Of a DNA stretch of 64,000 nucleotides, positions 1-64,000 are shown piece by piece. The DNA is from Pelagomonas calceolata. Taxonomy: Eukaryota. The translations under genes and the position numbers were made by a program. The stretch spans positions 806,001 to 870,000 of the forward strand of contig CAKKNE010000003.1 of the NCBI GenBank assembly GCA_918797485.1, read 5' to 3'. The notes beneath the pieces were generated by a model. The model was not told the DNA's origin, did not search any database, and saw nothing but the letters and a program-made list of their open reading frames with translations. Each line of letters opens with the position of its first letter. Position 1 is the first letter of the stretch.

Positions 1-1
1 G

Positions 2-413
2 CATCTGTTCGTGACGGCGTGCGTGCTCGCGTCTTTCGCCGGCTGGTTCTACCTGCTCAATCCCAGAGCGAAGCTCGTGATTTTCTGCGTCTTCGTCTAC
101 GGCCACTATCGCTACGCGTGCATCAGCGCAAAAATCAAATCTCGCGGCGCTTCTTGAGCCTCGAGCGACTCACTGGTTGCTTCTGTCGCAGGTCCGCATG
201 CAGCACGCGAACTGGATGGATAAATTCGCCGACCGCCGCGCGCGCTACGATCCGAAGTGCCCGTCCCACCAGCGCCAACTACCGCGGCGCCGCTCTTCCG
301 TAGGCGACGGCGACGGCATTGCGGACGCCGTCACGACTGGAAGCGTCAGGGTATGTTCCCGGGCCGCTACTCTGAAATATTTGGGCGCGGCGAACGACCA
401 GGATGTATTCTGA
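2..413 (+). CDS. 3' part of an unknown membrane protein (5'-partial); proposed join 2..115,192..413 with a GC-AG intron
   Basis: Frame 2 reads a hydrophobic stretch, HLFVTACVLASFAGWFYLLNPRAKLVIFCVFVYGHYRY. Removing 116..191 (GCGTGCAT...TGTCGCAG) joins it in phase 0 to VRMQHANW...DVF*. Confidence 0.45.
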
Positions 414-606
414 ATTTGGGTCATTCTTTGGACGCTATCGAGGCGTATCTTTAAATTTACTAGTAAGTCGCTACGCTAGCTTGCTCTCATTGTTTTGCGC
501 GCCTGGCTTTGCTCTTTCTATAGTTTCGGCGCGTCGGCAACTGAGGAAATTGGCCAGCGGCTCCCCAGAACTTCCGGGAGGACGTGTCCTCGAGACAAAA
601 TACCCG

Positions 607-1299
607 TTACAACACACTAGCGCAGACCGCGTCGAAGCACTCCGCCGTCTCGCTCAGCCAGCCGCCGAGCGGCTCGGGCAGCGGCGGCGGCGCCACCGTA
701 GACAAGACGCCGTCGCCGAGCCCCGTCACGGCGCGCACCGCCTCCGCGTTCCCGAGCGCCGCGTCGTCGCCGACAAAAATTATAGAGCGCACGTCGAAGC
801 CCCGCCGCACGAGCGCCTCCCAGGCGCATAACGAACAAGAAATGCCGCCGAGCCGCGCGTCGCCTACTAATAAAGCCGGCACGTCCAGCCCCGCGTAGGC
901 GTCGGCCTGGGGCCGCCCCGTCGCCGTCGGCGACAGGCAGCCGCCGGCGGTCTCGACGACGCCGAAGGGCTCGTCGCCCGCGCGCATCCACCCTGAAACG
1001 GCTCGGGCGAGCTCCGCGTCGCTCGGTATTTGTCCACCTTCCTGCCGCGCGGCGACGTGCGGGCTCGCGTACGCCCGCCACGCGTGCAGCGTGTCGCAGC
1101 GGCCGAGGCCGGCGGCGGCGTAGCGTTTGACCAAAGCTGCGTCGCCGGCGTGGTCGTCGTCGACGCCCGTCTGCAGGGGCTTCAGGTACGCCGCGCGGCC
1201 GAACCTCCGGAGGCCCGCTTTTATGAGTGCAGCGGAGCACAACGTCTTGCCGACCTCGGTGTTGGCGCCGAAGACGATGGCCGTTCGTCGTGCGGCCAT
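607..1299 (-). CDS. bioD: Dethiobiotin synthetase (stand-alone, eukaryotic BIO3-type)
   Basis: Motifs GANTEVGKT, YLKPLQTG, VETAGGCLSP and LVGDARLGGIS. Confidence 0.92.
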   Translation of the reverse strand: MAARRTAIVFGANTEVGKTLCSAALIKAGLRRFGRAAYLKPLQTGVDDDHAGDAALVKRYAAAGLGRCDTLHAWRAYASPHVAARQEGGQIPSDAELARAVSGWMRAGDEPFGVVETAGGCLSPTATGRPQADAYAGLDVPALLVGDARLGGISCSLCAWEALVRRGFDVRSIIFVGDDAALGNAEAVRAVTGLGDGVLSTVAPPPLPEPLGGWLSETAECFDAVCASVL

Positions 1300-1755
1300 T
1301 TTTTTGGCGTTCTTGCACCACTACCGTCTGTGGTGCCGAGGCCACTGCAGGGTGGGGGTCTGTGCAGGCGTTTACTGGCCGCAGATCTGCAAATTTTGAC
1401 AGCTACCGCGACTTATGCAGCGATGCTTTACGAACACGTTGTTTTGAGCCGCCTCGCGCCGCTCCACTGGTTTTTTTTCGACAGCTCGGCACACTTGCTA
1501 GCGGGCAGTAAGACACTAGCACGACCAAATCGTCGCCCACTAGTCCTTCCACCTACCTCTGCATTCCTCCCATCTCGACGACTGCATCAGCGGAAGGCTG
1601 GCTCGGCGGTCGCTGTCATTTCTTCCGAGGCTGGCCATCCAGAAAAAATTGCTCTCATGCCTCGTGTGCTGGTTGCGCTTGCCTCCGTTGGCCTGCGCGC
1701 ATCGTCCTTTACACTCGCTACTCAGCGCCGGCAGCCCAACGCATTCAGGCGCAAC

Positions 1756-2349
1756 ATGGGGGCCCTCCAGAGCACTGCAGCCCCCAGTGTCCGGCACATG
1801 CGCTCCCGTACGGCTCGTCAACCTCCACGCCATCGACGCGCCATGCTCCCGTAGCTCCAGTGGCTGCGCCTCGCTCGATGGCGTGGGGGTGTGTACGTCC
1901 GGGCAGTCCGAACGCCATCGACGCGCCGGCGCCGCGACCGCGTCCCCTCACAGGCCGCCGACGAGCAGGAACTTAAAGGGATGATCAAATCCATGGCGGA
2001 GGACAAGACCGGCGAGTGGATCGCGGCGAACTGTCTGCCGGACGCCCTATTCATCCGCCCGAGCGGCAACCCCTTCAAGGCCGCCGAGTTCGTCACGTTC
2101 TTCGGCGGCGACGTCGAGATCACGGAGAAGGCCCTCCTGAAGATCCAGAAGCTCGACGTCGGCGCGGACATGGCCTACGCGACGGCGAGCGAGTCCGCGA
2201 AGTTCACGTACAAGGGCACGCCGAACGACGACCCGTCCTTCACCGTGTCGACGGTCTGGAAGAAGGTCGGCGGCGCCTGGAAGCTCGCGCACGGCCACCG
2301 GTCCACGGCCACGGGCAACGACATGTCGTCGTGGGACGGCTGCGTGTAG
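1756..2349 (+). CDS. DUF3804/SnoaL(NTF2)-fold protein; proposed join 1756..1788,1954..2349
   Basis: Motifs LFIRPSGNP, KFTYKGTPNDD, TV..VWKK and RST are typical of DUF3804. There is a CACAG acceptor at 1953; the first exon (MGALQSTAAPS) is tentative. Confidence 0.75.
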
Positions 2350-2533
2350 ATCCGCCGGCGGCGACGCCATCGACGCGGCATGCAAGCTAGGGTCCGTCGG
2401 CATTTCCGTCGGCGGAGATGTCGGCGGCGGGTCGACGCCATCGACGCGCCACGACTCACGAGTGAAGTGTCTAAGATTCCAAGTTTTACAAGCACCGGGG
2501 GAGAAGGGGGGAAATGAACACACCAGACTATGC

Positions 2534-3397
2534 TCAGGAGGATCTCTCCGTGTCGAAGGAGATGAGGCGCGGCCGCGAGCCCTCTGAAGATTCGTCGTCG
2601 GCCTCGCCGAGCTTCGCCGCGAGCCGCGCGCGCGCCGCCGTCGCCGCCGCGAGCTCGCGCTCCAGCTCCGCCACGCGCTTCTCGAGGGGCTCCACCAACG
2701 CCGCGCGGCTCTCGACCGCCAAGATGCGCGCGTGGATGTTCGCCAACTCAAAGAGCATGCCCGACGACTCGTCCTCGGCGGGCGGCTCGGGCGACGACGA
2801 CTCGGCCTCAGAACCTAGAGATTCGGACCGCGACCGCTTGCGCTGGTACTCTTGTAATGTGGAGCCGAAGTTGGCGCTCATGCGGTCGTCGTCGTCGTCG
2901 TCGCTACTCGACTCCGACGCCGGAGCTGTGCGCGCCAGAGCCACTAAGGAAGACGCCGCCGTCGCGTCGACCTTGACGGGCCTCGACGAACTTCGGGAGG
3001 AGGGGGCCTTCGTCGTGCCGGAGGCCGTGCGCTTCTTGAGGAGGTAGGACGTGCGGCCGCGCTCGCGGCAGCGGTCGCACTTCGCTGCGTCCAATTTTTG
3101 CGAGAAGGTGCCGACGTGCAGAAAGTTCTTGCAGCCCTTGCACCACTTGAAGAAGCAGCCCGACGACCGGTGGCGCCACATGGCCTTGTCGCAGTCGCGG
3201 CAGACGTCCTTGTTCTGGCGCGGGATGACGACGCCCTTGCTTGCGCCGCAGCCGCACATGACGCAGGACTGGGCCGTGCCCTTGGCCGCTCTCGCGTAAT
3301 TCGTGACGGCGTCGTAGGTGAGGCCGTCCTCGACACTCTCGAGGGCCGAGTCGGGGACGTCGCTGATGTCGACGAGGATGCTGGCGTTGCGCGACAT
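2534..3397 (-). CDS. Cys-rich zinc-binding, SBP-like putative transcription factor with a C-terminal coiled coil
   Basis: CVMC...CRDC...FKWCKGCKNF...F...KCDRCRERGR followed by basic residues; ATG at 3397. Confidence 0.6.
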   Translation of the reverse strand: MSRNASILVDISDVPDSALESVEDGLTYDAVTNYARAAKGTAQSCVMCGCGASKGVVIPRQNKDVCRDCDKAMWRHRSSGCFFKWCKGCKNFLHVGTFSQKLDAAKCDRCRERGRTSYLLKKRTASGTTKAPSSRSSSRPVKVDATAASSLVALARTAPASESSSDDDDDDRMSANFGSTLQEYQRKRSRSESLGSEAESSSPEPPAEDESSGMLFELANIHARILAVESRAALVEPLEKRVAELERELAAATAARARLAAKLGEADDESSEGSRPRLISFDTERSS

Positions 3398-4165
3398 GGT
3401 CTTTCGATCGGTTTCGGGCGCCTGCGGGGCGTTCGGAGGTTGTTGGTGAGCGCGTCGACGATATCTTCGGCTGCTTCGTGGCCGCTCGTCGTGTTCGGCG
3501 AAGAACAGATTTTTTTCAATACGACGCTCTGAACAGAGCATGAGTGGATATTCCCATCGGACGGGCGTCGGTGGGCCCCGGGCCCAGCGCCGGGGGCTGT
3601 CAGATGATGTCGGCGGCGTGTGGTGGCTGGATTAAGGACACGGGCCGCAGACGAAGTCAAAGATGCGACGTGGCTTTTTAGGCCCCTTTTTTGAGTCTCG
3701 CAGCGAGCGCAGCGGGCTGATATTCACAGTAGGCCGAGTTCGAACCAAGCTGGGCCCGATGCCAAAGCGTTGAGTCCAGCGAGTTCGTTCGCGCTGAGCA
3801 CAGGCGCTCAACAATAATTCGTTCGCGGTGTACGCGTTGAGCTCATTCAGACTGCGGCGATAATCCTACTAGCGCGCGAAGACTTCCAAAGGAAACAAAC
3901 ACCTTGCTGCCTCGTGGCAGGAGCTCGCGGACATCATTCTATAGCAGTTTGAAATCAAAACAGCACCCGCGCGAGCCCAAACCAGCACAATGCGTGCACT
4001 ACCGGTACTGAAACCGCGGCAAGAGCTCCACACGACATTCTTATCGCTCCCTGATGCGAAACGCTAGCGCCGTAAACCCGACACCCCTTTGTCTCTCCGC
4101 GCTGCAGAGCCTCTGATGAGGCTGCCAAAAGGCAGCCCAAACGCCTTAAAAATGCCACCCTAACG

Positions 4166-6201
4166 ATGCCGAAGCAAGAACCCCACGAAATCCTCGGCGT
4201 CCCGAAGGACGCCACCGAAGCGCAAGTCCGCAAGGCCTACTTACGATTAGCCCTCAAGAAGCACCCGGACAAGGGCGGCGACGTCGACGAATTTAGGATA
4301 CTGCAGGAGGCCTACGAGGCGCTGCGCGACGGCGGTGGCAGTGAGGAGGCGAAGGAAAGTTCTCCGGCCAGTTCGCCGCGGCCGGACAGGCCAACGCGAG
4401 CGCCGCCCAAGGCCAAGCCATCGAAGCGGTTCCGCTGCGCGACCTGCGGCAAGCGCTTCTCCTCGCACCTGGCCTTGCGCGCGCACTCGGTGGAGCACAT
4501 GAAGGACGAGGACGACGACGCGGCGCGCCGCCGCGCCGAGGCGAGGGCCCGAGGAGCAGCCCCCAAAAAGGACGAGAGCGACGACGACGAGCCGGCGCCG
4601 CGGCCGCGCCGGCAGCGGCCGGGCCGCGCGACCAACGGCGGCTTCGAAGCCTTCGACCGGCGGCGTTCGGCGGAGGCGAGAGCTCGAGGTGGCGCCACGA
4701 AGAATGATGACGACGAGGTCTGCGCCCGCTGCGGCGCCCGGGGCCCGGGCGACGTCTGCCACGTCTGCGGGCACGGCCCGCCGCCCGACCCGGCGAAGGT
4801 CGAGCGGCGCCGCAAGGCCGAGGCGGCGCGGCGGCGCGAGGAGGCGCGCACCGCGGCGGCGGCGAATAGGGAGAACTCGGCGGTGGTCCGCGGCCGGCGT
4901 CCTGTTATTTTGCCGCGGCGATGGCGTTGCGCCTCGCTGTGACTCGTCCCTCGCGTCGCGTCGCGGCGATGGCGTGGGGCCCGAGCGCCTTTGGCCGGGG
5001 AGTCTGGTCCAGCTCGTACGCCATCGACGCGCCGCGTCACTCATCGTGAATACAAACACAGGCCGCGCAGCTCCAGGAGCAGGAAGACCTCCACGCACAA
5101 TTCAACAACGACCACGACGCCGCGCGCGAGGAGGCCATGGTCCTCGAGGCCGTCCGGCTGTCGACGCAGGACGAGGCGGCGCGGCGTGCGGCCGACGAGG
5201 CCGAGGTCGTCGAGGCCGTCCGGCAGTCCTCGCAGGACGACGCGCTGCGGCGCGCGCGCGAGGAGAACGACCGCGCGCAGCTGGACATGGTGATCGCGGA
5301 GACGCAGGAGGATGAGGAGCTGGCCCGGGCGCTCGCGCAGAGCCGCGCCGCGGAGCGGGACCGCCAGGAGGCGGACGAGCTCGCGCGGGCCCTGCGGCTC
5401 TCGCGGGCGGCGGAGCGCGAGCGCAAGGAGCAGGCGGACCTGGAGGCGGCCCTGGCGCTGTCGCTCGCGGAGGGCGGAGAGGCACCGCCGGCGCCGTCGC
5501 CACGGCGGCCCGGGCTCGGGTTCCTCGCGGAGCTCGACGCCGCCGTCGACGGGCGCGTCGCGCGGCCGCGTGCTTCTGCGCCACGACGGCCTGAGTCAGA
5601 TGCCGCACAGCCGCTGCTCGAGACGCGCGTCGAGCGGCCTCAACAATCGCTCGACGCGGCGCTCACGTCGCCGCGCGCCGCCTTTTTAGCAAGATCAAAT
5701 GAGAGCGACGCGGCGCTCACGCCGGCGCGCGCCGCGTTCCTCCAACGGCAGCAGAGCTTCGGCGCGCGGGCCGACTTTGGCGCGTGGCAGCGGCAGGTGG
5801 CGATGCTGCGAGATTTGGGCTTCGCGGCGTCCGTCGCGGCGGCTTATGCGGACGCGCGGCGGCCCGTGGAGGAGACCGTGGACCGCATGCTGGAAGATGG
5901 CGTGGACTTCGCCGAGGAGCCCGTCTACGCGGGGCGGGAACGGTCTTCCGTCGCGAAGCGCATCGCGAGCGTGGGCTCGCGCGTCCTCGGCGCCGTCCGC
6001 CGCACGCTCTCGTCGCCGTCGGCGCCGGCGCCCGTCGTCGCCGTGCCCATGGACGAAGCGGGCGACGCACCAGAAGACTGGGTGCCCGTCGTCGACGGGG
6101 CCCGGACCTACTGGATGCACGCGGCTCTTGAGTTATGCGCCTGGTCGGACCCGCGAAATGACCCCGACGCCGTGCTCTTCGATCTGCAGGACGTGCAGTG
6201 A
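4166..6201 (+). CDS. DnaJ-domain protein with C2H2 finger, UIM-like repeats, UBA-like and WW-like domains; proposed join 4166..4885,5062..6201
   Basis: J domain with HPD; CATC...H...H finger; repeats ELARALAQS and DLEAALALSL; MLRDLGF (UBA-like); W...YW...W.DP. A GT..ACAG intron (about 4886..5061, donor could be 4883) links the two supplied ORFs in phase 0. Confidence 0.75.
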
Positions 6202-6697
6202 TGTTTGTTGTTTTTTTGGTTTTAAGTTTATTATTAGGTTCTTTTTTCATGTTACGGTGCTAGCACTAGCTCCTTCGCGTCGATCGTGAGGCTGAGGCTA
6301 GTTACGTCGCGGGGTTCCCCGTACCCCTCCCGCTCCCCCCGGGCCCACCCGTCCGGCTGGACTAGGACGCAAGGGCTGAGTCGCATGGACTCGCACGCCC
6401 CCCCTCTTTTTGGGACGCCCCCCATCAGGATGTGGAACTGGCCGCTGGCCCCTCTTTATCGACGAGGCCGAAATCAAGCTGGGTAGGGGAGCGAGAGATC
6501 GTAGAGCTAGTATGTTGGTACGCTAGGTAACGATTTGGGGTTTCGAGCCGCGGCAGCGCAAGAGCTCGTTTCCTGCGCATTAACGAATTCTTCGGGCGGC
6601 ATTTGTCAAGTGGTGATCGGTGCGAACCTTCGCGGCTTCTCTCAGAGAGCTCCGCACAGCCAAAGTCAAATCCGCTCTCTCCAGCAGCAGCCAAGCA

Positions 6698-8920
6698 ATG
6701 GGGAAAAAGCGCGCATATGTCGTGATGAACGGGCGACAGACGGGCGTCTTCGACACGTGGGACGAGGTCGAGCCACTGGTGAAAGGATTTAAGCGTGCGA
6801 AGTATCAAGGCTACTCCTCGCGCGACGACGCGGAACAGGCTTGGCAGGCGAACCAGGCGGCGGCACCTTCGTTCGCGACGGCCGCGGGCGCGCCGGCGGC
6901 GCCCACGTTTGCATCCGTGCCGCCGCCGCCGGCGTTTGTACCGGCATCCGCGCCGGCGTTCGTACCCGTTCCACCGCCGCCGCCGTTGACGCCGTCGATC
7001 AGGGACATGAAGGCGGCGATCCTCCAGGCGGGCCTCGGCGTCGCGGACCTCGTGGAGAAGTCGGACGTCGTCGAGCGCTACCGGCAGGCTCTCGCCGCGG
7101 CACGGCCGGCGGCGCCCGCATTCGTGCCCCGGGGGGCGGCCAGTTCTCCGCCGGAGGACCCGGTCGCGGCGGCGGCGCGTGCGGCAGCGGTGCCGGTCCG
7201 CCCCTCGAATCCGCGGCCGCCGCCGATGCGCGGCAGCGTTACGACGCCGACGCGGCCAGCCGATGACGGGGCCGACGAGCGGCACGAACTGACGGAGGAA
7301 CAGGAGAGCGTGTGCGCGGCAGCGATGAGAGGCGAGTCCCTCTTCTTCACGGGCAACGCCGGCACCGGCAAGACTACAACTATGAGAGAGCTGATCACGC
7401 GGCTGCCTCAGCGAGGCAGCGGCAAGGTGTTCGTAACGGCCTCCACAGGTGCGGCCGCCGTGTTATGTAGAGGTACGACGCTCCATAGTTTCGCGGGAAT
7501 TGGGCTTGGAAAGGAGAGCACTGGACTTCTGATAAAAAAGCTGTCGAAGGCCGCGCGAAAGCGGTGGGGTCAGGCTTCGACGCTAGTCATCGACGAAATA
7601 TCGATGATCGACGGGACGCTCCTTGACAAGATCGACGCCGTCGGGCGCGCGGCACGCGGCAGCTCGAGGCCCTTCGGCGGCGTCCAGGTAATCGTCAGCG
7701 GCGACTTTATGCAGCTGCCGCCCGTCAAGGTGTCCCGGTTCGCGTTTGAGGCCGATGTCTGGCCGACGGCGTTCGGCTCGAATCAGTTCTGCCTGACGCG
7801 CGTGTTCCGGCAGCGCGATCAGTCGTTCGTAAGCCTATTGAACGAGCTGCGTGTTGGGAGGGCGTCCCCTGCCACGTGCGCGACGCTCCAGGCGACGGTG
7901 GCGCGCGGCCTCGGAGCGGTCGACGGCATCGAGCCGACGAAGCTCTTTGCGCGAAACGTACAGGTGGACGCCATCAATAAGCAGAGGCTATTGGAGCTCG
8001 CCGGCGCCACGACGACACTGCGGGCGCAGGACGAGGGCGACGTCCGGCGCATCGAGCAGTGCTCGTACCCCGCGGAGCTCCATCTCCGCATCGGCGCGCA
8101 GATCATGCTCCTCAAAAATATAGACGTCGAGAAAAAGCTCATCAACGGCTCAAGAGGCAAAGTGTTGGCGATACAGCGCAAAGATGGCCAGATCGACAGC
8201 ATTAAGTGTCAGTTCAAAAACGCCGGTGAGTGGAACGTCAAGCGCGATGAAGCGACCGTGGAAGAAGCTGGTAAGGTGCTGGCGTCGCGGTCGCAGTTCC
8301 CGCTGCGTCTCGCGTGGGCCCTGTCGATTCACAAGAGCCAGGGCCAGACGATCGATTTGTTAGATTGCGACTTACAGGGTTGTTTTGAAGATGGCCAGGC
8401 CTACACCGCGGTTTCTAGGGCTTCTGATATGGAGAACCTGGTCGTGCGCAATTTCTCGCCACGCGTCGTAAAAGCTTCGGCGAAGTGTCTGGCGTTCGAC
8501 CAGCGGCTGCGACGCGGCGGCGCGGCGCCTGCTGAGGATGAAGACGACGTCGTAGACCTCACCGCGGACAGCGCGCCGGCTCCTGCGCCGGCGAGCGGCG
8601 GCTGGAACTACGCGGACGGTCGGCGCCCGCCGCCGAACCGCGCGGCGACGCTCCCGACGGGCGCGCCCAATTGCCTGGCGGGCAAGGTCTTTGTGACGAC
8701 AGGCGTCCTCCCGACGCTCGATCGGGATCAGATCAAGGCGATCGCGACGAAGCACGGTGGGAGGTGCACCGGCGCGGTTTCGTCGAAGACGACGCATCTC
8801 ATCGCGGGAGAGGTGCTGGACGACGGTCGACCGGTCGCAGAGTCGGGGAAGTACAAGAAGGCCGTGACGCTCGGCACGGCGATCATCTCGGAGGCGGAGT
8901 TTCGCGCGATGATTCGGTAG
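6698..8920 (+). CDS. PIF1: PIF1-family DNA helicase with an N-terminal RNase H1-type hybrid-binding domain and a C-terminal BRCT domain
   Basis: YVVMNGRQTGVFDTWDEV...VKGFKRAKYQGY (RNase H1 N-term); TGNAGTGKT, IDEISM, GDFMQLPPV, QFPLRLAWALSIHKSQGQT, GQAYTAVSR; CLAGKVFVTTG...GG..TGAVSSKTTHL (RFC1-like BRCT). Confidence 0.93.
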   Translation: MGKKRAYVVMNGRQTGVFDTWDEVEPLVKGFKRAKYQGYSSRDDAEQAWQANQAAAPSFATAAGAPAAPTFASVPPPPAFVPASAPAFVPVPPPPPLTPSIRDMKAAILQAGLGVADLVEKSDVVERYRQALAAARPAAPAFVPRGAASSPPEDPVAAAARAAAVPVRPSNPRPPPMRGSVTTPTRPADDGADERHELTEEQESVCAAAMRGESLFFTGNAGTGKTTTMRELITRLPQRGSGKVFVTASTGAAAVLCRGTTLHSFAGIGLGKESTGLLIKKLSKAARKRWGQASTLVIDEISMIDGTLLDKIDAVGRAARGSSRPFGGVQVIVSGDFMQLPPVKVSRFAFEADVWPTAFGSNQFCLTRVFRQRDQSFVSLLNELRVGRASPATCATLQATVARGLGAVDGIEPTKLFARNVQVDAINKQRLLELAGATTTLRAQDEGDVRRIEQCSYPAELHLRIGAQIMLLKNIDVEKKLINGSRGKVLAIQRKDGQIDSIKCQFKNAGEWNVKRDEATVEEAGKVLASRSQFPLRLAWALSIHKSQGQTIDLLDCDLQGCFEDGQAYTAVSRASDMENLVVRNFSPRVVKASAKCLAFDQRLRRGGAAPAEDEDDVVDLTADSAPAPAPASGGWNYADGRRPPPNRAATLPTGAPNCLAGKVFVTTGVLPTLDRDQIKAIATKHGGRCTGAVSSKTTHLIAGEVLDDGRPVAESGKYKKAVTLGTAIISEAEFRAMIR

Positions 8921-9210
8921 TAAATTTTCTGTACAACTATTTTTTTGAGACCGATACCTGGCGAGGGCCTGTGGGGTACAAGTACCTATACATATCTACT
9001 ACTCGCCGCGATGGTATATTTATATATAGGGGGAGTATGGGGTATTGATCTTCTTCCTTCCTGTGTATTATATTTTTTTTTACGCTTATTCAGATATATG
9101 TTTTTACATACTAATGCAGCTTGCTAGTGTCTTACAGCCGCTAGCTGGGCTGCTACTCGGGAACGCGCCGGCTCCGCAGGGGCTTACCGCTCGAATTTAG
9201 GCAAGCTGTC

Positions 9211-10698
9211 ATGGCCTCCAAACTACTCACAGCCGTATTCTGCGCCGTGGCGACCGATGCCCTCCCGCAAGGTGGTATACGGCAGGCGCTGCGCGACGCC
9301 ACGCTGCAGCGCACAACTCACAAGAACGCCGCCACGGCGCGCAAAACTCACAATAACGCCGCCGTGGCGTCAGAACGCTACCTTACGCAGCGCCTCGACC
9401 ACTACGACGCGTCGCTGAAGAACGCGTCCTTCCAGCAGCGGTATTTTGTGAATAGTACCTGGTACAAGGGGACGGGCCCGGTATTTTTGTGCGTGGGCGG
9501 CGAAGGGCCAGCATTGGATGAATCAGTGGTCAGCCGGTCTGTGCACTGCTCGGACGCGACCGAGCTGGCGCCACAGGTCGGCGCTCTGATCGTCGCGCTC
9601 GAGCACCGCTACTACGGCAAGAGCGTGCCGCCCTCGTCAGAGCGCGGCGCTCAGCGATTGCGGCACCTCACGTCGCATCAGGCCGTCGCCGACATCGCGG
9701 GCTTCCACAAGCACATTAGCGACGAGTTCAAGCTTCCGTCGACCACAAAATGGATCGCGTTTGGAGGCAGTTACCCGGGCATGGTTGCTGGCTTCTCAAG
9801 ATTACGCCTGCCGCACCTCATCCACGCCGCCGTGTCGTCGTCTGCGCCGTGGCACGCGAAGGTCGACATGACGGAGTACAACGATCGCGTCGGCGCCGCG
9901 CTGGCGAACGGCGCCGTCGGCGGCTCGGAACAGTGCCAGAAGATTGTGGTTGACGGTCACGCGAGGATCAAGTCGCTCCTCGAGTCCTCGCGGCTCCAAC
10001 GCCTCTCGCTCGCCAAATTATTCAACTTCTGCAACCCACTGGCCCTCGAAAATGCGCAGACGCGCCGCGCTTGGGCTGGCTATGGCGTGGTGTCCGTGCC
10101 CGCCCAGAGCAATGAACCGGCCTCGACGGATCCAGGGCAGTCGATAGGGGCGCTCTGCTCCGTGCTCCTCGCGGCGAACGCGTCCTCGTCCGTCGACGCG
10201 CTCGCCACGCTCTCGGCGCGGCAGCGCGGCGGCCGCTGCGTCGACGCCAGCCTGTCCCGGAACTTCGAGGACGACGGCAGCGATGCCTTGTCATGGCCGT
10301 GGCAGACGTGCGCCGAGTTCGGGTTCTATCAGACGTGCGAAGTGGGTTCTCAATGCCCGTTCGCGCGCGGCTACGTGTCGGTGGCTGACGAGATCTCGAT
10401 CTGTTCGCAGTTCGGCCTCACGGCCGACGTCGTGGCGGCCAACGTCGCGTTCTCCAATCAAGTTTATGGCGGCGCTCGACCCCAGGGCTCGCGCATACTC
10501 TTCCCAAATGGTGATGTGGACCCGTGGACGGGCCTCGGCGTGCTCAGAAGCCCCGCGCCGACGGAGCCGGTCATGTTGGTCGTTGGCGCGTCGCACCACG
10601 CCTGGACGCACCCCGCGGATACGATTGTTCAGAAGTCGGTCGCGGACGCGAAGGCGGCCATCCAGTCCCAGGTCAAGCAGTGGCTTGCGGTGGAGTAA
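9211..10698 (+). CDS. Secreted/lysosomal serine peptidase, family S28
   Basis: Signal peptide; QRLDHYD, GGEGP, LEHRYYG, FGGSYPG, NGDVDPW. Confidence 0.93.
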   Translation: MASKLLTAVFCAVATDALPQGGIRQALRDATLQRTTHKNAATARKTHNNAAVASERYLTQRLDHYDASLKNASFQQRYFVNSTWYKGTGPVFLCVGGEGPALDESVVSRSVHCSDATELAPQVGALIVALEHRYYGKSVPPSSERGAQRLRHLTSHQAVADIAGFHKHISDEFKLPSTTKWIAFGGSYPGMVAGFSRLRLPHLIHAAVSSSAPWHAKVDMTEYNDRVGAALANGAVGGSEQCQKIVVDGHARIKSLLESSRLQRLSLAKLFNFCNPLALENAQTRRAWAGYGVVSVPAQSNEPASTDPGQSIGALCSVLLAANASSSVDALATLSARQRGGRCVDASLSRNFEDDGSDALSWPWQTCAEFGFYQTCEVGSQCPFARGYVSVADEISICSQFGLTADVVAANVAFSNQVYGGARPQGSRILFPNGDVDPWTGLGVLRSPAPTEPVMLVVGASHHAWTHPADTIVQKSVADAKAAIQSQVKQWLAVE

Positions 10699-10716
10699 GT
10701 GTTGTTTATATGCTAA

Positions 10717-11540
10717 CTAGTTCGTCGCGCGCCAGTACGAGAGGACGTGCCACACGACTCCGTTGTCGCCGAGCCGCGCGAGGAAGTTCAGGACGGAGTC
10801 GTCCGTCGACAGCTTGCCGCGCTGGGCGAGGCCGCGGACGGTTAACACGTCCCGGTGGAAGCTCCGTGCGTAGCGCTTGTAGCTTCCGTGTTGGCGGACG
10901 CCGGCGATCTGTGTGGAAACCGAGACAACATCGCGTCGATGGCGTGAGGCGGGCGCCTGAAGTTTGTGATTTTCGCACAGCCGGCGACGAGGCGTTTGAT
11001 CGCGCACCAGTGCTCGTTCCTAGCGACTTCAGGCAGGATACGTTCTTTTCTTTGAATGACATCCTCGGCGCTTTTTTTGTTGCGATGACACGCGTCCAGT
11101 GAAGCACCGGCTCGTAGAAGCTCTGTGATTATTGACTCGGACGGTCCAACGCGCCGCATGATTGCAAGGTAGAGCGGCGTGTCGCCGTCGGAGTCCCTAG
11201 CGTTTACATTCGCCCCAGCTCCGAGCAAAAGAGACAGTATTTCCAAAATAGATTGACGTTCCCCGTACCCCCTAACAATTTCATGAATCACTGTCTCTCT
11301 TCCGCTGTCGGAGCGGGTCACGAGGGTGACGTCCGCACCGAGAGCAATGAGATGCCGCGCCAGGGCGACATGCCCGCCACCTAGGGTACGGTGTTCCATG
11401 TTTCCGCAGGCGCAACAATGAAGTAGCGTAAAGCCGAATTCATCGAAGTCGTCTATTGACCCGCCCGCGTCGAGCCACGCCATAACTCTGTCTTTTTCTG
11501 CATTTTGGGCGGCGTCGCCGATTGCATTCGGAAGGACCAT
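10717..11540 (-). CDS. Ankyrin-repeat protein of an expanded family; join 11540..10989,10908..10717
   Basis: Ankyrin repeats (GANVNARDSDGDTPLYLA). Splicing out the introner restores KRL|IAGVRQHGS, collinear with the paralog at 47183. Confidence 0.85.
10909..10988 (-). mobile_element. Introner element (80-nt intron)
   Basis: TIRs CTGTGTGGAAA/TTTCGCACAG (10909..10980); 8-bp TSD CCGGCGAT/CCGGCGAC; GT donor lies in the TSD and AG acceptor in the TIR. Confidence 0.85.
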
Positions 11541-11921
11541 TCGCGACGAGGCGGTGACTTTTAGCGCCGCAAATGAGGCTCAATATCAATTTATAGTAAT
11601 TTATACTCAGGGTCAAATTGATTGCCACTCTCTTGGGCCCGTGGCGCCCGCACCGATCACACCGGCCGCTTAGAACAGACACACGACTGGACGTCCCGCA
11701 ACCAGCCCGGCGCCGTACCAGGCGCCGTACAGGAAAATCGACATAGGAGAATCGGGCTAGCGTCATGTAAGACACTAGGCATCCGAGTGCTCCGGCTACA
11801 CTTGCAGGCAAGCATCGATTGCGTGTTGAATCACGCGCGTCGCAGAGGCATTAGTCATAATTCATCGCAGATCGCAAGATCGCTGCATAGTTGCATCGCT
11901 GCGGGAAACCATATAGCAGCA

Positions 11922-13055
11922 ATGCCGCGATGGCGCCTCTCCATGCTAGGCCTGGCACGCGCGCTGCAGCACACGACGCCGCGACGGCTGCGCACGACGC
12001 TGAGCGCCGAAGCCGCCTACGCGGAACTCGTCCTCAAGACGAACCGCGACGCCGACGTGAGCGCGGAGTCGCTCAGCGAGCTGCTCATGGAGTGTGCCGG
12101 AGCGCTGTCCGTGAGCGCCTCCGACGCGAACGCCGGCACGGCCGACGAGGAAGCCATCTTCGGGGAACCACCGACGGATCTAGACGTTTTTTTGGATGAA
12201 GATCGATGGCGGTCCGAGGCGTACTGGCAAAGCGCGGAGGTGCGGGCGTTGTTCGCGTCTGAAAGTGATGCGCAAGCGGCGCTACGATTCGTCGAGAACA
12301 CACTTGGCGCAGAAGCCGTCGCCGGTTCAAAGATAGACGACCTCGCGAAGGATGTCGACTGGCTCGCCGTGCAGGAAGCTGCAAGACCGGTCGTCACGGT
12401 CGGCGAGCTCGAGATTCTGCTGCCCTGGCACGAGACGTCGTCCGACCCATCAGTGGCCTCGAGGCAATTGAGGGTCGAGGGCGGCGCCGCCTTCGGGACC
12501 GGCGAGCATCAAACCACAAGGATGTGCTGCGAGTGGCTGCAAGAAACGAAGTTCCCGGCGTTTTATACGATGTGCGACTACGGCTGCGGTTCCGGTATTT
12601 TGGCCTTGACGGCGCTGCGGTTCGGGGCCGCGTGTGCCGTGGGTATTGACATCGATCCCGATTGCGTCAAGGCGGCGGAGCGCAACCGGGCGTCGAACGG
12701 CTTCGGGGTCAATGAGGCGCGGTTCTATTTACCATCATTAGATGCGGGCGGCGACGCGTCGTCGATAGCGTACGTGAACAAGCGCTTCACGTCGGCGCCG
12801 GAGGGCGTGGCGCCGTTCCCGGAGGGCGAGCTGCCCTGCGACGTCGTCGTGGCGAACATCCTGTTGCGGCCGCTCCTGGCGCTGCGCGACACCATTTTAG
12901 CTAAAGTGCGGCCGGGCGGCGCCCTGGCCATGTCCGGCGTGCGCGTCGACCAGGTCGACGACGTGCTAGGGGCCTACGCTTCGTCCTTCGAGACGGCGGC
13001 GGTCGACCGAGAGGTGGACGGCTGGGTCCTGATCGCGTGCCGGGGTAAGTTGTAG
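11922..13055 (+). CDS. prmA: Ribosomal protein L11 methyltransferase (probably organelle-targeted)
   Basis: AFGTGEHQTTRMC, DYGCGSGIL, GIDID, VVANIL. Confidence 0.9.
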   Translation: MPRWRLSMLGLARALQHTTPRRLRTTLSAEAAYAELVLKTNRDADVSAESLSELLMECAGALSVSASDANAGTADEEAIFGEPPTDLDVFLDEDRWRSEAYWQSAEVRALFASESDAQAALRFVENTLGAEAVAGSKIDDLAKDVDWLAVQEAARPVVTVGELEILLPWHETSSDPSVASRQLRVEGGAAFGTGEHQTTRMCCEWLQETKFPAFYTMCDYGCGSGILALTALRFGAACAVGIDIDPDCVKAAERNRASNGFGVNEARFYLPSLDAGGDASSIAYVNKRFTSAPEGVAPFPEGELPCDVVVANILLRPLLALRDTILAKVRPGGALAMSGVRVDQVDDVLGAYASSFETAAVDREVDGWVLIACRGKL

Positions 13056-13058
13056 TAA

Positions 13059-14498
13059 CTATTTCTTCTTCTTACCCTTCCCGCCGCCCCGCCCACCGCT
13101 CTTCGCCGTCTTCTCGAGGTACTTCCCCAATTGTTTGTACTCGCCCTTCGAAATATACCCAAGGACCTTGTTGTCCTTGATGGGACAGCCGTCGCATTTT
13201 ATCGACTTGAGCTTCTTGCACTTGGCTAAGGTTGCTGGTAGTGATGTCAACTCCTTGTTCTCGTTCACGGTCAACGCTTCGAGCTTCGCGGCGTCGCCGA
13301 TGGCGTCGGGTAGCTCGGTCAACAAGTTCGAGCCGCAGGATAATGTAACTAAGCGTTTGAACGATGCAAACGGTAATTCGATGGAAGTAACTTGGTTCGC
13401 GTCGAATTGTAATGTTACGAGGTCCACGCATTTGTCCAACGATTGGATGGACGTAAGTTGGTTCCCGGAGACGTCGACGGCCTCGATTTTGACAGGCATA
13501 CTTGATGGAAGCGCTTCCAACTTATTTCTAGAAGCGTCGAGCGACTTGAGGGGCAATGATCCTATTGAATCAGGCAGTGCCGTCAACGCGTGGCCAGGAA
13601 CAATTAAGTGAGTTAGATTCGACATGCGGGCCAAGCCAGTCGGTGAGAGATATGTTAATCGTGGCCCCAGTTTGAGAGATAACCGATTCACCGTGTCGCA
13701 CCAATATAACGCAGGATCCACAACAGTCTGAGGTTCATCTGGCCCGGCACAAGGTAACAGTGGTAAGTCATCATCAGACTCCCTCGAAATGGTCAACTCG
13801 CAGATCGGTTTCAAGTCACGGACCGACTGGGCCCACTTGCCCACCTCGGGCCACGTTTCGTCAGGTCTACCCTCCTTGAATTCGCCCCTTTCCACACCTT
13901 GTTCTTCCTCTTCCTGAGAAGGCGGAGGAGGCGGCATGACGCTCCCGGCCCGCTCCTTCGCCTCCAATTCTCGCTTCTTGAGCTTGGACCGCTGCGTCTT
14001 CGTCAAGCCATCGACGAGCTCCTCCTCATCTTCACTTTCAGTTTCGGGCTCGACCATCCACTCGTCGATGATCGCTTTGGCCTTTGGCGTGGCGACGTCA
14101 TACACCGTTCTTCCCTTATGGTCCTTCTTCTTGATACCAGCATCTTTTCTTTGCTTGTCTACACTTAACCACGCATCTAGGAGCTGAGAGACGCATTTCT
14201 GGCCGTTCGGCGCCTGCGCGGCCATGTGGAAGCACGTCTCGCCCGTGTCGTCGTCCGTTAACTCTAAGCACTCTCTTAATTGGGCTAACCTACGCTCGTA
14301 CCAGCGGATCATCTCGCCCAGGGATTTGTCCCGTCCTGCAGCGCAGGCGATCATGAACGTCGTCTTGCCCTCGTCGTCTCTCGTCGCGGGGGCCACTCCG
14401 GCATTGGCCAAACCCCAGCGCACCGTCGGCAGCTTCTGGTTGAGGATCGCTCCAAACAGCTGGGCCTTTTTGTCGCCGCCGCCGCCCTGGCGGCCCAT
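13059..14498 (-). CDS. Ankyrin-repeat plus leucine-rich-repeat protein
   Basis: N-terminal ankyrin-like GKTTFMIAC and GETCFHMAA; C-terminal LRRs (LKSLDASRNKLEALP). Confidence 0.85.
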   Translation of the reverse strand: MGRQGGGGDKKAQLFGAILNQKLPTVRWGLANAGVAPATRDDEGKTTFMIACAAGRDKSLGEMIRWYERRLAQLRECLELTDDDTGETCFHMAAQAPNGQKCVSQLLDAWLSVDKQRKDAGIKKKDHKGRTVYDVATPKAKAIIDEWMVEPETESEDEEELVDGLTKTQRSKLKKRELEAKERAGSVMPPPPPSQEEEEQGVERGEFKEGRPDETWPEVGKWAQSVRDLKPICELTISRESDDDLPLLPCAGPDEPQTVVDPALYWCDTVNRLSLKLGPRLTYLSPTGLARMSNLTHLIVPGHALTALPDSIGSLPLKSLDASRNKLEALPSSMPVKIEAVDVSGNQLTSIQSLDKCVDLVTLQFDANQVTSIELPFASFKRLVTLSCGSNLLTELPDAIGDAAKLEALTVNENKELTSLPATLAKCKKLKSIKCDGCPIKDNKVLGYISKGEYKQLGKYLEKTAKSGGRGGGKGKKKK

Positions 14499-14919
14499 GG
14501 TCTTTGCTGTTTGTGCGTCGCTGTTGCGGCAAGCGCTCGTGCGCTGCACGAAGCGATCGCTGCGCTGCTGTTTCGCTGCGTGACGATGCGTATGCTGCAC
14601 AAATGTCGCAGCGGTGACGCCTTGGTTATCGGGCGAGGCGAGGCTGTGGCTTTCCTAGTGTCTTTACAGGCCGCTAAGGTCAGATAGTGACAGCCGTCCT
14701 CGACAGGTCGCACCACGACAGGTCGCGCCGGGAAGACGCGCGGGTTAGCCATCATCAATATTTGACAGACAACCGCTGTGCGCGCAGCACGGTCGAATCC
14801 GTACGCGTCGGGACGTGGCTGCAGTCGTGCACGCCAGGAAGGCGGTCCTGCGTTGCGACTGGTTGCGCTGCCTCGCGCGGGCTGCCATTCGTGGGGGCTA
14901 GGCAGCCCCACACACCACG

Positions 14920-16983
14920 ATGCCATGGCGGGCGGCCGCGGCGCCGCGGTGGGCCGTGCTCTTCGCCGTCGCGGCGACGGCGCAAGACGCGCGGGACTTC
15001 GACTTCTGCGGCACGTATGCCTTTTCCGAGTGGACGAATTTTAATGGCGTGCCGCCGGACGAAGGCGGCTTCCAATTTGCGGCGACGGACCCGATAACAG
15101 GGGCTGGGTGCCGCGCGAGCACGACGACGGCGGACGGGAACGCGATCTGGCTCACTGACGACCAGGAGCTGGAAGATGAAGAAGAGGATGGCGAAGAGGA
15201 ATACTCAGACTACTCTGTGGAGGTTACTGGTAGACCGGAGATCACCGGGGAGGCCGGCGGGTGGGCGGTGTTGCTGCGTGCGCACGGCTGGGACCCTGAT
15301 TGTGTGTGTGGTGTCTCGTGCTTCGGAGCGTCATGCCCATCTTACGAGGCCTACGCGTGCACGGTGAACACTTTCGACTGCACGCTGACACTGTCGGGAG
15401 GCCTCACGTCGGGTGTGGGCCTCACATCGGAGGAAGGCCGCTTTGTCCTCGCTTCCACAGAAATCACTGATTGCGCAGACGAGGCCGCATCGCCGGAGCT
15501 CTGGAAGCTCTACGCATTCGCCGTCGAAGATGAGCTCGGCTGCCAAGTCACGCTGCCGTCGGGCGCGCGCTTTTCGGTCGACGACAAAGATGGTGCTTAC
15601 GAGATCGGCGCGGTCGGCATCGCCGGCGCGGGCGTGGGCCATACGTTCGCCAGTGTCAGTATCGTCGCCCGCGAGGATACTTGGTGGCCACCTACGCCGG
15701 CACCGACCGCGCCCTCGGCGAAGCCGACGGCGCTGCCATCTGCTAGGCCCGCGCCGGCGCCGACGCCGCGGCCATCGCCGTCGCCGAGCGCCGCGCCTGA
15801 CGAGCCGACGCTGCAGCCCGTTCCCAGCCCGACGCCACGGCCCAGCTCTCAACCAACTTCCCGGCCCACGCCAGCGCCTTATCCGGCCCCGAGCGCAAAA
15901 CCGACGAATCCGGCGCCGTCGCCGGCACCCAGCGCCAAGCCGACTCCAGTGCCGAGTCCACGGCCCTCAGAAGCACCCACGCGGTCGCCGACGCGGCGCC
16001 CGACGCCGGCGCCGAGCGCCACGCCCGGCAGCCCGACGGCGGCCCCGGTCTTCGCCCCGACGCCACGGCCGACGCCCGCGCCGACGCCGAGGCCGTCCTC
16101 CGCGCCGACGACGTCAAGGCCGACGACAGCCACGCCGTCGGCGGCGCCCACCGTGACCGCCGCGCCGTCGCTCAAACCGACACTGCCCCTGTCATCCTCC
16201 AACAAGAACGCCCCGCAAGCCGACGCGGCGAGCGGCGGCCAGGCTGCCGCGGGCGTCCTCGCGGTCTTCGCCATCTTCGCTTGCGTTGGTGGGTGTTACT
16301 ACATGCAACGACGGCGGAAGCCCAATCCACTCAAAGATAATGCTGACGAGGCGGACGCGGCGCACGTGGCTTTGAGTTTAGAGGCCGACGACGACGAGGA
16401 GGCGCCGCTCCCGCCGCCGCCCAAGCGGAGAGAGGCTGCTCTAGCTAAAGCGGCGCCCCCGGCCGAAGCGAAGAAGGTGAAGCACCACCGCCGCGACGAG
16501 CCCAAGGAACTGGAGCCCCCCCAATATGAATATGCGCGGCGGCCGCGCTCGCCGCGCAAGTCGCCGCGCAAGCCGCCGAATCCCAACTGGCACCCCGTCG
16601 TCCACAAGGCGGCCCAGACGCGGGAAAAGGGCGAGGCGGCGCTCGACGCGCTCGAGGACGCGGAGCGGCGCGGCGACCGCCGGGCCGCTGAGTCCGCGCG
16701 CCAGGCCGTCGAGGACCACGCCGCAGAAGTCGCGGAGCACCGGCGCATCCTGCAGGCCCACGTCGACGAGAAGCGGAAGGCTCGCGCGTTGAAGAAGGCC
16801 GCGGCGGCCGAGAAATTGATTAGATTACGCGAGGAGCTCGCCGCGGCGCGCGCCGCGGCGGCGAAGCCCAAGTCCTTAACGGCGTCGCACGCGCGGCTCC
16901 GGTCGGCGCTGCGCCAGCGCGACGACCTGGACTCGTCCGAGGCGTCTTCGTCGGAAGAGGACGGCATGGAGCTGGGGAGCTAG
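14920..16983 (+). CDS. Type I membrane protein with Cys-rich ectodomain, Pro/Thr/Ser-rich stalk, TM helix and coiled-coil tail
   Basis: Signal peptide; PTPAPT/PSAKPT repeats; GVLAVFAIFACVGGCYY followed by RRRK. Confidence 0.8.
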   Translation: MPWRAAAAPRWAVLFAVAATAQDARDFDFCGTYAFSEWTNFNGVPPDEGGFQFAATDPITGAGCRASTTTADGNAIWLTDDQELEDEEEDGEEEYSDYSVEVTGRPEITGEAGGWAVLLRAHGWDPDCVCGVSCFGASCPSYEAYACTVNTFDCTLTLSGGLTSGVGLTSEEGRFVLASTEITDCADEAASPELWKLYAFAVEDELGCQVTLPSGARFSVDDKDGAYEIGAVGIAGAGVGHTFASVSIVAREDTWWPPTPAPTAPSAKPTALPSARPAPAPTPRPSPSPSAAPDEPTLQPVPSPTPRPSSQPTSRPTPAPYPAPSAKPTNPAPSPAPSAKPTPVPSPRPSEAPTRSPTRRPTPAPSATPGSPTAAPVFAPTPRPTPAPTPRPSSAPTTSRPTTATPSAAPTVTAAPSLKPTLPLSSSNKNAPQADAASGGQAAAGVLAVFAIFACVGGCYYMQRRRKPNPLKDNADEADAAHVALSLEADDDEEAPLPPPPKRREAALAKAAPPAEAKKVKHHRRDEPKELEPPQYEYARRPRSPRKSPRKPPNPNWHPVVHKAAQTREKGEAALDALEDAERRGDRRAAESARQAVEDHAAEVAEHRRILQAHVDEKRKARALKKAAAAEKLIRLREELAAARAAAAKPKSLTASHARLRSALRQRDDLDSSEASSSEEDGMELGS

Positions 16984-17262
16984 TAGTAACGAATGTGAAA
17001 CTTTTTTTGAACGCTGCCGTGATGAACATTGCCGCATCTCGCGCGCCGCCACGCGAGTCGTCGCCTGGACGAGCCCGGGGTGCTCTGAGAGACGGGCGCC
17101 GCTTAGACGCGCGGCGCCGCCGATGAATCCTAGCACCACCGTAACAGAATGTCGCGTGCCGACCATACGCCGTCGCCGCGAGAAGTCACTAGTAGACGGA
17201 AATATTAGGTCTAGGCGCCGCCACACCGTTCAACACGCGCGGCACCGGGCGGAACTGCCCAT

Positions 17263-17798
17263 TTAGGACGTGTCCTTCTTGCAGGCCATGACGTGCTCCT
17301 CGCCCATGGCCTTCACGACGGCGAGGATGAGCGAGTCGCCGGCGTCGAAGCCCTCGCGGATCGACTTGACGAGCTCTTCCGGGCGCTCGGGCATCTTCAG
17401 GTCCTCGCGCGTCTCGCCGCCCTCGTCCATGAGCGAGAGGTAGTCCTCGTCCGTGATGTCGAGGAGCGTGTACTCCGAGCGGAAGACGTTGGGCACCGTC
17501 GTGCCGTGCGTCGAGGGCACGATGTCCTCGAGCTTCTTGCCCGTGAAGATGTCGGTCGCGACGAAGTTGCACCTGTGAGATGTATCCTGGGCTTTCGCAT
17601 GCAAAGCGGATAGAGGACGCCGGCGTCCGACTTGGCGTGGCCGTGCTTGCCCGTCTTGGACGTCGAGACGGAGACGACCTTGCAGGGGCGGTTCTTGATG
17701 ACGATGTAGCCGCCCTTGCGGATCTGGCCGGCCTCCATCGGGATGACCTCCGACGCGCCGGCGTCGGCGTTCTCGAACGTCTCGTCGGCGTCACCCAT
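17263..17798 (-). CDS. EIF5A: Translation factor eIF5A; join 17798..17632,17572..17263
   Basis: Hypusine motif [12 protein letters not shown]; a 59-nt GT-AG intron (17573..17631) restores [12 protein letters not shown]. Confidence 0.97.
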
Positions 17799-18346
17799 GG
17801 TTGATTTTTGCTAAATAACACGCCGACCGGCAACTGCTCCTCGAACAACCTGTGTTGGGGAGATGGTTAGAGAAAATCTTGTTGCTGCCGTTTTATCGCG
17901 ACCGGCAACTCTCGGAGTCACTGCGATGCGCGCCGCCGTGCGAGCTTTCGTATGCCGCAATTGTTTAAACAAAAGCAGCAGCTCTTGCTGACGCGCTTCG
18001 CGAGCAAACTGAGCGGAATCGTTCTGAGCGTTGTCGTAGCAGCGGCTACAGACACACGCGAAGGCACCAATCTGGTCAGCGGAGCGACGGACGCGGAGAG
18101 CCGCACGAGACTTAGCCTCGCCGGATGGTGACTGCAGAGGACGTCCTTGGGAGCCTGAGTGGTTCTCCAGAGCAATCAAAAGACGCCTTTGGAGCCCCGA
18201 ATGACGTATGCGGACAAAAAACCGGATTTGGCTGTGCGCGCGGGTTTTCGCGGATCTCGTCCAGATCGTCGTCCTGCCAGTCTAGAGAACGGTTAAGCCC
18301 AAGAATACCGCTAGAGCTCAGGATTTCTATATGCGCAACCGCAAAA

Positions 18347-19084
18347 TTACACCATAACCATCCGCCGCGGCGCCACGCTCGACTGCAGCTGGGACAGCGC
18401 GCGCGCGATGGCGCACGGCCCCGGGTCGCGACCACAGTCGTCGAAGTCGAGCTCGTTTCTGGTGTCGTCGCCCGGCGGCCGTGGCGGCTGGTCTTCCAGG
18501 AGCTCCCGCGGCGGACTCTTCGGCGGCGACGGCACCGCCGGAGGCGTCACGGGCGCCGCGGGCACGGGGCTCATGCGCCCCGACGCGGCCTTCGCCGGCG
18601 ACGGCTCAACCACAACACACTCGTCGTAGAGCAGCGCGTCGCGCACTGCCCAGCACGCGCGCGGCGCCAGCGTGCCCCACGCCGCCAGCTGGACGACCTC
18701 GCCGAGCCAGGCGTCGAGGGCCCGCGCGCGGGCGCGGTCCGCGGCCGCCGCGTCGACCGGTGTACGAAAGAACTTCGCCGCGAGGCGGCGCGCCGGCGAC
18801 GGCGGCGCGCAAGGGAACGGGCTCTTCACCAAAGCCGCCTGCTCTCCCAACTGCCGCCGCAGCTCCTGGAACGCCGCGAAGGGCATCTGCTGCGTCGCGC
18901 GCAGCCGCCCGGGTCTTGCGCAACGGACCACAAAATAACGCGCGTCTCCACACAACCGGCCCGTGGACACGCGCGCCTCCGTGGCGGTGTCGAGGCAGTA
19001 GGCTTCTTTAAAGTCAGCGTCGTCGAGGCGCGTCAGCTCGGCGGCATCGCTGGCTTGGTTTCTCTCGAGCCGGTCTAGCTCCAT
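18347..19084 (-). CDS. PX-like domain protein
   Basis: YFVV...F..FQELRRQL...PFP..P......R.RALDAWL resembles a phox-homology fold. Confidence 0.5.
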   Translation of the reverse strand: MELDRLERNQASDAAELTRLDDADFKEAYCLDTATEARVSTGRLCGDARYFVVRCARPGRLRATQQMPFAAFQELRRQLGEQAALVKSPFPCAPPSPARRLAAKFFRTPVDAAAADRARARALDAWLGEVVQLAAWGTLAPRACWAVRDALLYDECVVVEPSPAKAASGRMSPVPAAPVTPPAVPSPPKSPPRELLEDQPPRPPGDDTRNELDFDDCGRDPGPCAIARALSQLQSSVAPRRMVMV

Positions 19085-19451
19085 TGTGTTGTCCTTGTCT
19101 TGTGGGCTGCCCGGCAGCGAAACGGCAGGTCGCAGGCCGCAGAGAATGATGATGCCGCGCTAGGATGCCGTTGCGAAGTGTGTTCGCGGGCTCCGATGCG
19201 CGTAAATGCTGCCCTCGCAAGGGAGAGGCTGCAGGCTGCCTCCTCGGGAAAACTGAGGAAGTTGAACCAGAGGAGGGGGCATACCTCTCCCCGCAGTCCT
19301 CCCGCGGACTGGAGTCGAGTACTAGCGGTCGCGGCACGTAGGCCTGCGGTGGCTTATTCGGTGGTTCGTATTGACGCCGCGTCCTCCGAGGGGCGTTCTA
19401 CCCCCACAGCACGCCATCGACGCGAGGTCCGTACTCAGACACACACACACA

Positions 19452-20717
19452 TTACACATCCCTCACCCACCTCAAAGCCTGGTCCACGGCCTGCCGCGCC
19501 TCGACATTGGAGGGAGGCGGCGCCCACGCGCGGCCGCACGCGCCCTCGGCCCAGTCGAAGCCCCCTCCACTTGTACGACCGAGCAGCAGCACGGCGTTCG
19601 CGACGCAATTGATGTTTTGCTCGCGGTAGTTCGCGAGCCACGCTTCCGATTGGGCGCCTCCTCTCCTTTCCGCGACGGCTTTTGGTGACGTCCGCTCCGT
19701 CAACACATCGTGGACGACACAACACCGCGCATGCATGGCGCCGCCGCTCGCCCAGGCCAGGGCGACCTTCGCGAAGAGTGTTTCTGGAGGGCCGTTCAGC
19801 TCGAAGACGCAAGCTAACAAACCGTCCTCCGCGAGATGCTTTGAAGCGTACGTGACGACATCACAAAGAACGGCGTAGCCGTCGGGCCCGCCGGCCGCGA
19901 AGGCGTCGTACGACAACGATGAAGGCGTGGCGACGTAGGGCGGGTTCGCGAGTATGAGGTCGTAGGTCCCATCAGCAACATCATTGACGCGGTCCACGAC
20001 CACGTCGCCCTCCACACAATTCAGCGCGCCGTTGAGCCGGCAGAACGCCGCGGCCCGGGCCTCGGCCTCGACCCATCTGATGGATGCGGCGCCAGCGCGC
20101 GTCGCGACGAGGCCCTGGATCCCGGAGCCGGCGCACACGTCCGCGACGCGCTTGCCTTTGGCCAGAGACGACGCGAGGTCCGCGAGCGCGAGCGAGTCGG
20201 GGCCCAGGTACATGCACGGCTCCTCGTCCGTGATGAGGCGCTTCTCGGGCGGCCAGTCGGTCAGTATATATAAGTCGTCGCCCGTGTCGCGCAGCGCACC
20301 TACCGGCGCGACCATGCACCGCGCCGTCATGTCCTCGGCGAGCAGGGGCGCCACGGCGTCGTACGTCGCCGCCGAGAGCTCTCCCTTCTCCACGCTTAGC
20401 CCCAGCGCGAACAACGCGATCAACGCGTCGACTTCGTCGTCGCGCGGCGGCGCCCTACCTTCCGGTGTGCGCCTCAAGACCTGGGTCGGCGCGGCGGCCG
20501 CGGCGACGGGCGTGCCGCCTAGGACGCGAGCGCCGAGCGCCCGCGACGTGTAGCCCGCGTTGCGTAGAGCGTCGCGGATCGCCCGCGCATCGACAATAGC
20601 CTGTGGCGGCGGCGCCTGGCGGAACGACTCGAGGAGCCACGCGTTTGTGAGAGTCGCCAGGAACAAGTAGCGCCTGCGCGTGGACGCGTCGGCGGCGATA
20701 GAATGGCAGCCGTTCAA
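19452..20717 (-). CDS. Class I SAM-dependent methyltransferase (HemK/MTS-like); true start probably on an upstream mini-exon
   Basis: MYLGPDS, DVCAGSGIQG, YDLILANPPY, GGPDG. Acceptor CGCGCAG at 20674; a possible ATG at 20871 with a GC donor at 20866 would give MPRYLFLATLTNA. Confidence 0.85.
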   Translation of the reverse strand: MNGCHSIAADASTRRRYLFLATLTNAWLLESFRQAPPPQAIVDARAIRDALRNAGYTSRALGARVLGGTPVAAAAAPTQVLRRTPEGRAPPRDDEVDALIALFALGLSVEKGELSAATYDAVAPLLAEDMTARCMVAPVGALRDTGDDLYILTDWPPEKRLITDEEPCMYLGPDSLALADLASSLAKGKRVADVCAGSGIQGLVATRAGAASIRWVEAEARAAAFCRLNGALNCVEGDVVVDRVNDVADGTYDLILANPPYVATPSSLSYDAFAAGGPDGYAVLCDVVTYASKHLAEDGLLACVFELNGPPETLFAKVALAWASGGAMHARCCVVHDVLTERTSPKAVAERRGGAQSEAWLANYREQNINCVANAVLLLGRTSGGGFDWAEGACGRAWAPPPSNVEARQAVDQALRWVRDV

Positions 20718-21419
20718 TGCGAAGCTTCTCTCGCGGATCAGCTTGAAAACTATATATAATCTTTCTCCGAGTCACCGGGCGCAGCGCCTGATGCGATGCT
20801 GCGCGCCCTCGGCTTTGGCTGTTGTGCATCAGCTCCGGTCGACGGTTTTTTTGATTTTTTGGACGCGGCATCGTACAGCATCCTGCACGCCTATTCGCGA
20901 GCGCTAGCGTTGTGAAACGATTGATGCGCGGATTGGCGGCAACTTTAATGGGCTGCACCCAGCAAGGTTGCGTGTTGCACAGCTGTGACTGCACAGATGA
21001 GCCAGCCGCTGCCCGTACGAGTCCTGGAGAATACGACGATGCTACCGCTTCAAGCGCACCACGTATAGAGCCGTCAGACGAGGTTTCAGAGCATCGGCCG
21101 CTGCTTACTAGTATGTTAGTGCCGCTAGCTATCGACGCGCGCTCAAAGCCACAGCGTGGTGGACCTTCCGGCCTCGATAGAGCGCTGTACAACTGGCGCA
21201 GACCGCTGCGATTTGGTCGCGTCGAGCCGTCTCTCTGCCAGACGCCTCTACAAGCCAGGAACCGCTCCACGACCGTCTGCGCTGTTGCCGCGCGCGCGGT
21301 TGCGTACGTCGCGCGTAACCGCTCCCCGCGACTGCTCTGCGCTTGCGCAGCCGCTGCGAACCGTAACCGTCACGCGCCTTGCGAGCCAGGCGCCTGGACG
21401 CGAGTGAACGCGCGAAACG

Positions 21420-22727
21420 ATGCCGCTCACGCTCGCTCAGCAAGCGAGGATCGCGAAGAAGAAGCAGGACGCTCTGGATCGCAAGCGTCAGAAGGAGGCC
21501 GAGCGCGAGGCGAAGCGCGCGCGCCACGAGGAACAGGAACAGGCCGCCGCCCCGGCGCCGGCACCGGAGGTCCCGCGCGGCCTGCGTGCGCATAATGGTG
21601 TGGGCCTTCGGGAAGCTCCGCTGCATGCGAGAAGGCGGAGCGTGCCGGTCCGCCGCTTTTCAGCCGAGGCCGAAGACGAGCCTGCCGCGGCTCCGCCGGC
21701 GCCGGCGGCCCCGCATCCATCGCCCGCCGCTGCGAGTGTCCCAGCGCCTGCTCCTGCAGTTCCGCCGCCGGCCGGCGGCGTCGCGGCGACGCCGTCGAGC
21801 GGCGCCATGGCGTGGGTGTTAGCTTCCGAGTTAGCGGCGGCCGAAACGCCGGCGGCGCCTCCCGCGCCGCCACGAGCCGTCACAGAGTCGCCGCCGTCGC
21901 CGCCCGCTGCGGCGCGCGAGCCGGTGCCACCACCGGCTTCGCCGTTGCGATTCGACGAGGCCTCCGATGATGACGGCGCGGCGGCGCGGAATGCTTCCGA
22001 TGACGGCGCGGCGGCGGCGGCGCCGGAGCCAGACGCCTCCGACGACGACTCTGTGGTCTTCCTCGGCAGCAACGGCGCCGCGCAAGCGCCAGAACCGGTT
22101 CCAGCACCGGTTCCGGCGCCGGCTCCGGTGCCGGCAGAAGAAGAGGGTCCACGATGCGGGCACGGCAAGCTAGCGACGGAGCACTGTCCCCAATGCGCTG
22201 CCTTTCTGGCCTACGAAGCGTCGCACGGCATGTTGGTACTGGATCAATCACTCGCGGCCGAGGGCGCGCCGCCGCCCCCGTCCCACGTCATTGTTGGAAA
22301 ACCTCGGACCTCGTTAGACAAAGCTGAGGAGTGTGTGGTGTGTATTTGTGTGGAAATCAACGCACGAAGGCGCCGGGAAATTTTGATTTCTACACAGGTT
22401 TGCATGGACAACGTCGGGTCTCAAGTCCTGAACCCGTGCGCCCACCGCGTCTGCGACGGCTGCGCGAAGAAGCTCGGTGAATGCCCGATGTGTCGCCAGA
22501 AGATGGTCGGGTTCCGCGGCGGCGCGGCGTTCATGCCCGTCGGCAGCCCGGAAGGGCGCGCCATCGTGGCGGCGGCGCGCGGCGAGGTCGTTCCCGCGCC
22601 GGCGCCGGCGGCGGCGCCCGCGCCGCGACGAACAAAGCCGCGCAACGTCCTCGAGCGCTGGGTCGGCGCGTCGTCGACCGCGCGGCCGGCGAAGAAGAAG
22701 CCGGCGTCGCGGCGCAAGAAGCGATAG
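21420..22727 (+). CDS. C3HC4 RING-finger protein, Pro/Ala-rich; intron 22338..22397
   Basis: After splicing the finger reads CVVCMDN...PCAHRVCDGC...CPMCR with canonical RING spacing. Confidence 0.85.
   Translation: MPLTLAQQARIAKKKQDALDRKRQKEAEREAKRARHEEQEQAAAPAPAPEVPRGLRAHNGVGLREAPLHARRRSVPVRRFSAEAEDEPAAAPPAPAAPHPSPAAASVPAPAPAVPPPAGGVAATPSSGAMAWVLASELAAAETPAAPPAPPRAVTESPPSPPAAAREPVPPPASPLRFDEASDDDGAAARNASDDGAAAAAPEPDASDDDSVVFLGSNGAAQAPEPVPAPVPAPAPVPAEEEGPRCGHGKLATEHCPQCAAFLAYEASHGMLVLDQSLAAEGAPPPPSHVIVGKPRTSLDKAEECVVCICVEINARRRREILISTQVCMDNVGSQVLNPCAHRVCDGCAKKLGECPMCRQKMVGFRGGAAFMPVGSPEGRAIVAAARGEVVPAPAPAAAPAPRRTKPRNVLERWVGASSTARPAKKKPASRRKKR
22338..22397 (+). mobile_element. Introner element (60-nt, in-frame intron)
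   Basis: TIRs TTGTGTGGAAATCAA/TTGATTTCTACACAG; TSD GTGTGTAT/GTTTGCAT. Confidence 0.85.
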
Positions 22728-23021
22728 TCTCTGTCTTAATTTATGTTGCTAGTATCTTCTCTTGTTGTTGGTGTTGTTCTGCGCACGCGTTCCGCCGCCT
22801 TCCTGGCTTGCTAGCATCCCTAGTGTCTTGCGCCGCTAGCCTGGCTCTCACACGTGTTTTTCACGCTGTGCTCGGCACAGAGATTACATCAGGCCCATAC
22901 AACCAACACAAAAGCTCATTCTATCACATTCTAAGCGGCACGCGCTGCAAAATTCCCGGTGAGCATCGCTGCGCAATTTGCGAGCTATCACACACTGTGA
23001 CCTGAGAAGCATGTATACGAT

Positions 23022-24791
23022 ATGAATTTGATCCTGCGGGCTTGCGGCCTCAGAAAGCCGTCGCCGCCGCCGCCCGTGGAGCCGGCGGCTTGGCGCCGGC
23101 GCGGGACGCTTCCGGTAAGTCCTCTCGTCGACCTGCCCGTCTCGGCGCTCTGGCGCTGCGCACTGTTCGGCGAGCTGTCGACGTTCCACGGCCTCATCGT
23201 CGTCATGGGCCACTCGCGGCGCCGCGCGGCCGCCACCCTCAAGGGCATTATGCGCAACGACCCCTCAAGGCCGTCGGCTCTGTTCAGCGATGCGCGAGAA
23301 GTACAGATGCAATACACGGACGACGACCATCACAGGGCCACGCCGTCCAGACGTAAATGGTGCATCCCCTGGGCCTCCGAAGGTTCGTTCGCGTACCTCC
23401 GATTATCTGCCGAGGCTCTCGAGCGAGAGGAGGAGTCTCATTGGCCGGAGGACGGCGAGTCGTTCGCCGGCCGCCGCGCGGCCGCGATCCGCCTCGTGCT
23501 CGAGACGGCGGTCTACCACGGCGTCGCGTCGATCGAGGGCACGAACAGGGACGTCGATGGCCACGAGACCGTCGCCCTGGTCTCCGTCGCGCGGCCGGCT
23601 GCGCGGTGCTCGCCGGAGGCCGCCGAGGCGCCGCGCGTCCTCTTCGTCGTCAGCTCGGCAGAGGCCACGACAGGGAAGGGTTGCGGGGACGGGCAAGTTT
23701 ACGAGAGCCTTGGCGTGTATGCGGTGCTGGGCGCCGGGGGAAACGAGCGGCGCGCGGCGTTGGTCGACGCGGCATGGGAGCTTTTGGATCCCGAAGGGAC
23801 GGGCTTCGTCGAGCTGGCAGCGTTCTCTGACGCGCACGACGCGTCACGCCATCCTCGCGTATGTGAAGATGGCGAAGTTAATGAATGGCAAAAGGAAAGG
23901 CAGGAAAAAGCGTTGCGGGTGTGGTGCAAGCGCCACGCGGGACTCGACCGCGCGGGCCACGTCTCGCGGCGCGAGTTCCAGACGTATTACGCCGAGTGCC
24001 CCGAGAACGACGACGAGGCCTTCGAGCGGCGGCTCGACGTGTGGACTGCCGGGGAGACGCTCTCCGTCGAGCGCTCGTCCGATCCCGCTGCCCCTAGCCC
24101 GATGCGGCCATGCTCGCGGCTCGTCCGGCTCGTCCACACGTTCTGGCCGCAAGAAGACCGGAACTTTGACAACGGCGACGACCACGAATACCTCCACACC
24201 GCGACACACGAGACTTGCGAGGACGTGGCCGAGCTCCTCGGCGTGTCTTACTTTGACCTCGGTCATGTAATCAAGGCCGTGGCGCTCGTGGCGAACCTGC
24301 GCGGCCGCGCCGACGACCAGTGGGAGCACCTCGAACGCTCGTCGAAGCACTACGCCCCACCCTCCCGTCGTTCTGAGCGCCTACGCTATTCCGAGTTCTG
24401 TGACGATTTCCCCCGCTTCGAGCGGGACACGGGAAAAAGCGAGAAGTGGGACGGGACCGTCTATTACCCGGAGGGCAAGGACCTCTTCTACCGGGTACCC
24501 GGAGGAGGCAGTCGCGACATGAACGGCTCGTCGCGCGCGGCGGACCACGAGTTCTCGTATCGCCACGAGTCGGCCCACGGCCTCCTCCGCCGCGTCGTGG
24601 ACGAGGTCTCGACGCGCGTCGACCTGGCGTCGTGCGCGTCGCTGGAGACGCTGCACGACAAGCTCCGCGGGTGGCGCGAGGTCGTGCGCGCGCGGCTCCG
24701 GCGCGCCAATCCCCCCATTCCACAACCGTGGATGCCCTCTGGCGACTATTTCAAGTTCGAGATGAGCACGCAACCGTGGCGCGGGGTCTAG
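23022..24791 (+). CDS. Unknown protein with a calcyphosin-like EF-hand region
   Basis: AWELLDPEGTGFVEL...DASRHPRV...DRAGHVSRREFQTYY...DDEAF; exon structure at the 5' end is uncertain. Confidence 0.6.
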   Translation: MNLILRACGLRKPSPPPPVEPAAWRRRGTLPVSPLVDLPVSALWRCALFGELSTFHGLIVVMGHSRRRAAATLKGIMRNDPSRPSALFSDAREVQMQYTDDDHHRATPSRRKWCIPWASEGSFAYLRLSAEALEREEESHWPEDGESFAGRRAAAIRLVLETAVYHGVASIEGTNRDVDGHETVALVSVARPAARCSPEAAEAPRVLFVVSSAEATTGKGCGDGQVYESLGVYAVLGAGGNERRAALVDAAWELLDPEGTGFVELAAFSDAHDASRHPRVCEDGEVNEWQKERQEKALRVWCKRHAGLDRAGHVSRREFQTYYAECPENDDEAFERRLDVWTAGETLSVERSSDPAAPSPMRPCSRLVRLVHTFWPQEDRNFDNGDDHEYLHTATHETCEDVAELLGVSYFDLGHVIKAVALVANLRGRADDQWEHLERSSKHYAPPSRRSERLRYSEFCDDFPRFERDTGKSEKWDGTVYYPEGKDLFYRVPGGGSRDMNGSSRAADHEFSYRHESAHGLLRRVVDEVSTRVDLASCASLETLHDKLRGWREVVRARLRRANPPIPQPWMPSGDYFKFEMSTQPWRGV

Positions 24792-24875
24792 ATGACTGGT
24801 TAAGATATTGTATGCGAACCGACTTCCGGCGTCTTCGACCGGGTGGAAGAGGGGTTGTGGGATGGTAGTGAGAGG

Positions 24876-26267
24876 TCACGAAGCGCGTCGCGGCGGCTCG
24901 CCGGGCTGCCACTCGGACGCGTAGGCCGACGGCGTCCAAGTGTCGTACCCGGGCGCCGGCGCCGGCGACGGCGGCCGCGGCTGTTCGAGCCAGCCGGGTC
25001 CAGGCGGCGCGGCGATCGAGCCGAGGCGCCCGCGCGGCTGCGGCGGCGCGTCGTCGATGAGCGCCGGGCCGCGCGGCGCCAGGGCGGGCGCGGGCGCTGC
25101 GTCGGTGACGCGGACCCGCCCCATCAACTGGGCCAGGTTCGCCTGGATGTTGTTGAGGTAGCCGCTGGTCTTGGCCGGCGGCGGCCCCCTCCAGGTGTTG
25201 GGGACCGGCGGCGGCGCCGTCAGCGACCGCGACGACAGCGAGACGGCGGGCGCCGGCGACGAGCGCACGGAGCGCGACGAGTGGTGCGAGCGCCGGCTGT
25301 CGCGCGACGCCACGGACCGCGACGCCATCGACGGCGTCATCAACGGCGGCGGCGAGAACGGTTCCGGTCGTTGAGGCCCGCTGATCATCTCCGGCGTGCC
25401 CCGGTCGAGCAGCGTCCGCTCGAGTAGGATCGACTCGTGGCCGACGACGGCCAGGCCCGGCGGGTGGGCGACCTGTGGGGAGATCGACCGGTGAGTTCTA
25501 AGCCCCCCGATGCGAGTTAAACTTGCTCGTCGAGGTGTGGTGCGGGACAGGCTGCAGTTTTCTGGCAAGAAGGAAAATTGCTGTAAGCAGCCTTCACACC
25601 ACCCACGCGTAGAGCAGAAAAATTGATATCCGCGCCGCGGACGGACGCGCCAGTCCCCATATTTACCTTGCTTGAGCTCGAAGGTCACGATGGCGCCGAG
25701 CGGCGGGCTCTGGCCGCCGGGGCACCACTTGCTCAAGCAATACACTCCACCGTTCAAATCACCAGTGGTGATCCAGCAGCACGCCGACGACGGCTTCCGC
25801 GTGGACACGACGCCGTCGACGCGCTTGCCCGGGCGGCGCCGCGGCGGCGCCAACCGCGGGTCGGCCGGCTCGGGCCAGGCCATACTCTCGTAGAGCCACT
25901 CGCCGTTCTTCGCGACCCATCTATGTTCCTCTGTGAGCGACAGGCGGAAGGTCACGCGCGCACCAGACGCGGGTAACCGGGGCGAGACGCGGCCGCTCAG
26001 GAAGACGTCGCCGCCGCCGTCGTCCATCTCGACGAAGATAGCTATGTCCTGGCCGCGCGCGGACTTGAGGCGCTGCTCCTTGACCGTTCCACTCGCGAGG
26101 GCATCTACTACTCTATTTGCGCCAGAGATGGAGGAATGAGCAGATAAAGTAACGGGCAGGCCGTGGGGGAGTCCACCGTGGCCCGGCGGGAGGCCCGAGT
26201 AGTGGCTCGACGACGCGTACGACGAGCCATCATTAAAACCGGCGCCGGTGCCGGGGCGCGTGTACAT
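24876..26267 (-). CDS. Protein with cold-shock/OB-fold-like domain(s); probable in-frame intron 25473..25646
   Basis: GVV...CWI...GVY...G.IVTFEL..GK..WR|VA; a 174-nt GT...CCCACAG segment has non-coding-like composition. Confidence 0.55.
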   Translation of the reverse strand: MYTRPGTGAGFNDGSSYASSSHYSGLPPGHGGLPHGLPVTLSAHSSISGANRVVDALASGTVKEQRLKSARGQDIAIFVEMDDGGGDVFLSGRVSPRLPASGARVTFRLSLTEEHRWVAKNGEWLYESMAWPEPADPRLAPPRRRPGKRVDGVVSTRKPSSACCWITTGDLNGGVYCLSKWCPGGQSPPLGAIVTFELKQGKYGDWRVRPRRGYQFFCSTRGWCEGCLQQFSFLPENCSLSRTTPRRASLTRIGGLRTHRSISPQVAHPPGLAVVGHESILLERTLLDRGTPEMISGPQRPEPFSPPPLMTPSMASRSVASRDSRRSHHSSRSVRSSPAPAVSLSSRSLTAPPPVPNTWRGPPPAKTSGYLNNIQANLAQLMGRVRVTDAAPAPALAPRGPALIDDAPPQPRGRLGSIAAPPGPGWLEQPRPPSPAPAPGYDTWTPSAYASEWQPGEPPRRAS

Positions 26268-26820
26268 CGTCGCGTCGGAGGCGTGGCCCCGGCCGTTGGT
26301 TTGGGCTATATGTGTGCCTCCGGCGGCCTGTCTAGTCCGCGCGTGCCCCCGCGCGTTGTGAAACCGACTTGGGGCAGATTTTGGCCGACCACAGAATTCA
26401 AGCGCCAGAGCTCGCGGCGGCGCCGGAAACCGTGAGCGATCAATTCAACCAGTTCGCCTGATCCCTTTGCGCACGCGTATCTGGCTCGTGCGCGTCGCGA
26501 TGGGTGATTGACCTCGGCCTCTCGTGAGTGAGTTTAGCAGAGGTGCACCGTGAAGTAAACCCCCCGACCACGTCTCCCACGGCCCAGCAATGCCTTCCTA
26601 GACTTATAGACGGCCCTTGCGCTCGCGGAGACCAAACCCGCGCTAACAACGCGCTTGCTCTGCGAGGCGCTTTTTTGCGCGGGAGCAGGCGGGGAAGCAC
26701 CATACGCACCCGGCGCAAGCCAGCGGACGCCACTCGTGCCTCCCAACAGCCGCCGGGCTGGACCGCTCCGCTCATCGCGCCACTGCCCGGGTGCTGCGGG
26801 GCAGCCCGCCACAGACAACC

Positions 26821-29800
26821 ATGCCGATGTCCAGCAAGGCCTTCCTCGAGGCCACGCGCGCGCGCCAGGCCGAGGAGGCGCAGGCCGCGCGCATGGCGCG
26901 GTATGATGCCCACGTGAAGGCGCAGAGAGCCAAGAAGCGCCTGCGGAACGAGATGCGCGACGCCTTGGATACGCACAACAAGACCTTGGCTGGTAGGGCT
27001 CGGAAGTCCGCCGCTCGCTTAGCCGCGAACCCGCGCACGGGTGGAGCGGCCCCGAGGACGGCGGACGACGAGACCATAAGAAAAGCGTTTGCCCACTTCG
27101 ACAAAGATAATTCGGGTACCATCGACGTGCAGGAGCTCGGTGGTGCGCTACACATGGTTTTAGGGAGAAGGCCGGCCAAAGAGGCCATCCAGAAATTATT
27201 TGAAATTGCTGACGAAGACGGCTCGGGCGAACTAGACTTGCGAGAGTGGACGAAGGTGGCCAAAAGGGGCGAGTTGGTCGACAAAGAAATACTACATCCC
27301 AAATACCGGTTGATGATGGAGATCAAGCGGCGGCGGGCCGGTGAGAGGGACGCGTCGGAGGCGGCGCTCGCGGCGACGTCCGCGCAAATCGAGCAAGCAA
27401 AAAGGGAGGCGGACGCGACGCGCCAGAAGTGGAAGGATGAAGAAGAACGGCGCCTGCGGAACTCCATCGAGAGACGTAAGGTACTGAGAAAGCAACAGCT
27501 CGAACTCAAGAAGAAAAATGATGACATGAAGCGGCGCGACGACAAGCAACGGTTGAAGGAGCGCAAGGCGCGCAAAGCGAAGGTCGCGCAGGACGTCGCG
27601 GACGGCGTCGGCCACGAGCTGTATCGGGCGATGGAAGAAAGGGCGCGCAAGAGGTGTTTAGATGCCATCATCGAAGCTACTTTGACAGATGTGGACCGCG
27701 ACTTCGACAAACGGACATCTACGAGAGCGAATTCGAGGCAGATGTCGCGGTTCTACGTCGGGGCTCGCGAAGACTTGGCCATCCAACAGCAACGCGCCGC
27801 GAAGGCCCGTAAGATCAAGGAGGCCAACAAGCGCGCGAAGCCGGCCTGGTACGCGTCTACGACACCCAAATTCGACGACGTCGAACTCAAAGACCAGACG
27901 GTCTACACGCAGCCGCCCCAAGAAATTCTGGACGCCGTGCAAGACGGAGGTTTCGAAGACATGTCGGAATCAGATGACGACGGAGCCATGCCCGCGGAGC
28001 TGCGCAAGGTGCGCTTCGTCGAAGACGACCTGGACGCGGCGGCGACGCTACTCCAGAACTCGCAGCGACGGCGGACGGCGCGGCTCGAAGTGGCGCAGAA
28101 GCGCCAGATCAATTCCGCGGCGACGTTGCTGCAGAATTCCGAGAGGAGGCGGACGGCTCGCCTGGAAGTGGCGCAGAAGCGGCAGAAACGCGATGATAGT
28201 GCGGCGACGATGCTCCAAGGTTCGGTGCGGAGGCGCAACGCCAAGCAGGAGATCTCGCAGCGAAGACGCAAACGGGACGACGGCGCGGCTACGTTACTGC
28301 AGGGGTCTGTGCGACGGCGCAACGCCCGCGCCGAAGTGGAGCGCCGGCGCGCCGCGACGACGGAGCACAAAGAGTGGCCCGCGTTCGGCCAGAGCTTGAT
28401 AGGCGCGGCGGTCGAGGTCAACGTCGACGGAATGTGGCTCCCGGCCGAGATTGTGGAAGTGGGCGCGGCGCTGGCCGACTTGGACGGCGCGAACGGTGTT
28501 TGTGTGCGCTTTAGTGATGAGACCCATACAATTACAGAGGAGTGGCACGAGTTCGGCAGCGACGAGATCAGGATCATCGAAGCCGCGGCCGAAAACACGC
28601 GCCCGGCCTTCGGCGCGAGTTTAGTAGGCACCTACGTGCAGGTCCACGTCGCGGGGGCCTGGCTCGACGCCGTGGTCGTCGCCGTCGAGGCCGCGATGGC
28701 GGACCACGACCACAGGGACGGTATTTGCATCCAGTACGCCGCCTACCCGTCGGCGGATCCCGAGTGGCACTTGTATGAGAGCGAGGATATTTTATACAGA
28801 CGCCAGGCGCGCGACGACGACTCGTCGCTGCTCACGGCGCCATCCCTGGAACCCCGGGAGGAGGAGAGGCCTGCGACGCCCCTGCGCCTGGCGCCCGCGC
28901 CGGAACAACGCGAGTGGCCCGCCTTCGGCCAGGACTTGCTCGGTGCAAAGGTCAAGGTCAACGTCGCGGGCGCCTGGCTCCGCGCGGAAGTCGTGGAGGT
29001 CGGCGCGGCGCTGGCCGAGCTCGAGGGCGCGAACGGCGTTTGTATTCGCTTTACCGATAACGACGAGCACACGGAGAGCGAGGAGTGGCACGCGCACGGG
29101 TCGGACGAGGTGGTCGTCGTCAAGGCCGCGCGGGCGAACCCGCGGCCGGCGTTCGGCGCGAGCTTGGTCGGGGCCCACGTGCAGGTCCACGTGGCCGGGG
29201 CCTGGCTCGACGCGGTCGTCGTGGCCGTCGAGGCCGCGATGGAGGACCATTCCGGGCGGGACGGCATTTGCATCCAATACTCGAAGTACGCGTCGGCGGA
29301 TCCCGAGTGGCACCTCTACGACAGCGCGGACATTTTGTATCGGCGCCAGGCGACGCCGTCGGCGACGCTGGCGACGCCGCGCGACGACGACTCGTCGCTC
29401 GTCTCGTTCACGGCCTTCCAGGAGCCAATCAAGGAGGACGCGGCGGCGACGCTGCTGCAGTCGTCTCAAAGGCGGCGGACGGCGCGGCGGGAGGTGCAGC
29501 AGCGGCGGCGCGTGCGGGACGACGGTGCGGCGACGATGCTCCAGGGCTCCGTGCGACGGCGCAACGCCAAGCAGGAGGTGTCGCAGCGGCGCCGGCGCCG
29601 CGACGACGGCGCCGCGACGCGGCTCCAGGGTTCCATCCGACGGCGCAACGCGACGCAGGAGGTCGACCGGCGGCGGCGGGCCGCGCACGAGGAGCGCGAG
29701 GCCGCGAGGCTGCGCGCCGAGGCCGACGCGCGGCGCAGCCAGGAGGAGGCCGCCCGCGACGACTCCGCGGCGACGATGCTGCAAGGTTCGGTGCGGCGCC

Positions 29801-31623
29801 GCAATGCGAAGCAAGAGCTGTCGCAGAGACGCCAGGTTCGGGACGACGGCGCGGCTACGAAGTTGCAAGGCTCCGTCCGACGCCGCAACGCGAAGCAAGA
29901 GCTGTCGCAACGGCGCCAGGTGCGGGACGACGGCGCGGCCACGATGCTCCAGGGCTCGGTTCGCCGGCGCAACGCGAAGCAGGAGCTGTCGCAACGGCGC
30001 CAGGTGCGGGACGACGGCGCGGCGACCATGCTCCAGGGCTCGGTACGGAGACGCAACGCGAAGCAAGAGCTGTCGCAACGGCGTAAGGTCCGCGACGACG
30101 GCGCGGCCACGATGCTCCAGGGCTCGGTCCGACGGCGCAACGCCAAGCAGGAGCTGTCGCAACGGCGCCAAGCGCGCGACGACGCGGCCGCCGAGGCCGA
30201 GGCGGCGCGGCGCGCCGAGGCGGCCAAGGCCGAGGCCGACGCGCGCCGCCGCGAGTTCGAGCGCCAGGAGGAGCTGCGCCAGGCCGAGGCCGAGGCCGAG
30301 CTCCGGAAGGCCCGCGAGGCGGCCGAGGCGCGCCGGCGCGAGGAGGACCAAGAGAGAGAGCGCGTCGAGAAGGAGCGGCGCGCGGCCGACGAAGCCCGGC
30401 GCCGCGAGTTCGAGGCGAAGGAGCGGTCGCTGCAGCGCCCGACGTCGCGCGGCACGGTGTCCTTCTCGCCGGAGGTCGAGCGCGACGCGGCGCCCGAGTT
30501 TTATTGGAGATCAAGAAGGGTGGCCGAGGGCGACGTGCCCGTGCCGAAGCCGCCGGGCCGCGGCCTGTGCATCGCGAGGGCGCGGCGGGCCTTCGAGGCC
30601 GAGTCGGAGCAGGAGCTCCCGCTCGCCGACGGCGACCGCGTCCTCATCCGCTACGCGGAGCACCACCCGTCGCCGGGCTGGATCTTCGCCGCGATGCGCG
30701 GCAAGGCGGGCTACGTGCCCCGCAACTACCTCATCATCGTCGACGACGCGGCCGAGGCGCCCGTACCGGCGCCGCGGAAGCGCGACTTCGACCGGGCGCG
30801 GACGCCGCCGTCGCCCGGGTCGCGCCGCCGCGACTTCGACCGCGCGCGGACGCCGCCGACGCCCCCGAAGACGCCGCCTCCGCCAAAAACGCCTCCCACG
30901 ACGGCGGCGCCCTTCTTCGCGCCGCCGTCGCCCGACGAGGACGCCGACGAGCGCTCGGACGTCCTGGCGCCGCTGCCGCAGGACGACCTCCGCCGGTCGT
31001 CTTCAAGCAGACGCCGCGCGGCCGAGGAGGACGAGAACGTCATCGAGGACAGCCAGGCGAAGTTATACATAGCGTGCCAGCGCGGCGAGTTCGCCGTGGC
31101 GCGGCGCTGCGTGAAATATGGCGCGGACCCGGACCGGCCGAACGAGCACGGCTTCACGCCCTTGTTTTTGGCCTGCGAGAACGGCCACTTCGACGTCGCG
31201 CTGTTTTTGGTGCGGGACTGCGGCGCCGACGTCGACGAAGGGGCCAGCGCTTCCGGAAGAACGCCGCTCCACGAGGCGTGCTACGGCGGGCACCTCGAGC
31301 TGTGCAAGATGCTGCTGGCGTTTGGGGCCATGCTCATCGAGGACGAGGACGGCGACACGCCCTTGCAGGACGCCGAGAGCGAGGGCCACGCGGAGATCGT
31401 CGAGCTCATCATGGAGCACAAGGCGCGCGCCGCCGCCGCGCGCCAGGAGCTGCCCGACGGCTGGGAGGAGGTCTTCGACCCCGAGTCGGGCCAGTACTTC
31501 TACTTCCACGAGGCCTCGGAGGCGACGCAGTGGGAGCGGCCGGTCGCGGCTCCTCCCGAGCGGCCGGCCACGTCGGCGTCGTCGCCCGAGCGGCCAGACA
31601 GTACGGGCTTCCTCGGTGTGTAA
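26821..31623 (+). CDS. Large scaffold protein: EF-hand pair, 12 IQ-like repeats, duplicated Tudor-like modules, SH3, ankyrin repeats, WW
   Basis: DKDNSGTIDVQEL and DEDGSGELDLREW; AATMLQGSVRRRNAK repeats; ARRAFEAESEQEL...GW...GYVPRNYL; GFTPLFLACENGH; LPDGWEEVFD...YFY...TQWERP. Confidence 0.88.
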   Translation: MPMSSKAFLEATRARQAEEAQAARMARYDAHVKAQRAKKRLRNEMRDALDTHNKTLAGRARKSAARLAANPRTGGAAPRTADDETIRKAFAHFDKDNSGTIDVQELGGALHMVLGRRPAKEAIQKLFEIADEDGSGELDLREWTKVAKRGELVDKEILHPKYRLMMEIKRRRAGERDASEAALAATSAQIEQAKREADATRQKWKDEEERRLRNSIERRKVLRKQQLELKKKNDDMKRRDDKQRLKERKARKAKVAQDVADGVGHELYRAMEERARKRCLDAIIEATLTDVDRDFDKRTSTRANSRQMSRFYVGAREDLAIQQQRAAKARKIKEANKRAKPAWYASTTPKFDDVELKDQTVYTQPPQEILDAVQDGGFEDMSESDDDGAMPAELRKVRFVEDDLDAAATLLQNSQRRRTARLEVAQKRQINSAATLLQNSERRRTARLEVAQKRQKRDDSAATMLQGSVRRRNAKQEISQRRRKRDDGAATLLQGSVRRRNARAEVERRRAATTEHKEWPAFGQSLIGAAVEVNVDGMWLPAEIVEVGAALADLDGANGVCVRFSDETHTITEEWHEFGSDEIRIIEAAAENTRPAFGASLVGTYVQVHVAGAWLDAVVVAVEAAMADHDHRDGICIQYAAYPSADPEWHLYESEDILYRRQARDDDSSLLTAPSLEPREEERPATPLRLAPAPEQREWPAFGQDLLGAKVKVNVAGAWLRAEVVEVGAALAELEGANGVCIRFTDNDEHTESEEWHAHGSDEVVVVKAARANPRPAFGASLVGAHVQVHVAGAWLDAVVVAVEAAMEDHSGRDGICIQYSKYASADPEWHLYDSADILYRRQATPSATLATPRDDDSSLVSFTAFQEPIKEDAAATLLQSSQRRRTARREVQQRRRVRDDGAATMLQGSVRRRNAKQEVSQRRRRRDDGAATRLQGSIRRRNATQEVDRRRRAAHEEREAARLRAEADARRSQEEAARDDSAATMLQGSVRRRNAKQELSQRRQVRDDGAATKLQGSVRRRNAKQELSQRRQVRDDGAATMLQGSVRRRNAKQELSQRRQVRDDGAATMLQGSVRRRNAKQELSQRRKVRDDGAATMLQGSVRRRNAKQELSQRRQARDDAAAEAEAARRAEAAKAEADARRREFERQEELRQAEAEAELRKAREAAEARRREEDQERERVEKERRAADEARRREFEAKERSLQRPTSRGTVSFSPEVERDAAPEFYWRSRRVAEGDVPVPKPPGRGLCIARARRAFEAESEQELPLADGDRVLIRYAEHHPSPGWIFAAMRGKAGYVPRNYLIIVDDAAEAPVPAPRKRDFDRARTPPSPGSRRRDFDRARTPPTPPKTPPPPKTPPTTAAPFFAPPSPDEDADERSDVLAPLPQDDLRRSSSSRRRAAEEDENVIEDSQAKLYIACQRGEFAVARRCVKYGADPDRPNEHGFTPLFLACENGHFDVALFLVRDCGADVDEGASASGRTPLHEACYGGHLELCKMLLAFGAMLIEDEDGDTPLQDAESEGHAEIVELIMEHKARAAAARQELPDGWEEVFDPESGQYFYFHEASEATQWERPVAAPPERPATSASSPERPDSTGFLGV
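28372..29400 (+). repeat. Intragenic tandem duplication with a 540-nt (180-aa) period
   Basis: EWPAFGQ... begins at both 28372 and 28912; both copies end ...RDDDSSL. Confidence 0.9.
29758..30185 (+). repeat. 84-nt coding tandem repeat (IQ-like, 5 contiguous units)
   Basis: GACGAC...GCG..ACG..CT.CA.GG.TC units start at 29758, 29842, 29926, 30010 and 30094. Confidence 0.9.
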
Positions 31624-31929
31624 TTTAATCTAGAACGTACGTCGTAGATGCGCGCGCGGAAGAGCTTTACACTACGCGGTGAAAGGGAGTTGGAGGAGTG
31701 CCTACTCCGTCGAGCGCGCGAGCGCGCGTGCGGGGCCCCGCAGGATTTTCGATAAGAGTGCGCGGAACGCCTCGTGTCTCGCATCTCCGCGGGGCCCCAG
31801 TGGCTGCCATAGAACTCAGTAACGCTCCTCTCGCGAGTACCACTTGCGTGGGCAGCCGCCTGCCACCGCTGGGATCGCTGGGCTGCCCTTTCATCTGAGC
31901 ACATGGAGGTATCATAAGCGCTGGGAGCG

Positions 31930-34900
31930 ATGTCAGGGTTCGAGCTGCCCGTTTTAATCGCGGCCGGCAGCGCCGCTGCCAGCGCCGCCAAACCGTACTG
32001 CAAAAAACTTGCTGAAAAAATACAAGAGTTCGTCTTGAAGCGGGCTGAAAAGGAGGTAGACGAGCGCGTCTTCCGCAAGGGCGAGAAAGCCGAGTTCGAG
32101 AGCGGGCTCAGAGACCTCGCAGGCCTTCTGGAGAGCGTGGTGTCGAATCCGGCGGTCGACGACCCATCTGTCAGGGACATGCTGGATGGACTCGGAAAGT
32201 CGATCAAGGTCGCCGCGGACGCGAAATACACAGAGGGACGCGAAGATGCGCTAAAAATTATTGACCAGCGCAAGAATAATTTGATGCTGGCACTTCTCAA
32301 CGTGACGTCCGCGAGGGTGCTGACGTCCGCTGGCAGAGATGGACAGGGCGGAATTGAAACGCTTTACACGTATACCGGGATTCCCCCGAGCAAGAGCGCG
32401 TCTTTCCTCGGTGGTGGCGCCTTTGCTACGGTGCACACGATGCGAAATGCGGGCGACAAGCTGATCTACGCGGTGAAGCTGACCATGATTAAGGGGGCAA
32501 CGCAGAAGGGCATTACCGTGGAGAAGCTCCGGGAGGAGGCCGTGCGGCTTCACTCGCTGAACCATTTTAACATCGTCCGCTACTACGCGGCCTTCACCTT
32601 CAAGGACGACTTCGACTACTTCGCGATAGTAATGGAGCACTTGACCGGTGGCTCGCTGCTAGATCGTCTAGAGAAGACCACCGGCGCGCTCACGAGCGAC
32701 GAGGCCCCCGACACCGCGAAATGGGCTCGCCAGGTCGCGTCGGCCCTCGCGCACATGCACGCGCAACGAATGCAGCACCGCGACCTCAAGCCCGACAACG
32801 TGCTCTTCAATGGGGCCGGCGACGCGAAAGTCATCGACCTCGGGCTCGCTATTGTTCTCAAGAAGAAGTCTAGGGTGTCGTCTAGGGGCGGCGCCAACGC
32901 CGTCGGCGCGCTGCTCTACCAGTCGCCGGAGAAAGCGCGCGGCGGCGCTTACGACGAGAAGGATGACGTCTGGGCCCTGGGTTGCATGCTCGCGGGAGCG
33001 GTGACGGGCCGGTCGCTCGAGGCACGCGATGACAAAGGGGCCGGCCTCCTCTCAAAGGACGAAACCAAAGTAAAGGAGCTAGTCCGCGAATCTAAAAGAG
33101 TGTCGCCCAAATTCGGCGGCCTCGTCGCCGAGATGCTCAAGTGGAATCCGAGGGCGCGGCCCACGGCCGCAAGCGTTGAAGAGTCGCTCCGGCTCGGGAA
33201 GCCGCTTTCGCCCGACGATGTTACGGTCGAGGAGACGCGCGACACGCCCAAGTCGACGAATAGCATCGTTAAGCGAATCTTTGGATGCTGTCTGGCTGAC
33301 CAGTCCGCGCTCGCCGAAGCGAAAGCCGGCAAGGAGAAAACGCAGCGCGAGGCGGCGGCGACTGCCGAAGCGAAACGGAGACGCGCTGCCGCCGAAGCCA
33401 AGGCCGCCGAGGCGGAACGAAAGCTTCGCGACGCCGAAGCAAAAGCCACCAGGGAAGGACGGCTTCGCGAGGCGGCGGCGGCCGCCGAAGCGGAACGGAG
33501 ACGCGCTGCCGCCGCCGAGGCCGAGCGGAGGCGCCGCGCCGCCGAAGCGGAGACCAACGAAGAGAAGCGGCAGCGGCTCGTTGCCGAGGCCAGGGCCGCG
33601 GAGGCGGAACGAAAGCTTCGCGTCGCCGAAGCGAGGGCCGCCGAGGAGCGGCGGCAACGTGCAGCCGAAGACGAAGCGGAACGGCAACGCCGGGCGAGAG
33701 TCAAAGCCGCCAAGGATGAAGAGGAGAAGCGACAGCGCCGCGCCGAAAAAATCGACCTGTCCAAGCTCGCCTTAGTGCGGACGCTGGAAGGGCACTCACA
33801 TGTCGTGCGTTGCGGCGTCCACTGTACTTTTGTGATGATGCGTCTTCGTCGTAGGTCAATTGCGTTGCGGTCTCTCCGGACGGGCGGCGCGTCGTGTCTG
33901 GGTCGACGGACCGCACGCTCAAGGTGTGGGACGTGGCGACGGGGAAATGCGTGGCGACGCTGAAAGGGCGATCTAAGATCGTGCATTGCGGCGTCCACTG
34001 TACTTTTGTGATAATCTGTCGTCGTTGCAGGTCCTTGGCGTTGCCGTGTTTCCGGACGGGCGGCGGGTCGTTTCTTGTGATGGGGGTGGTAATACGCCAG
34101 GAAGGCTCAAGGTGTGGGACCTGGCGACCGGCGAGTGCGTGGCGACGCTGGAAGGGCACTCGCGTTTCGTGCGTTGCGGAGTCCACTGTACTTTTGCGAT
34201 GATGTGTCTTCGTCGTAGGTCCATAGCGTTGCCGTGTTTCCGGACGGGCGGCGCGTCGTGTCTGGGTCGGACGACGAGACGCTCAAGGTCTGGGACGTCG
34301 AGACCGGCGAATGCCTGGCGACGCTGCAAGGGCACTCGGACAACGTGCGTTGCGGCGTCCACTGTACTTTTGTGATGATCTGGCTTCGTCGTAGGTCAAG
34401 TGCGTTGCCGTGTTTCCGGACGGGCGGCGCGTCGTGTCTGGGTCGTGGAAAGAGCTCAAGGTCTGGGACGTCGAGACCGGCGAATGCGTGGCGACGTTGG
34501 AAGGGCACTCTGACGGAGTGCGTTGCGGCGTCCGCTGTACTTTTGTGTTGATTTGTGTTCGTCGTAGGTCTTTGACGTTGCGGTGTTTCCGGACGGGCGG
34601 CGCGTCGTGTCTGCGTCGGGCGACGAGACGCTCAAGGTGTGGGACGTGGCGACGGGCGAATGCCTGGCGACGCTGCAAGGGCACTCGGATTTTGTGCGTT
34701 GCGGCGTCCGCTGTACTTTTGTGATGATGTGCCTTCGTCGTAGGTCCGCGGCGTTGCCGTGTTTCCGGACGGGCGGCGCGTCGTGTCTGGGTCGGAGGAC
34801 GAGACGCTGAAGGTCTGGGACGTCGAGACCGGCAAATGCGTGGCGACGCTGGAAGGGCACTCGTTGGACGTACGTTGCGGCGTCCGCTGTACTTTTGTGA

Positions 34901-35003
34901 TGATCTGGCTTCGGCGTAGGTCTATGGCGTTGCCGTGTTTCCGGACGGGCGGCGCCTCGTGTCTGCGTCGCGCGACAGCACGCTCAAGCTGTTCGCGTGC
35001 TAG
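31930..35003 (+). CDS. Helical N-domain, Ser/Thr kinase, coiled coil and 7-blade WD40 propeller; join 31930..33804,33855..33980,34031..34168,34219..34344,34395..34517,34568..34693,34744..34869,34920..35003
   Basis: Kinase motifs [31 protein letters not shown]. Seven 50-nt phase-0 GT-AG introns; the exons read [35 protein letters not shown] at 35001..35003. Confidence 0.92.
33805..35003 (+). repeat. ~176-nt tandem repeat made of a 50-nt intron plus a WD40 exon, 7 units
   Basis: Intron consensus GTGCGTTGCGGCGTCC(A/G)CTGTACTTTTGTGATGAT..GTCTTCGTCGTAG at 33805, 33981, 34169, 34345, 34518, 34694 and 34870. Confidence 0.95.
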
Positions 35004-35074
35004 GGCTCTAACTTCTAGTTGAGGCCACTCGCCATCGCCGCAGACACTCAGGCTCGAAACATAGACTTAGGAGA

Positions 35075-35740
35075 CTACTTCAGCCGCTCGATGAGCTGGC
35101 TCAGCTTGTTCTCGTCCGCGCCCGAGAAGCGCTCGATCTCCTTCCCGCCCTTGAAGAACACGAAGGTGGGCATCGACGAGACGCCGTGCGCCTGCGACAC
35201 GGGCTTCGCGGCGTCGACGTCGACGGCGTAGAAGCCGACGCCGCCGTAGCGGTCGGAAATCTTCGCGAACTTGGGCTTGATCTGCATGCAGGGCCCGCAC
35301 CACGACGCCCAGAAGTCCACGACGGTCAGCTTCGAGGATGCAATAGCTCTCTTCATCTCGGCCGCCGTCTTGATGGGCTTGACGCGGCCGCCCTCCATCT
35401 GCTTGAGGTCGTCGACGCTGATCGTGCGGCCGCCTCTACCTCTATTCATGCGCGACGCCTTCTTCGCCGGGGCCGCCGCGGGCGCCGCGGCCGACGCCTG
35501 GGCCGCGGCCGATGCGACGCCGTAGTTACCGCCGAACGCCGGGTCGAAGAATGATGCGATGAAATCCATGATCTTGCCGAGCAGCGACCGCTTCGGGCTC
35601 AGGACTTTGGCACCGGCGCCGCCGCGCAGGGAGAGCATGCAGGAGGTGAGCTTGCTTGGCCTCACGTGCAGCGCTGGCTTCGTTCTAGCAGCGGCCGCCG
35701 CAGCGATCGTGAGAAGACATAATGAGGCTGTCCGCATCAT
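35075..35740 (-). CDS. Thioredoxin with an N-terminal signal/targeting extension
   Basis: DFWASWCGPC, MPTFVFFKGG; hydrophobic N-terminus; LSLRGG motif. Confidence 0.93.
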   Translation of the reverse strand: MMRTASLCLLTIAAAAAARTKPALHVRPSKLTSCMLSLRGGAGAKVLSPKRSLLGKIMDFIASFFDPAFGGNYGVASAAAQASAAAPAAAPAKKASRMNRGRGGRTISVDDLKQMEGGRVKPIKTAAEMKRAIASSKLTVVDFWASWCGPCMQIKPKFAKISDRYGGVGFYAVDVDAAKPVSQAHGVSSMPTFVFFKGGKEIERFSGADENKLSQLIERLK

Positions 35741-36095
35741 AAATGGCTTGCGTTTTGATGGCCTCGCCTGCCTTGTTGTGATGCTGCTGCAGCAACCAGG
35801 CCTCCGCGCGTCCCTGTGATTCCTCCTCTTCGGCCTTCGAGGGAATCGTAGAAGGGGCCTTTTGAATGGTAGATTTACCTTTGGGCATGCGGTGAACGTG
35901 CGGGTGCTTCAGGAGCTTTATTTTTGATCTCGAAAAAAAGGCCTATTGCGAGGCGTTCAGGGCAGTAGATTGGCGCCTCGCCGTCCTATCGCACCGGCAC
36001 AGACGTCTGTACTTGGCTGCAGCCGCTTGCGGCAAATCCGTACGCCGCGCAGACCGTATTTGGCAGCCTTTGTCCTTTCAGCAACTTCAGCAAGC

Positions 36096-36653
36096 ATGCC
36101 GGACCCAGTCTCAGTCGGGATCGCCGTCGGCGTCGCCACGGGCGCAGCCGCCATCGCGCAGTCGCGCCTGCAAGCCGCCCGCGACGCGAAGGCTGCCGAA
36201 CGCGACGCGTCGACCATCAGCGGGATCCTGAAGGAGATGTCGCTGACCACCTCGCGGGTCCGACAAGGGACCTCAGCGGCCTACGGCCGCCTGGCGAGCG
36301 GCTCGACGCCGCGGCGGCCGAGTTTGACGCGGCGGCCGTCGGCGAAACGGGTACCTATCTTTTCGTACGGCGAAATAGCTGGTTTGAGCGTGCGGTTGCC
36401 TGCCGACGGCAAAACATGTGGACCAAAGGGGTTGCTCGTCACCGACGCGCTGCGTGGCCAGTGGGCGCACCAGTGCGGCGTTCAGGCCGGCGCGCGTTTG
36501 ATCGCGATCGACGGCACGCGCCTCGAGGGCCTCGACGCGGCCGAGATCCGGTTGGCCGCGTCCAGGGCGTCGCGGCCACTCTGGCTCGACGTCCAGCCCG
36601 GCGGGCACGCGCCGACCGGCGACGCGCTGTCCGGCGCGCACCTGCTGCTGTGA
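36096..36653 (+). CDS. Small PDZ-like domain protein
   Basis: GLLVTD..RG.WA..CGVQAGARLIAIDG..L. Confidence 0.6.
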   Translation: MPDPVSVGIAVGVATGAAAIAQSRLQAARDAKAAERDASTISGILKEMSLTTSRVRQGTSAAYGRLASGSTPRRPSLTRRPSAKRVPIFSYGEIAGLSVRLPADGKTCGPKGLLVTDALRGQWAHQCGVQAGARLIAIDGTRLEGLDAAEIRLAASRASRPLWLDVQPGGHAPTGDALSGAHLLL

Positions 36654-36722
36654 CGCGCGCGATGTCCGAGGCGCTAGAGCGCCGCCGCGTGCGATAAGTA
36701 TATGTAGTAAACAACATTCTCC

Positions 36723-38762
36723 TTAAAACACGCTCCGCGGGAACAGCATCCCGATGAGCCGCGGGCGCCGGTCCAGCCGCTCGTCAGTCTTCAAATTGAC
36801 GTAGTAGAAGCGCCGGCCGTCCCAGCGTTTTCTATAAGTCCGCGCCAGCTTCTGGCGCACGCGGTCGCGGCCCATCCTTCCTCGACACGCTCTTTGGATG
36901 ATGGTTGCGTTCTGCGCCCAGATGTAGTCCCTTTTGGATTCCGCGAACAAGTCGGAAGGTAAGACGCCCGCCCGCACCAGCGACACATGGTTCTCGTAGG
37001 AGCACTTCTGGAGGAACCAGTTCTGGTCCATCCAGGCCGGTAAGGTGTCGTATTCACAAAACTCGTCGATGATGCCTTCGACCGTGAGCTCGACGATGGG
37101 CTCGACGCACTTCTCGACGCCGTCGTTCGCGAGCATTTCGAAGCGCAGACCCGTCGACTTCACGTAGTCGCCGAAGTAGCGGTTGACGTGCTGCTGCATC
37201 TTTTCATCCGCAAATTCGTCCAGGACTTGATCCACGACGATCGACGCGAGCTCGTCTCCAACCAAGGAACGCCAGGCCTTCAACATGCGTTTCGATTTGT
37301 GGTGCTTGATGCGAAACACCAAATGGCGAGCTCTTATAGTTCTCAAGATGCACCGGTGCCAGTGGCCCAGGGCCATGCGTAGAGGCCGTTGCCTTCCCGA
37401 CTCGAGCCGGAGCTGGACGATGGGCGCCCATCTCCTCCTGGTATTGACGCCCCTCATATGTTTTTGTATTATCGTAGAAGCGCGGTCGCGTCGTAGTCTA
37501 TAAACGGGCGCGTAGAACCACCACATGCGCTGCCATTTTATCGCAGCATCGTTACAAAGGTCCCGGAACGTGCTGCCCGCCTTTGGGCCCAGGGCATTAA
37601 ATTCATCTTCTGAAAAGGGCACGCCGTACCTCGCCACCAGCTCCACATAGACCTGGTAGTCCGCCCGCTGCACACGCGCGTCATGAGCCCGGAACGCGCA
37701 CCTACTATAACCATCTTCAAAGGCCATGGCCTCGGTCTCGGCCATCCTTCTGTGCCACAGTCTTCTTTTTAAGTAAGCATCCCAGCTCCCCGTCTTGAGG
37801 GCGAGTTTCGCCATCACTAGGTCGGTCTCCGGCCGTAATTTGCCCGACAGCCCACCGCCCAACGGCGGCAGCTCCTTCGCATCCACCGTTTTACGCCAGG
37901 GTCTAGCCGCTCTTTCTCTGGCGGCCTCCTTCCGCCGCGCGTCGTACATGGCCCTGACCGTGGCCTCGCACCGTCTGATTTCTCGATCGCACGTCGCCAC
38001 GAGCACATACGTCGCCACGGGCGACGGTTCGCTCAGCGAGTACTTTTGCGAGGGCAGCATGGCCTTCTTCGCGACGAGGTGCTCGCAGTCCTGGACGAAG
38101 GACCGCCGCTCCCTCCGCAGGTTGCCTTCGAGCGAGGCGAGCTCCCGCAGTTCCGACCGGGGCACGATGGCGTAGCCCTCATCTCTCATTCCTGACACGG
38201 GCGTCATGAGGAAGGCCCGCGACGCCTTTTGGGCCGTTTCTTTTTCCTGGCCTAATGTATTAAAGAGCCCGCCGCCCTCGAAGCGCCGGAAGTCCCTCCC
38301 CAGACTATCTTCGCGCGCTAACCCAAAGTCGTCATCAGAATCACCAAACAGCCAGGCCGCCTTCTTCTCGACGGCGCGCGGCGCCCAGACGTCCGTGATC
38401 GTCGTGTCGCGCGTGACAGGAAACATTTCTAGGGGAGACGGCGCGGCGAAGCGCACCTTCTTCTGCTGCAACGGCGGTTGGATGGACGTCCGCCGCGGCA
38501 CGATCGACCGGCGCATCGTCGGCGGGACGTCGGGCTTGATGACCGTTAATGGTGTCGGCGACGCGTAGCGCGACGCGGCCATGCGCGCGCCGACGGCGAG
38601 GACCGCATCTGGTAGTTTTGTCGAGCGCCACTTGCGCGTGTCCTCGTAGCCGGGCCGCCTTGTCCTGTAAATGGAGGCCATGCGCCGCGCCTTCACCGTC
38701 GCTCTATCCGCATAGGCGGCCTGGAGCTCCGCATCGCGGCCTAAGCCATCACCAAAACCCAT
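36723..38762 (-). CDS. IQ-motif protein with a C-terminal WW-like segment
   Basis: IIQKHMRG, IIQRACRGRMGR, WDGRRFYYVNLKT; ATG at 38762. Confidence 0.7.
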   Translation of the reverse strand: MGFGDGLGRDAELQAAYADRATVKARRMASIYRTRRPGYEDTRKWRSTKLPDAVLAVGARMAASRYASPTPLTVIKPDVPPTMRRSIVPRRTSIQPPLQQKKVRFAAPSPLEMFPVTRDTTITDVWAPRAVEKKAAWLFGDSDDDFGLAREDSLGRDFRRFEGGGLFNTLGQEKETAQKASRAFLMTPVSGMRDEGYAIVPRSELRELASLEGNLRRERRSFVQDCEHLVAKKAMLPSQKYSLSEPSPVATYVLVATCDREIRRCEATVRAMYDARRKEAARERAARPWRKTVDAKELPPLGGGLSGKLRPETDLVMAKLALKTGSWDAYLKRRLWHRRMAETEAMAFEDGYSRCAFRAHDARVQRADYQVYVELVARYGVPFSEDEFNALGPKAGSTFRDLCNDAAIKWQRMWWFYAPVYRLRRDRASTIIQKHMRGVNTRRRWAPIVQLRLESGRQRPLRMALGHWHRCILRTIRARHLVFRIKHHKSKRMLKAWRSLVGDELASIVVDQVLDEFADEKMQQHVNRYFGDYVKSTGLRFEMLANDGVEKCVEPIVELTVEGIIDEFCEYDTLPAWMDQNWFLQKCSYENHVSLVRAGVLPSDLFAESKRDYIWAQNATIIQRACRGRMGRDRVRQKLARTYRKRWDGRRFYYVNLKTDERLDRRPRLIGMLFPRSVF

Positions 38763-39225
38763 GGCGCCGATGCTGCTGCCCTTGGGAGGAGTGCGGCCCC
38801 GCGCCGGCGTCCGCGCGCGAGCGCACGCGGCGCGCAAGCGGTGCGGTGGTTGCGGCTTTGTTTTGGGGGTCCAGGGCAGCCCCTGCTGGGCGTTATTGCG
38901 ATGGCCTCTCACAACAACCTCGCGTTAAGACGTGCGGGTTCCAAACCCACAGCCACCTCTCCGCGACCGCCCGAGCCTTCAGCTCGCGGCGGGAGGCCTC
39001 GGCGAGCGAGGCTCGCGCGGTGCCAAGGCAGCTTTTTGCTTTGGACAGGCAGCGCTAGGCGCGTCTCGGCCGCATACATACGCGAGGGGCAGCCCGAATC
39101 GATCAAGAGAGGCCTTTGGACGCGGCCTCGACGCGTGCAGGCCGCGCAGCGGCGCAGCCGCACCCCTGGGACTTGCCTCCAGGCAGCAGTGCCTCCACAG
39201 GGCAGCAGGGCGCGCCGCCGCGACC

Positions 39226-42200
39226 ATGATGGGCCGCCGGCCCCAGTCGTCGGACGGCAACGCCTTGTTCCATGCGGCCCTGCGGAAGCGGAACGAGGAC
39301 ATGTCTACAAGAGATTCTAGAGTTGTCCACAAGAGCGACGAGGACGAGAACCCGTTCCTCCCACCGCTGCCGCAGCACCGGCACATCGGGCGGAAGCGGC
39401 CGAGTGATGAGGCGGCGCTGAATTGTGATTTTAAGTACTTGCTGATCAGGCACGGGTCCTACGCGAAAGCTAGAAGCGCTTTACGTCAAGCGAGACAGCA
39501 GCAATACACGGACAAGATGAAACGGTTGGCCAAGGCCGAATCTGAAAGGCAGAAGGTCATCGAGGTGCAGCAGGTCATCAAGTTGTCGAACACCACGGGC
39601 CATCCTACGTTGACGAATCCGATCAGCAAGCAGATCGCGACGCGGAAGAAGAAGAACAAGCCCCCGCCGCCCCCGCCCAAGCCGAACTCGCGGGAGAATC
39701 CCCGCTCCAAGACCATCGCCGAGATGACGGACGACGAGAAGGCAGTCTTACAAGCGTCGAGGATGAAAGGCTTACAAAAAGAGCAAGCCGCAGCGTTGGC
39801 TCGTGACTTACAGCGGCAGCAGGAGGTGCAGCGCGCCTTCGAGGCCGTGGACGATGGCTCGGGTACTCTTAGTAAGAATGACTTCGAGGAGCTGCTTGAG
39901 AGCTTGGGTCTCGGTGCGCGACCACCGGATAAGGATGAAGGAGTACCTTCTCAATCTGTATTCAGAGTACGAGCCGACGAGTGGTGGGCCGCGACGGACG
40001 TCTACAAGGCCGGGAGGATCGGGATTGGGGAAGCGGTCAACGCGCTACCCGAGCGAATATATGCTGCATTGGATGAGGACAGAAAACAAAGGAACAAGAT
40101 CGTCGCTTATCGCGAATCGTTGTTGATGGAGGCCGAGGACTTCGACGCCGAAGAGGTCGCTGAAGAAGATTTGGATCCCATACAAAGAGAACTAAGGCGG
40201 CCGACGCTCCAGTACAAGCCCTTTGAGTTCATGAAGCTGGTCAAGGCGCCGCCGCCGCCGGCGTGGCGCGACGACGGCGGCGCCTGGGGTTCACCGGTAG
40301 AAGCCCCACCTCTACCCGAAGACGGAGCGAAACGAGAAGGCTACCTCGCGGTGCAGCGCCACGAATTGATCGTCGTGGAGCGAGGTCTCCAGTATTTACC
40401 GTTGTTTCTGGGGTCGACGTTGATGCAGCAACTAGGTGTTACGAAGATAAGCATGCCGCGCAACCGCATACGGGAGCTGCACTGCTTTGAACTCGCCCCT
40501 GCGGTCGGGTGTCGCTCGTTAATCATGCTTAAGGAGTTGAGGATGCCCGGGAATGGTTTGAGGTATCTACCGGACGACATTGGCCTACTGAGACAATTAA
40601 CATATGCAGATCTAGGAAGAAACTCCCTGACGCACCTACCCCAGTCGTTCATGGAGCTTGGAGAGACGTTGACGTTCCTAGACGTCACTCGTAATAACTT
40701 TAAAAGACTACCGGACGATATTGGCGAGCTCAAGGCCCTGCAGACGTTCCTATGTGCGGACAACATCCTGCAAAGATTACCGGCAACACTACCTCGCTTA
40801 CACGAGCTGCAGTACCTGGACATCTCGGGCAACGGTCTCGCGCATCTTTGTACCTTTGCGCCACTCGCGGAAGTCGCGCGGAAGTTCACGGCCGGTGAGT
40901 CTGATTGGGATTTCAGAAAAATTCCCCTCAGAAATGTTGCGTACTATGTCAACACGAGGACGGGCAAGGTCCAGAAGACCATGCCCCACATGCTGTCCTT
41001 AACTCAAAGGGAATTAGGACAGTTGAAGTTGGGCCGGAATTCGCGCAGTGACAAGCCTCCTGCTGGCGAGGTGCCGCCGCCGGATCCTTCCCTCATCACG
41101 TCCACCGTATCCTACAACCACCGGAAGATGTTGATCGCGTCTTTTGGAGTTGATGAGTGGACGGTGGACTGGAGTGATGCGGACGGTGCCATGGTCTATG
41201 AGTCTGCTGTTAACTCTGAACGTACTATAGAGATGCCTTCTTCTCTCGATAGATTGGGCCAGTTACGGTCACTCATTGATCTGAGATGCGACAATAATCA
41301 GTTGCGAGATTTACCACCCTCATTAGCTAATTTAAAAAATCTGCGGCTGTTCAGATGTCGAGGAAACTACATCCGCCGGTTGATGCCGGACACGGGCAAA
41401 TTACAAAGTCTACGTACTTTAGATTGTACCCAAAATGAAATGAGCCATCTACCGGCATCCTGTGGGAAACTACAAAGACTACAGTCCATGTCTCTGCAAT
41501 CGAACAGATTCGAGAAACTACCGCCTCTGATCGGTAAACTTACCGGTTTGAAGCGATTGATGCTCGGTAATAACGCCCTCGAAACATTACCGTATGAAAT
41601 TGGCTTTTTAACCTCGCTCCAGGAGCTGCAGGTGTTCAATAATCCTTTGATAGATCCGCCCTACGAAACGATATCTGATTTACCAGCCATGATGTGGGCC
41701 TGCCGCCAGAAGTACTGGGCCATATTGAACGGCCCCGTGCCCGTCGTGACGGCCCATCAGACGGGTGCGGGCGACGAAGTTTATGAGCCTGAGCCTGCCT
41801 ATAAGATCCGCATGGCTAGGAAAGTTGAGGAAGCGGCAGCGACTGGACGCTTAGAACTACAGCTCCAGGGCGTCTACGAGATACCAGGCGCGAAGTGCAT
41901 CGAACGAAACGCTAAGGGAGACGACAAGTGGGCGCACCCGCACCTCGAAGGTTTACGTGTCTTAAAGATGTCGATGAACCATTTCAAGCAGGCGCCGTTG
42001 TTGACCGAGTCTTTGGGCAATTTGCGAGTTTTATGGTTGAAGGCCTGCGAGATCAAGCAACTAAATGAGGACGTCGACAACCTGCAGAAGCTGCGCGAGT
42101 TAATTTTGGAAGAAAATGAATTGACAGAATTACCGCGCACGTTCCCGCGACTAAGGCAGCTGCAGCTGTTCAACTGCGCGCGAAATAACATCTACCACCT

Positions 42201-44490
42201 ACCGGAGGACCTGGGTAATTTAACAGCCTTAGTTACGCTAGACCTGTCGATGAACCAGCTCGAGTTCCTACCCGACTCGATAACGAATCTACACTACCTA
42301 GAAGAGTTAAGTGTAGCGAAGAATGATTTGTATAAACTACCGGAGATAGCGCCTCACCTCGAGCACCTGACCGCACTTAATTTAGATGCGAATAATTTGC
42401 ACTTGCTACCACCTCGCTTAGGGGAGTTGCCCCTCAAGTACTTACGAGCTTCGCATAATCGCCTAGAACGAATATATGACGACACGTTGCAAGGCAAGGT
42501 CGAGGAGACCCTAGAAGTACTGGGTGTAGCATCGAACAACTTACTGGAGCTGCCGGCCTGCATCCCCGCGTGTACCGCTTTGAAAATATGTCAAGTCGAG
42601 TACAATCCCATGCGCAATCCACCAGCAGAAATATTATCAGAGGGTGTGGAAATTTTATTACAGTACTGTCGAGTGCGAGAGAAGCGCTTCGACAAGTTCA
42701 AGGAACTGATGAGCGAGTTCCAGTTCGACTACTCGGAAGCGCACATGGCTCCGGAAGCCTTTGGCGTTCTTACGGGACGAACTGGTTTTTTAACACCAGA
42801 GGATTTGGCTGCGTTCGACAAGCAGGCGGATACGTATCTGAATGGGCAATACTACTCGTGTCCGTCGACGGATCTAGAAATATTGGAGAGGGTAGATAAC
42901 TTACGCCATGAAAGAGAACATACGTTCTATCATACGTTGTTGACGACCTTAATCGACGTGATTGAAGACGAGTTGAAGAGAGTTACTGGTTCCGGTAAGC
43001 GTCGGTTCGGCGGCGGTGTGCTGGTCGTCGAGCAGCGGCCGTGGGACAAGGACGGCGGGTACTGTGGGTCGTATGCTATCGCGCTGGACGCGTTGGTACG
43101 AGAGGCGAAGCCGGATCGGTTCCGACGGACCACGAGACCGGCCCTCTTCGACATCCTCAAGGTCAAACTCCCTCCCAGTCTATTTGATTACACATTAGAG
43201 GTTCTAAAAGATGCGATCATGAAGTACCAGGACCCGTATGGGCACGTGTCGCAGCTCGACAAGGTCGAATTTGATAGATGTGAATGCATCGACAAGAATG
43301 GCCGGCCGATCAACCACCGGAAATGTGTGCTGCCGGCGGTCTGCATCAAGAAAGTTATATATACGCAGGGCGAGGCGACGCGTGCGTATTCAGCGTCTGT
43401 TTTTACGCCGTCGACGCGACGTCCCGTCACCGTGGGCCCCCCGAGAGCGCCACCCGGCACGCCATCACCGCGCCACACCCACGCAGGCCGCGTCCAGGAG
43501 GACGACAAGATCGCCGCGACGTGGCGCAACCTGTGGAAGGACATCGAGCAGAAGATCAGGCAGCGGCACGGCAAGTTAATTATGAACAACGAGGTCCATC
43601 GAAGGAAGCGCAACGTGCAAACAAAAATCAAGAAGGCCAAGGAAGCCCTGGATAAGGCGAAGAACGACGTCAAGATGCTCTTGGACAAGTTGGAGATCGT
43701 GAAGCGGCGCATCGAAAACTTTGAAGCTGGCGATGCGTTCAATTTTCACCGCATCGCTTCGTCGGAAGAGGCTGAAGAACTGGAGCAGGAGGCCACGAAA
43801 GCCCTAGATGATAAAAAACTGGAAGTGCGGCAGTTCGAGTCGCAACTAGCTGTAGCGAAGACGCACGCGAAGATGCCGCCTAAAGTAGCCATGAACATCT
43901 GTCTCGAAGATATCAAGCGCAAGTATTGTGTGATGCGCTGGGAGGAAATAGTAGATGAAGCTAGACGAGATGCGGTCGAGTACGGGTATCGCCGGCCGTG
44001 GGACGGGGATGATGGTGAGGACTACGAGGTGTTCTATAACAGGTACGGGCGAGGTATCCGGGCGGGCCAGGAGATCGAAACGCTCCCGTCGTGGATCAAG
44101 CAGCTCAAGCCGGACCCCGCGCAGATCTTCAAGCCCGACCCGAACCTCCCGCCGGGCGTCGTCCAGACGAAGACCCAGACGCAAATACTGTACGAGTTGT
44201 TCCCCTACGACTGGAATTATACGGACGACATGTCCCAGTATGCCAATGACTACTACGACGAGTTCGAGAGCGAGTTCATTACCGAGGACATGGCGGCGCA
44301 AAACCGAAGGATCGCGCGGAATCTCAGGAATATCGAGCAGACGGGGAAAGCGCTGGACAAGAATTTTAGTCCGGAAGATGTTAAAAATGCGGTCGGTACC
44401 AATGATACTTCCGGAACGACGGACCAGTGGCGCAACGCGGAGATGAGCGCGAAGGACGCCCATAAGATCGCCGAGGACGACGGCATCTGA
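39226..44490 (+). CDS. Very large LRR protein with EF-hand, WW-like inserts and coiled coil; in-frame intron 43382..43486
   Basis: Three LRR blocks (LxxLxLxxNxLxxLP); VDDGSGTLSKNDF; YYVNTRTGKVQ; a 105-nt GTGCGT...ACGCAG intron. Confidence 0.85.
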   Translation: MMGRRPQSSDGNALFHAALRKRNEDMSTRDSRVVHKSDEDENPFLPPLPQHRHIGRKRPSDEAALNCDFKYLLIRHGSYAKARSALRQARQQQYTDKMKRLAKAESERQKVIEVQQVIKLSNTTGHPTLTNPISKQIATRKKKNKPPPPPPKPNSRENPRSKTIAEMTDDEKAVLQASRMKGLQKEQAAALARDLQRQQEVQRAFEAVDDGSGTLSKNDFEELLESLGLGARPPDKDEGVPSQSVFRVRADEWWAATDVYKAGRIGIGEAVNALPERIYAALDEDRKQRNKIVAYRESLLMEAEDFDAEEVAEEDLDPIQRELRRPTLQYKPFEFMKLVKAPPPPAWRDDGGAWGSPVEAPPLPEDGAKREGYLAVQRHELIVVERGLQYLPLFLGSTLMQQLGVTKISMPRNRIRELHCFELAPAVGCRSLIMLKELRMPGNGLRYLPDDIGLLRQLTYADLGRNSLTHLPQSFMELGETLTFLDVTRNNFKRLPDDIGELKALQTFLCADNILQRLPATLPRLHELQYLDISGNGLAHLCTFAPLAEVARKFTAGESDWDFRKIPLRNVAYYVNTRTGKVQKTMPHMLSLTQRELGQLKLGRNSRSDKPPAGEVPPPDPSLITSTVSYNHRKMLIASFGVDEWTVDWSDADGAMVYESAVNSERTIEMPSSLDRLGQLRSLIDLRCDNNQLRDLPPSLANLKNLRLFRCRGNYIRRLMPDTGKLQSLRTLDCTQNEMSHLPASCGKLQRLQSMSLQSNRFEKLPPLIGKLTGLKRLMLGNNALETLPYEIGFLTSLQELQVFNNPLIDPPYETISDLPAMMWACRQKYWAILNGPVPVVTAHQTGAGDEVYEPEPAYKIRMARKVEEAAATGRLELQLQGVYEIPGAKCIERNAKGDDKWAHPHLEGLRVLKMSMNHFKQAPLLTESLGNLRVLWLKACEIKQLNEDVDNLQKLRELILEENELTELPRTFPRLRQLQLFNCARNNIYHLPEDLGNLTALVTLDLSMNQLEFLPDSITNLHYLEELSVAKNDLYKLPEIAPHLEHLTALNLDANNLHLLPPRLGELPLKYLRASHNRLERIYDDTLQGKVEETLEVLGVASNNLLELPACIPACTALKICQVEYNPMRNPPAEILSEGVEILLQYCRVREKRFDKFKELMSEFQFDYSEAHMAPEAFGVLTGRTGFLTPEDLAAFDKQADTYLNGQYYSCPSTDLEILERVDNLRHEREHTFYHTLLTTLIDVIEDELKRVTGSGKRRFGGGVLVVEQRPWDKDGGYCGSYAIALDALVREAKPDRFRRTTRPALFDILKVKLPPSLFDYTLEVLKDAIMKYQDPYGHVSQLDKVEFDRCECIDKNGRPINHRKCVLPAVCIKKVIYTQGEATRAYSASVFTPSTRRPVTVGPPRAPPGTPSPRHTHAGRVQEDDKIAATWRNLWKDIEQKIRQRHGKLIMNNEVHRRKRNVQTKIKKAKEALDKAKNDVKMLLDKLEIVKRRIENFEAGDAFNFHRIASSEEAEELEQEATKALDDKKLEVRQFESQLAVAKTHAKMPPKVAMNICLEDIKRKYCVMRWEEIVDEARRDAVEYGYRRPWDGDDGEDYEVFYNRYGRGIRAGQEIETLPSWIKQLKPDPAQIFKPDPNLPPGVVQTKTQTQILYELFPYDWNYTDDMSQYANDYYDEFESEFITEDMAAQNRRIARNLRNIEQTGKALDKNFSPEDVKNAVGTNDTSGTTDQWRNAEMSAKDAHKIAEDDGI

Positions 44491-44701
44491 TGATTGTGTA
44501 ACTAGTGATTTGTGTCTTTCTTTCTCGGGTAGGCGTCGTTTCGCGGCCGTCGCGTCCGTGATTGGTGCTGATCAAAACGGGTTTAGAGCTTGGAGGGGGG
44601 GGTTTTCATCGATTTTTTTAGCGCTGCGCGCGGCGCGCGACCTCTCGATTAGGCGACTTGCGCGCGTCCTGCAATAGACGCCAAGTCACCGTGTCTGAAA
44701 A

Positions 44702-45040
44702 ATGGACCTACCCAAAGCAGTCGCCATTGCCGCGCGACGCGGAGACATCGACGCTGGGCTGTTCAGGCTTGTAGGTCTCTTTTGTGGATGGCCACTCTTT
44801 CTCGCGGTTGTGCCCGGCGTAAAAGGAGGCCACCGGTGGTGCGAACTGTTACTTAATCACGGCGCTTACGCTCGCCGCGCTCAGACACGATCAATCAAAA
44901 CAGGTTTTACAGGTCTTGCTTGCCTGCTTTTTGGCGCTATACGCCGTCAAAGCGTTCACAAGAAAGCGCGAGCGGGCTTTCGCGTGGCCAGATCTTGCTC
45001 CTCAGACAGACCACGGTGCAATTTAGGGACTCAGCATTGA
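44702..45040 (+). pseudogene. Degenerate, internally deleted ankyrin-family fragment
   Basis: MDLPKAVAIAARRGDID matches the N-termini of the 47183 and 11540 genes; PLFLAV...GH..CELLLNHGA follows, then the similarity is lost. Confidence 0.45.
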
Positions 45041-45060
45041 TTTCAACACATTGCAGTGCC

Positions 45061-45810
45061 ATGCGTGCAGAGCCCACCCCCTCTACTACGTCCGCGGCGA
45101 CCGTGCGCTGGTCCCTCTTCGGCGTCGTCGCGTTGGCGGGGTACTTTTTTTTCAGCGACGGCGACGTCGGCTACCTCCTCACGCTCTCGGCGATGGCGCG
45201 AAGCTTCGCGTTAATGTCTGTGGCGTACGCGTTTCACAAGAGCGCCACGCCGGTCGCGCCGGACACGATCCGCTGCCTGTGCGTCGTCGGCTTATGCCGC
45301 GCCTACTCGTACTGGCGGCGCCAGGGCTACGTGCCGTACGACCCCTCGGGCGACTGGGCCTTCGTCCTCGTCGAGGGCAGCGGCATCGCAGGGGCCCTGT
45401 ACGCGGCCTTTGCCTCGCGCCAAGAAAAATTTGCTCCGCCGCCGGGCGACTTCCTCATCATCACGTCGGGCGCATTTCTTATGGGCATGGCGTTCCACGC
45501 CGACCTCAACAAAGACGCTATATCTGATACCCTCTGGGCCGTCGCTGCCTACCTAGAAGTCTTGGCCTTGATCCCGGCGCTCGTCGCGGCGCGCGCGGGC
45601 CAGCCGCAGTCTCTGGAGTTCGCCCGCGCGATTGTGGTGTGTCGCGTGTTTTCGCTCGGGTTCTGGTCGCAAGCGTTCGCCGAGCTCAAGGCGCGCTCCG
45701 GCAGCTCTTTTGTCGGGGTAGTTGTGCTCGCGGTGGAGACACTTGCTGTCGTGCTCGCCGTGGAACTGCTCGCCGCTTCGTCACCGAAGGGACGCAACAA
45801 GAAGGACTAG
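45061..45810 (+). CDS. ER lumen protein-retaining (KDEL/HDEL) receptor family protein
   Basis: GYVPYDPSGDW, FHADLN...SDTLWAVAAYLEVLALIP; multiple TM helices. Confidence 0.85.
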   Translation: MRAEPTPSTTSAATVRWSLFGVVALAGYFFFSDGDVGYLLTLSAMARSFALMSVAYAFHKSATPVAPDTIRCLCVVGLCRAYSYWRRQGYVPYDPSGDWAFVLVEGSGIAGALYAAFASRQEKFAPPPGDFLIITSGAFLMGMAFHADLNKDAISDTLWAVAAYLEVLALIPALVAARAGQPQSLEFARAIVVCRVFSLGFWSQAFAELKARSGSSFVGVVVLAVETLAVVLAVELLAASSPKGRNKKD

Positions 45811-45823
45811 TTTACTAAGTTAG

Positions 45824-46998
45824 TTACCACAATCTACGGGACCCGTCTAGGTGCGCGATCGACGACGCAATACCTGCAACCGCTGCGTCGACGCGTTCTT
45901 TAGCTGTCGTCGCTCTAAGGAGGAGCGGCCTGATCTCCAGGGCAACACCGAGCGCCGGCAGTGGGTTCACATACGCGCCGACCCACAACGCCAGGTCGGT
46001 TGGTCGCTCGGGCGGCGGCATCGGCCCCAAATGCTTTCGGACTAAACCAAGGTGGTCCGGCTGCCGTTCGTGGCCGCCGTCGACCACGAGCTTCTCCCAC
46101 CTGTGTGGAAATCAAATTTCAGGCGCCCCACTCTCCGTGACTACGTCTGCTCGATCTTGGTTGATTTCCTCACAGTCTCTCACTGCTCGACGAGCGCGGG
46201 CAGCCGCTGCGCCGCCGCGACGGCCGCCGCTTCGTCGTCATCATCTAATTCTGGCGCGAGCGTCACCTTGCGCGGCTGCACGGCGCCGGCCGGGGCTTCG
46301 TCCTGGGTTTCGTCGACGGTGAAGCGCCGGCCCCCTTTCAGTTCGACGGAACACGTCTCGCTGGCGACCGATGCCTTCAGAATGATCGCCTCGACGCCGA
46401 ACGGGAACGCGCTGCCGGTTTGCCTATCCACACCTACGATGCCGAAGCGACCTGTGTGGAAATCAAATTTCGGGCGCCCCATGCCATGGACGCGATGTTG
46501 TCTCCGTAGCGTCTGCTCGACGGCGTGGAGATTCCAAGCCGTCGACGCGACGTTGTCGTCGTGGCCGCGTCGGCTCGATGGCGTGGAGGTTCACGGAAGG
46601 TCCACGCAATATTTCTCGACGACATAGCTCAATGGTTGATTTCCACGCAGGAAGCGACCGTGCCGCTGATCGTCGAACTGCTCGTCGCCCGCCTCCTCGA
46701 CCGCTTTGACGCCACAATATTCGACCATTTCGCGGAACGCCTGGTCCGACGTGCTGATGGCGAGTCGCTGGTTCGGCAGCGTCGCATCCAATACAACTAT
46801 AGGTAGCTCGAGCTGGCGGCTCTTCAGATCACCGACTCGATTCATTAGTCCCGCGATGAACGCGTCCGGTGAGGACGCGTCGATGGCGTCATCATCGCTT
46901 CCGCGCATCGCTGTGGCGGCATTTGTGCGCTGCTGCACAAGCAGGGAGAAGGCAGCACTGTGGTGCAGCACTAGTGGAAGCAGCATAACTCGAGCCAT
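45824..46998 (-). CDS. Lon N-terminal (substrate-binding) domain protein with a plastid-type leader; join 46998..46659,46451..46184,46100..45824
   Basis: LPIVVLDATLPNQRL, G|RFGIVG, GVE, GGRRF, NPLPALGVALEIRP; removing two introners joins three supplied ORFs in frame. Confidence 0.85.
46101..46183 (-). mobile_element. Introner element (83-nt intron)
   Basis: TIRs CTGTGTGGAAATCAA/TTGATTTCCTCACAG; TSD TCTCCCAC/TCTCTCAC. Confidence 0.92.
46452..46658 (-). mobile_element. Introner element (207-nt intron)
   Basis: TIRs CTGTGTGGAAATCAA/TTGATTTCCACGCAG; perfect TSD GAAGCGAC at 46444..46451 and 46651..46658. Confidence 0.95.
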
Positions 46999-47182
46999 TG
47001 CTCTGCAATGTGTGATACAGCCTGTAGAGCAGCGTTACACGAGGCCTCTGCTCGGAGCCGCGCAGTGTCACGCCTGTTTGCCGCTGCAAACCGAGTGGAG
47101 CTAGCGTCTTGTAACACACTAGAATCGACCTACCGGCAACTCACGCGCGAGATATAAAGCGCCACTGTCCACTGTCGCGGCG

Positions 47183-47980
47183 ATGATCCCAGAGCATCTT
47201 TTTGCCGCAGCGGCTCGAGGAGACCTAGAGACCATCAGGGCCTATTTTGAGGACGACAGCGACGGCGTCGCGCGGAATGTAGACGATTCCTTAGGTGATG
47301 AAGGTGATGATAATGACGAGACGCTTCTGCTCAATTGTGCAGGGGGCGATATTAATCATGATCGCATGACTTTAGCGCACGTTAACTTGGCACGATACCT
47401 CCTGTCGCGCGGTGCGTCAATCGATCTTCGCAATTCATGCGGAAATACCGCGCTGATGAGGGCTTGCTACTGTGGGACTGGCGCGGTGGCGGTTTTAGAG
47501 ATGGTAGAGCTGTTGCTTTCAGCGGGCGCCGACGCGAACGCGAGGAACAGGTACTCCCGAACACCTCTCGGTGCTTACATCAGGTTCTCCCGAAGTCCCC
47601 GCCTGGCGGTTGTCACCGCGCTGCTGAGATACGGTGCTTTGCTTGACCGTTGCTTTAGGGACATTACTCTTGAGGAATTATTGGACATTACTCTTGATAC
47701 CTTTGCGGAAACCGGGGAGGATGGCTCTGAGGAATTGCCCGCCATCCAAACCCTCGTAGCCGGCGTCCGACGGCATGGATCCCTCAAGAGGTATTTGCGC
47801 GAGCCGCACCGCGAGGTGCTTGCGCTTCGAGGTCTTGCGATGCGGGGTCACCTTACGCCGAGGGGGACGCGTCGCACGCGAAGGACTCAACAATGGGAGG
47901 CGGCCGTCGCCTTCCTCGCGCGCCAGGGCGACAATGGAGTCGTCTGGAACATTCTCTCGTTCTGGCGCGCGACCGAGTAA
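47183..47980 (+). CDS. Ankyrin-repeat protein, intronless paralog of 10717..11540
   Basis: GNTALMRAC, GADANARN; C-terminal FLARQGDNGVVWNILSFWRATE. Confidence 0.9.
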   Translation: MIPEHLFAAAARGDLETIRAYFEDDSDGVARNVDDSLGDEGDDNDETLLLNCAGGDINHDRMTLAHVNLARYLLSRGASIDLRNSCGNTALMRACYCGTGAVAVLEMVELLLSAGADANARNRYSRTPLGAYIRFSRSPRLAVVTALLRYGALLDRCFRDITLEELLDITLDTFAETGEDGSEELPAIQTLVAGVRRHGSLKRYLREPHREVLALRGLAMRGHLTPRGTRRTRRTQQWEAAVAFLARQGDNGVVWNILSFWRATE

Positions 47981-47994
47981 GAAAACGTACTACG

Positions 47995-49083
47995 TTAGCC
48001 ACTAGCAATCGACGGCAGCGACAGCGGCAGCAGCGCCGTGTCCACGCGGGGCCCCGTCGCGAAGAGGCGGTCCCAGTGGTCGCCTCTCCGAAAGGTTGGC
48101 ACCGCCTTCTCCAGCGTGATCATCAACACACCATCAACGATCTCCCACCGCGCCTCGCCGACGGGCCGCAGGAGCCTCGCCCCGTCGAAGAACGCGACGT
48201 CCTTGAGGCCCGCGGTTAGCGTTTCGCGCGTCGCCTCGACGACGACGTCCTTCCGACCTCTCGGCAATTCAATGACGCACGTGACCGTCTCGGGCGTCTG
48301 GCGCCACGAAAATTCGCCGCAGTCGCCTCCATGAAAAGCGTTTGGCTTGAGTAAAGCCGTAGCTTGGAGTGGAGCCGACCAGGGCCCGGCGCCCCGCACG
48401 TTCGACGCCCGGGCGCGAATGTCCAGCGAGGCGCCGGGCGTCGTCGCGGCCGTGGCCGTCTTCTCGGTGGCATTGTAGGTCAGTGGCGTCCACGCGCCGT
48501 CGTCAGCACGGCTCTCCACGATCACGTCATCTGCGTTGCCGAAGCGGCCCCGCACTGCCACCACCTATGTGGAAATCAAATTTACGGCGCGTTCCTGCGT
48601 CGATCTCCACACCATCGACGCGACACATGTTCGATGGCGTGGCGATGTCGGTTCCTCACCGCTCGACGGAGCCAGGACGACCGCGTCGTCGCCGAGAAAT
48701 GACTTGGTGCACCCGGCACACTGGTTGATTTCCACACAGGCCACCACTTTCACCTCGATGGTCGTCGCCGTGCGCTTCTTGACCCGGATTGCGGGCGCGA
48801 TCGACGGCTTCGCGTAGGCGTGCCGTCCCATTGTGACCCGAGCGAGCCGCCGGCAGAGCCACACGCCGAGTTTGTACAACGGCCCCTGCCGCGACAGCTT
48901 CACGACCTTGCTCAGGCCGCGGCCGAGCCACGGGATTTTCAGCATGATTCGCACGACGACGTACAGTATCAGCAGGACGACGATTTGGAATTGCAGTAAG
49001 GCGAGGCGCTGTTTGAAGGTCGCAGCAGGCCGATCTGCGAGCTCCTGGAGCTTGAGCCGGGCGGCGGGGGAGAGCTCGCGCAT
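47995..49083 (-). CDS. Membrane-anchored FN3 plus CS (p23/NudC-like) domain protein; join 49083..48748,48564..47995
   Basis: TM segment; IRARASNVRGAGPWS (FN3); FSWRQTPETV...ITLEK...W.RLF (CS domain). Confidence 0.8.
48565..48747 (-). mobile_element. Introner element (183-nt intron)
   Basis: TIRs CTATGTGGAAATCAA/TTGATTTCCACACAG; perfect TSD GCCACCAC at 48557..48564 and 48740..48747. Confidence 0.95.
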
Positions 49084-49488
49084 CCTGGTCGTCGACGGCG
49101 TGCGCGTGGGATGATGAGAGGAGGTCGCAGGGTGAGGCAGCCCTCGCGTCGATGGCGTACAGCTGCTACGCGTCAAAGTGGAGTCCCAAAGGTATCGGAG
49201 CGCGAGTCCAGCGACCGCTACGTAGCACAAAAGGCTGCCCCGGCCGTGGTAGCAATAGCTAGCGTATGTAAGACACTAGCGAGCAAGCGGCACGGAAGTG
49301 CACTCGACTGAATCGAGGCGTACAGAGGCGCAGCGATCATAAGCGAACGTCGCACACTCGCCGGGTGCTGTACTGCTGCGCTGCGTGGGCTCAGACAGCG
49401 CGAAACCGCGGCACAGGGACTGTTTCCCACCAAACGCCACCGCCGTGCCGAGGGCTAACGCGCCGGCGCACGATACGAAGCCGATACG

Positions 49489-51391
49489 ATGGCGGCGCAG
49501 ACGCAAGCTTCCGAACGGCGCAAGGAGTCCTCGCCCGCGAACTACGCCTTCGGCCGCGTCTTAGGTGAAGGCGCGTTCGCGCATTGCGTGCTCGCGAAGC
49601 AGCGCTCCACAAAAACGACGGTGGCCGTCAAGATCATGCTGAAGCGCCATGTGGAGCGCGAAGGGAAAGTAAGAGCTGTGCACGCGGAAAGGGAAGCGCT
49701 GGCACGAGCGCGGAGTGACCACATTGTGCGCCTGATCGAAACGTTCCAGGACCGCGACTACCTGTTCTTTGTGCTCGAGTTTTGTAGTGGAGGCGATCTG
49801 CGACGACTCCTCGACGCCAATATCCCGTCGATACGAGGAGAACACGGTTTAACAAAGTACGCCTCAAGCTTCTACGCCGGAGATGTCCTACTAGGCTTAC
49901 AATTCCTCCATTCGTTGGACATTGCTCATAGAGACCTAAAACCGGAGAACGTGCTCATCGATAATAAAGGGAGGTGCAAGCTCGGCGACTTCGGGGCCGT
50001 GCTGGATCTCACAAGCGGTCAGAGAGCGGGGAGCTTCGACGGTGCGTCGCCGCGTCCACTCGACGCCGTCGTCATGAGCGCGCCGTCATCACGAGTAATT
50101 CGTACACGCGCAGGCACGGCCGAGTACGTGTCGCCCGAGGTGCTGGAAGGGGAGAGTACGACTACAAAGTGCGACTTGTGGGCTTTAGGTTGTTTGGTGT
50201 TTCAGTTATCGACGGGACGGTTGCCGTTCACGGGCGCTACCGATTTTCTGGTCTGGGAAAAAATTGTGGCCTTCGCCGACGGTAACCGAGACGAGGTCGA
50301 CTTTACGTCTGTATCTGAAGATGTGGAGGATCTGGTACGTAGATTATGTAGGAGGGACCCGTCATCGAGGTTGTGTGGGGAGGAACTCGAGGCGCACGCG
50401 TTTTTTGTGTGTCCGGTCGCGGACATTCGCGCGTCCCGAGCTTGTGTGCCGTGGACGCCGGAGCCGTGCTCCCACACCTGTGAAGCGTCGTTTAGCGTGG
50501 AGTATATGCTGGATCTGGAGGCCGGGAGCTACGGGGACAACGTCCCGACCTGTGCATAAATCAAATTTTCACGGCGCGTTCGTGCTGAATCGTCGCGTCG
50601 ACCGCCACGCCATCGACGCGACGCCTGCTCGATAGCGTGCGGTTCCTCAGAGTTGTGCACAGGTCCCTACACTGCGGGAGTCGGAAACATCAGTGGCAAG
50701 TACAAAAAAACTCGTCGGGTCCGCGTCCTCGAGACGGGCCCTGACGGACTACGACTGGGACGCTTCATTAAGTTCGGAACGCGTCGTGGCGAAGGGTATA
50801 CTGTGGAAGCGCAAGGGCCTGTTCTGGAGGGAGCGCGTGTTTTTATTGACGTCGGCGCCGCGGTTGGTGTATTATGACGCCTCCAAGAAGGTGCCAGAGC
50901 GTAAAGGTTGTGTGGAATGGCCCGCGGACGCGCCTCCCAAAATACGGCGACGGTCTCCAAGTAGATTTGATGTTTGTGTTGCTGGTCGCGATTATCACCT
51001 GGCGGCAAAAGGCGACGGCGACGATTCGGCAGATGCCTGGATCACGCGCCTGTCTCGCGTGTTTTCCGGTGATTTAAGTCCAAAAGTCGGGCGCCAGGGC
51101 TGGATCTACAAACGGGGCGGCGGCGGCACGTCGTCGGCCTATCGGCGGCGGTATGCAATACTAAGGGGCAACCAGCTCTTCTACTACCGGCGGCCGCCCG
51201 CCCAACAAGCCGTCTCGCCGCAGGGCGTCGTGCGCGTGCTGAGTGCGTCGATCGCGCCGGAGGACATGCCCGGCAAGGCCGCGTTCACGATGGCGACGGA
51301 CTCGGGGCGGACCTTTTATGTGTGCGTCGAGACGGCCGAGGAGCGGGCCGCGTGGCTAGCCGTGCTGCCCGAGGCGGACCCTTGTTCGTGA
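49489..51391 (+). CDS. PDK1: 3-phosphoinositide-dependent kinase 1 homolog with two PH domains; join 49489..50041,50114..50541,50663..51391
   Basis: FGRVLGEGAF, HRDLKPEN, SFDG|TAEYVSPE, DLWALGC; KRKGLF..R..LLT..PRL.Y (PDK1-type PH); second PH RQGWIYKRG. Confidence 0.88.
50542..50662 (+). mobile_element. Introner element (121-nt intron)
   Basis: Ends CTGTGCA.../...TGCACAG; TSD GTCCCGAC/GTCCCTAC; interior AAATCAAATTT..ACGGCGCGTT is shared with the 48565 element. Confidence 0.88.
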
Positions 51392-51408
51392 TTAATATTT
51401 GTAAGTTA

Positions 51409-52450
51409 CTAGTTGTTGAGGGCAATGTGCCCGACGATGGCGGCCTCGATCAGCCCGCGGACGGTGTCGTCGTTGCCGAGGTTGTGCCCGCCGTCGTACT
51501 CGACGAGGCGCGCGCCGGGGATCAGTTCGTGGAGGGCCCGTCCGGCCTGGATTGGAATAAGAGGATCGTACCGACCGTGCAGCACGAGCGCCGGCACCGT
51601 AAGCTTCTTGAGGCCCTCCTTGTGGGCCGCGAGCTTGGAGGCGGTCCAGGCGTTGATGGCGAGGCTCTGCCGCGCCGCGCCCTTGCCGCCCCAGTCGATC
51701 CCGCCCCTCGCATAATCGATCGCCACGGCCTCCTCGATGACGCTCTGGAGCCTGGGCGTCCAATCCGGGAACGCCTTGTCGGTAGCACATAGCTTCATGA
51801 TTGGTAGCGACTTCTCGAGGACCTCCTGCTGAGACATGCCCTCCGTCAGCCCGCCCGCAGCAGCCGCCTCCATGAGCTTGCCCCACCACTCGGGATTCTT
51901 TTGCATGGCGGTCGCCACGGCGCCGTTGAGGTCGAACGACGTCATGATAGGGACGACCGTCCGGCAGCGGTCCGCGTGGCGAACCGCCACGTTCTGCGCG
52001 ATGAGCCCGCCCATGGACACGCCCACGACGTGCGCCTTGTCGACGCCGTAGTGGTCGAGGACGGCGACCGCGTCGTCCGCCATGTCGTCGACGCACCATG
52101 CGAAAACGTTGTCGGGGTTCGCGCCGGGACCCGTGAGGGGCACCGGGTCCGGCGTCGTGGCTTCGCCGGCCTCGTCCCGCGTCAGGCCCGAGCCTCGGTT
52201 GTCGAGCGTGATGACGCGGTAGCCCGCGCCGGCGAGGCGCTCGTCGAGGCCGCCCCACTTCGTCATGGAGGTGCCGTGGCCTGTGTGCACGCAATTAGCC
52301 GGCGTCGGTCGCGTCGCGTCGATTTATACGCTGCGGCAAACCCATAATCATCAAGACTGCTGGCTTAGATGTCTCCCCGAGCGAACGGTGACAGATGCGA
52401 ACGCCGTTCAAGGCAGTCACTTGCGCGAACTTAGATGCGGCCTTGTTCAT
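51409..52450 (-). CDS. Alpha/beta hydrolase; join 52450..52342,52280..51409
   Basis: Exon 1 reads MNKAASKFAQVTALNGVRICHRSLGETSKPAVLMIMG; DNRGSG, GVSMGG, HGRYDPL, GGH; 61-nt GT-AG intron. Confidence 0.88.
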
Positions 52451-52637
52451 CTTTCGATCGTTGTAGTTTTGTCTTATTTGTAGTGATTTTTGCTGATGCT
52501 TTGCTTGTTGCTCATGCTAGTGTCTCACAGGCCGCTAGCCGCGCACGCGTTTCCGAAGCGCCATAAGCGCGGGAGCCCTGGAAGCCGCGCACCATGTACA
52601 CAACAGGTATTCTCTTTTATATCTTATTTACATTGCA

Positions 52638-53528
52638 CTAGAGCATCGACCTTAATCTATGGTGACGATGTCGCTGATGCCCCCGGAGGTCGTGGTACAA
52701 CCGTCGCTCTTCCTCCGTCGGATCGCCGTGGTGCAGGTACACGTGGTCGTGATCGTGGCCATGGCCGTGGTCGTGGCCATGGTCCCCGAAGACCGAGTCG
52801 TCGAGGCGCCCCGTCGCCAACAATGCCAGCCACGCCAACCCCACGGCCAGCGATAATGCCGAAGATGCGATTTCCAATGCGCAAGTGACGCGTTCCGAGT
52901 TCGTATGTCGCGTCACGACGCCCCACAGCGCCGCGAAGAGGCCCATGAGGCCCGTCGAGCACAGCGAGAATGCGAGCAGGTAGGCCGACGCGTCTCGCAA
53001 CCGAGGCATCTGCAACACCGGTAGGACCCACACGATGTGCGTCAGGCCGTGGACGACGCCCACACCTAATGCCAGCGCGGCGTCGCGCGTGTTGTGGATC
53101 GGCATATTGTGGGCGTGGCAGTGCGAGTGGTCGTGATGAGAATGCCCCGCGTCCTTCGACTCCTTGGCTCGTCGTCGTCGTTCCCTCGTCGCGCGGAAAC
53201 CGCCGTACAGACCCACGGCGACCATGACTAATCCAACCATCGCCTCCGAAAACTCCGCGATGCTCCCAGCGAGTTGTTTCGCGGCGTCTTTGCCGCTTGT
53301 CGCGCGGGCCGTGTGCGCCACGGACCAGGTCACCGTCAGCAGTATCATTGCCGCGCCGACCATGCCGATCGAGTGCCCGAGGCCCCACCTTACCCCAAGC
53401 CGGAACGCCTCGACGCCGCCCCCCGCGGAGAGCGTCGCGAGCGCGCTGAGATGGTCCGGGCTCAGCACGTGGCCGAGGCCCATGACGCCGCCCATGGCTG
53501 CGATCTGGAGGAGGCTTTTGTCGTCCAT
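52638..53528 (-). CDS. Nickel/cobalt transporter-like protein (NiCoT/UreH/SodT type), His-rich
   Basis: GLGHVLSPDHL, WGLGHS, GVVHGL; His-rich loop and tail. Confidence 0.85.
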   Translation of the reverse strand: MDDKSLLQIAAMGGVMGLGHVLSPDHLSALATLSAGGGVEAFRLGVRWGLGHSIGMVGAAMILLTVTWSVAHTARATSGKDAAKQLAGSIAEFSEAMVGLVMVAVGLYGGFRATRERRRRAKESKDAGHSHHDHSHCHAHNMPIHNTRDAALALGVGVVHGLTHIVWVLPVLQMPRLRDASAYLLAFSLCSTGLMGLFAALWGVVTRHTNSERVTCALEIASSALSLAVGLAWLALLATGRLDDSVFGDHGHDHGHGHDHDHVYLHHGDPTEEERRLYHDLRGHQRHRHHRLRSML

Positions 53529-53713
53529 CGCGATGCTGCTGCTGGTTAAATGGCAGCTCCTGTGTTTTGCTCTCTCGTGTCTTCTGCTTGCTGCCGCTTG
53601 TGCCGAGCGCTGCAAGCGTCGCGGTAGTTGCCTGGGTATCGTGTGCCTAAATTGCAGGTGCTCAGGCCACCGCACGCGCCTCGCACGCGCCGAAAACTCA
53701 CAGCGCTGCTAAA

Positions 53714-53737
53714 GCTAGCGGCCTGTAAGACACTAGC
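53714..53737. promoter_or_regulatory. Representative copy of the recurrent 5'-intergenic motif GCTAGCG-N2-4-TGTAAGACACTAG
   Basis: Ten copies in the window, all upstream of gene starts (positions listed in findings). Confidence 0.65.
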
Positions 53738-53775
53738 AATATTTTTGGGGGTGCCGCAGTAGCAAGCCGGCGTCG

Positions 53776-54722
53776 ATGCCGCGGGCAGCCACGATGACGC
53801 TGGAACGTCTGCCACGGGAGCTGTGCGGAGTCTTTTTTCGCACCTGAGGCCGGCAGACATGGTGGTCCTTTCGATGTGCTCGCGCGGTCGGTGCGACGCA
53901 CCCCTCGACGACTTGTATTGGAAGCCGCGCTACTTGGCGGTCTTCCCTCCTCTTCGTCCTTCCCCGTCGGCATCATATCACATATGGCAAAACATGTACA
54001 TACAACGGTGGCGAGAGCGACGTCGGGCCCGGCGGATCGAGGGAGATACATGCGCGATGGGGCTCCGGCTCGGCAATATGCTGGGCTCGTACGCCCCCCG
54101 CGAAATGTCCCCTCCTACCACCGCGGCGTCCTGGATGGCTGAGACGCCCGACGGTGCGAATGGCCTCTCACGACTTTCGCGAGAGGTGGAGTTGTGGCAG
54201 GAGGACGAAGAGGACGACAACTACCTTATACGGGGACCACCGGGCCCCCGTCATGGACTGGTGACGGTGAGGGACTCAGGCCACACATCGAGGCCGATTC
54301 GCTATTTTGTGGAAGCACATGCCGATATTGGGCCCGACCGCGGCGAGATGGACGTATCCCTCAGGCTCTCAGATGAGAGCGACATCACTTGCATCCGCGT
54401 GCACACCAGCGATGGCGTTTTGCACGACCCCGAGCGCCCGGAGGTCGGCCGACGCCGGATCCGCGTCGGCTCCCCCGTCTCCGAGTTGCTCCAAGCCTAC
54501 GGGCTCGGCGCCGACGACGTGACATATCTCCCCTCCGATAGATTTGGGCCCACATTCGTGCTCCGAGGCGTCCAAGGATTGAGGTTTGGGGTAGCTGGGG
54601 AGATCGAGTACGACGAGGATGGAAATCATGAGAAGGATAAACTGCTCGGCGAGCGCCTAGTATCGATCGCGGTACACAGGGCGAATGTGCACGATGTGCT
54701 GCTGTCGATGCTAGGAGACTAG
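53776..54722 (+). CDS. F-box-like protein with an apparent 1-nt frameshift in the T6 run at 53833..53838
   Basis: LERLPRELCGVF in one frame continues as FSHLRPADMVVLSMCSR...DDLYW in another. Confidence 0.55.
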
Positions 54723-54772
54723 GTAGATGGTAGTATTGTATACTTGACAACAAGGGGAAAAGGGACCCGCGC

Positions 54773-56305
54773 TCACGCGCCGTAGAGCGCCGACCGCGCC
54801 GCGGCGTAGGAGTGCTCCGGCGGCGCCGCGACGGCGTACTCCGGCCGCGCGGGCACCGGAACGAAGAGGGGCTCCTCGGGCTGCAGCACGCCGTAGCCCG
54901 CCGACGGCTCGTAGACCGGCGCGCCGCTCACATCCCGAGCAGCAGCAGCGGCATTCAAGGGTTTCGACGACCACGACGCCGTGCGCGGTCGATTCGCCAC
55001 GAAGGTCCGCGCGCTCGCCGCGCGTCTCGATTCCTCGCTGACCTTCGCGCGCCGGAGTGAGGGCGCCGCCGGCGCGGGGCTCCTCACAGCAGCCTGAGGG
55101 CAGTCCTTGATCCAGTGGCCACTCACACCGCACTTGTGGCAGACGTAGCCGTCCGGCGGCCCCTTCGGCGCTCTCGGCTTTCGCTCCTCGAACTGCGGAC
55201 ACTGCTTGAGGAAGTGGCCGGGCACGCCGCACTTCTTGCAGACGTAGCCGTCCGGCGGGCCCTTTTCGGCTCTGCCGTTGACGACGTCGACGACGATGCC
55301 GTTCGACTTCGGTCGTTCGGTTTTCTTCGGGAAGGACTTCTTTTGGGGAGGCGCCTTGCGCGAGCGCGTGAGGTCGATCTCCGGTTTTCGCTGCGGTGAC
55401 TGCGGCGACGCCGGCGGCGGCGCGAGCACGCGAAACCCGCCCGCCGGCGCGATCACCCGAAAGCCTCCTGAAGAGGGAGCCTTGTCGTGGCCCCACCGCT
55501 CCCCGTCATCTACCGATGAACGCTTCTCGACCTTGCCTGATAACCGGTCGCGGACCTCCCTTCGCGTCGAGCCCTTCCTATCGACCTTGCCGCCCCGCCT
55601 ATCGTCATGTTGATCCCACTTCCTCGGCTTGCGCTTCTGCGGCGGCGTGTCGTCTACCGGTGTCGGGGGACGGTCGCCCGCATTGGCCAAAGCCGCGGCG
55701 GCAGCCAGTGCTAGCGGCGAGTTGTCCTCGGTGCTTTCAGTAGTGATGGACGCCTCTTCTTCCTCTTGGAGGGCTTCCTGCGCCGCGACGGCGGCGTCGG
55801 CAGCTTGGGCCGCGTCCACGGCTAGTTCAGCTAAAGGTGGCTGCGCCTTCAATTGCCTTAACTCCCGCTTCCGCCCGAACAAGCCCGACAGCTTGCCCTC
55901 GCCCTTCGCTAGTCTACGAAACACCCTCGCATCATCCGCCTTTTCCACGACTAGCTCCTTCTTCTTCTCCTCCTTTTTTTCTAGCTCTTTGACAGGAGTG
56001 GCGCCGTCCTTCACGAGGGACGACCAGGCCGCAGGCTTGTCGCTCTGGGTTTCTTCCTTGGGCGGCTCCTCGCTCGGTTCCTTAGGATTGAGCACCGCGA
56101 GCTTCTGCCCTTCGTTGTCGGACGACGCGCTCCTCCCGCGCAGATGGGGCGGCACGTAGGTTTGGGTGGGCGGCGGGGCTTCGTCTTCGCCGGACTCGGA
56201 GAACTCGCCCGCTTCCGCTCTCCGGCGCGGGCGGTCGTCGTCTTCACTTTCGTCGTCGCTGCCCCAGGTGGCCTTCTTGCCGATGAGGATGTCAGTTTTG
56301 CCCAT
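54773..56305 (-). CDS. Low-complexity protein with two CCHC zinc knuckles (RBBP6/Mpe1-type)
   Basis: GPPDGYVCKKCGVPGHFLKQCP and GPPDGYVCHKCGVSGHWIKDCP. Confidence 0.85.
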   Translation of the reverse strand: MGKTDILIGKKATWGSDDESEDDDRPRRRAEAGEFSESGEDEAPPPTQTYVPPHLRGRSASSDNEGQKLAVLNPKEPSEEPPKEETQSDKPAAWSSLVKDGATPVKELEKKEEKKKELVVEKADDARVFRRLAKGEGKLSGLFGRKRELRQLKAQPPLAELAVDAAQAADAAVAAQEALQEEEEASITTESTEDNSPLALAAAAALANAGDRPPTPVDDTPPQKRKPRKWDQHDDRRGGKVDRKGSTRREVRDRLSGKVEKRSSVDDGERWGHDKAPSSGGFRVIAPAGGFRVLAPPPASPQSPQRKPEIDLTRSRKAPPQKKSFPKKTERPKSNGIVVDVVNGRAEKGPPDGYVCKKCGVPGHFLKQCPQFEERKPRAPKGPPDGYVCHKCGVSGHWIKDCPQAAVRSPAPAAPSLRRAKVSEESRRAASARTFVANRPRTASWSSKPLNAAAAARDVSGAPVYEPSAGYGVLQPEEPLFVPVPARPEYAVAAPPEHSYAAARSALYGA

Positions 56306-56868
56306 GCTTGTCCGCGTTTCGTGGCAGGACCGCTCAGCGGGCTCGCGCGCGAGTGGTGCGCGCCTGAATTTGTTGGTTTCGCAGCTAGAGCGCTCCGAGG
56401 GGTCTCTGGAGCGTGGCGCGAGCCCTAATTAACGCGTCTTGCCGCGCCGAGCTCTGTTTCTGCTGCAGCCAAAAAGCTGTCCTGGCACAGCTGGGCCTCC
56501 CCCGAGCTGTGTCTTGTGCGCGAGTTGTCTGGCGGGTTGGCGACGGGCTGCCGACGCGCGCGCGTAGCCTATGACCTCGTCGTCGCGGAGCTTGGAGCTG
56601 CTCAGCGGCTCCTCTGCTGGACCTCCAAAATCCAGCCTCTCCCGAGGCGAACCTCACGAACTCGTCTCAAACTTCGCGAGGAGCAAGAAGGAGCCTCGAC
56701 ACGTCCAAGCGCGGTTTTTTCGCCTGCGACAAAACCCGAACCCACTCTCACAGCTTGAGACTTTGGACGCCGTGGTCGCTGCGCGCACGGCGTCGACGCA
56801 TCGTTTGTGCATCGTCTGGAGACCCTAACACTCCCAGCTTTCAGCGGCAAAAGCAGCGATTGCAAAGC

Positions 56869-58329
56869 ATGGCTCTGCTCCGCTGCACCACCCGGCTTGC
56901 TCTGCGGACGCCGCGCCGCCAGCTCGCAGCGGTGCCACAGACGGTCTCCGACGACGAATTCAACAAAATAAAGGACGAGCTCACGTCCTTCATGCACGAC
57001 CGCATTTACCCGAACGAGCAGCTCTTCCTGAAACAGAGCCACGAGAGCCGCTGGACCAATGGCAAAGAGTGGACTCATCCCCCTCTCATCGTAGATTTGA
57101 TGCAAGAAGCCAAACAGCGAGGCCTCTGGAATTTATTTTTACCGGCAGACAGCGCACAACTCGCACCGAAGGGAACGCATTTGGGGAGAGGCCTGACGAA
57201 TCTGCAGTATGCGGATCTGTGTGAACTGATGGGCACGTCGGTCCATTTCGAGTTTGCCGCCACAGCTTGTAATTGCGCGTCGCCCGATACGGGAAATATG
57301 GAGACCATCGCAAGGTTCGGTAATGAGCAACAGAAGGAAAAGTGGCTCTCCCCATTACTAGATGGATCGATCCGGTCGTGCTTCGCGATGACGGAGCCCG
57401 ACGTCGCTAGTTCTGATGCTACAAATATCAGTATTGATATACGAGACGATGGGGATGACTTTGTGGTGAACGGGCGGAAGTGGTGGTGCACGGGCGCCGG
57501 AAGTTTACATTGTAAGGTCATGATTTTGATGGGCAAGACCGACCCTGACGCCAAAGCGTTCGCGCAGCAGAGTATGTTGTTAGTTGACCTTGCCAATACT
57601 GATGGGATTGAGTTGGTGCGACCTCTCACAGTATTTGGGGATGACGATGCCCCAAAAGGGCACTTCGAGCTTTCATTTACTGATGTACGTATTCCCAAAT
57701 CAAATGTACTGTGGCAGCGGGGCAAGGGCTTCGAAATTGCGCAACGTAGACTCGGTCCGGGCCGCATCCACCACTGCATGCGCTGCATCGGGCAGATGGA
57801 GCGTGCTTTAGCGACCATGGCGCAAAGAGCTATGAAGAGAGTAGCCTTCGGCAAGCCTTTGGCTGCTCGTGATTCCGTATTGGAGGACGTCGCGCGCATT
57901 CGGTGTGAGATAGATGGCTGTCGACATTTGGTGAGAGAAGCTGCATCACTCATGGACCGCAAGGGCAACACTGATTTGGAAACGCGGCAGCGGTTATCCT
58001 TAGTCAAAGCTCTGGTGCCTCATACCCTACAGTCTATTGCTGATAGAGCCATGCAATTACATGGGGGCGCGGGCGTGTCGGGAGATACACCATTGACGCA
58101 CATCTGGGCGACGGGCCGCGGTCTCCGGTTGGCCGATGGCCCCGACGCCGTCCACTGGCGCAAGGCCGGCCAGCTCGAGTTCGAGCGGCAGCGGGCAAGC
58201 CCGCTCGCGCCCTACGGGTCCTACGCCCCGTCTCGGGACGCGCCTTCCTTCCGGTCGACGACGGACCCGCTCTCGGAGGAGGCCGCGTCGTTCTTGGTCG
58301 AGTTCGAGGCGCTGATGAAGAGCTCGTGA
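56869..58329 (+). CDS. Acyl-CoA dehydrogenase (ACAD10/11-like clade) with a mitochondrial-type leader
   Basis: GLWNLFLP, PDTGNME, FAMTEPDVASSDATNI, RLGPGRIHHCMR, RLADGPD.VH. Confidence 0.93.
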   Translation: MALLRCTTRLALRTPRRQLAAVPQTVSDDEFNKIKDELTSFMHDRIYPNEQLFLKQSHESRWTNGKEWTHPPLIVDLMQEAKQRGLWNLFLPADSAQLAPKGTHLGRGLTNLQYADLCELMGTSVHFEFAATACNCASPDTGNMETIARFGNEQQKEKWLSPLLDGSIRSCFAMTEPDVASSDATNISIDIRDDGDDFVVNGRKWWCTGAGSLHCKVMILMGKTDPDAKAFAQQSMLLVDLANTDGIELVRPLTVFGDDDAPKGHFELSFTDVRIPKSNVLWQRGKGFEIAQRRLGPGRIHHCMRCIGQMERALATMAQRAMKRVAFGKPLAARDSVLEDVARIRCEIDGCRHLVREAASLMDRKGNTDLETRQRLSLVKALVPHTLQSIADRAMQLHGGAGVSGDTPLTHIWATGRGLRLADGPDAVHWRKAGQLEFERQRASPLAPYGSYAPSRDAPSFRSTTDPLSEEAASFLVEFEALMKSS

Positions 58330-58490
58330 TCTCGGGGAGCTTGTTGCCTACGCGCACGTCGTCGCGGTGTCGCGGCGATGGCGTATTCGGTCTATCGCTG
58401 CGTCTGCCCGATGGCGTGGAGGAGGACGAAGCGCTAGCTTTATCATTGTGTAACGACCGTATAGTTAGCAGGCACGAAGGTAAGGAGGAC

Positions 58491-58832
58491 CTACCACGCG
58501 TGCTTCTCGAGGTCCTGGGCGTTGTACAGGAAGACCGCCGCGAGGACGTTCGTCATCCCCAAAGCGTACTCGACGCTCAGTTCCGTGCCGAAGAGGACCA
58601 TGGACAACACGCCCGTCAGGAGGACGGAGATGGCCGTCGCGTAGCCCTTGAGCACCGCGTCGGCGTACTTGAGGACCGCGGCCACGGTGAGGCCGCCCGC
58701 GGCACTATTCACGGCCGCAATACAAGCCTTGTAGTCGAACCCGTACCACAAACCTTTGGTTGTGATGGGCGTCCAGTCCGTCACCAGGGCCCAGGTGCCT
58801 CCTATTATCAATGAGGTGAGCGCCAACTGGAC
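58491..58832 (-). pseudogene. 3' fragment of an SLC35A-type nucleotide-sugar transporter; 5' exons not found
   Basis: VQLA...GF....GGLTVAAVLKYADAVLKGYAT, preceded by a CCCAG acceptor at 58833. Confidence 0.75.
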
Positions 58833-58852
58833 CTGGGTATAAGCTAAACCAG

Positions 58853-59480
58853 GAAATCGTACGTGGGACGGCCGGAGGGAGACTGGGCTCGGGGCATGGC
58901 AATAAACCAGCTTGGGAACGGTTTGGCCTTTGCAAGTCACCATGAGGGCGCGTTGTCCGTGAGACGCGCCGAGTTGGCTATGCTGCAGCGCCTTGACGCA
59001 CCAGAACACGAGATCCTCATCGCTCAGAGCAATATTTCGAACACGTATCATTCGCTGGGGCGGCACGAAGAGAACATGCACATACGGCGAGTCGTACACT
59101 GGGGGTTTTCGACGCTTCTTGGCGAAGAACATGAACTCACCCTCCACACAGCCACCTGCTACGCGACGACGCTGACAAAACTAAAGCACTTCGAAGAATC
59201 CAGGTCATTGATGCGCAAGATGATACCCGTGTCGCGTCGCGTTCTCGGAGAGGTCCATCGAATCACGCTCACGACGAGGTATTGTTACGGGGAGGCGCTC
59301 TACACGAACCCCGGCGCCACCCTCGACGATCTCCGCGAGGCCGTGGCGACGCTCGAGGACACGGAACGGACCGTCCGGCGCGTGTTCGGCAACACGCATC
59401 CGCTCACTGTGGCCAATGAGGAGGGTGTGCGAGAATCGCGAGCCGCCCTCCGCGCCCGCGAAACGCAGGGCAGCGCGTAA
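58853..59480 (+). pseudogene. TPR-like helical-repeat protein, apparently 5'-truncated
   Basis: QSNISNTYHSLG, LGEEHELTL, RRVLGEVH, RRVFGNTHPLT (kinesin-light-chain-like TPRs); reading frame opens right after a CCAG at 58852. Confidence 0.65.
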
Positions 59481-59500
59481 ATAGCAAAACCAGAAAATTA

Positions 59501-61756
59501 CTACCACTCCCCCATCCGCTCCAGACAAGCACAGAGCCGGTCCACCTCCTCAACCGTATTGTAGTGCACGAGCGACGCGCGCACGACACTTTGGAAACCG
59601 GCCGCCGCGACCAAGCCGGGCGAGAGGAACTCGCCGCAGCGCACGGCAATGTCCAGGGAGCGGCACCGTTCAACAATAGCCTCCGGCGTTATCGTCGCAT
59701 GGACGAACGCGACCGTCGGTAAAGGCAGGGTCTCCCCGAAGGCCTCCATAACTGAAACGCGCGGCTGTGATCTCAGAAAGCCGATTAACCTTCTAAATGG
59801 TGCCGCCTCCGCTATTGAACAATGCTCATAGAACGCGTCAACGGAACCGTACTCGAGGAAATAACTCTCGAGTGCGGCAGCACCGGCGCAAGCCTCATGA
59901 GACAGCGTACCGCGCTCAAAAGCCCTACCAGATGGGTAGTACTGGGGAGCCGGCAATCCACTGGAAGCCACTCCATCCACAAACCGCTGCGACAACCCGC
60001 AACAGGCCAGGTGCGGGCCAAAACATTTATGATATGCCACGACGACCGCGTCAGCATCGGCAAACACGGGCCGCCGGTGCGGCGCGTAGGCCACGGCGTC
60101 GACCACGATCATTGAATGGGGGCACGCCTCCCTGATACATTGTATGATCGTAGGAACGTCGTAGACCCTTCCAGAAACGTTCGACGCCGCGGGCACACAG
60201 ACGACTTTGATGGAAGCGTCGAGCAGCGGTGTCAACGTCTCAAGGTCTAGAGAACCGTCCTGGCCGCAGCGCCACCATCTTACTGAACGCTGCATCCAGG
60301 GCCTTAGTAAAGCATCATGCGCCGCGTCCGTCAGAATGACAGGACCGTCCGTGAGGGACGCCACCTGGTCCAAAGCGTTCGACGCGTTCGCGGCGAGGAA
60401 GACCGTATCCTTCTGCAGCCACCTACACGCAAAGCTTCGACACGCTTCCCTGGCGGCAGCGCCGTGGATATCGCGCCAGCGCGCTTGCAGAGCGTTCTGC
60501 GACGCCTCGATCACGCAACGAGGCACCTGCGTGCCGCCGCCGTTCTCTAAAAAGGCCCATCTATTATCGTCATCAAAGAAGGCAAATCTACGTCTCGCTT
60601 GTAATGCGATCGCCGTTGAAACAGAAGGTGGCCTTTCAGAGACCGCATCTAAGAGCTTGGACGCGGCCCGGAACCGCCTCCAAGCTAGCGCCGGCCCCAG
60701 GGCCGTACTAAACGCCGTGTCGCACGGTTTTTGCGCATCTACACAGACCCATGTTTCAGACGGTGCGTCGAGGACGCAAAAGGCCAATAGGGAAGTCACG
60801 ACGCCGTGGTGGAACGCCTCCACCGGTCCATGATCAGAAGAGCCATAGGCGTTCGGCGGGCAGTTGCACTCGATGAGGTGCGCCTTCAGCTCGTTATCTC
60901 GCTCCTCGAGCAGCACATCGACGCCGACCAATTCAAATCTGTTGGAAGATGGAGCCAGCGCCGGCGCGCAGGCCCGCGAGAGCGACCTTAGAGCTGTTAC
61001 GACAGCCTCAAAGGCCTCCGGATGTGACTGTCGAAGATCTGGGACGGGCCGCTCCGGCACGAAATTTGATGAGTCGACGTTGCAGGACACATTTGTCACA
61101 TGTTGTTCCGGAGCCATATCACCGGAAGGCGGTGCATATGGCAAGGCGCAGACCTGGGCCATGGCTCCTGTATAGAGGTAGCACCTTCGACCGCGCCACA
61201 CGCAATAACACCGGTACTGGAGCTTCCTACCTCGCCACAACAACGGATTATGAAGATAAGACTGCAGCACGACTTCGTGCCGCGCGTCGATAGTCATATG
61301 AAGTAAATCTTCCGCGCATGATGCGAACCACAATCCGACACCGCTATTCGCGGTCGCGTCCTTGACGACCCAGGCGCCTCGCAGATCTTCCTGCTCGATG
61401 AACGCCCGCAGCTCCTTCACGTTCGAAAAACTTCGAGACCACAGCACCGCTTCGCCGCAGCGCTCCGCGAGGTCCGAGAACCGGCCCTTGTGCTCGAGGG
61501 CCTGCCGGGCGCCGACGACGTGGTTGTACGATGCTACAGAAGCGCAGGCGGCCTTGTGGGCCTTGCTCGGCGTATTCAACCAGATGAAGTCCGCGTTGGC
61601 GGCGCGGCGCTCGCGCTGGACGACTAACGTACCGTTCGAGGCGTTTTCGAGCGCGTTCAGAGCGCCGCCGATGCGTTTGGCGGCGAGGGGCTCGCGGTCG
61701 GAGACGAAGTAGCGCAGCGTGCGGGGCTCGGCCGCGGCCGCGTCGTAGGCGGCCAT
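59501..61756 (-). CDS. Fusion of a tubulin-tyrosine-ligase-like ATP-grasp domain and a class V aminotransferase (cysteine desulfurase-like) domain
   Basis: WVVK..ANSGVG, LQSYLHNPLL..GRK..YR, HVTN, FELVGVDVLL, LIECN..P; then FLENGGGTQVP, ASNVSG, VDAVAYAPH, HKCFGPH, RASLVHYNTVEEVDRL. Confidence 0.9.
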   Translation of the reverse strand: MAAYDAAAAEPRTLRYFVSDREPLAAKRIGGALNALENASNGTLVVQRERRAANADFIWLNTPSKAHKAACASVASYNHVVGARQALEHKGRFSDLAERCGEAVLWSRSFSNVKELRAFIEQEDLRGAWVVKDATANSGVGLWFASCAEDLLHMTIDARHEVVLQSYLHNPLLWRGRKLQYRCYCVWRGRRCYLYTGAMAQVCALPYAPPSGDMAPEQHVTNVSCNVDSSNFVPERPVPDLRQSHPEAFEAVVTALRSLSRACAPALAPSSNRFELVGVDVLLEERDNELKAHLIECNCPPNAYGSSDHGPVEAFHHGVVTSLLAFCVLDAPSETWVCVDAQKPCDTAFSTALGPALAWRRFRAASKLLDAVSERPPSVSTAIALQARRRFAFFDDDNRWAFLENGGGTQVPRCVIEASQNALQARWRDIHGAAAREACRSFACRWLQKDTVFLAANASNALDQVASLTDGPVILTDAAHDALLRPWMQRSVRWWRCGQDGSLDLETLTPLLDASIKVVCVPAASNVSGRVYDVPTIIQCIREACPHSMIVVDAVAYAPHRRPVFADADAVVVAYHKCFGPHLACCGLSQRFVDGVASSGLPAPQYYPSGRAFERGTLSHEACAGAAALESYFLEYGSVDAFYEHCSIAEAAPFRRLIGFLRSQPRVSVMEAFGETLPLPTVAFVHATITPEAIVERCRSLDIAVRCGEFLSPGLVAAAGFQSVVRASLVHYNTVEEVDRLCACLERMGEW

Positions 61757-62016
61757 CCGCCGCTAGCCGTGACGATCTCTCAGCCAGTGGGTTTGGAGAG
61801 CTAGACTGTGGCGTGAGATAGCCGTGCTCGTTGAAGCTGTGGCGCAGCTCTACGTGTTCTGTGGCCTCTCTGCGAGATTTCCACAATACTTCGAGCGCTT
61901 CTAAGGCACTACAGAGCTGCCAAAGCCAGCAGACAAGTTTTGCTGGCTTTCTAGTGTCTTATACCGCTAGCTCCGCGTAGTGCTCGTCCGCATTTCAGGC
62001 CTATAATCCGCGCGTG

Positions 62017-62763
62017 ATGGCGTTCCGTGCCACAAGAGTGCTCACGAGGCATGCTCGACAACGTAGCTCGAGCGTAATTGCACAGCTTCCACGTGTAACG
62101 AGGAGTGCCACCAGCACCACAGGTGGCATCACCCAGCGGTTTTGCACGCCGACGCGGCGCGCATTCGGCGCTGGCGGCCTCAGCGGCAGCGGACCGCCCG
62201 GCGCACACACGGACGCCTCCGCATCGCGCCGCTCGTTCGGCGCGGGAAGCATCGGCGGCCGACCGCGCGACGACGACGACGACGACGACGCGAAATCAAT
62301 GAGACGGCAGAAGTTTGATGCTTTCGTAGAACGCGGCAAGGAGCGGCTCGGCCCCGAGCGCGTCGAGCGCCTCGAGCGACTGAACGAGAAACGCAAGGTC
62401 CACGCGGCCTACGTCCGAGAGGCCGGCAAGGGCTCGGAGCTGTCCATGAGCGAGCGCATGAAGCGGCTCGTGTCGGCTTACGGGCCCTTGGCGCTCGGCT
62501 TCCACGTCACTACCGAGGTTGTTGTTTGTGGCCTCTTCTATTTAGCCGTGGACCACGGCCTGGACGTGGGCGCGCTCCTGCGGGTGGTTGAATCGATGAC
62601 GGGCACAGACATGTCTACAGTCGTGTCTTCCGGCGCCGGGACCCTTGGAGTGGCCTACGCGCTCACGGTGGCGCTGACGGGCATCCCGCGGACGTTTCTC
62701 ACCATCGCGGCGACGCCGTACATCGCGCGGAAGCTCGGCTGGCGGCCCAAGAAGGATGTATGA
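62017..62763 (+). CDS. DUF1279/FAM210-like membrane protein, probably mitochondrial
   Basis: K.LV..YG..A..FH...Y.AV..G.DV...AY......PR..LT.A.TP; Arg/Ser-rich leader. Confidence 0.75.
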   Translation: MAFRATRVLTRHARQRSSSVIAQLPRVTRSATSTTGGITQRFCTPTRRAFGAGGLSGSGPPGAHTDASASRRSFGAGSIGGRPRDDDDDDDAKSMRRQKFDAFVERGKERLGPERVERLERLNEKRKVHAAYVREAGKGSELSMSERMKRLVSAYGPLALGFHVTTEVVVCGLFYLAVDHGLDVGALLRVVESMTGTDMSTVVSSGAGTLGVAYALTVALTGIPRTFLTIAATPYIARKLGWRPKKDV

Positions 62764-62894
62764 AGCGACGCCGTCGACGCGAGGCGCCGAAAAAAAGGCC
62801 GTTGATGCGGCGGCGAACGCCGTCGACGGGGCACATAACTGTTGTGGTTGTCTAGAAATTAGTACGCCACCGCTCTAGATCGGGGCTCGGATCC

Positions 62895-63482
62895 TCAGAG
62901 GCTGGGCCACTTGAGCGACCCGACGTCGACGGACTGCAAATCGGAAGCGGAGGGCGTCTGCTTCGTGTCCAAGTACAGCTTGCCCGCGCGCGCGCCCGAG
63001 ATGACGACCACGGAGATGAGCACGGCGAAGATGTCCGTCGGGATGGAAAAGATCTTGAACGTGAGGAGCATGCCCACCAAGGCGCCCACGGCCGCGCCCG
63101 GCAGCGCCGTCTCGATGCAGGCGCCGTACGAGTCCGCCGGCCGCGAGTACGCGTCCGTCGACGGCGCCGCGGCGAACCAGCCCAGCGCGAAGACCACAGC
63201 CCCGTAGACGCCCGCGAACAGCAAGCCGCAGAAGGCCGCGGCGGCGACGTCGATGAGCGCGCGCTCCTGGTTGTCCTTGAGGACGTCCAGGTTCTTCGAG
63301 CCGAAGGCCTTGGCGCTGTCGAGGTCCAGGTCGCCGACCTTCTCCTGGACGAGTTTGGCGACGTCCTCGGGCTTCTCCAACCCGAGCTTGTCGAGGGGGT
63401 TGTTGGCCAGAGGGGCGAGGCGCGTCGGGCGCGGGCCGACGAAGGCCGCGGCGGTGCCGACGAGGGCGAGCTTCGACCACAT
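62895..63482 (-). CDS. Plastid-targeted membrane protein of unknown function
   Basis: Bipartite leader MWSKLALVGTAAA-FV (ASAFAP-like); four hydrophobic segments. Confidence 0.7.
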   Translation of the reverse strand: MWSKLALVGTAAAFVGPRPTRLAPLANNPLDKLGLEKPEDVAKLVQEKVGDLDLDSAKAFGSKNLDVLKDNQERALIDVAAAAFCGLLFAGVYGAVVFALGWFAAAPSTDAYSRPADSYGACIETALPGAAVGALVGMLLTFKIFSIPTDIFAVLISVVVISGARAGKLYLDTKQTPSASDLQSVDVGSLKWPSL

Positions 63483-64000
63483 CGTCTGTCTTTGGCGCTA
63501 TGTGCTAGACCTGCGCGCGCGATCCTTTTCAGCGTCTGGCGTCGAGCGGCGCGACGCGTTCGCGGCGTAGTTGTGTGTCTGCTGCTGCCGGGCAATGCGT
63601 CTCGTCCCGGCGTCTGCGTCCGCGGCGCGGGCCGGCGTTTCGCCCAGTGACTATGACTCGATGTGTGTTGGCTGCTGCCAGACGGCGGGTCGGCGGCGCG
63701 GTTTAATCGGCTACGCCCTAGCCGCGGCTCCTGAGATGGCGCCAAGGCAGCAGCTGCCCTCCAGCTCGCTCGCATAGCATCGCTGAGCACTGCCGCCGCG
63801 CGAGGGCCAGCACACATGTCTAGGCAATGCGTCCGAGGCTGAATTTGCTTCTGGCGCTGGATTCCTGCCTCGTGGTCGGGCTTTATGAGGCGGAGAGTCT
63901 GATCAAATCCAGCAATTAATTAATGGATTTAGCGTTTCGAAGAGACCTCAACGCACCCGTTGCGAGGTCTTCGGGGACCTTGGCAGGTCCGTCGTACGGG

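What the first reader, a model, noticed from the sequence alone, without database searches (positions are those of the whole stretch)
31930..35003. Kinase-WD40 gene built one repeat per exon, with near-identical introns and hypervariable codons: candidate diversifying immune/non-self receptor
Seen: seven 50-nt phase-0 introns of nearly identical sequence separate WD40 exons of 126, 138, 126, 123, 126, 126 and 84 nt. The repeat scaffolds are almost invariant even at nucleotide level, while changes cluster at three sites: after GHS (HV, KI, RF, DN, DG, DF, LD), after the exon-initial Val (NC, LG, HS, KC, FD, RG, YG), and in the GSxDx loop ([40 protein letters not shown]). Established: these correspond to the ligand-binding top face of WD40 propellers. 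Homogenised repeats with hypervariable sites characterise fungal HNWD (HET-E/HET-D) receptors, and one-repeat-per-exon shuffling is described for LRR/TPR exons in Ectocarpus. Inference: the intron+exon unit is a recombination cassette that lets blades be swapped, gained, lost or skipped without frameshift, generating new specificities wired to a kinase output.
Basis: partly seen in the sequence, partly recalled or inferred. Interest (0 to 1): 0.88.

Follow-up and report, generated by a model that had tools for sequence, protein, structure and literature searches.

The report
Hypervariable WD40 receptor family in picoalga
In the ocean picoalga Pelagomonas, this gene builds a seven-bladed WD40 propeller one blade per exon, separated by near-identical spliced introns, and it belongs to a gene family whose blades differ mainly at the predicted binding-face residues, so it likely acts as a fast-diversifying sensor of pathogens or other non-self.

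Summary
Observation confirmed: seven 50-nt GT-AG phase-0 introns, all spliced in poly(A) reads, give a 907-aa frame (helical bundle, kinase, coiled coil, seven WD40 blades). The organism is Pelagomonas calceolata; its annotation stops before the propeller. The same intron marks 27 metagenome loci, always at the same blade position. These propellers follow kinases, helicase-like or RelA/SpoT-like domains, with no NACHT/NB-ARC seen. Variation peaks at the two codon pairs selected in fungal HET-E: dN/dS 3.7-7.1 at three predicted top-face hot spots, 0.35 in the scaffold. A syntenic relative differs at 5 of 6 hypervariable residues but 3 of 36 others. Not supported: whole-exon cassettes (linkage decays within about 10 nt), exon skipping, and a kinase-propeller mRNA (no sense reads over the kinase in the one sample read, while the propeller is highly transcribed). 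Best reading: a NOD-less, HNWD-like non-self sensor family evolving by fine-scale gene conversion plus diversifying selection. Immune function is untested. New variant of a known kind.

The parts
31930..33804 (+). Exon 1 (625 codons): N-terminal helical bundle, kinase, coiled coil, closing strand d and GHS-HV of the propeller
   Evidence: residues 1-615 identical to P. calceolata CAH0370596.1 (P0121)
31930..32343 (+). N-terminal four-helix bundle (residues 1-138) with a short leading helix; shared by family members with other central domains; resemblance to MLKL/CC-R bundles inconclusive
   Evidence: AlphaFold model pLDDT 66.9; no Pfam hit; homologs P0283-P0291; VIA Z 8.1-8.2, tied with unrelated bundles
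32401..33177 (+). Ser/Thr protein kinase domain (residues 158-416), catalytic motifs intact ([27 protein letters not shown])
   Evidence: Pfam Pkinase E 3e-46; motifs
33300..33745 (+). Ala/Glu/Arg-rich predicted coiled-coil linker; sense RNA 5' ends fall here
   Evidence: sequence; read ends at 33335, 33547, 33558
33746..33804 (+). Start of the propeller module (KIDLSKL linker, strand d, GHS); paralog reads diverge upstream of 33746
   Evidence: 379 loose-end reads at 33746 in X21; same linker in 9 of 27 loci
33805..33854 (+). Intron 1, 50 nt, phase 0
33855..33980 (+). Exon 2, WD40 blade 1 (126 nt)
33981..34030 (+). Intron 2, 50 nt
34031..34168 (+). Exon 3, blade 2 with a 4-residue longer b-c loop (138 nt)
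34169..34218 (+). Intron 3, 50 nt
34219..34344 (+). Exon 4, blade 3 (126 nt)
34345..34394 (+). Intron 4, 50 nt
34395..34517 (+). Exon 5, blade 4 (123 nt)
34518..34567 (+). Intron 5, 50 nt
34568..34693 (+). Exon 6, blade 5 (126 nt)
34694..34743 (+). Intron 6, 50 nt
34744..34869 (+). Exon 7, blade 6 (126 nt)
34870..34919 (+). Intron 7, 50 nt
34920..35003 (+). Exon 8, strands a-c of blade 7 and stop (84 nt)
33330..35025 (+). Abundant spliced sense RNA that lacks the kinase and has no in-frame AUG
   Evidence: depth 27 rising to about 500-1000 in X21; last in-frame ATG at 33133
32800..33750 (-). Antisense RNA over the kinase 3' part and the linker
   Evidence: opposite-mate depth 13-43 in X21

Best explanation
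This gene encodes a seven-bladed WD40 propeller, one blade per spliced exon, behind a helical bundle, a kinase and a coiled coil, and it likely serves as one of many fast-diversifying intracellular non-self (probably pathogen) sensors that lack the NOD domain of fungal HNWD receptors. Shown: the structure, the splicing, a multi-locus family with the same intron at the same blade position, and amino-acid variation concentrated at the codons flanking the conserved Val and Asp. Inferred: frequent short-tract gene conversion and in-register crossover among the family's near-identical repeats homogenise scaffold and introns alike, while diversifying selection keeps new residues at the top face; the intron is mostly a passenger that may add homology. 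Inferred and untested: a ligand bound to the propeller would activate the kinase and the N-terminal bundle, ending in a defence response such as cell death. The full-length mRNA would be conditional, since the RNA seen in culture starts after the kinase.
For: Family: 27 loci from one exact 28-nt scan; 73 of 73 introns found by the 5' motif alone are followed by a blade start. Variability: in 73 exons the top codons are 42, 2, 18, 41, 20 (2.5-3.9 bits). Codons 42, 2 and 18 are R1-2, R1 and D-1, the top-face hot spots of PMC3419727 (passages); 42/2 and 18/20 match the pairs flanking a conserved residue in the d-a loop and b-c turn that PMC1805685 found selected in HET-E (passages; the mapping is mine). 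Selection: omega 3.7 (LRT 19.2) or 7.1 (LRT 7.9) at those three codons against 0.34-0.36 in the scaffold, 65 exons; pN 0.58 at six variable codons against scaffold pS 0.18 and intron distance 0.116; 64 of 65 exons have a distinct four-residue combination. Orthologous change: syntenic L013 has 313/326 identity in the neighbouring thioredoxin but differs at 5 of 6 variable residues and 3 of 36 others in blade 6; L002/L011 give the same 5/6 and 3/36. Domain reassortment as in NLR repertoires: kinase, SF1-helicase-like (P0288, L002, L017), RelA/SpoT-like (L005; lead only) or no central domain (P0286). Seven near-full-length wild variants of this kinase are 98-99% identical and open-framed.
Against: No functional data, no ligand, no infection data. 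No sense RNA over the kinase in the single sample read, and the abundant RNA has no in-frame AUG. Pairwise pN/pS at the six variable codons is only about 1.3 (0.58/0.46) and their synonymous rate is about twice the scaffold's on the all-site tree, so local hypermutation or patch replacement may contribute. The codon model is home-made and ignores recombination, which inflates omega. Metagenome arrays come from assemblies of the kind that PMC12222747 (passages) finds unreliable for such repeats. The N-terminal bundle is not shown to be a death domain.
Confidence: 0.6

Rival explanations
1. Whole intron+exon cassettes are the unit of shuffling or alternative splicing, as described for brown algal LRR/TPR exons.
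For: Each exon is one blade. L008 and L026 share an identical last intron and exon but have wholly different preceding exons. Intron-flanked blades are more homogeneous (distance 0.094, 65 exons) than blades that start without an intron (0.19, only 8). Blade counts of 4, 6, 6, 7, 7, 7 in the six loci assembled from linker to stop.
Against: r2 is 0.02-0.03 beyond 10 nt against a background of 0.02, within exons as across introns; non-variable sites alone give 0.014-0.031, with all four gametes in 79 of 80 pairs more than 10 nt apart. No clean exon skip among the 15 best joints. No spare or inverted exons fit in 50-nt introns. Swaps and counts may be assembly artefacts.
Confidence: 0.12
2. A recent burst of amplification of one consensus-like blade gave ordinary signalling adaptors; the top-face residues vary because they are unconstrained, not because diversity is selected, and there is no defence role.
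For: New propellers arise by amplification of single blades (PMC6805158, abstract start in listing). Pairwise pN/pS at the variable codons is modest. No functional evidence for immunity.
Against: Unconstrained sites should not diverge several times more than introns and silent sites of the same repeats (0.58 against 0.12-0.18); omega above 1 at sites defined beforehand from the literature; fast turnover at orthologous loci.
Confidence: 0.15
3. The locus works as two units: a silent or separately expressed kinase gene and a propeller RNA from an internal promoter (non-coding, a decoy, or started at a near-cognate codon).
For: Zero sense depth over 32063-33272 against hundreds over the blades, with antisense RNA leaving the same region; the public annotation ends at residue 616; one variant with a 278/280 identical kinase carries a PARP domain instead of the propeller (P0130).
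Against: No stop separates kinase and propeller here or in 6 wild variants that run into the first intron; no in-frame AUG for a propeller-only protein; only one sample was read.
Confidence: 0.1
4. The introns are introner transposons that inserted independently into each repeat.
For: P. calceolata has 956 putative introners (10.1101/2021.10.25.465678, passages).
Against: Those peak near 210 nt; these are 49-61 nt, fold no better than shuffles (z -0.98 to 0.06, three introns), and 73 of 73 copies sit at the same blade position, so they spread with the repeat.
Confidence: 0.03

Closest known systems
Podospora HNWD/NWD receptors (HET-D, HET-E, HET-R)
   Same: 42-aa WD40 repeats with high internal conservation, exchange within and between genes, diversifying selection on two codon pairs of the top face, varied N-terminal domains (PMC1805685, PMC4986451, PMC13449251: passages).
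   Different: No NACHT or HET domain; one propeller of about 7 blades instead of about 11 repeats; an intron inside the d-a loop codon pair of every repeat; a unicellular alga, where cell-fusion incompatibility is not known (recalled).
Brown algal ROCO-LRR and NB-ARC-TPR candidate receptors (Ectocarpus)
   Same: One repeat per exon, diversifying selection on repeats, stramenopile host (PMC3341825: abstract and part of Results; PMC11378527: passages).
   Different: WD40, not LRR/TPR; tiny near-identical introns without spare or inverted exons; no alternative splicing seen here; no ROC-COR or NB-ARC. In Ectocarpus shuffling was reported as restricted to LRR and TPR genes and not seen in LRR-kinases.
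MLKL and CC-R/CC four-helix-bundle executioners
   Same: N-terminal helical bundle of about 120 residues before a kinase; structural hits to MLKL NTD (Z 8.1, rmsd 2.6, 102 aligned) and NRG1.1 CC-R (Z 8.2, rmsd 3.0, 103 aligned); a relative kinase has a weak MLKL_N hit (P0011, E 1e-4, below cut-off).
   Different: The hits are tied with unrelated bundles (top Z 9.3); no Pfam or profile link for this bundle; the kinase keeps its catalytic motifs; a C-terminal propeller is added.
Bacterial kinase-WD40 proteins (PkwA type) and bacterial NACHT/NB-ARC-WD40 proteins
   Same: Kinase-linker-WD40 layout (recalled; PMC6113231 seen in listing only); single blades match bacterial highly repetitive WD40 proteins at up to 77% identity.
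   Different: No introns; no shared N-terminal bundle shown; transfer versus convergence on the consensus was not tested.

Membership tests
HNWD/NWD (fungal NLR) | Central NACHT (STAND) domain | tested here: not met
   Pfam finds only a kinase in exon 1; no NACHT/NB-ARC in the upstream frames or relatives scanned; many loci are cut at the 5' end, so other members are not excluded
HNWD/NWD (fungal NLR) | WD40 repeats with high internal conservation | tested here: met
   scaffold nucleotide distance 0.088 in the window and 0.094 across 65 exons
HNWD/NWD (fungal NLR) | Diversifying selection on two top-face codon pairs | tested here: met
   codons 42/2 and 18/20 against pairs 7/9 and 25/27 in PMC1805685; recombination not modelled
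HNWD/NWD (fungal NLR) | Repeat exchange within and between genes | tested here: inconclusive
   linkage decay and similar within/between-locus distances (exon scaffold 0.090/0.111; introns 0.083/0.078) fit it, but assemblies may be chimeric
HNWD/NWD (fungal NLR) | Triggers regulated cell death on recognising non-self | not testable with these tools
   needs experiments
Brown algal exon-shuffling receptors | One repeat per in-phase exon | tested here: met
Brown algal exon-shuffling receptors | LRR with ROC-COR, or TPR with NB-ARC | tested here: not met
   WD40 and kinase only
Brown algal exon-shuffling receptors | Spare or inverted exons in introns; alternative splicing of repeats | tested here: not met
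   50-nt introns; no clean skip among the 15 best joints in one sample, 63 weaker joints not shown
MLKL-like / CC-R executioner | N-terminal four-helix bundle homologous to MLKL/RPW8/HeLo | tested here: inconclusive
   bundle predicted; Z about 8, tied with unrelated folds; Foldseek E 0.3 or worse; no profile match
Introner element | Copies at many unrelated insertion sites | tested here: not met
   73 of 73 copies at one blade position in 27 loci; whole genome not available

The most novel reading that the evidence does not exclude
A NOD-less, mix-and-match immune receptor family in one of the ocean's most abundant unicellular algae: an MLKL/CC-R-like killer bundle, an exchangeable enzyme (kinase, helicase or nucleotidyltransferase) and a hypervariable WD40 sensor, in which an intron placed inside the main specificity codon pair acts as a recombination spacer, and a constitutive kinase-less RNA keeps the killer half silent until infection.
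Probability: 0.2. Interest if true: 0.87.

Novelty: new variant of a known kind. Interest (0 to 1): 0.68.

Why it matters
How single-celled marine algae recognise viruses and parasites is largely open. This family gives named candidate receptors in a cultured, globally abundant picoalga, with a readable four-residue specificity code per blade that can be followed in ocean metagenomes. It suggests that the HET-E way of making diversity arose again, on the same codons, without a NOD domain and outside multicellular organisms. It also flags an annotation gap: the public model of this gene omits all seven blades. Not found in print in my searches; two pelagophyte genome preprints have no occurrence of 'WD40' in the main text (their supplements were not seen).

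Tried and rejected
No whole genome is held, so family size per genome is unknown. Strain-to-strain comparison on reads of other samples remains open. The intron pattern has 0 matches in viral contigs. A search with one blade for longer proteins returned mostly bacterial and fungal WD40 arrays and no protein named as Pelagomonas among the 120 of 653 listed. N-terminal bundle: no Pfam family, Atlas scores at most 0.82, hhalign to the MLKL-like N-termini of six relative kinases probability 0.2, Foldseek nothing at E 0.001, with Rx-CC at E 0.33. The RelA/SpoT label for L005/L027 comes from a recalled motif; Pfam and PDB sequence searches found nothing and the Atlas gave one set of clusters at 0.92 with RelA_SpoT on 34% of members: a lead only. 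Introns have no special fold. The sigma-70 promoter scan is not meaningful for a eukaryote and found nothing. A diversity-generating retroelement was considered: all four bases occur at first codon positions without an obvious adenine-only pattern and I saw no reverse transcriptase among the window's ORFs by eye; not tested further. Rows dropped: 8 of 73 exons before the codon model, 5 of them valid blades (including the window's blade 1) lost to an over-strict donor filter and 3 not true exons; the 73 include those 3. Three look-ups of earlier findings returned nothing. The literature search for Pelagomonas antiviral defence listed nothing on Pelagomonas in 12 rows.
Full report
Observation. 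The region holds seven 50-nt GT..AG introns, 41-47 of 50 identical in pairs, with no other copy in the window and none expected by chance. Exon 1 is 1875 nt and the following exons are 126, 138, 126, 123, 126, 126 and 84 nt; all junctions are phase 0 and the spliced frame is 907 aa with a single stop. Pfam finds a kinase at residues 158-416 and a WD40 match in each of the 7 small exons, 5 of them above the curated cut-off. Raw poly(A) reads (6-8% of four runs, one sample) splice 7 of 7 junctions, with up to 75 letters on each side, which also supports the exon order. Residues 1-615 are identical to the Pelagomonas calceolata protein CAH0370596.1, which is annotated as 616 aa and lacks the propeller.

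A family. One exact 28-nt scan of metagenome contigs gave 27 loci; viral contigs gave 0. Searching those loci by the intron's 5' motif alone found 73 copies, each followed by a blade start. A fuller parse gave 113 introns including the window's 7, of 49-61 nt, 77 of them 50 nt (that parse required a blade start). The loci end in more than ten different C-terminal tails, and reads from expressed paralogs are seen in the cultured sample. What precedes the propeller varies: related kinases (P0002-P0009, P0016), SF1-helicase-like domains (L002, L017, P0288; weak Pfam hits), a RelA/SpoT-like stretch (L005, L027; recalled motif, Atlas lead only), or the N-terminal bundle alone (P0286). No NACHT or NB-ARC was found in what I scanned. 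The same kinase family also occurs with ARM, ankyrin, ubiquitin or Tudor tails, and once with a PARP domain on a 278/280 identical kinase (P0130), which may be an assembly chimera.

Where it varies. Across 73 126-nt exons, entropy peaks at exon codons 42, 2, 18, 41 and 20 (3.9, 3.7, 3.5, 3.1, 2.5 bits) while most scaffold codons are under 1 bit. By the sequence rules of PMC3419727 (passages), codons 42, 2 and 18 are R1-2, R1 and D-1, the top-face hot spots. PMC1805685 (passages) reports selection in HET-E on two codon pairs, each flanking a conserved residue, in the d-a loop and the b-c turn; these map to 42/2 around Val1 and 18/20 around Asp19 (my mapping; the numbering in PMC12222747, passages, agrees). 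The intron sits inside the first pair. A home-made MG94 model on 65 exons gave omega 0.34-0.36 for the scaffold and 3.7 (LRT 19.2, all-site tree) or 7.1 (LRT 7.9, scaffold tree) for R1-2/R1/D-1 (8 of 73 exons dropped, 5 of them valid). Without a tree, pN at six variable codons is 0.58, against scaffold pS 0.18 and 0.116 between the 32 50-nt introns that do not match the search pattern. Against this: pS at the same codons is 0.46 by path counting, their fitted synonymous rate is twice the scaffold's or more, and recombination is not modelled.

Turnover at one locus. L013 is syntenic: it continues into the same thioredoxin gene (313/326 identical), yet blade 6 differs at 5 of 6 variable residues and 3 of 36 others, the intron at 4 of 50 nt. 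L002 and L011 share a 99% identical 3' flank and give the same contrast. L018 and L022 are 98% alike across the array, so not every pair differs. Wild variants of this kinase, 98-99% identical, carry ES, LA, NS or KC where the window has HV. These are metagenome assemblies, and short-read assembly is unreliable for such repeats (PMC12222747); the last-exon differences lie within about 80 nt of unique sequence and are the safest. In the cultured sample no fixed difference from the window is listed within the array (16 weaker rows not shown).

How diversity is made. If exons moved as intact cassettes, sites within an exon should stay linked. They do not: in 50 junction-centred units r2 is 0.124 at 1-3 nt, 0.05 at 4-10 nt and 0.018-0.025 beyond, with background 0.02; non-variable sites in 65 exons give the same picture. 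Introns are as alike between loci as within (0.078 against 0.083), exon scaffolds slightly more alike within (0.090 against 0.111, 0 of 1000 permutations). This fits short-tract conversion and in-register crossover across a family-wide pool, as proposed for HNWD genes. Phase 0 needs no special explanation, since all introns are copies of one. The intron may still help: the 8 blades that start without an intron are twice as divergent (0.19 against 0.094), and L008/L026 switch exon next to an intron. Exon skipping is not seen among the 15 best-supported joints; skip-like joints carry extra letters that match paralog blades. The introns are not introner-like in length (about 210 nt in 10.1101/2021.10.25.465678, passages), fold or distribution.

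The output end. AlphaFold predicts a four-helix bundle at residues 23-138 behind a short leading helix (pLDDT 66.9, 17 sequences). It aligns to MLKL, AtMLKL3 and NRG1.1 CC-R bundles at Z 7.2-8.2, but unrelated bundles score up to 9.3 and the tool warns that Z under about 13 is common for helical bundles, so a death-effector role is a lead only. The kinase motifs are intact.

The main result against a simple model. Sense depth is 0 over 32063-33272 in 3 of 4 runs and 0.61 in one bin of the fourth, rises from about 33330, and is 500-1000 over the blades in X21; antisense RNA covers 32800-33750, so the region is mappable. The few sense reads near the ATG all carry a different base at 31945 and probably come from another copy. 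There is no in-frame AUG after 33133, only near-cognate codons. In this culture, then, the dominant RNA cannot encode the kinase. The open, conserved frame in wild variants argues that the full protein is made at times; this is inferred from one sample only.

Verdict. The feature is real and is one member of an apparently undescribed pelagophyte family (searches; two genome preprints without 'WD40' in the main text, supplements unseen). It works like fungal HNWD sensors in how it diversifies and resembles brown algal receptors in exon layout (PMC3341825, abstract and part of Results; PMC11378527 and PMC13449251, passages), but it is a member of neither: no NOD, no LRR/TPR, no spare exons. New variant of a known kind; immune function inferred at about 0.6; interest 0.68.

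Noticed in passing
window 31930-33774 (P0121, CAH0370596.1): The public annotation ends at 616 aa and omits all seven WD40 exons, although they are spliced and highly transcribed; other family members may be mis-annotated in the same way.
   Followed up: partly
P0130: A variant with a 278/280 identical kinase and the same coiled coil ends in a PARP catalytic domain (Pfam E 1e-24) instead of the propeller; real domain swap or assembly chimera.
   Followed up: partly
P0006, P0009, P0011, P0016, P0021, P0024: Related kinases with a different, longer N-terminal helical domain; P0011 has a weak MLKL_N hit (E 1e-4, below cut-off). Several run into the same WD40 intron.
   Followed up: partly
L005 1462-2787 (-), L027 3200-4429 (-): A RelA/SpoT-like nucleotidyltransferase-looking domain precedes the propeller; L027 has a kinase fragment before it. 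Atlas lead only; the closest clusters are unnamed, some from diatoms.
   Followed up: partly
P0288, L002, L017, L023: N-terminal bundle plus SF1-helicase-like P-loop domain plus propeller start: a three-part layout with a helicase-like domain where NLRs have a STAND ATPase.
   Followed up: partly
L010, L018, L020, L021, L022: Tandem double propellers in which intron-bearing blades are joined to blades without introns that are more divergent.
   Followed up: partly
L004, L005: Frames upstream of the propeller begin Met-Gly with nearby Cys or Ser, resembling N-myristoylation signals (motif recalled); L004 looks like a propeller-only protein.
   Followed up: no
window 34219-34344: A single blade matches bacterial NACHT/NB-ARC/TIR/SIR2-WD40 proteins at up to 77% identity; gene transfer or convergence on the WD40 consensus.
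   Followed up: no
window 26821-31623 (+): 1600-aa upstream gene with EF-hands, an 84-nt tandem repeat array (29490-30191), chromo-like, SH3, ankyrin and WW domains.
   Followed up: no
window 35075-35740 (-): Convergent thioredoxin gene; its 3' end is covered about 30-50 times less deeply than the propeller exons in the reads laid.
   Followed up: partly
window 48556-48740 and 50549-50639: A short interspersed repeat also present in L004 and L024 (75-89% identity).
   Followed up: no
window 40001-44000: Low-GC stretch (0.52-0.53 against about 0.63) inside a 1754-aa ORF (39226-44490) that looks leucine-rich-repeat-like by eye.
   Followed up: no
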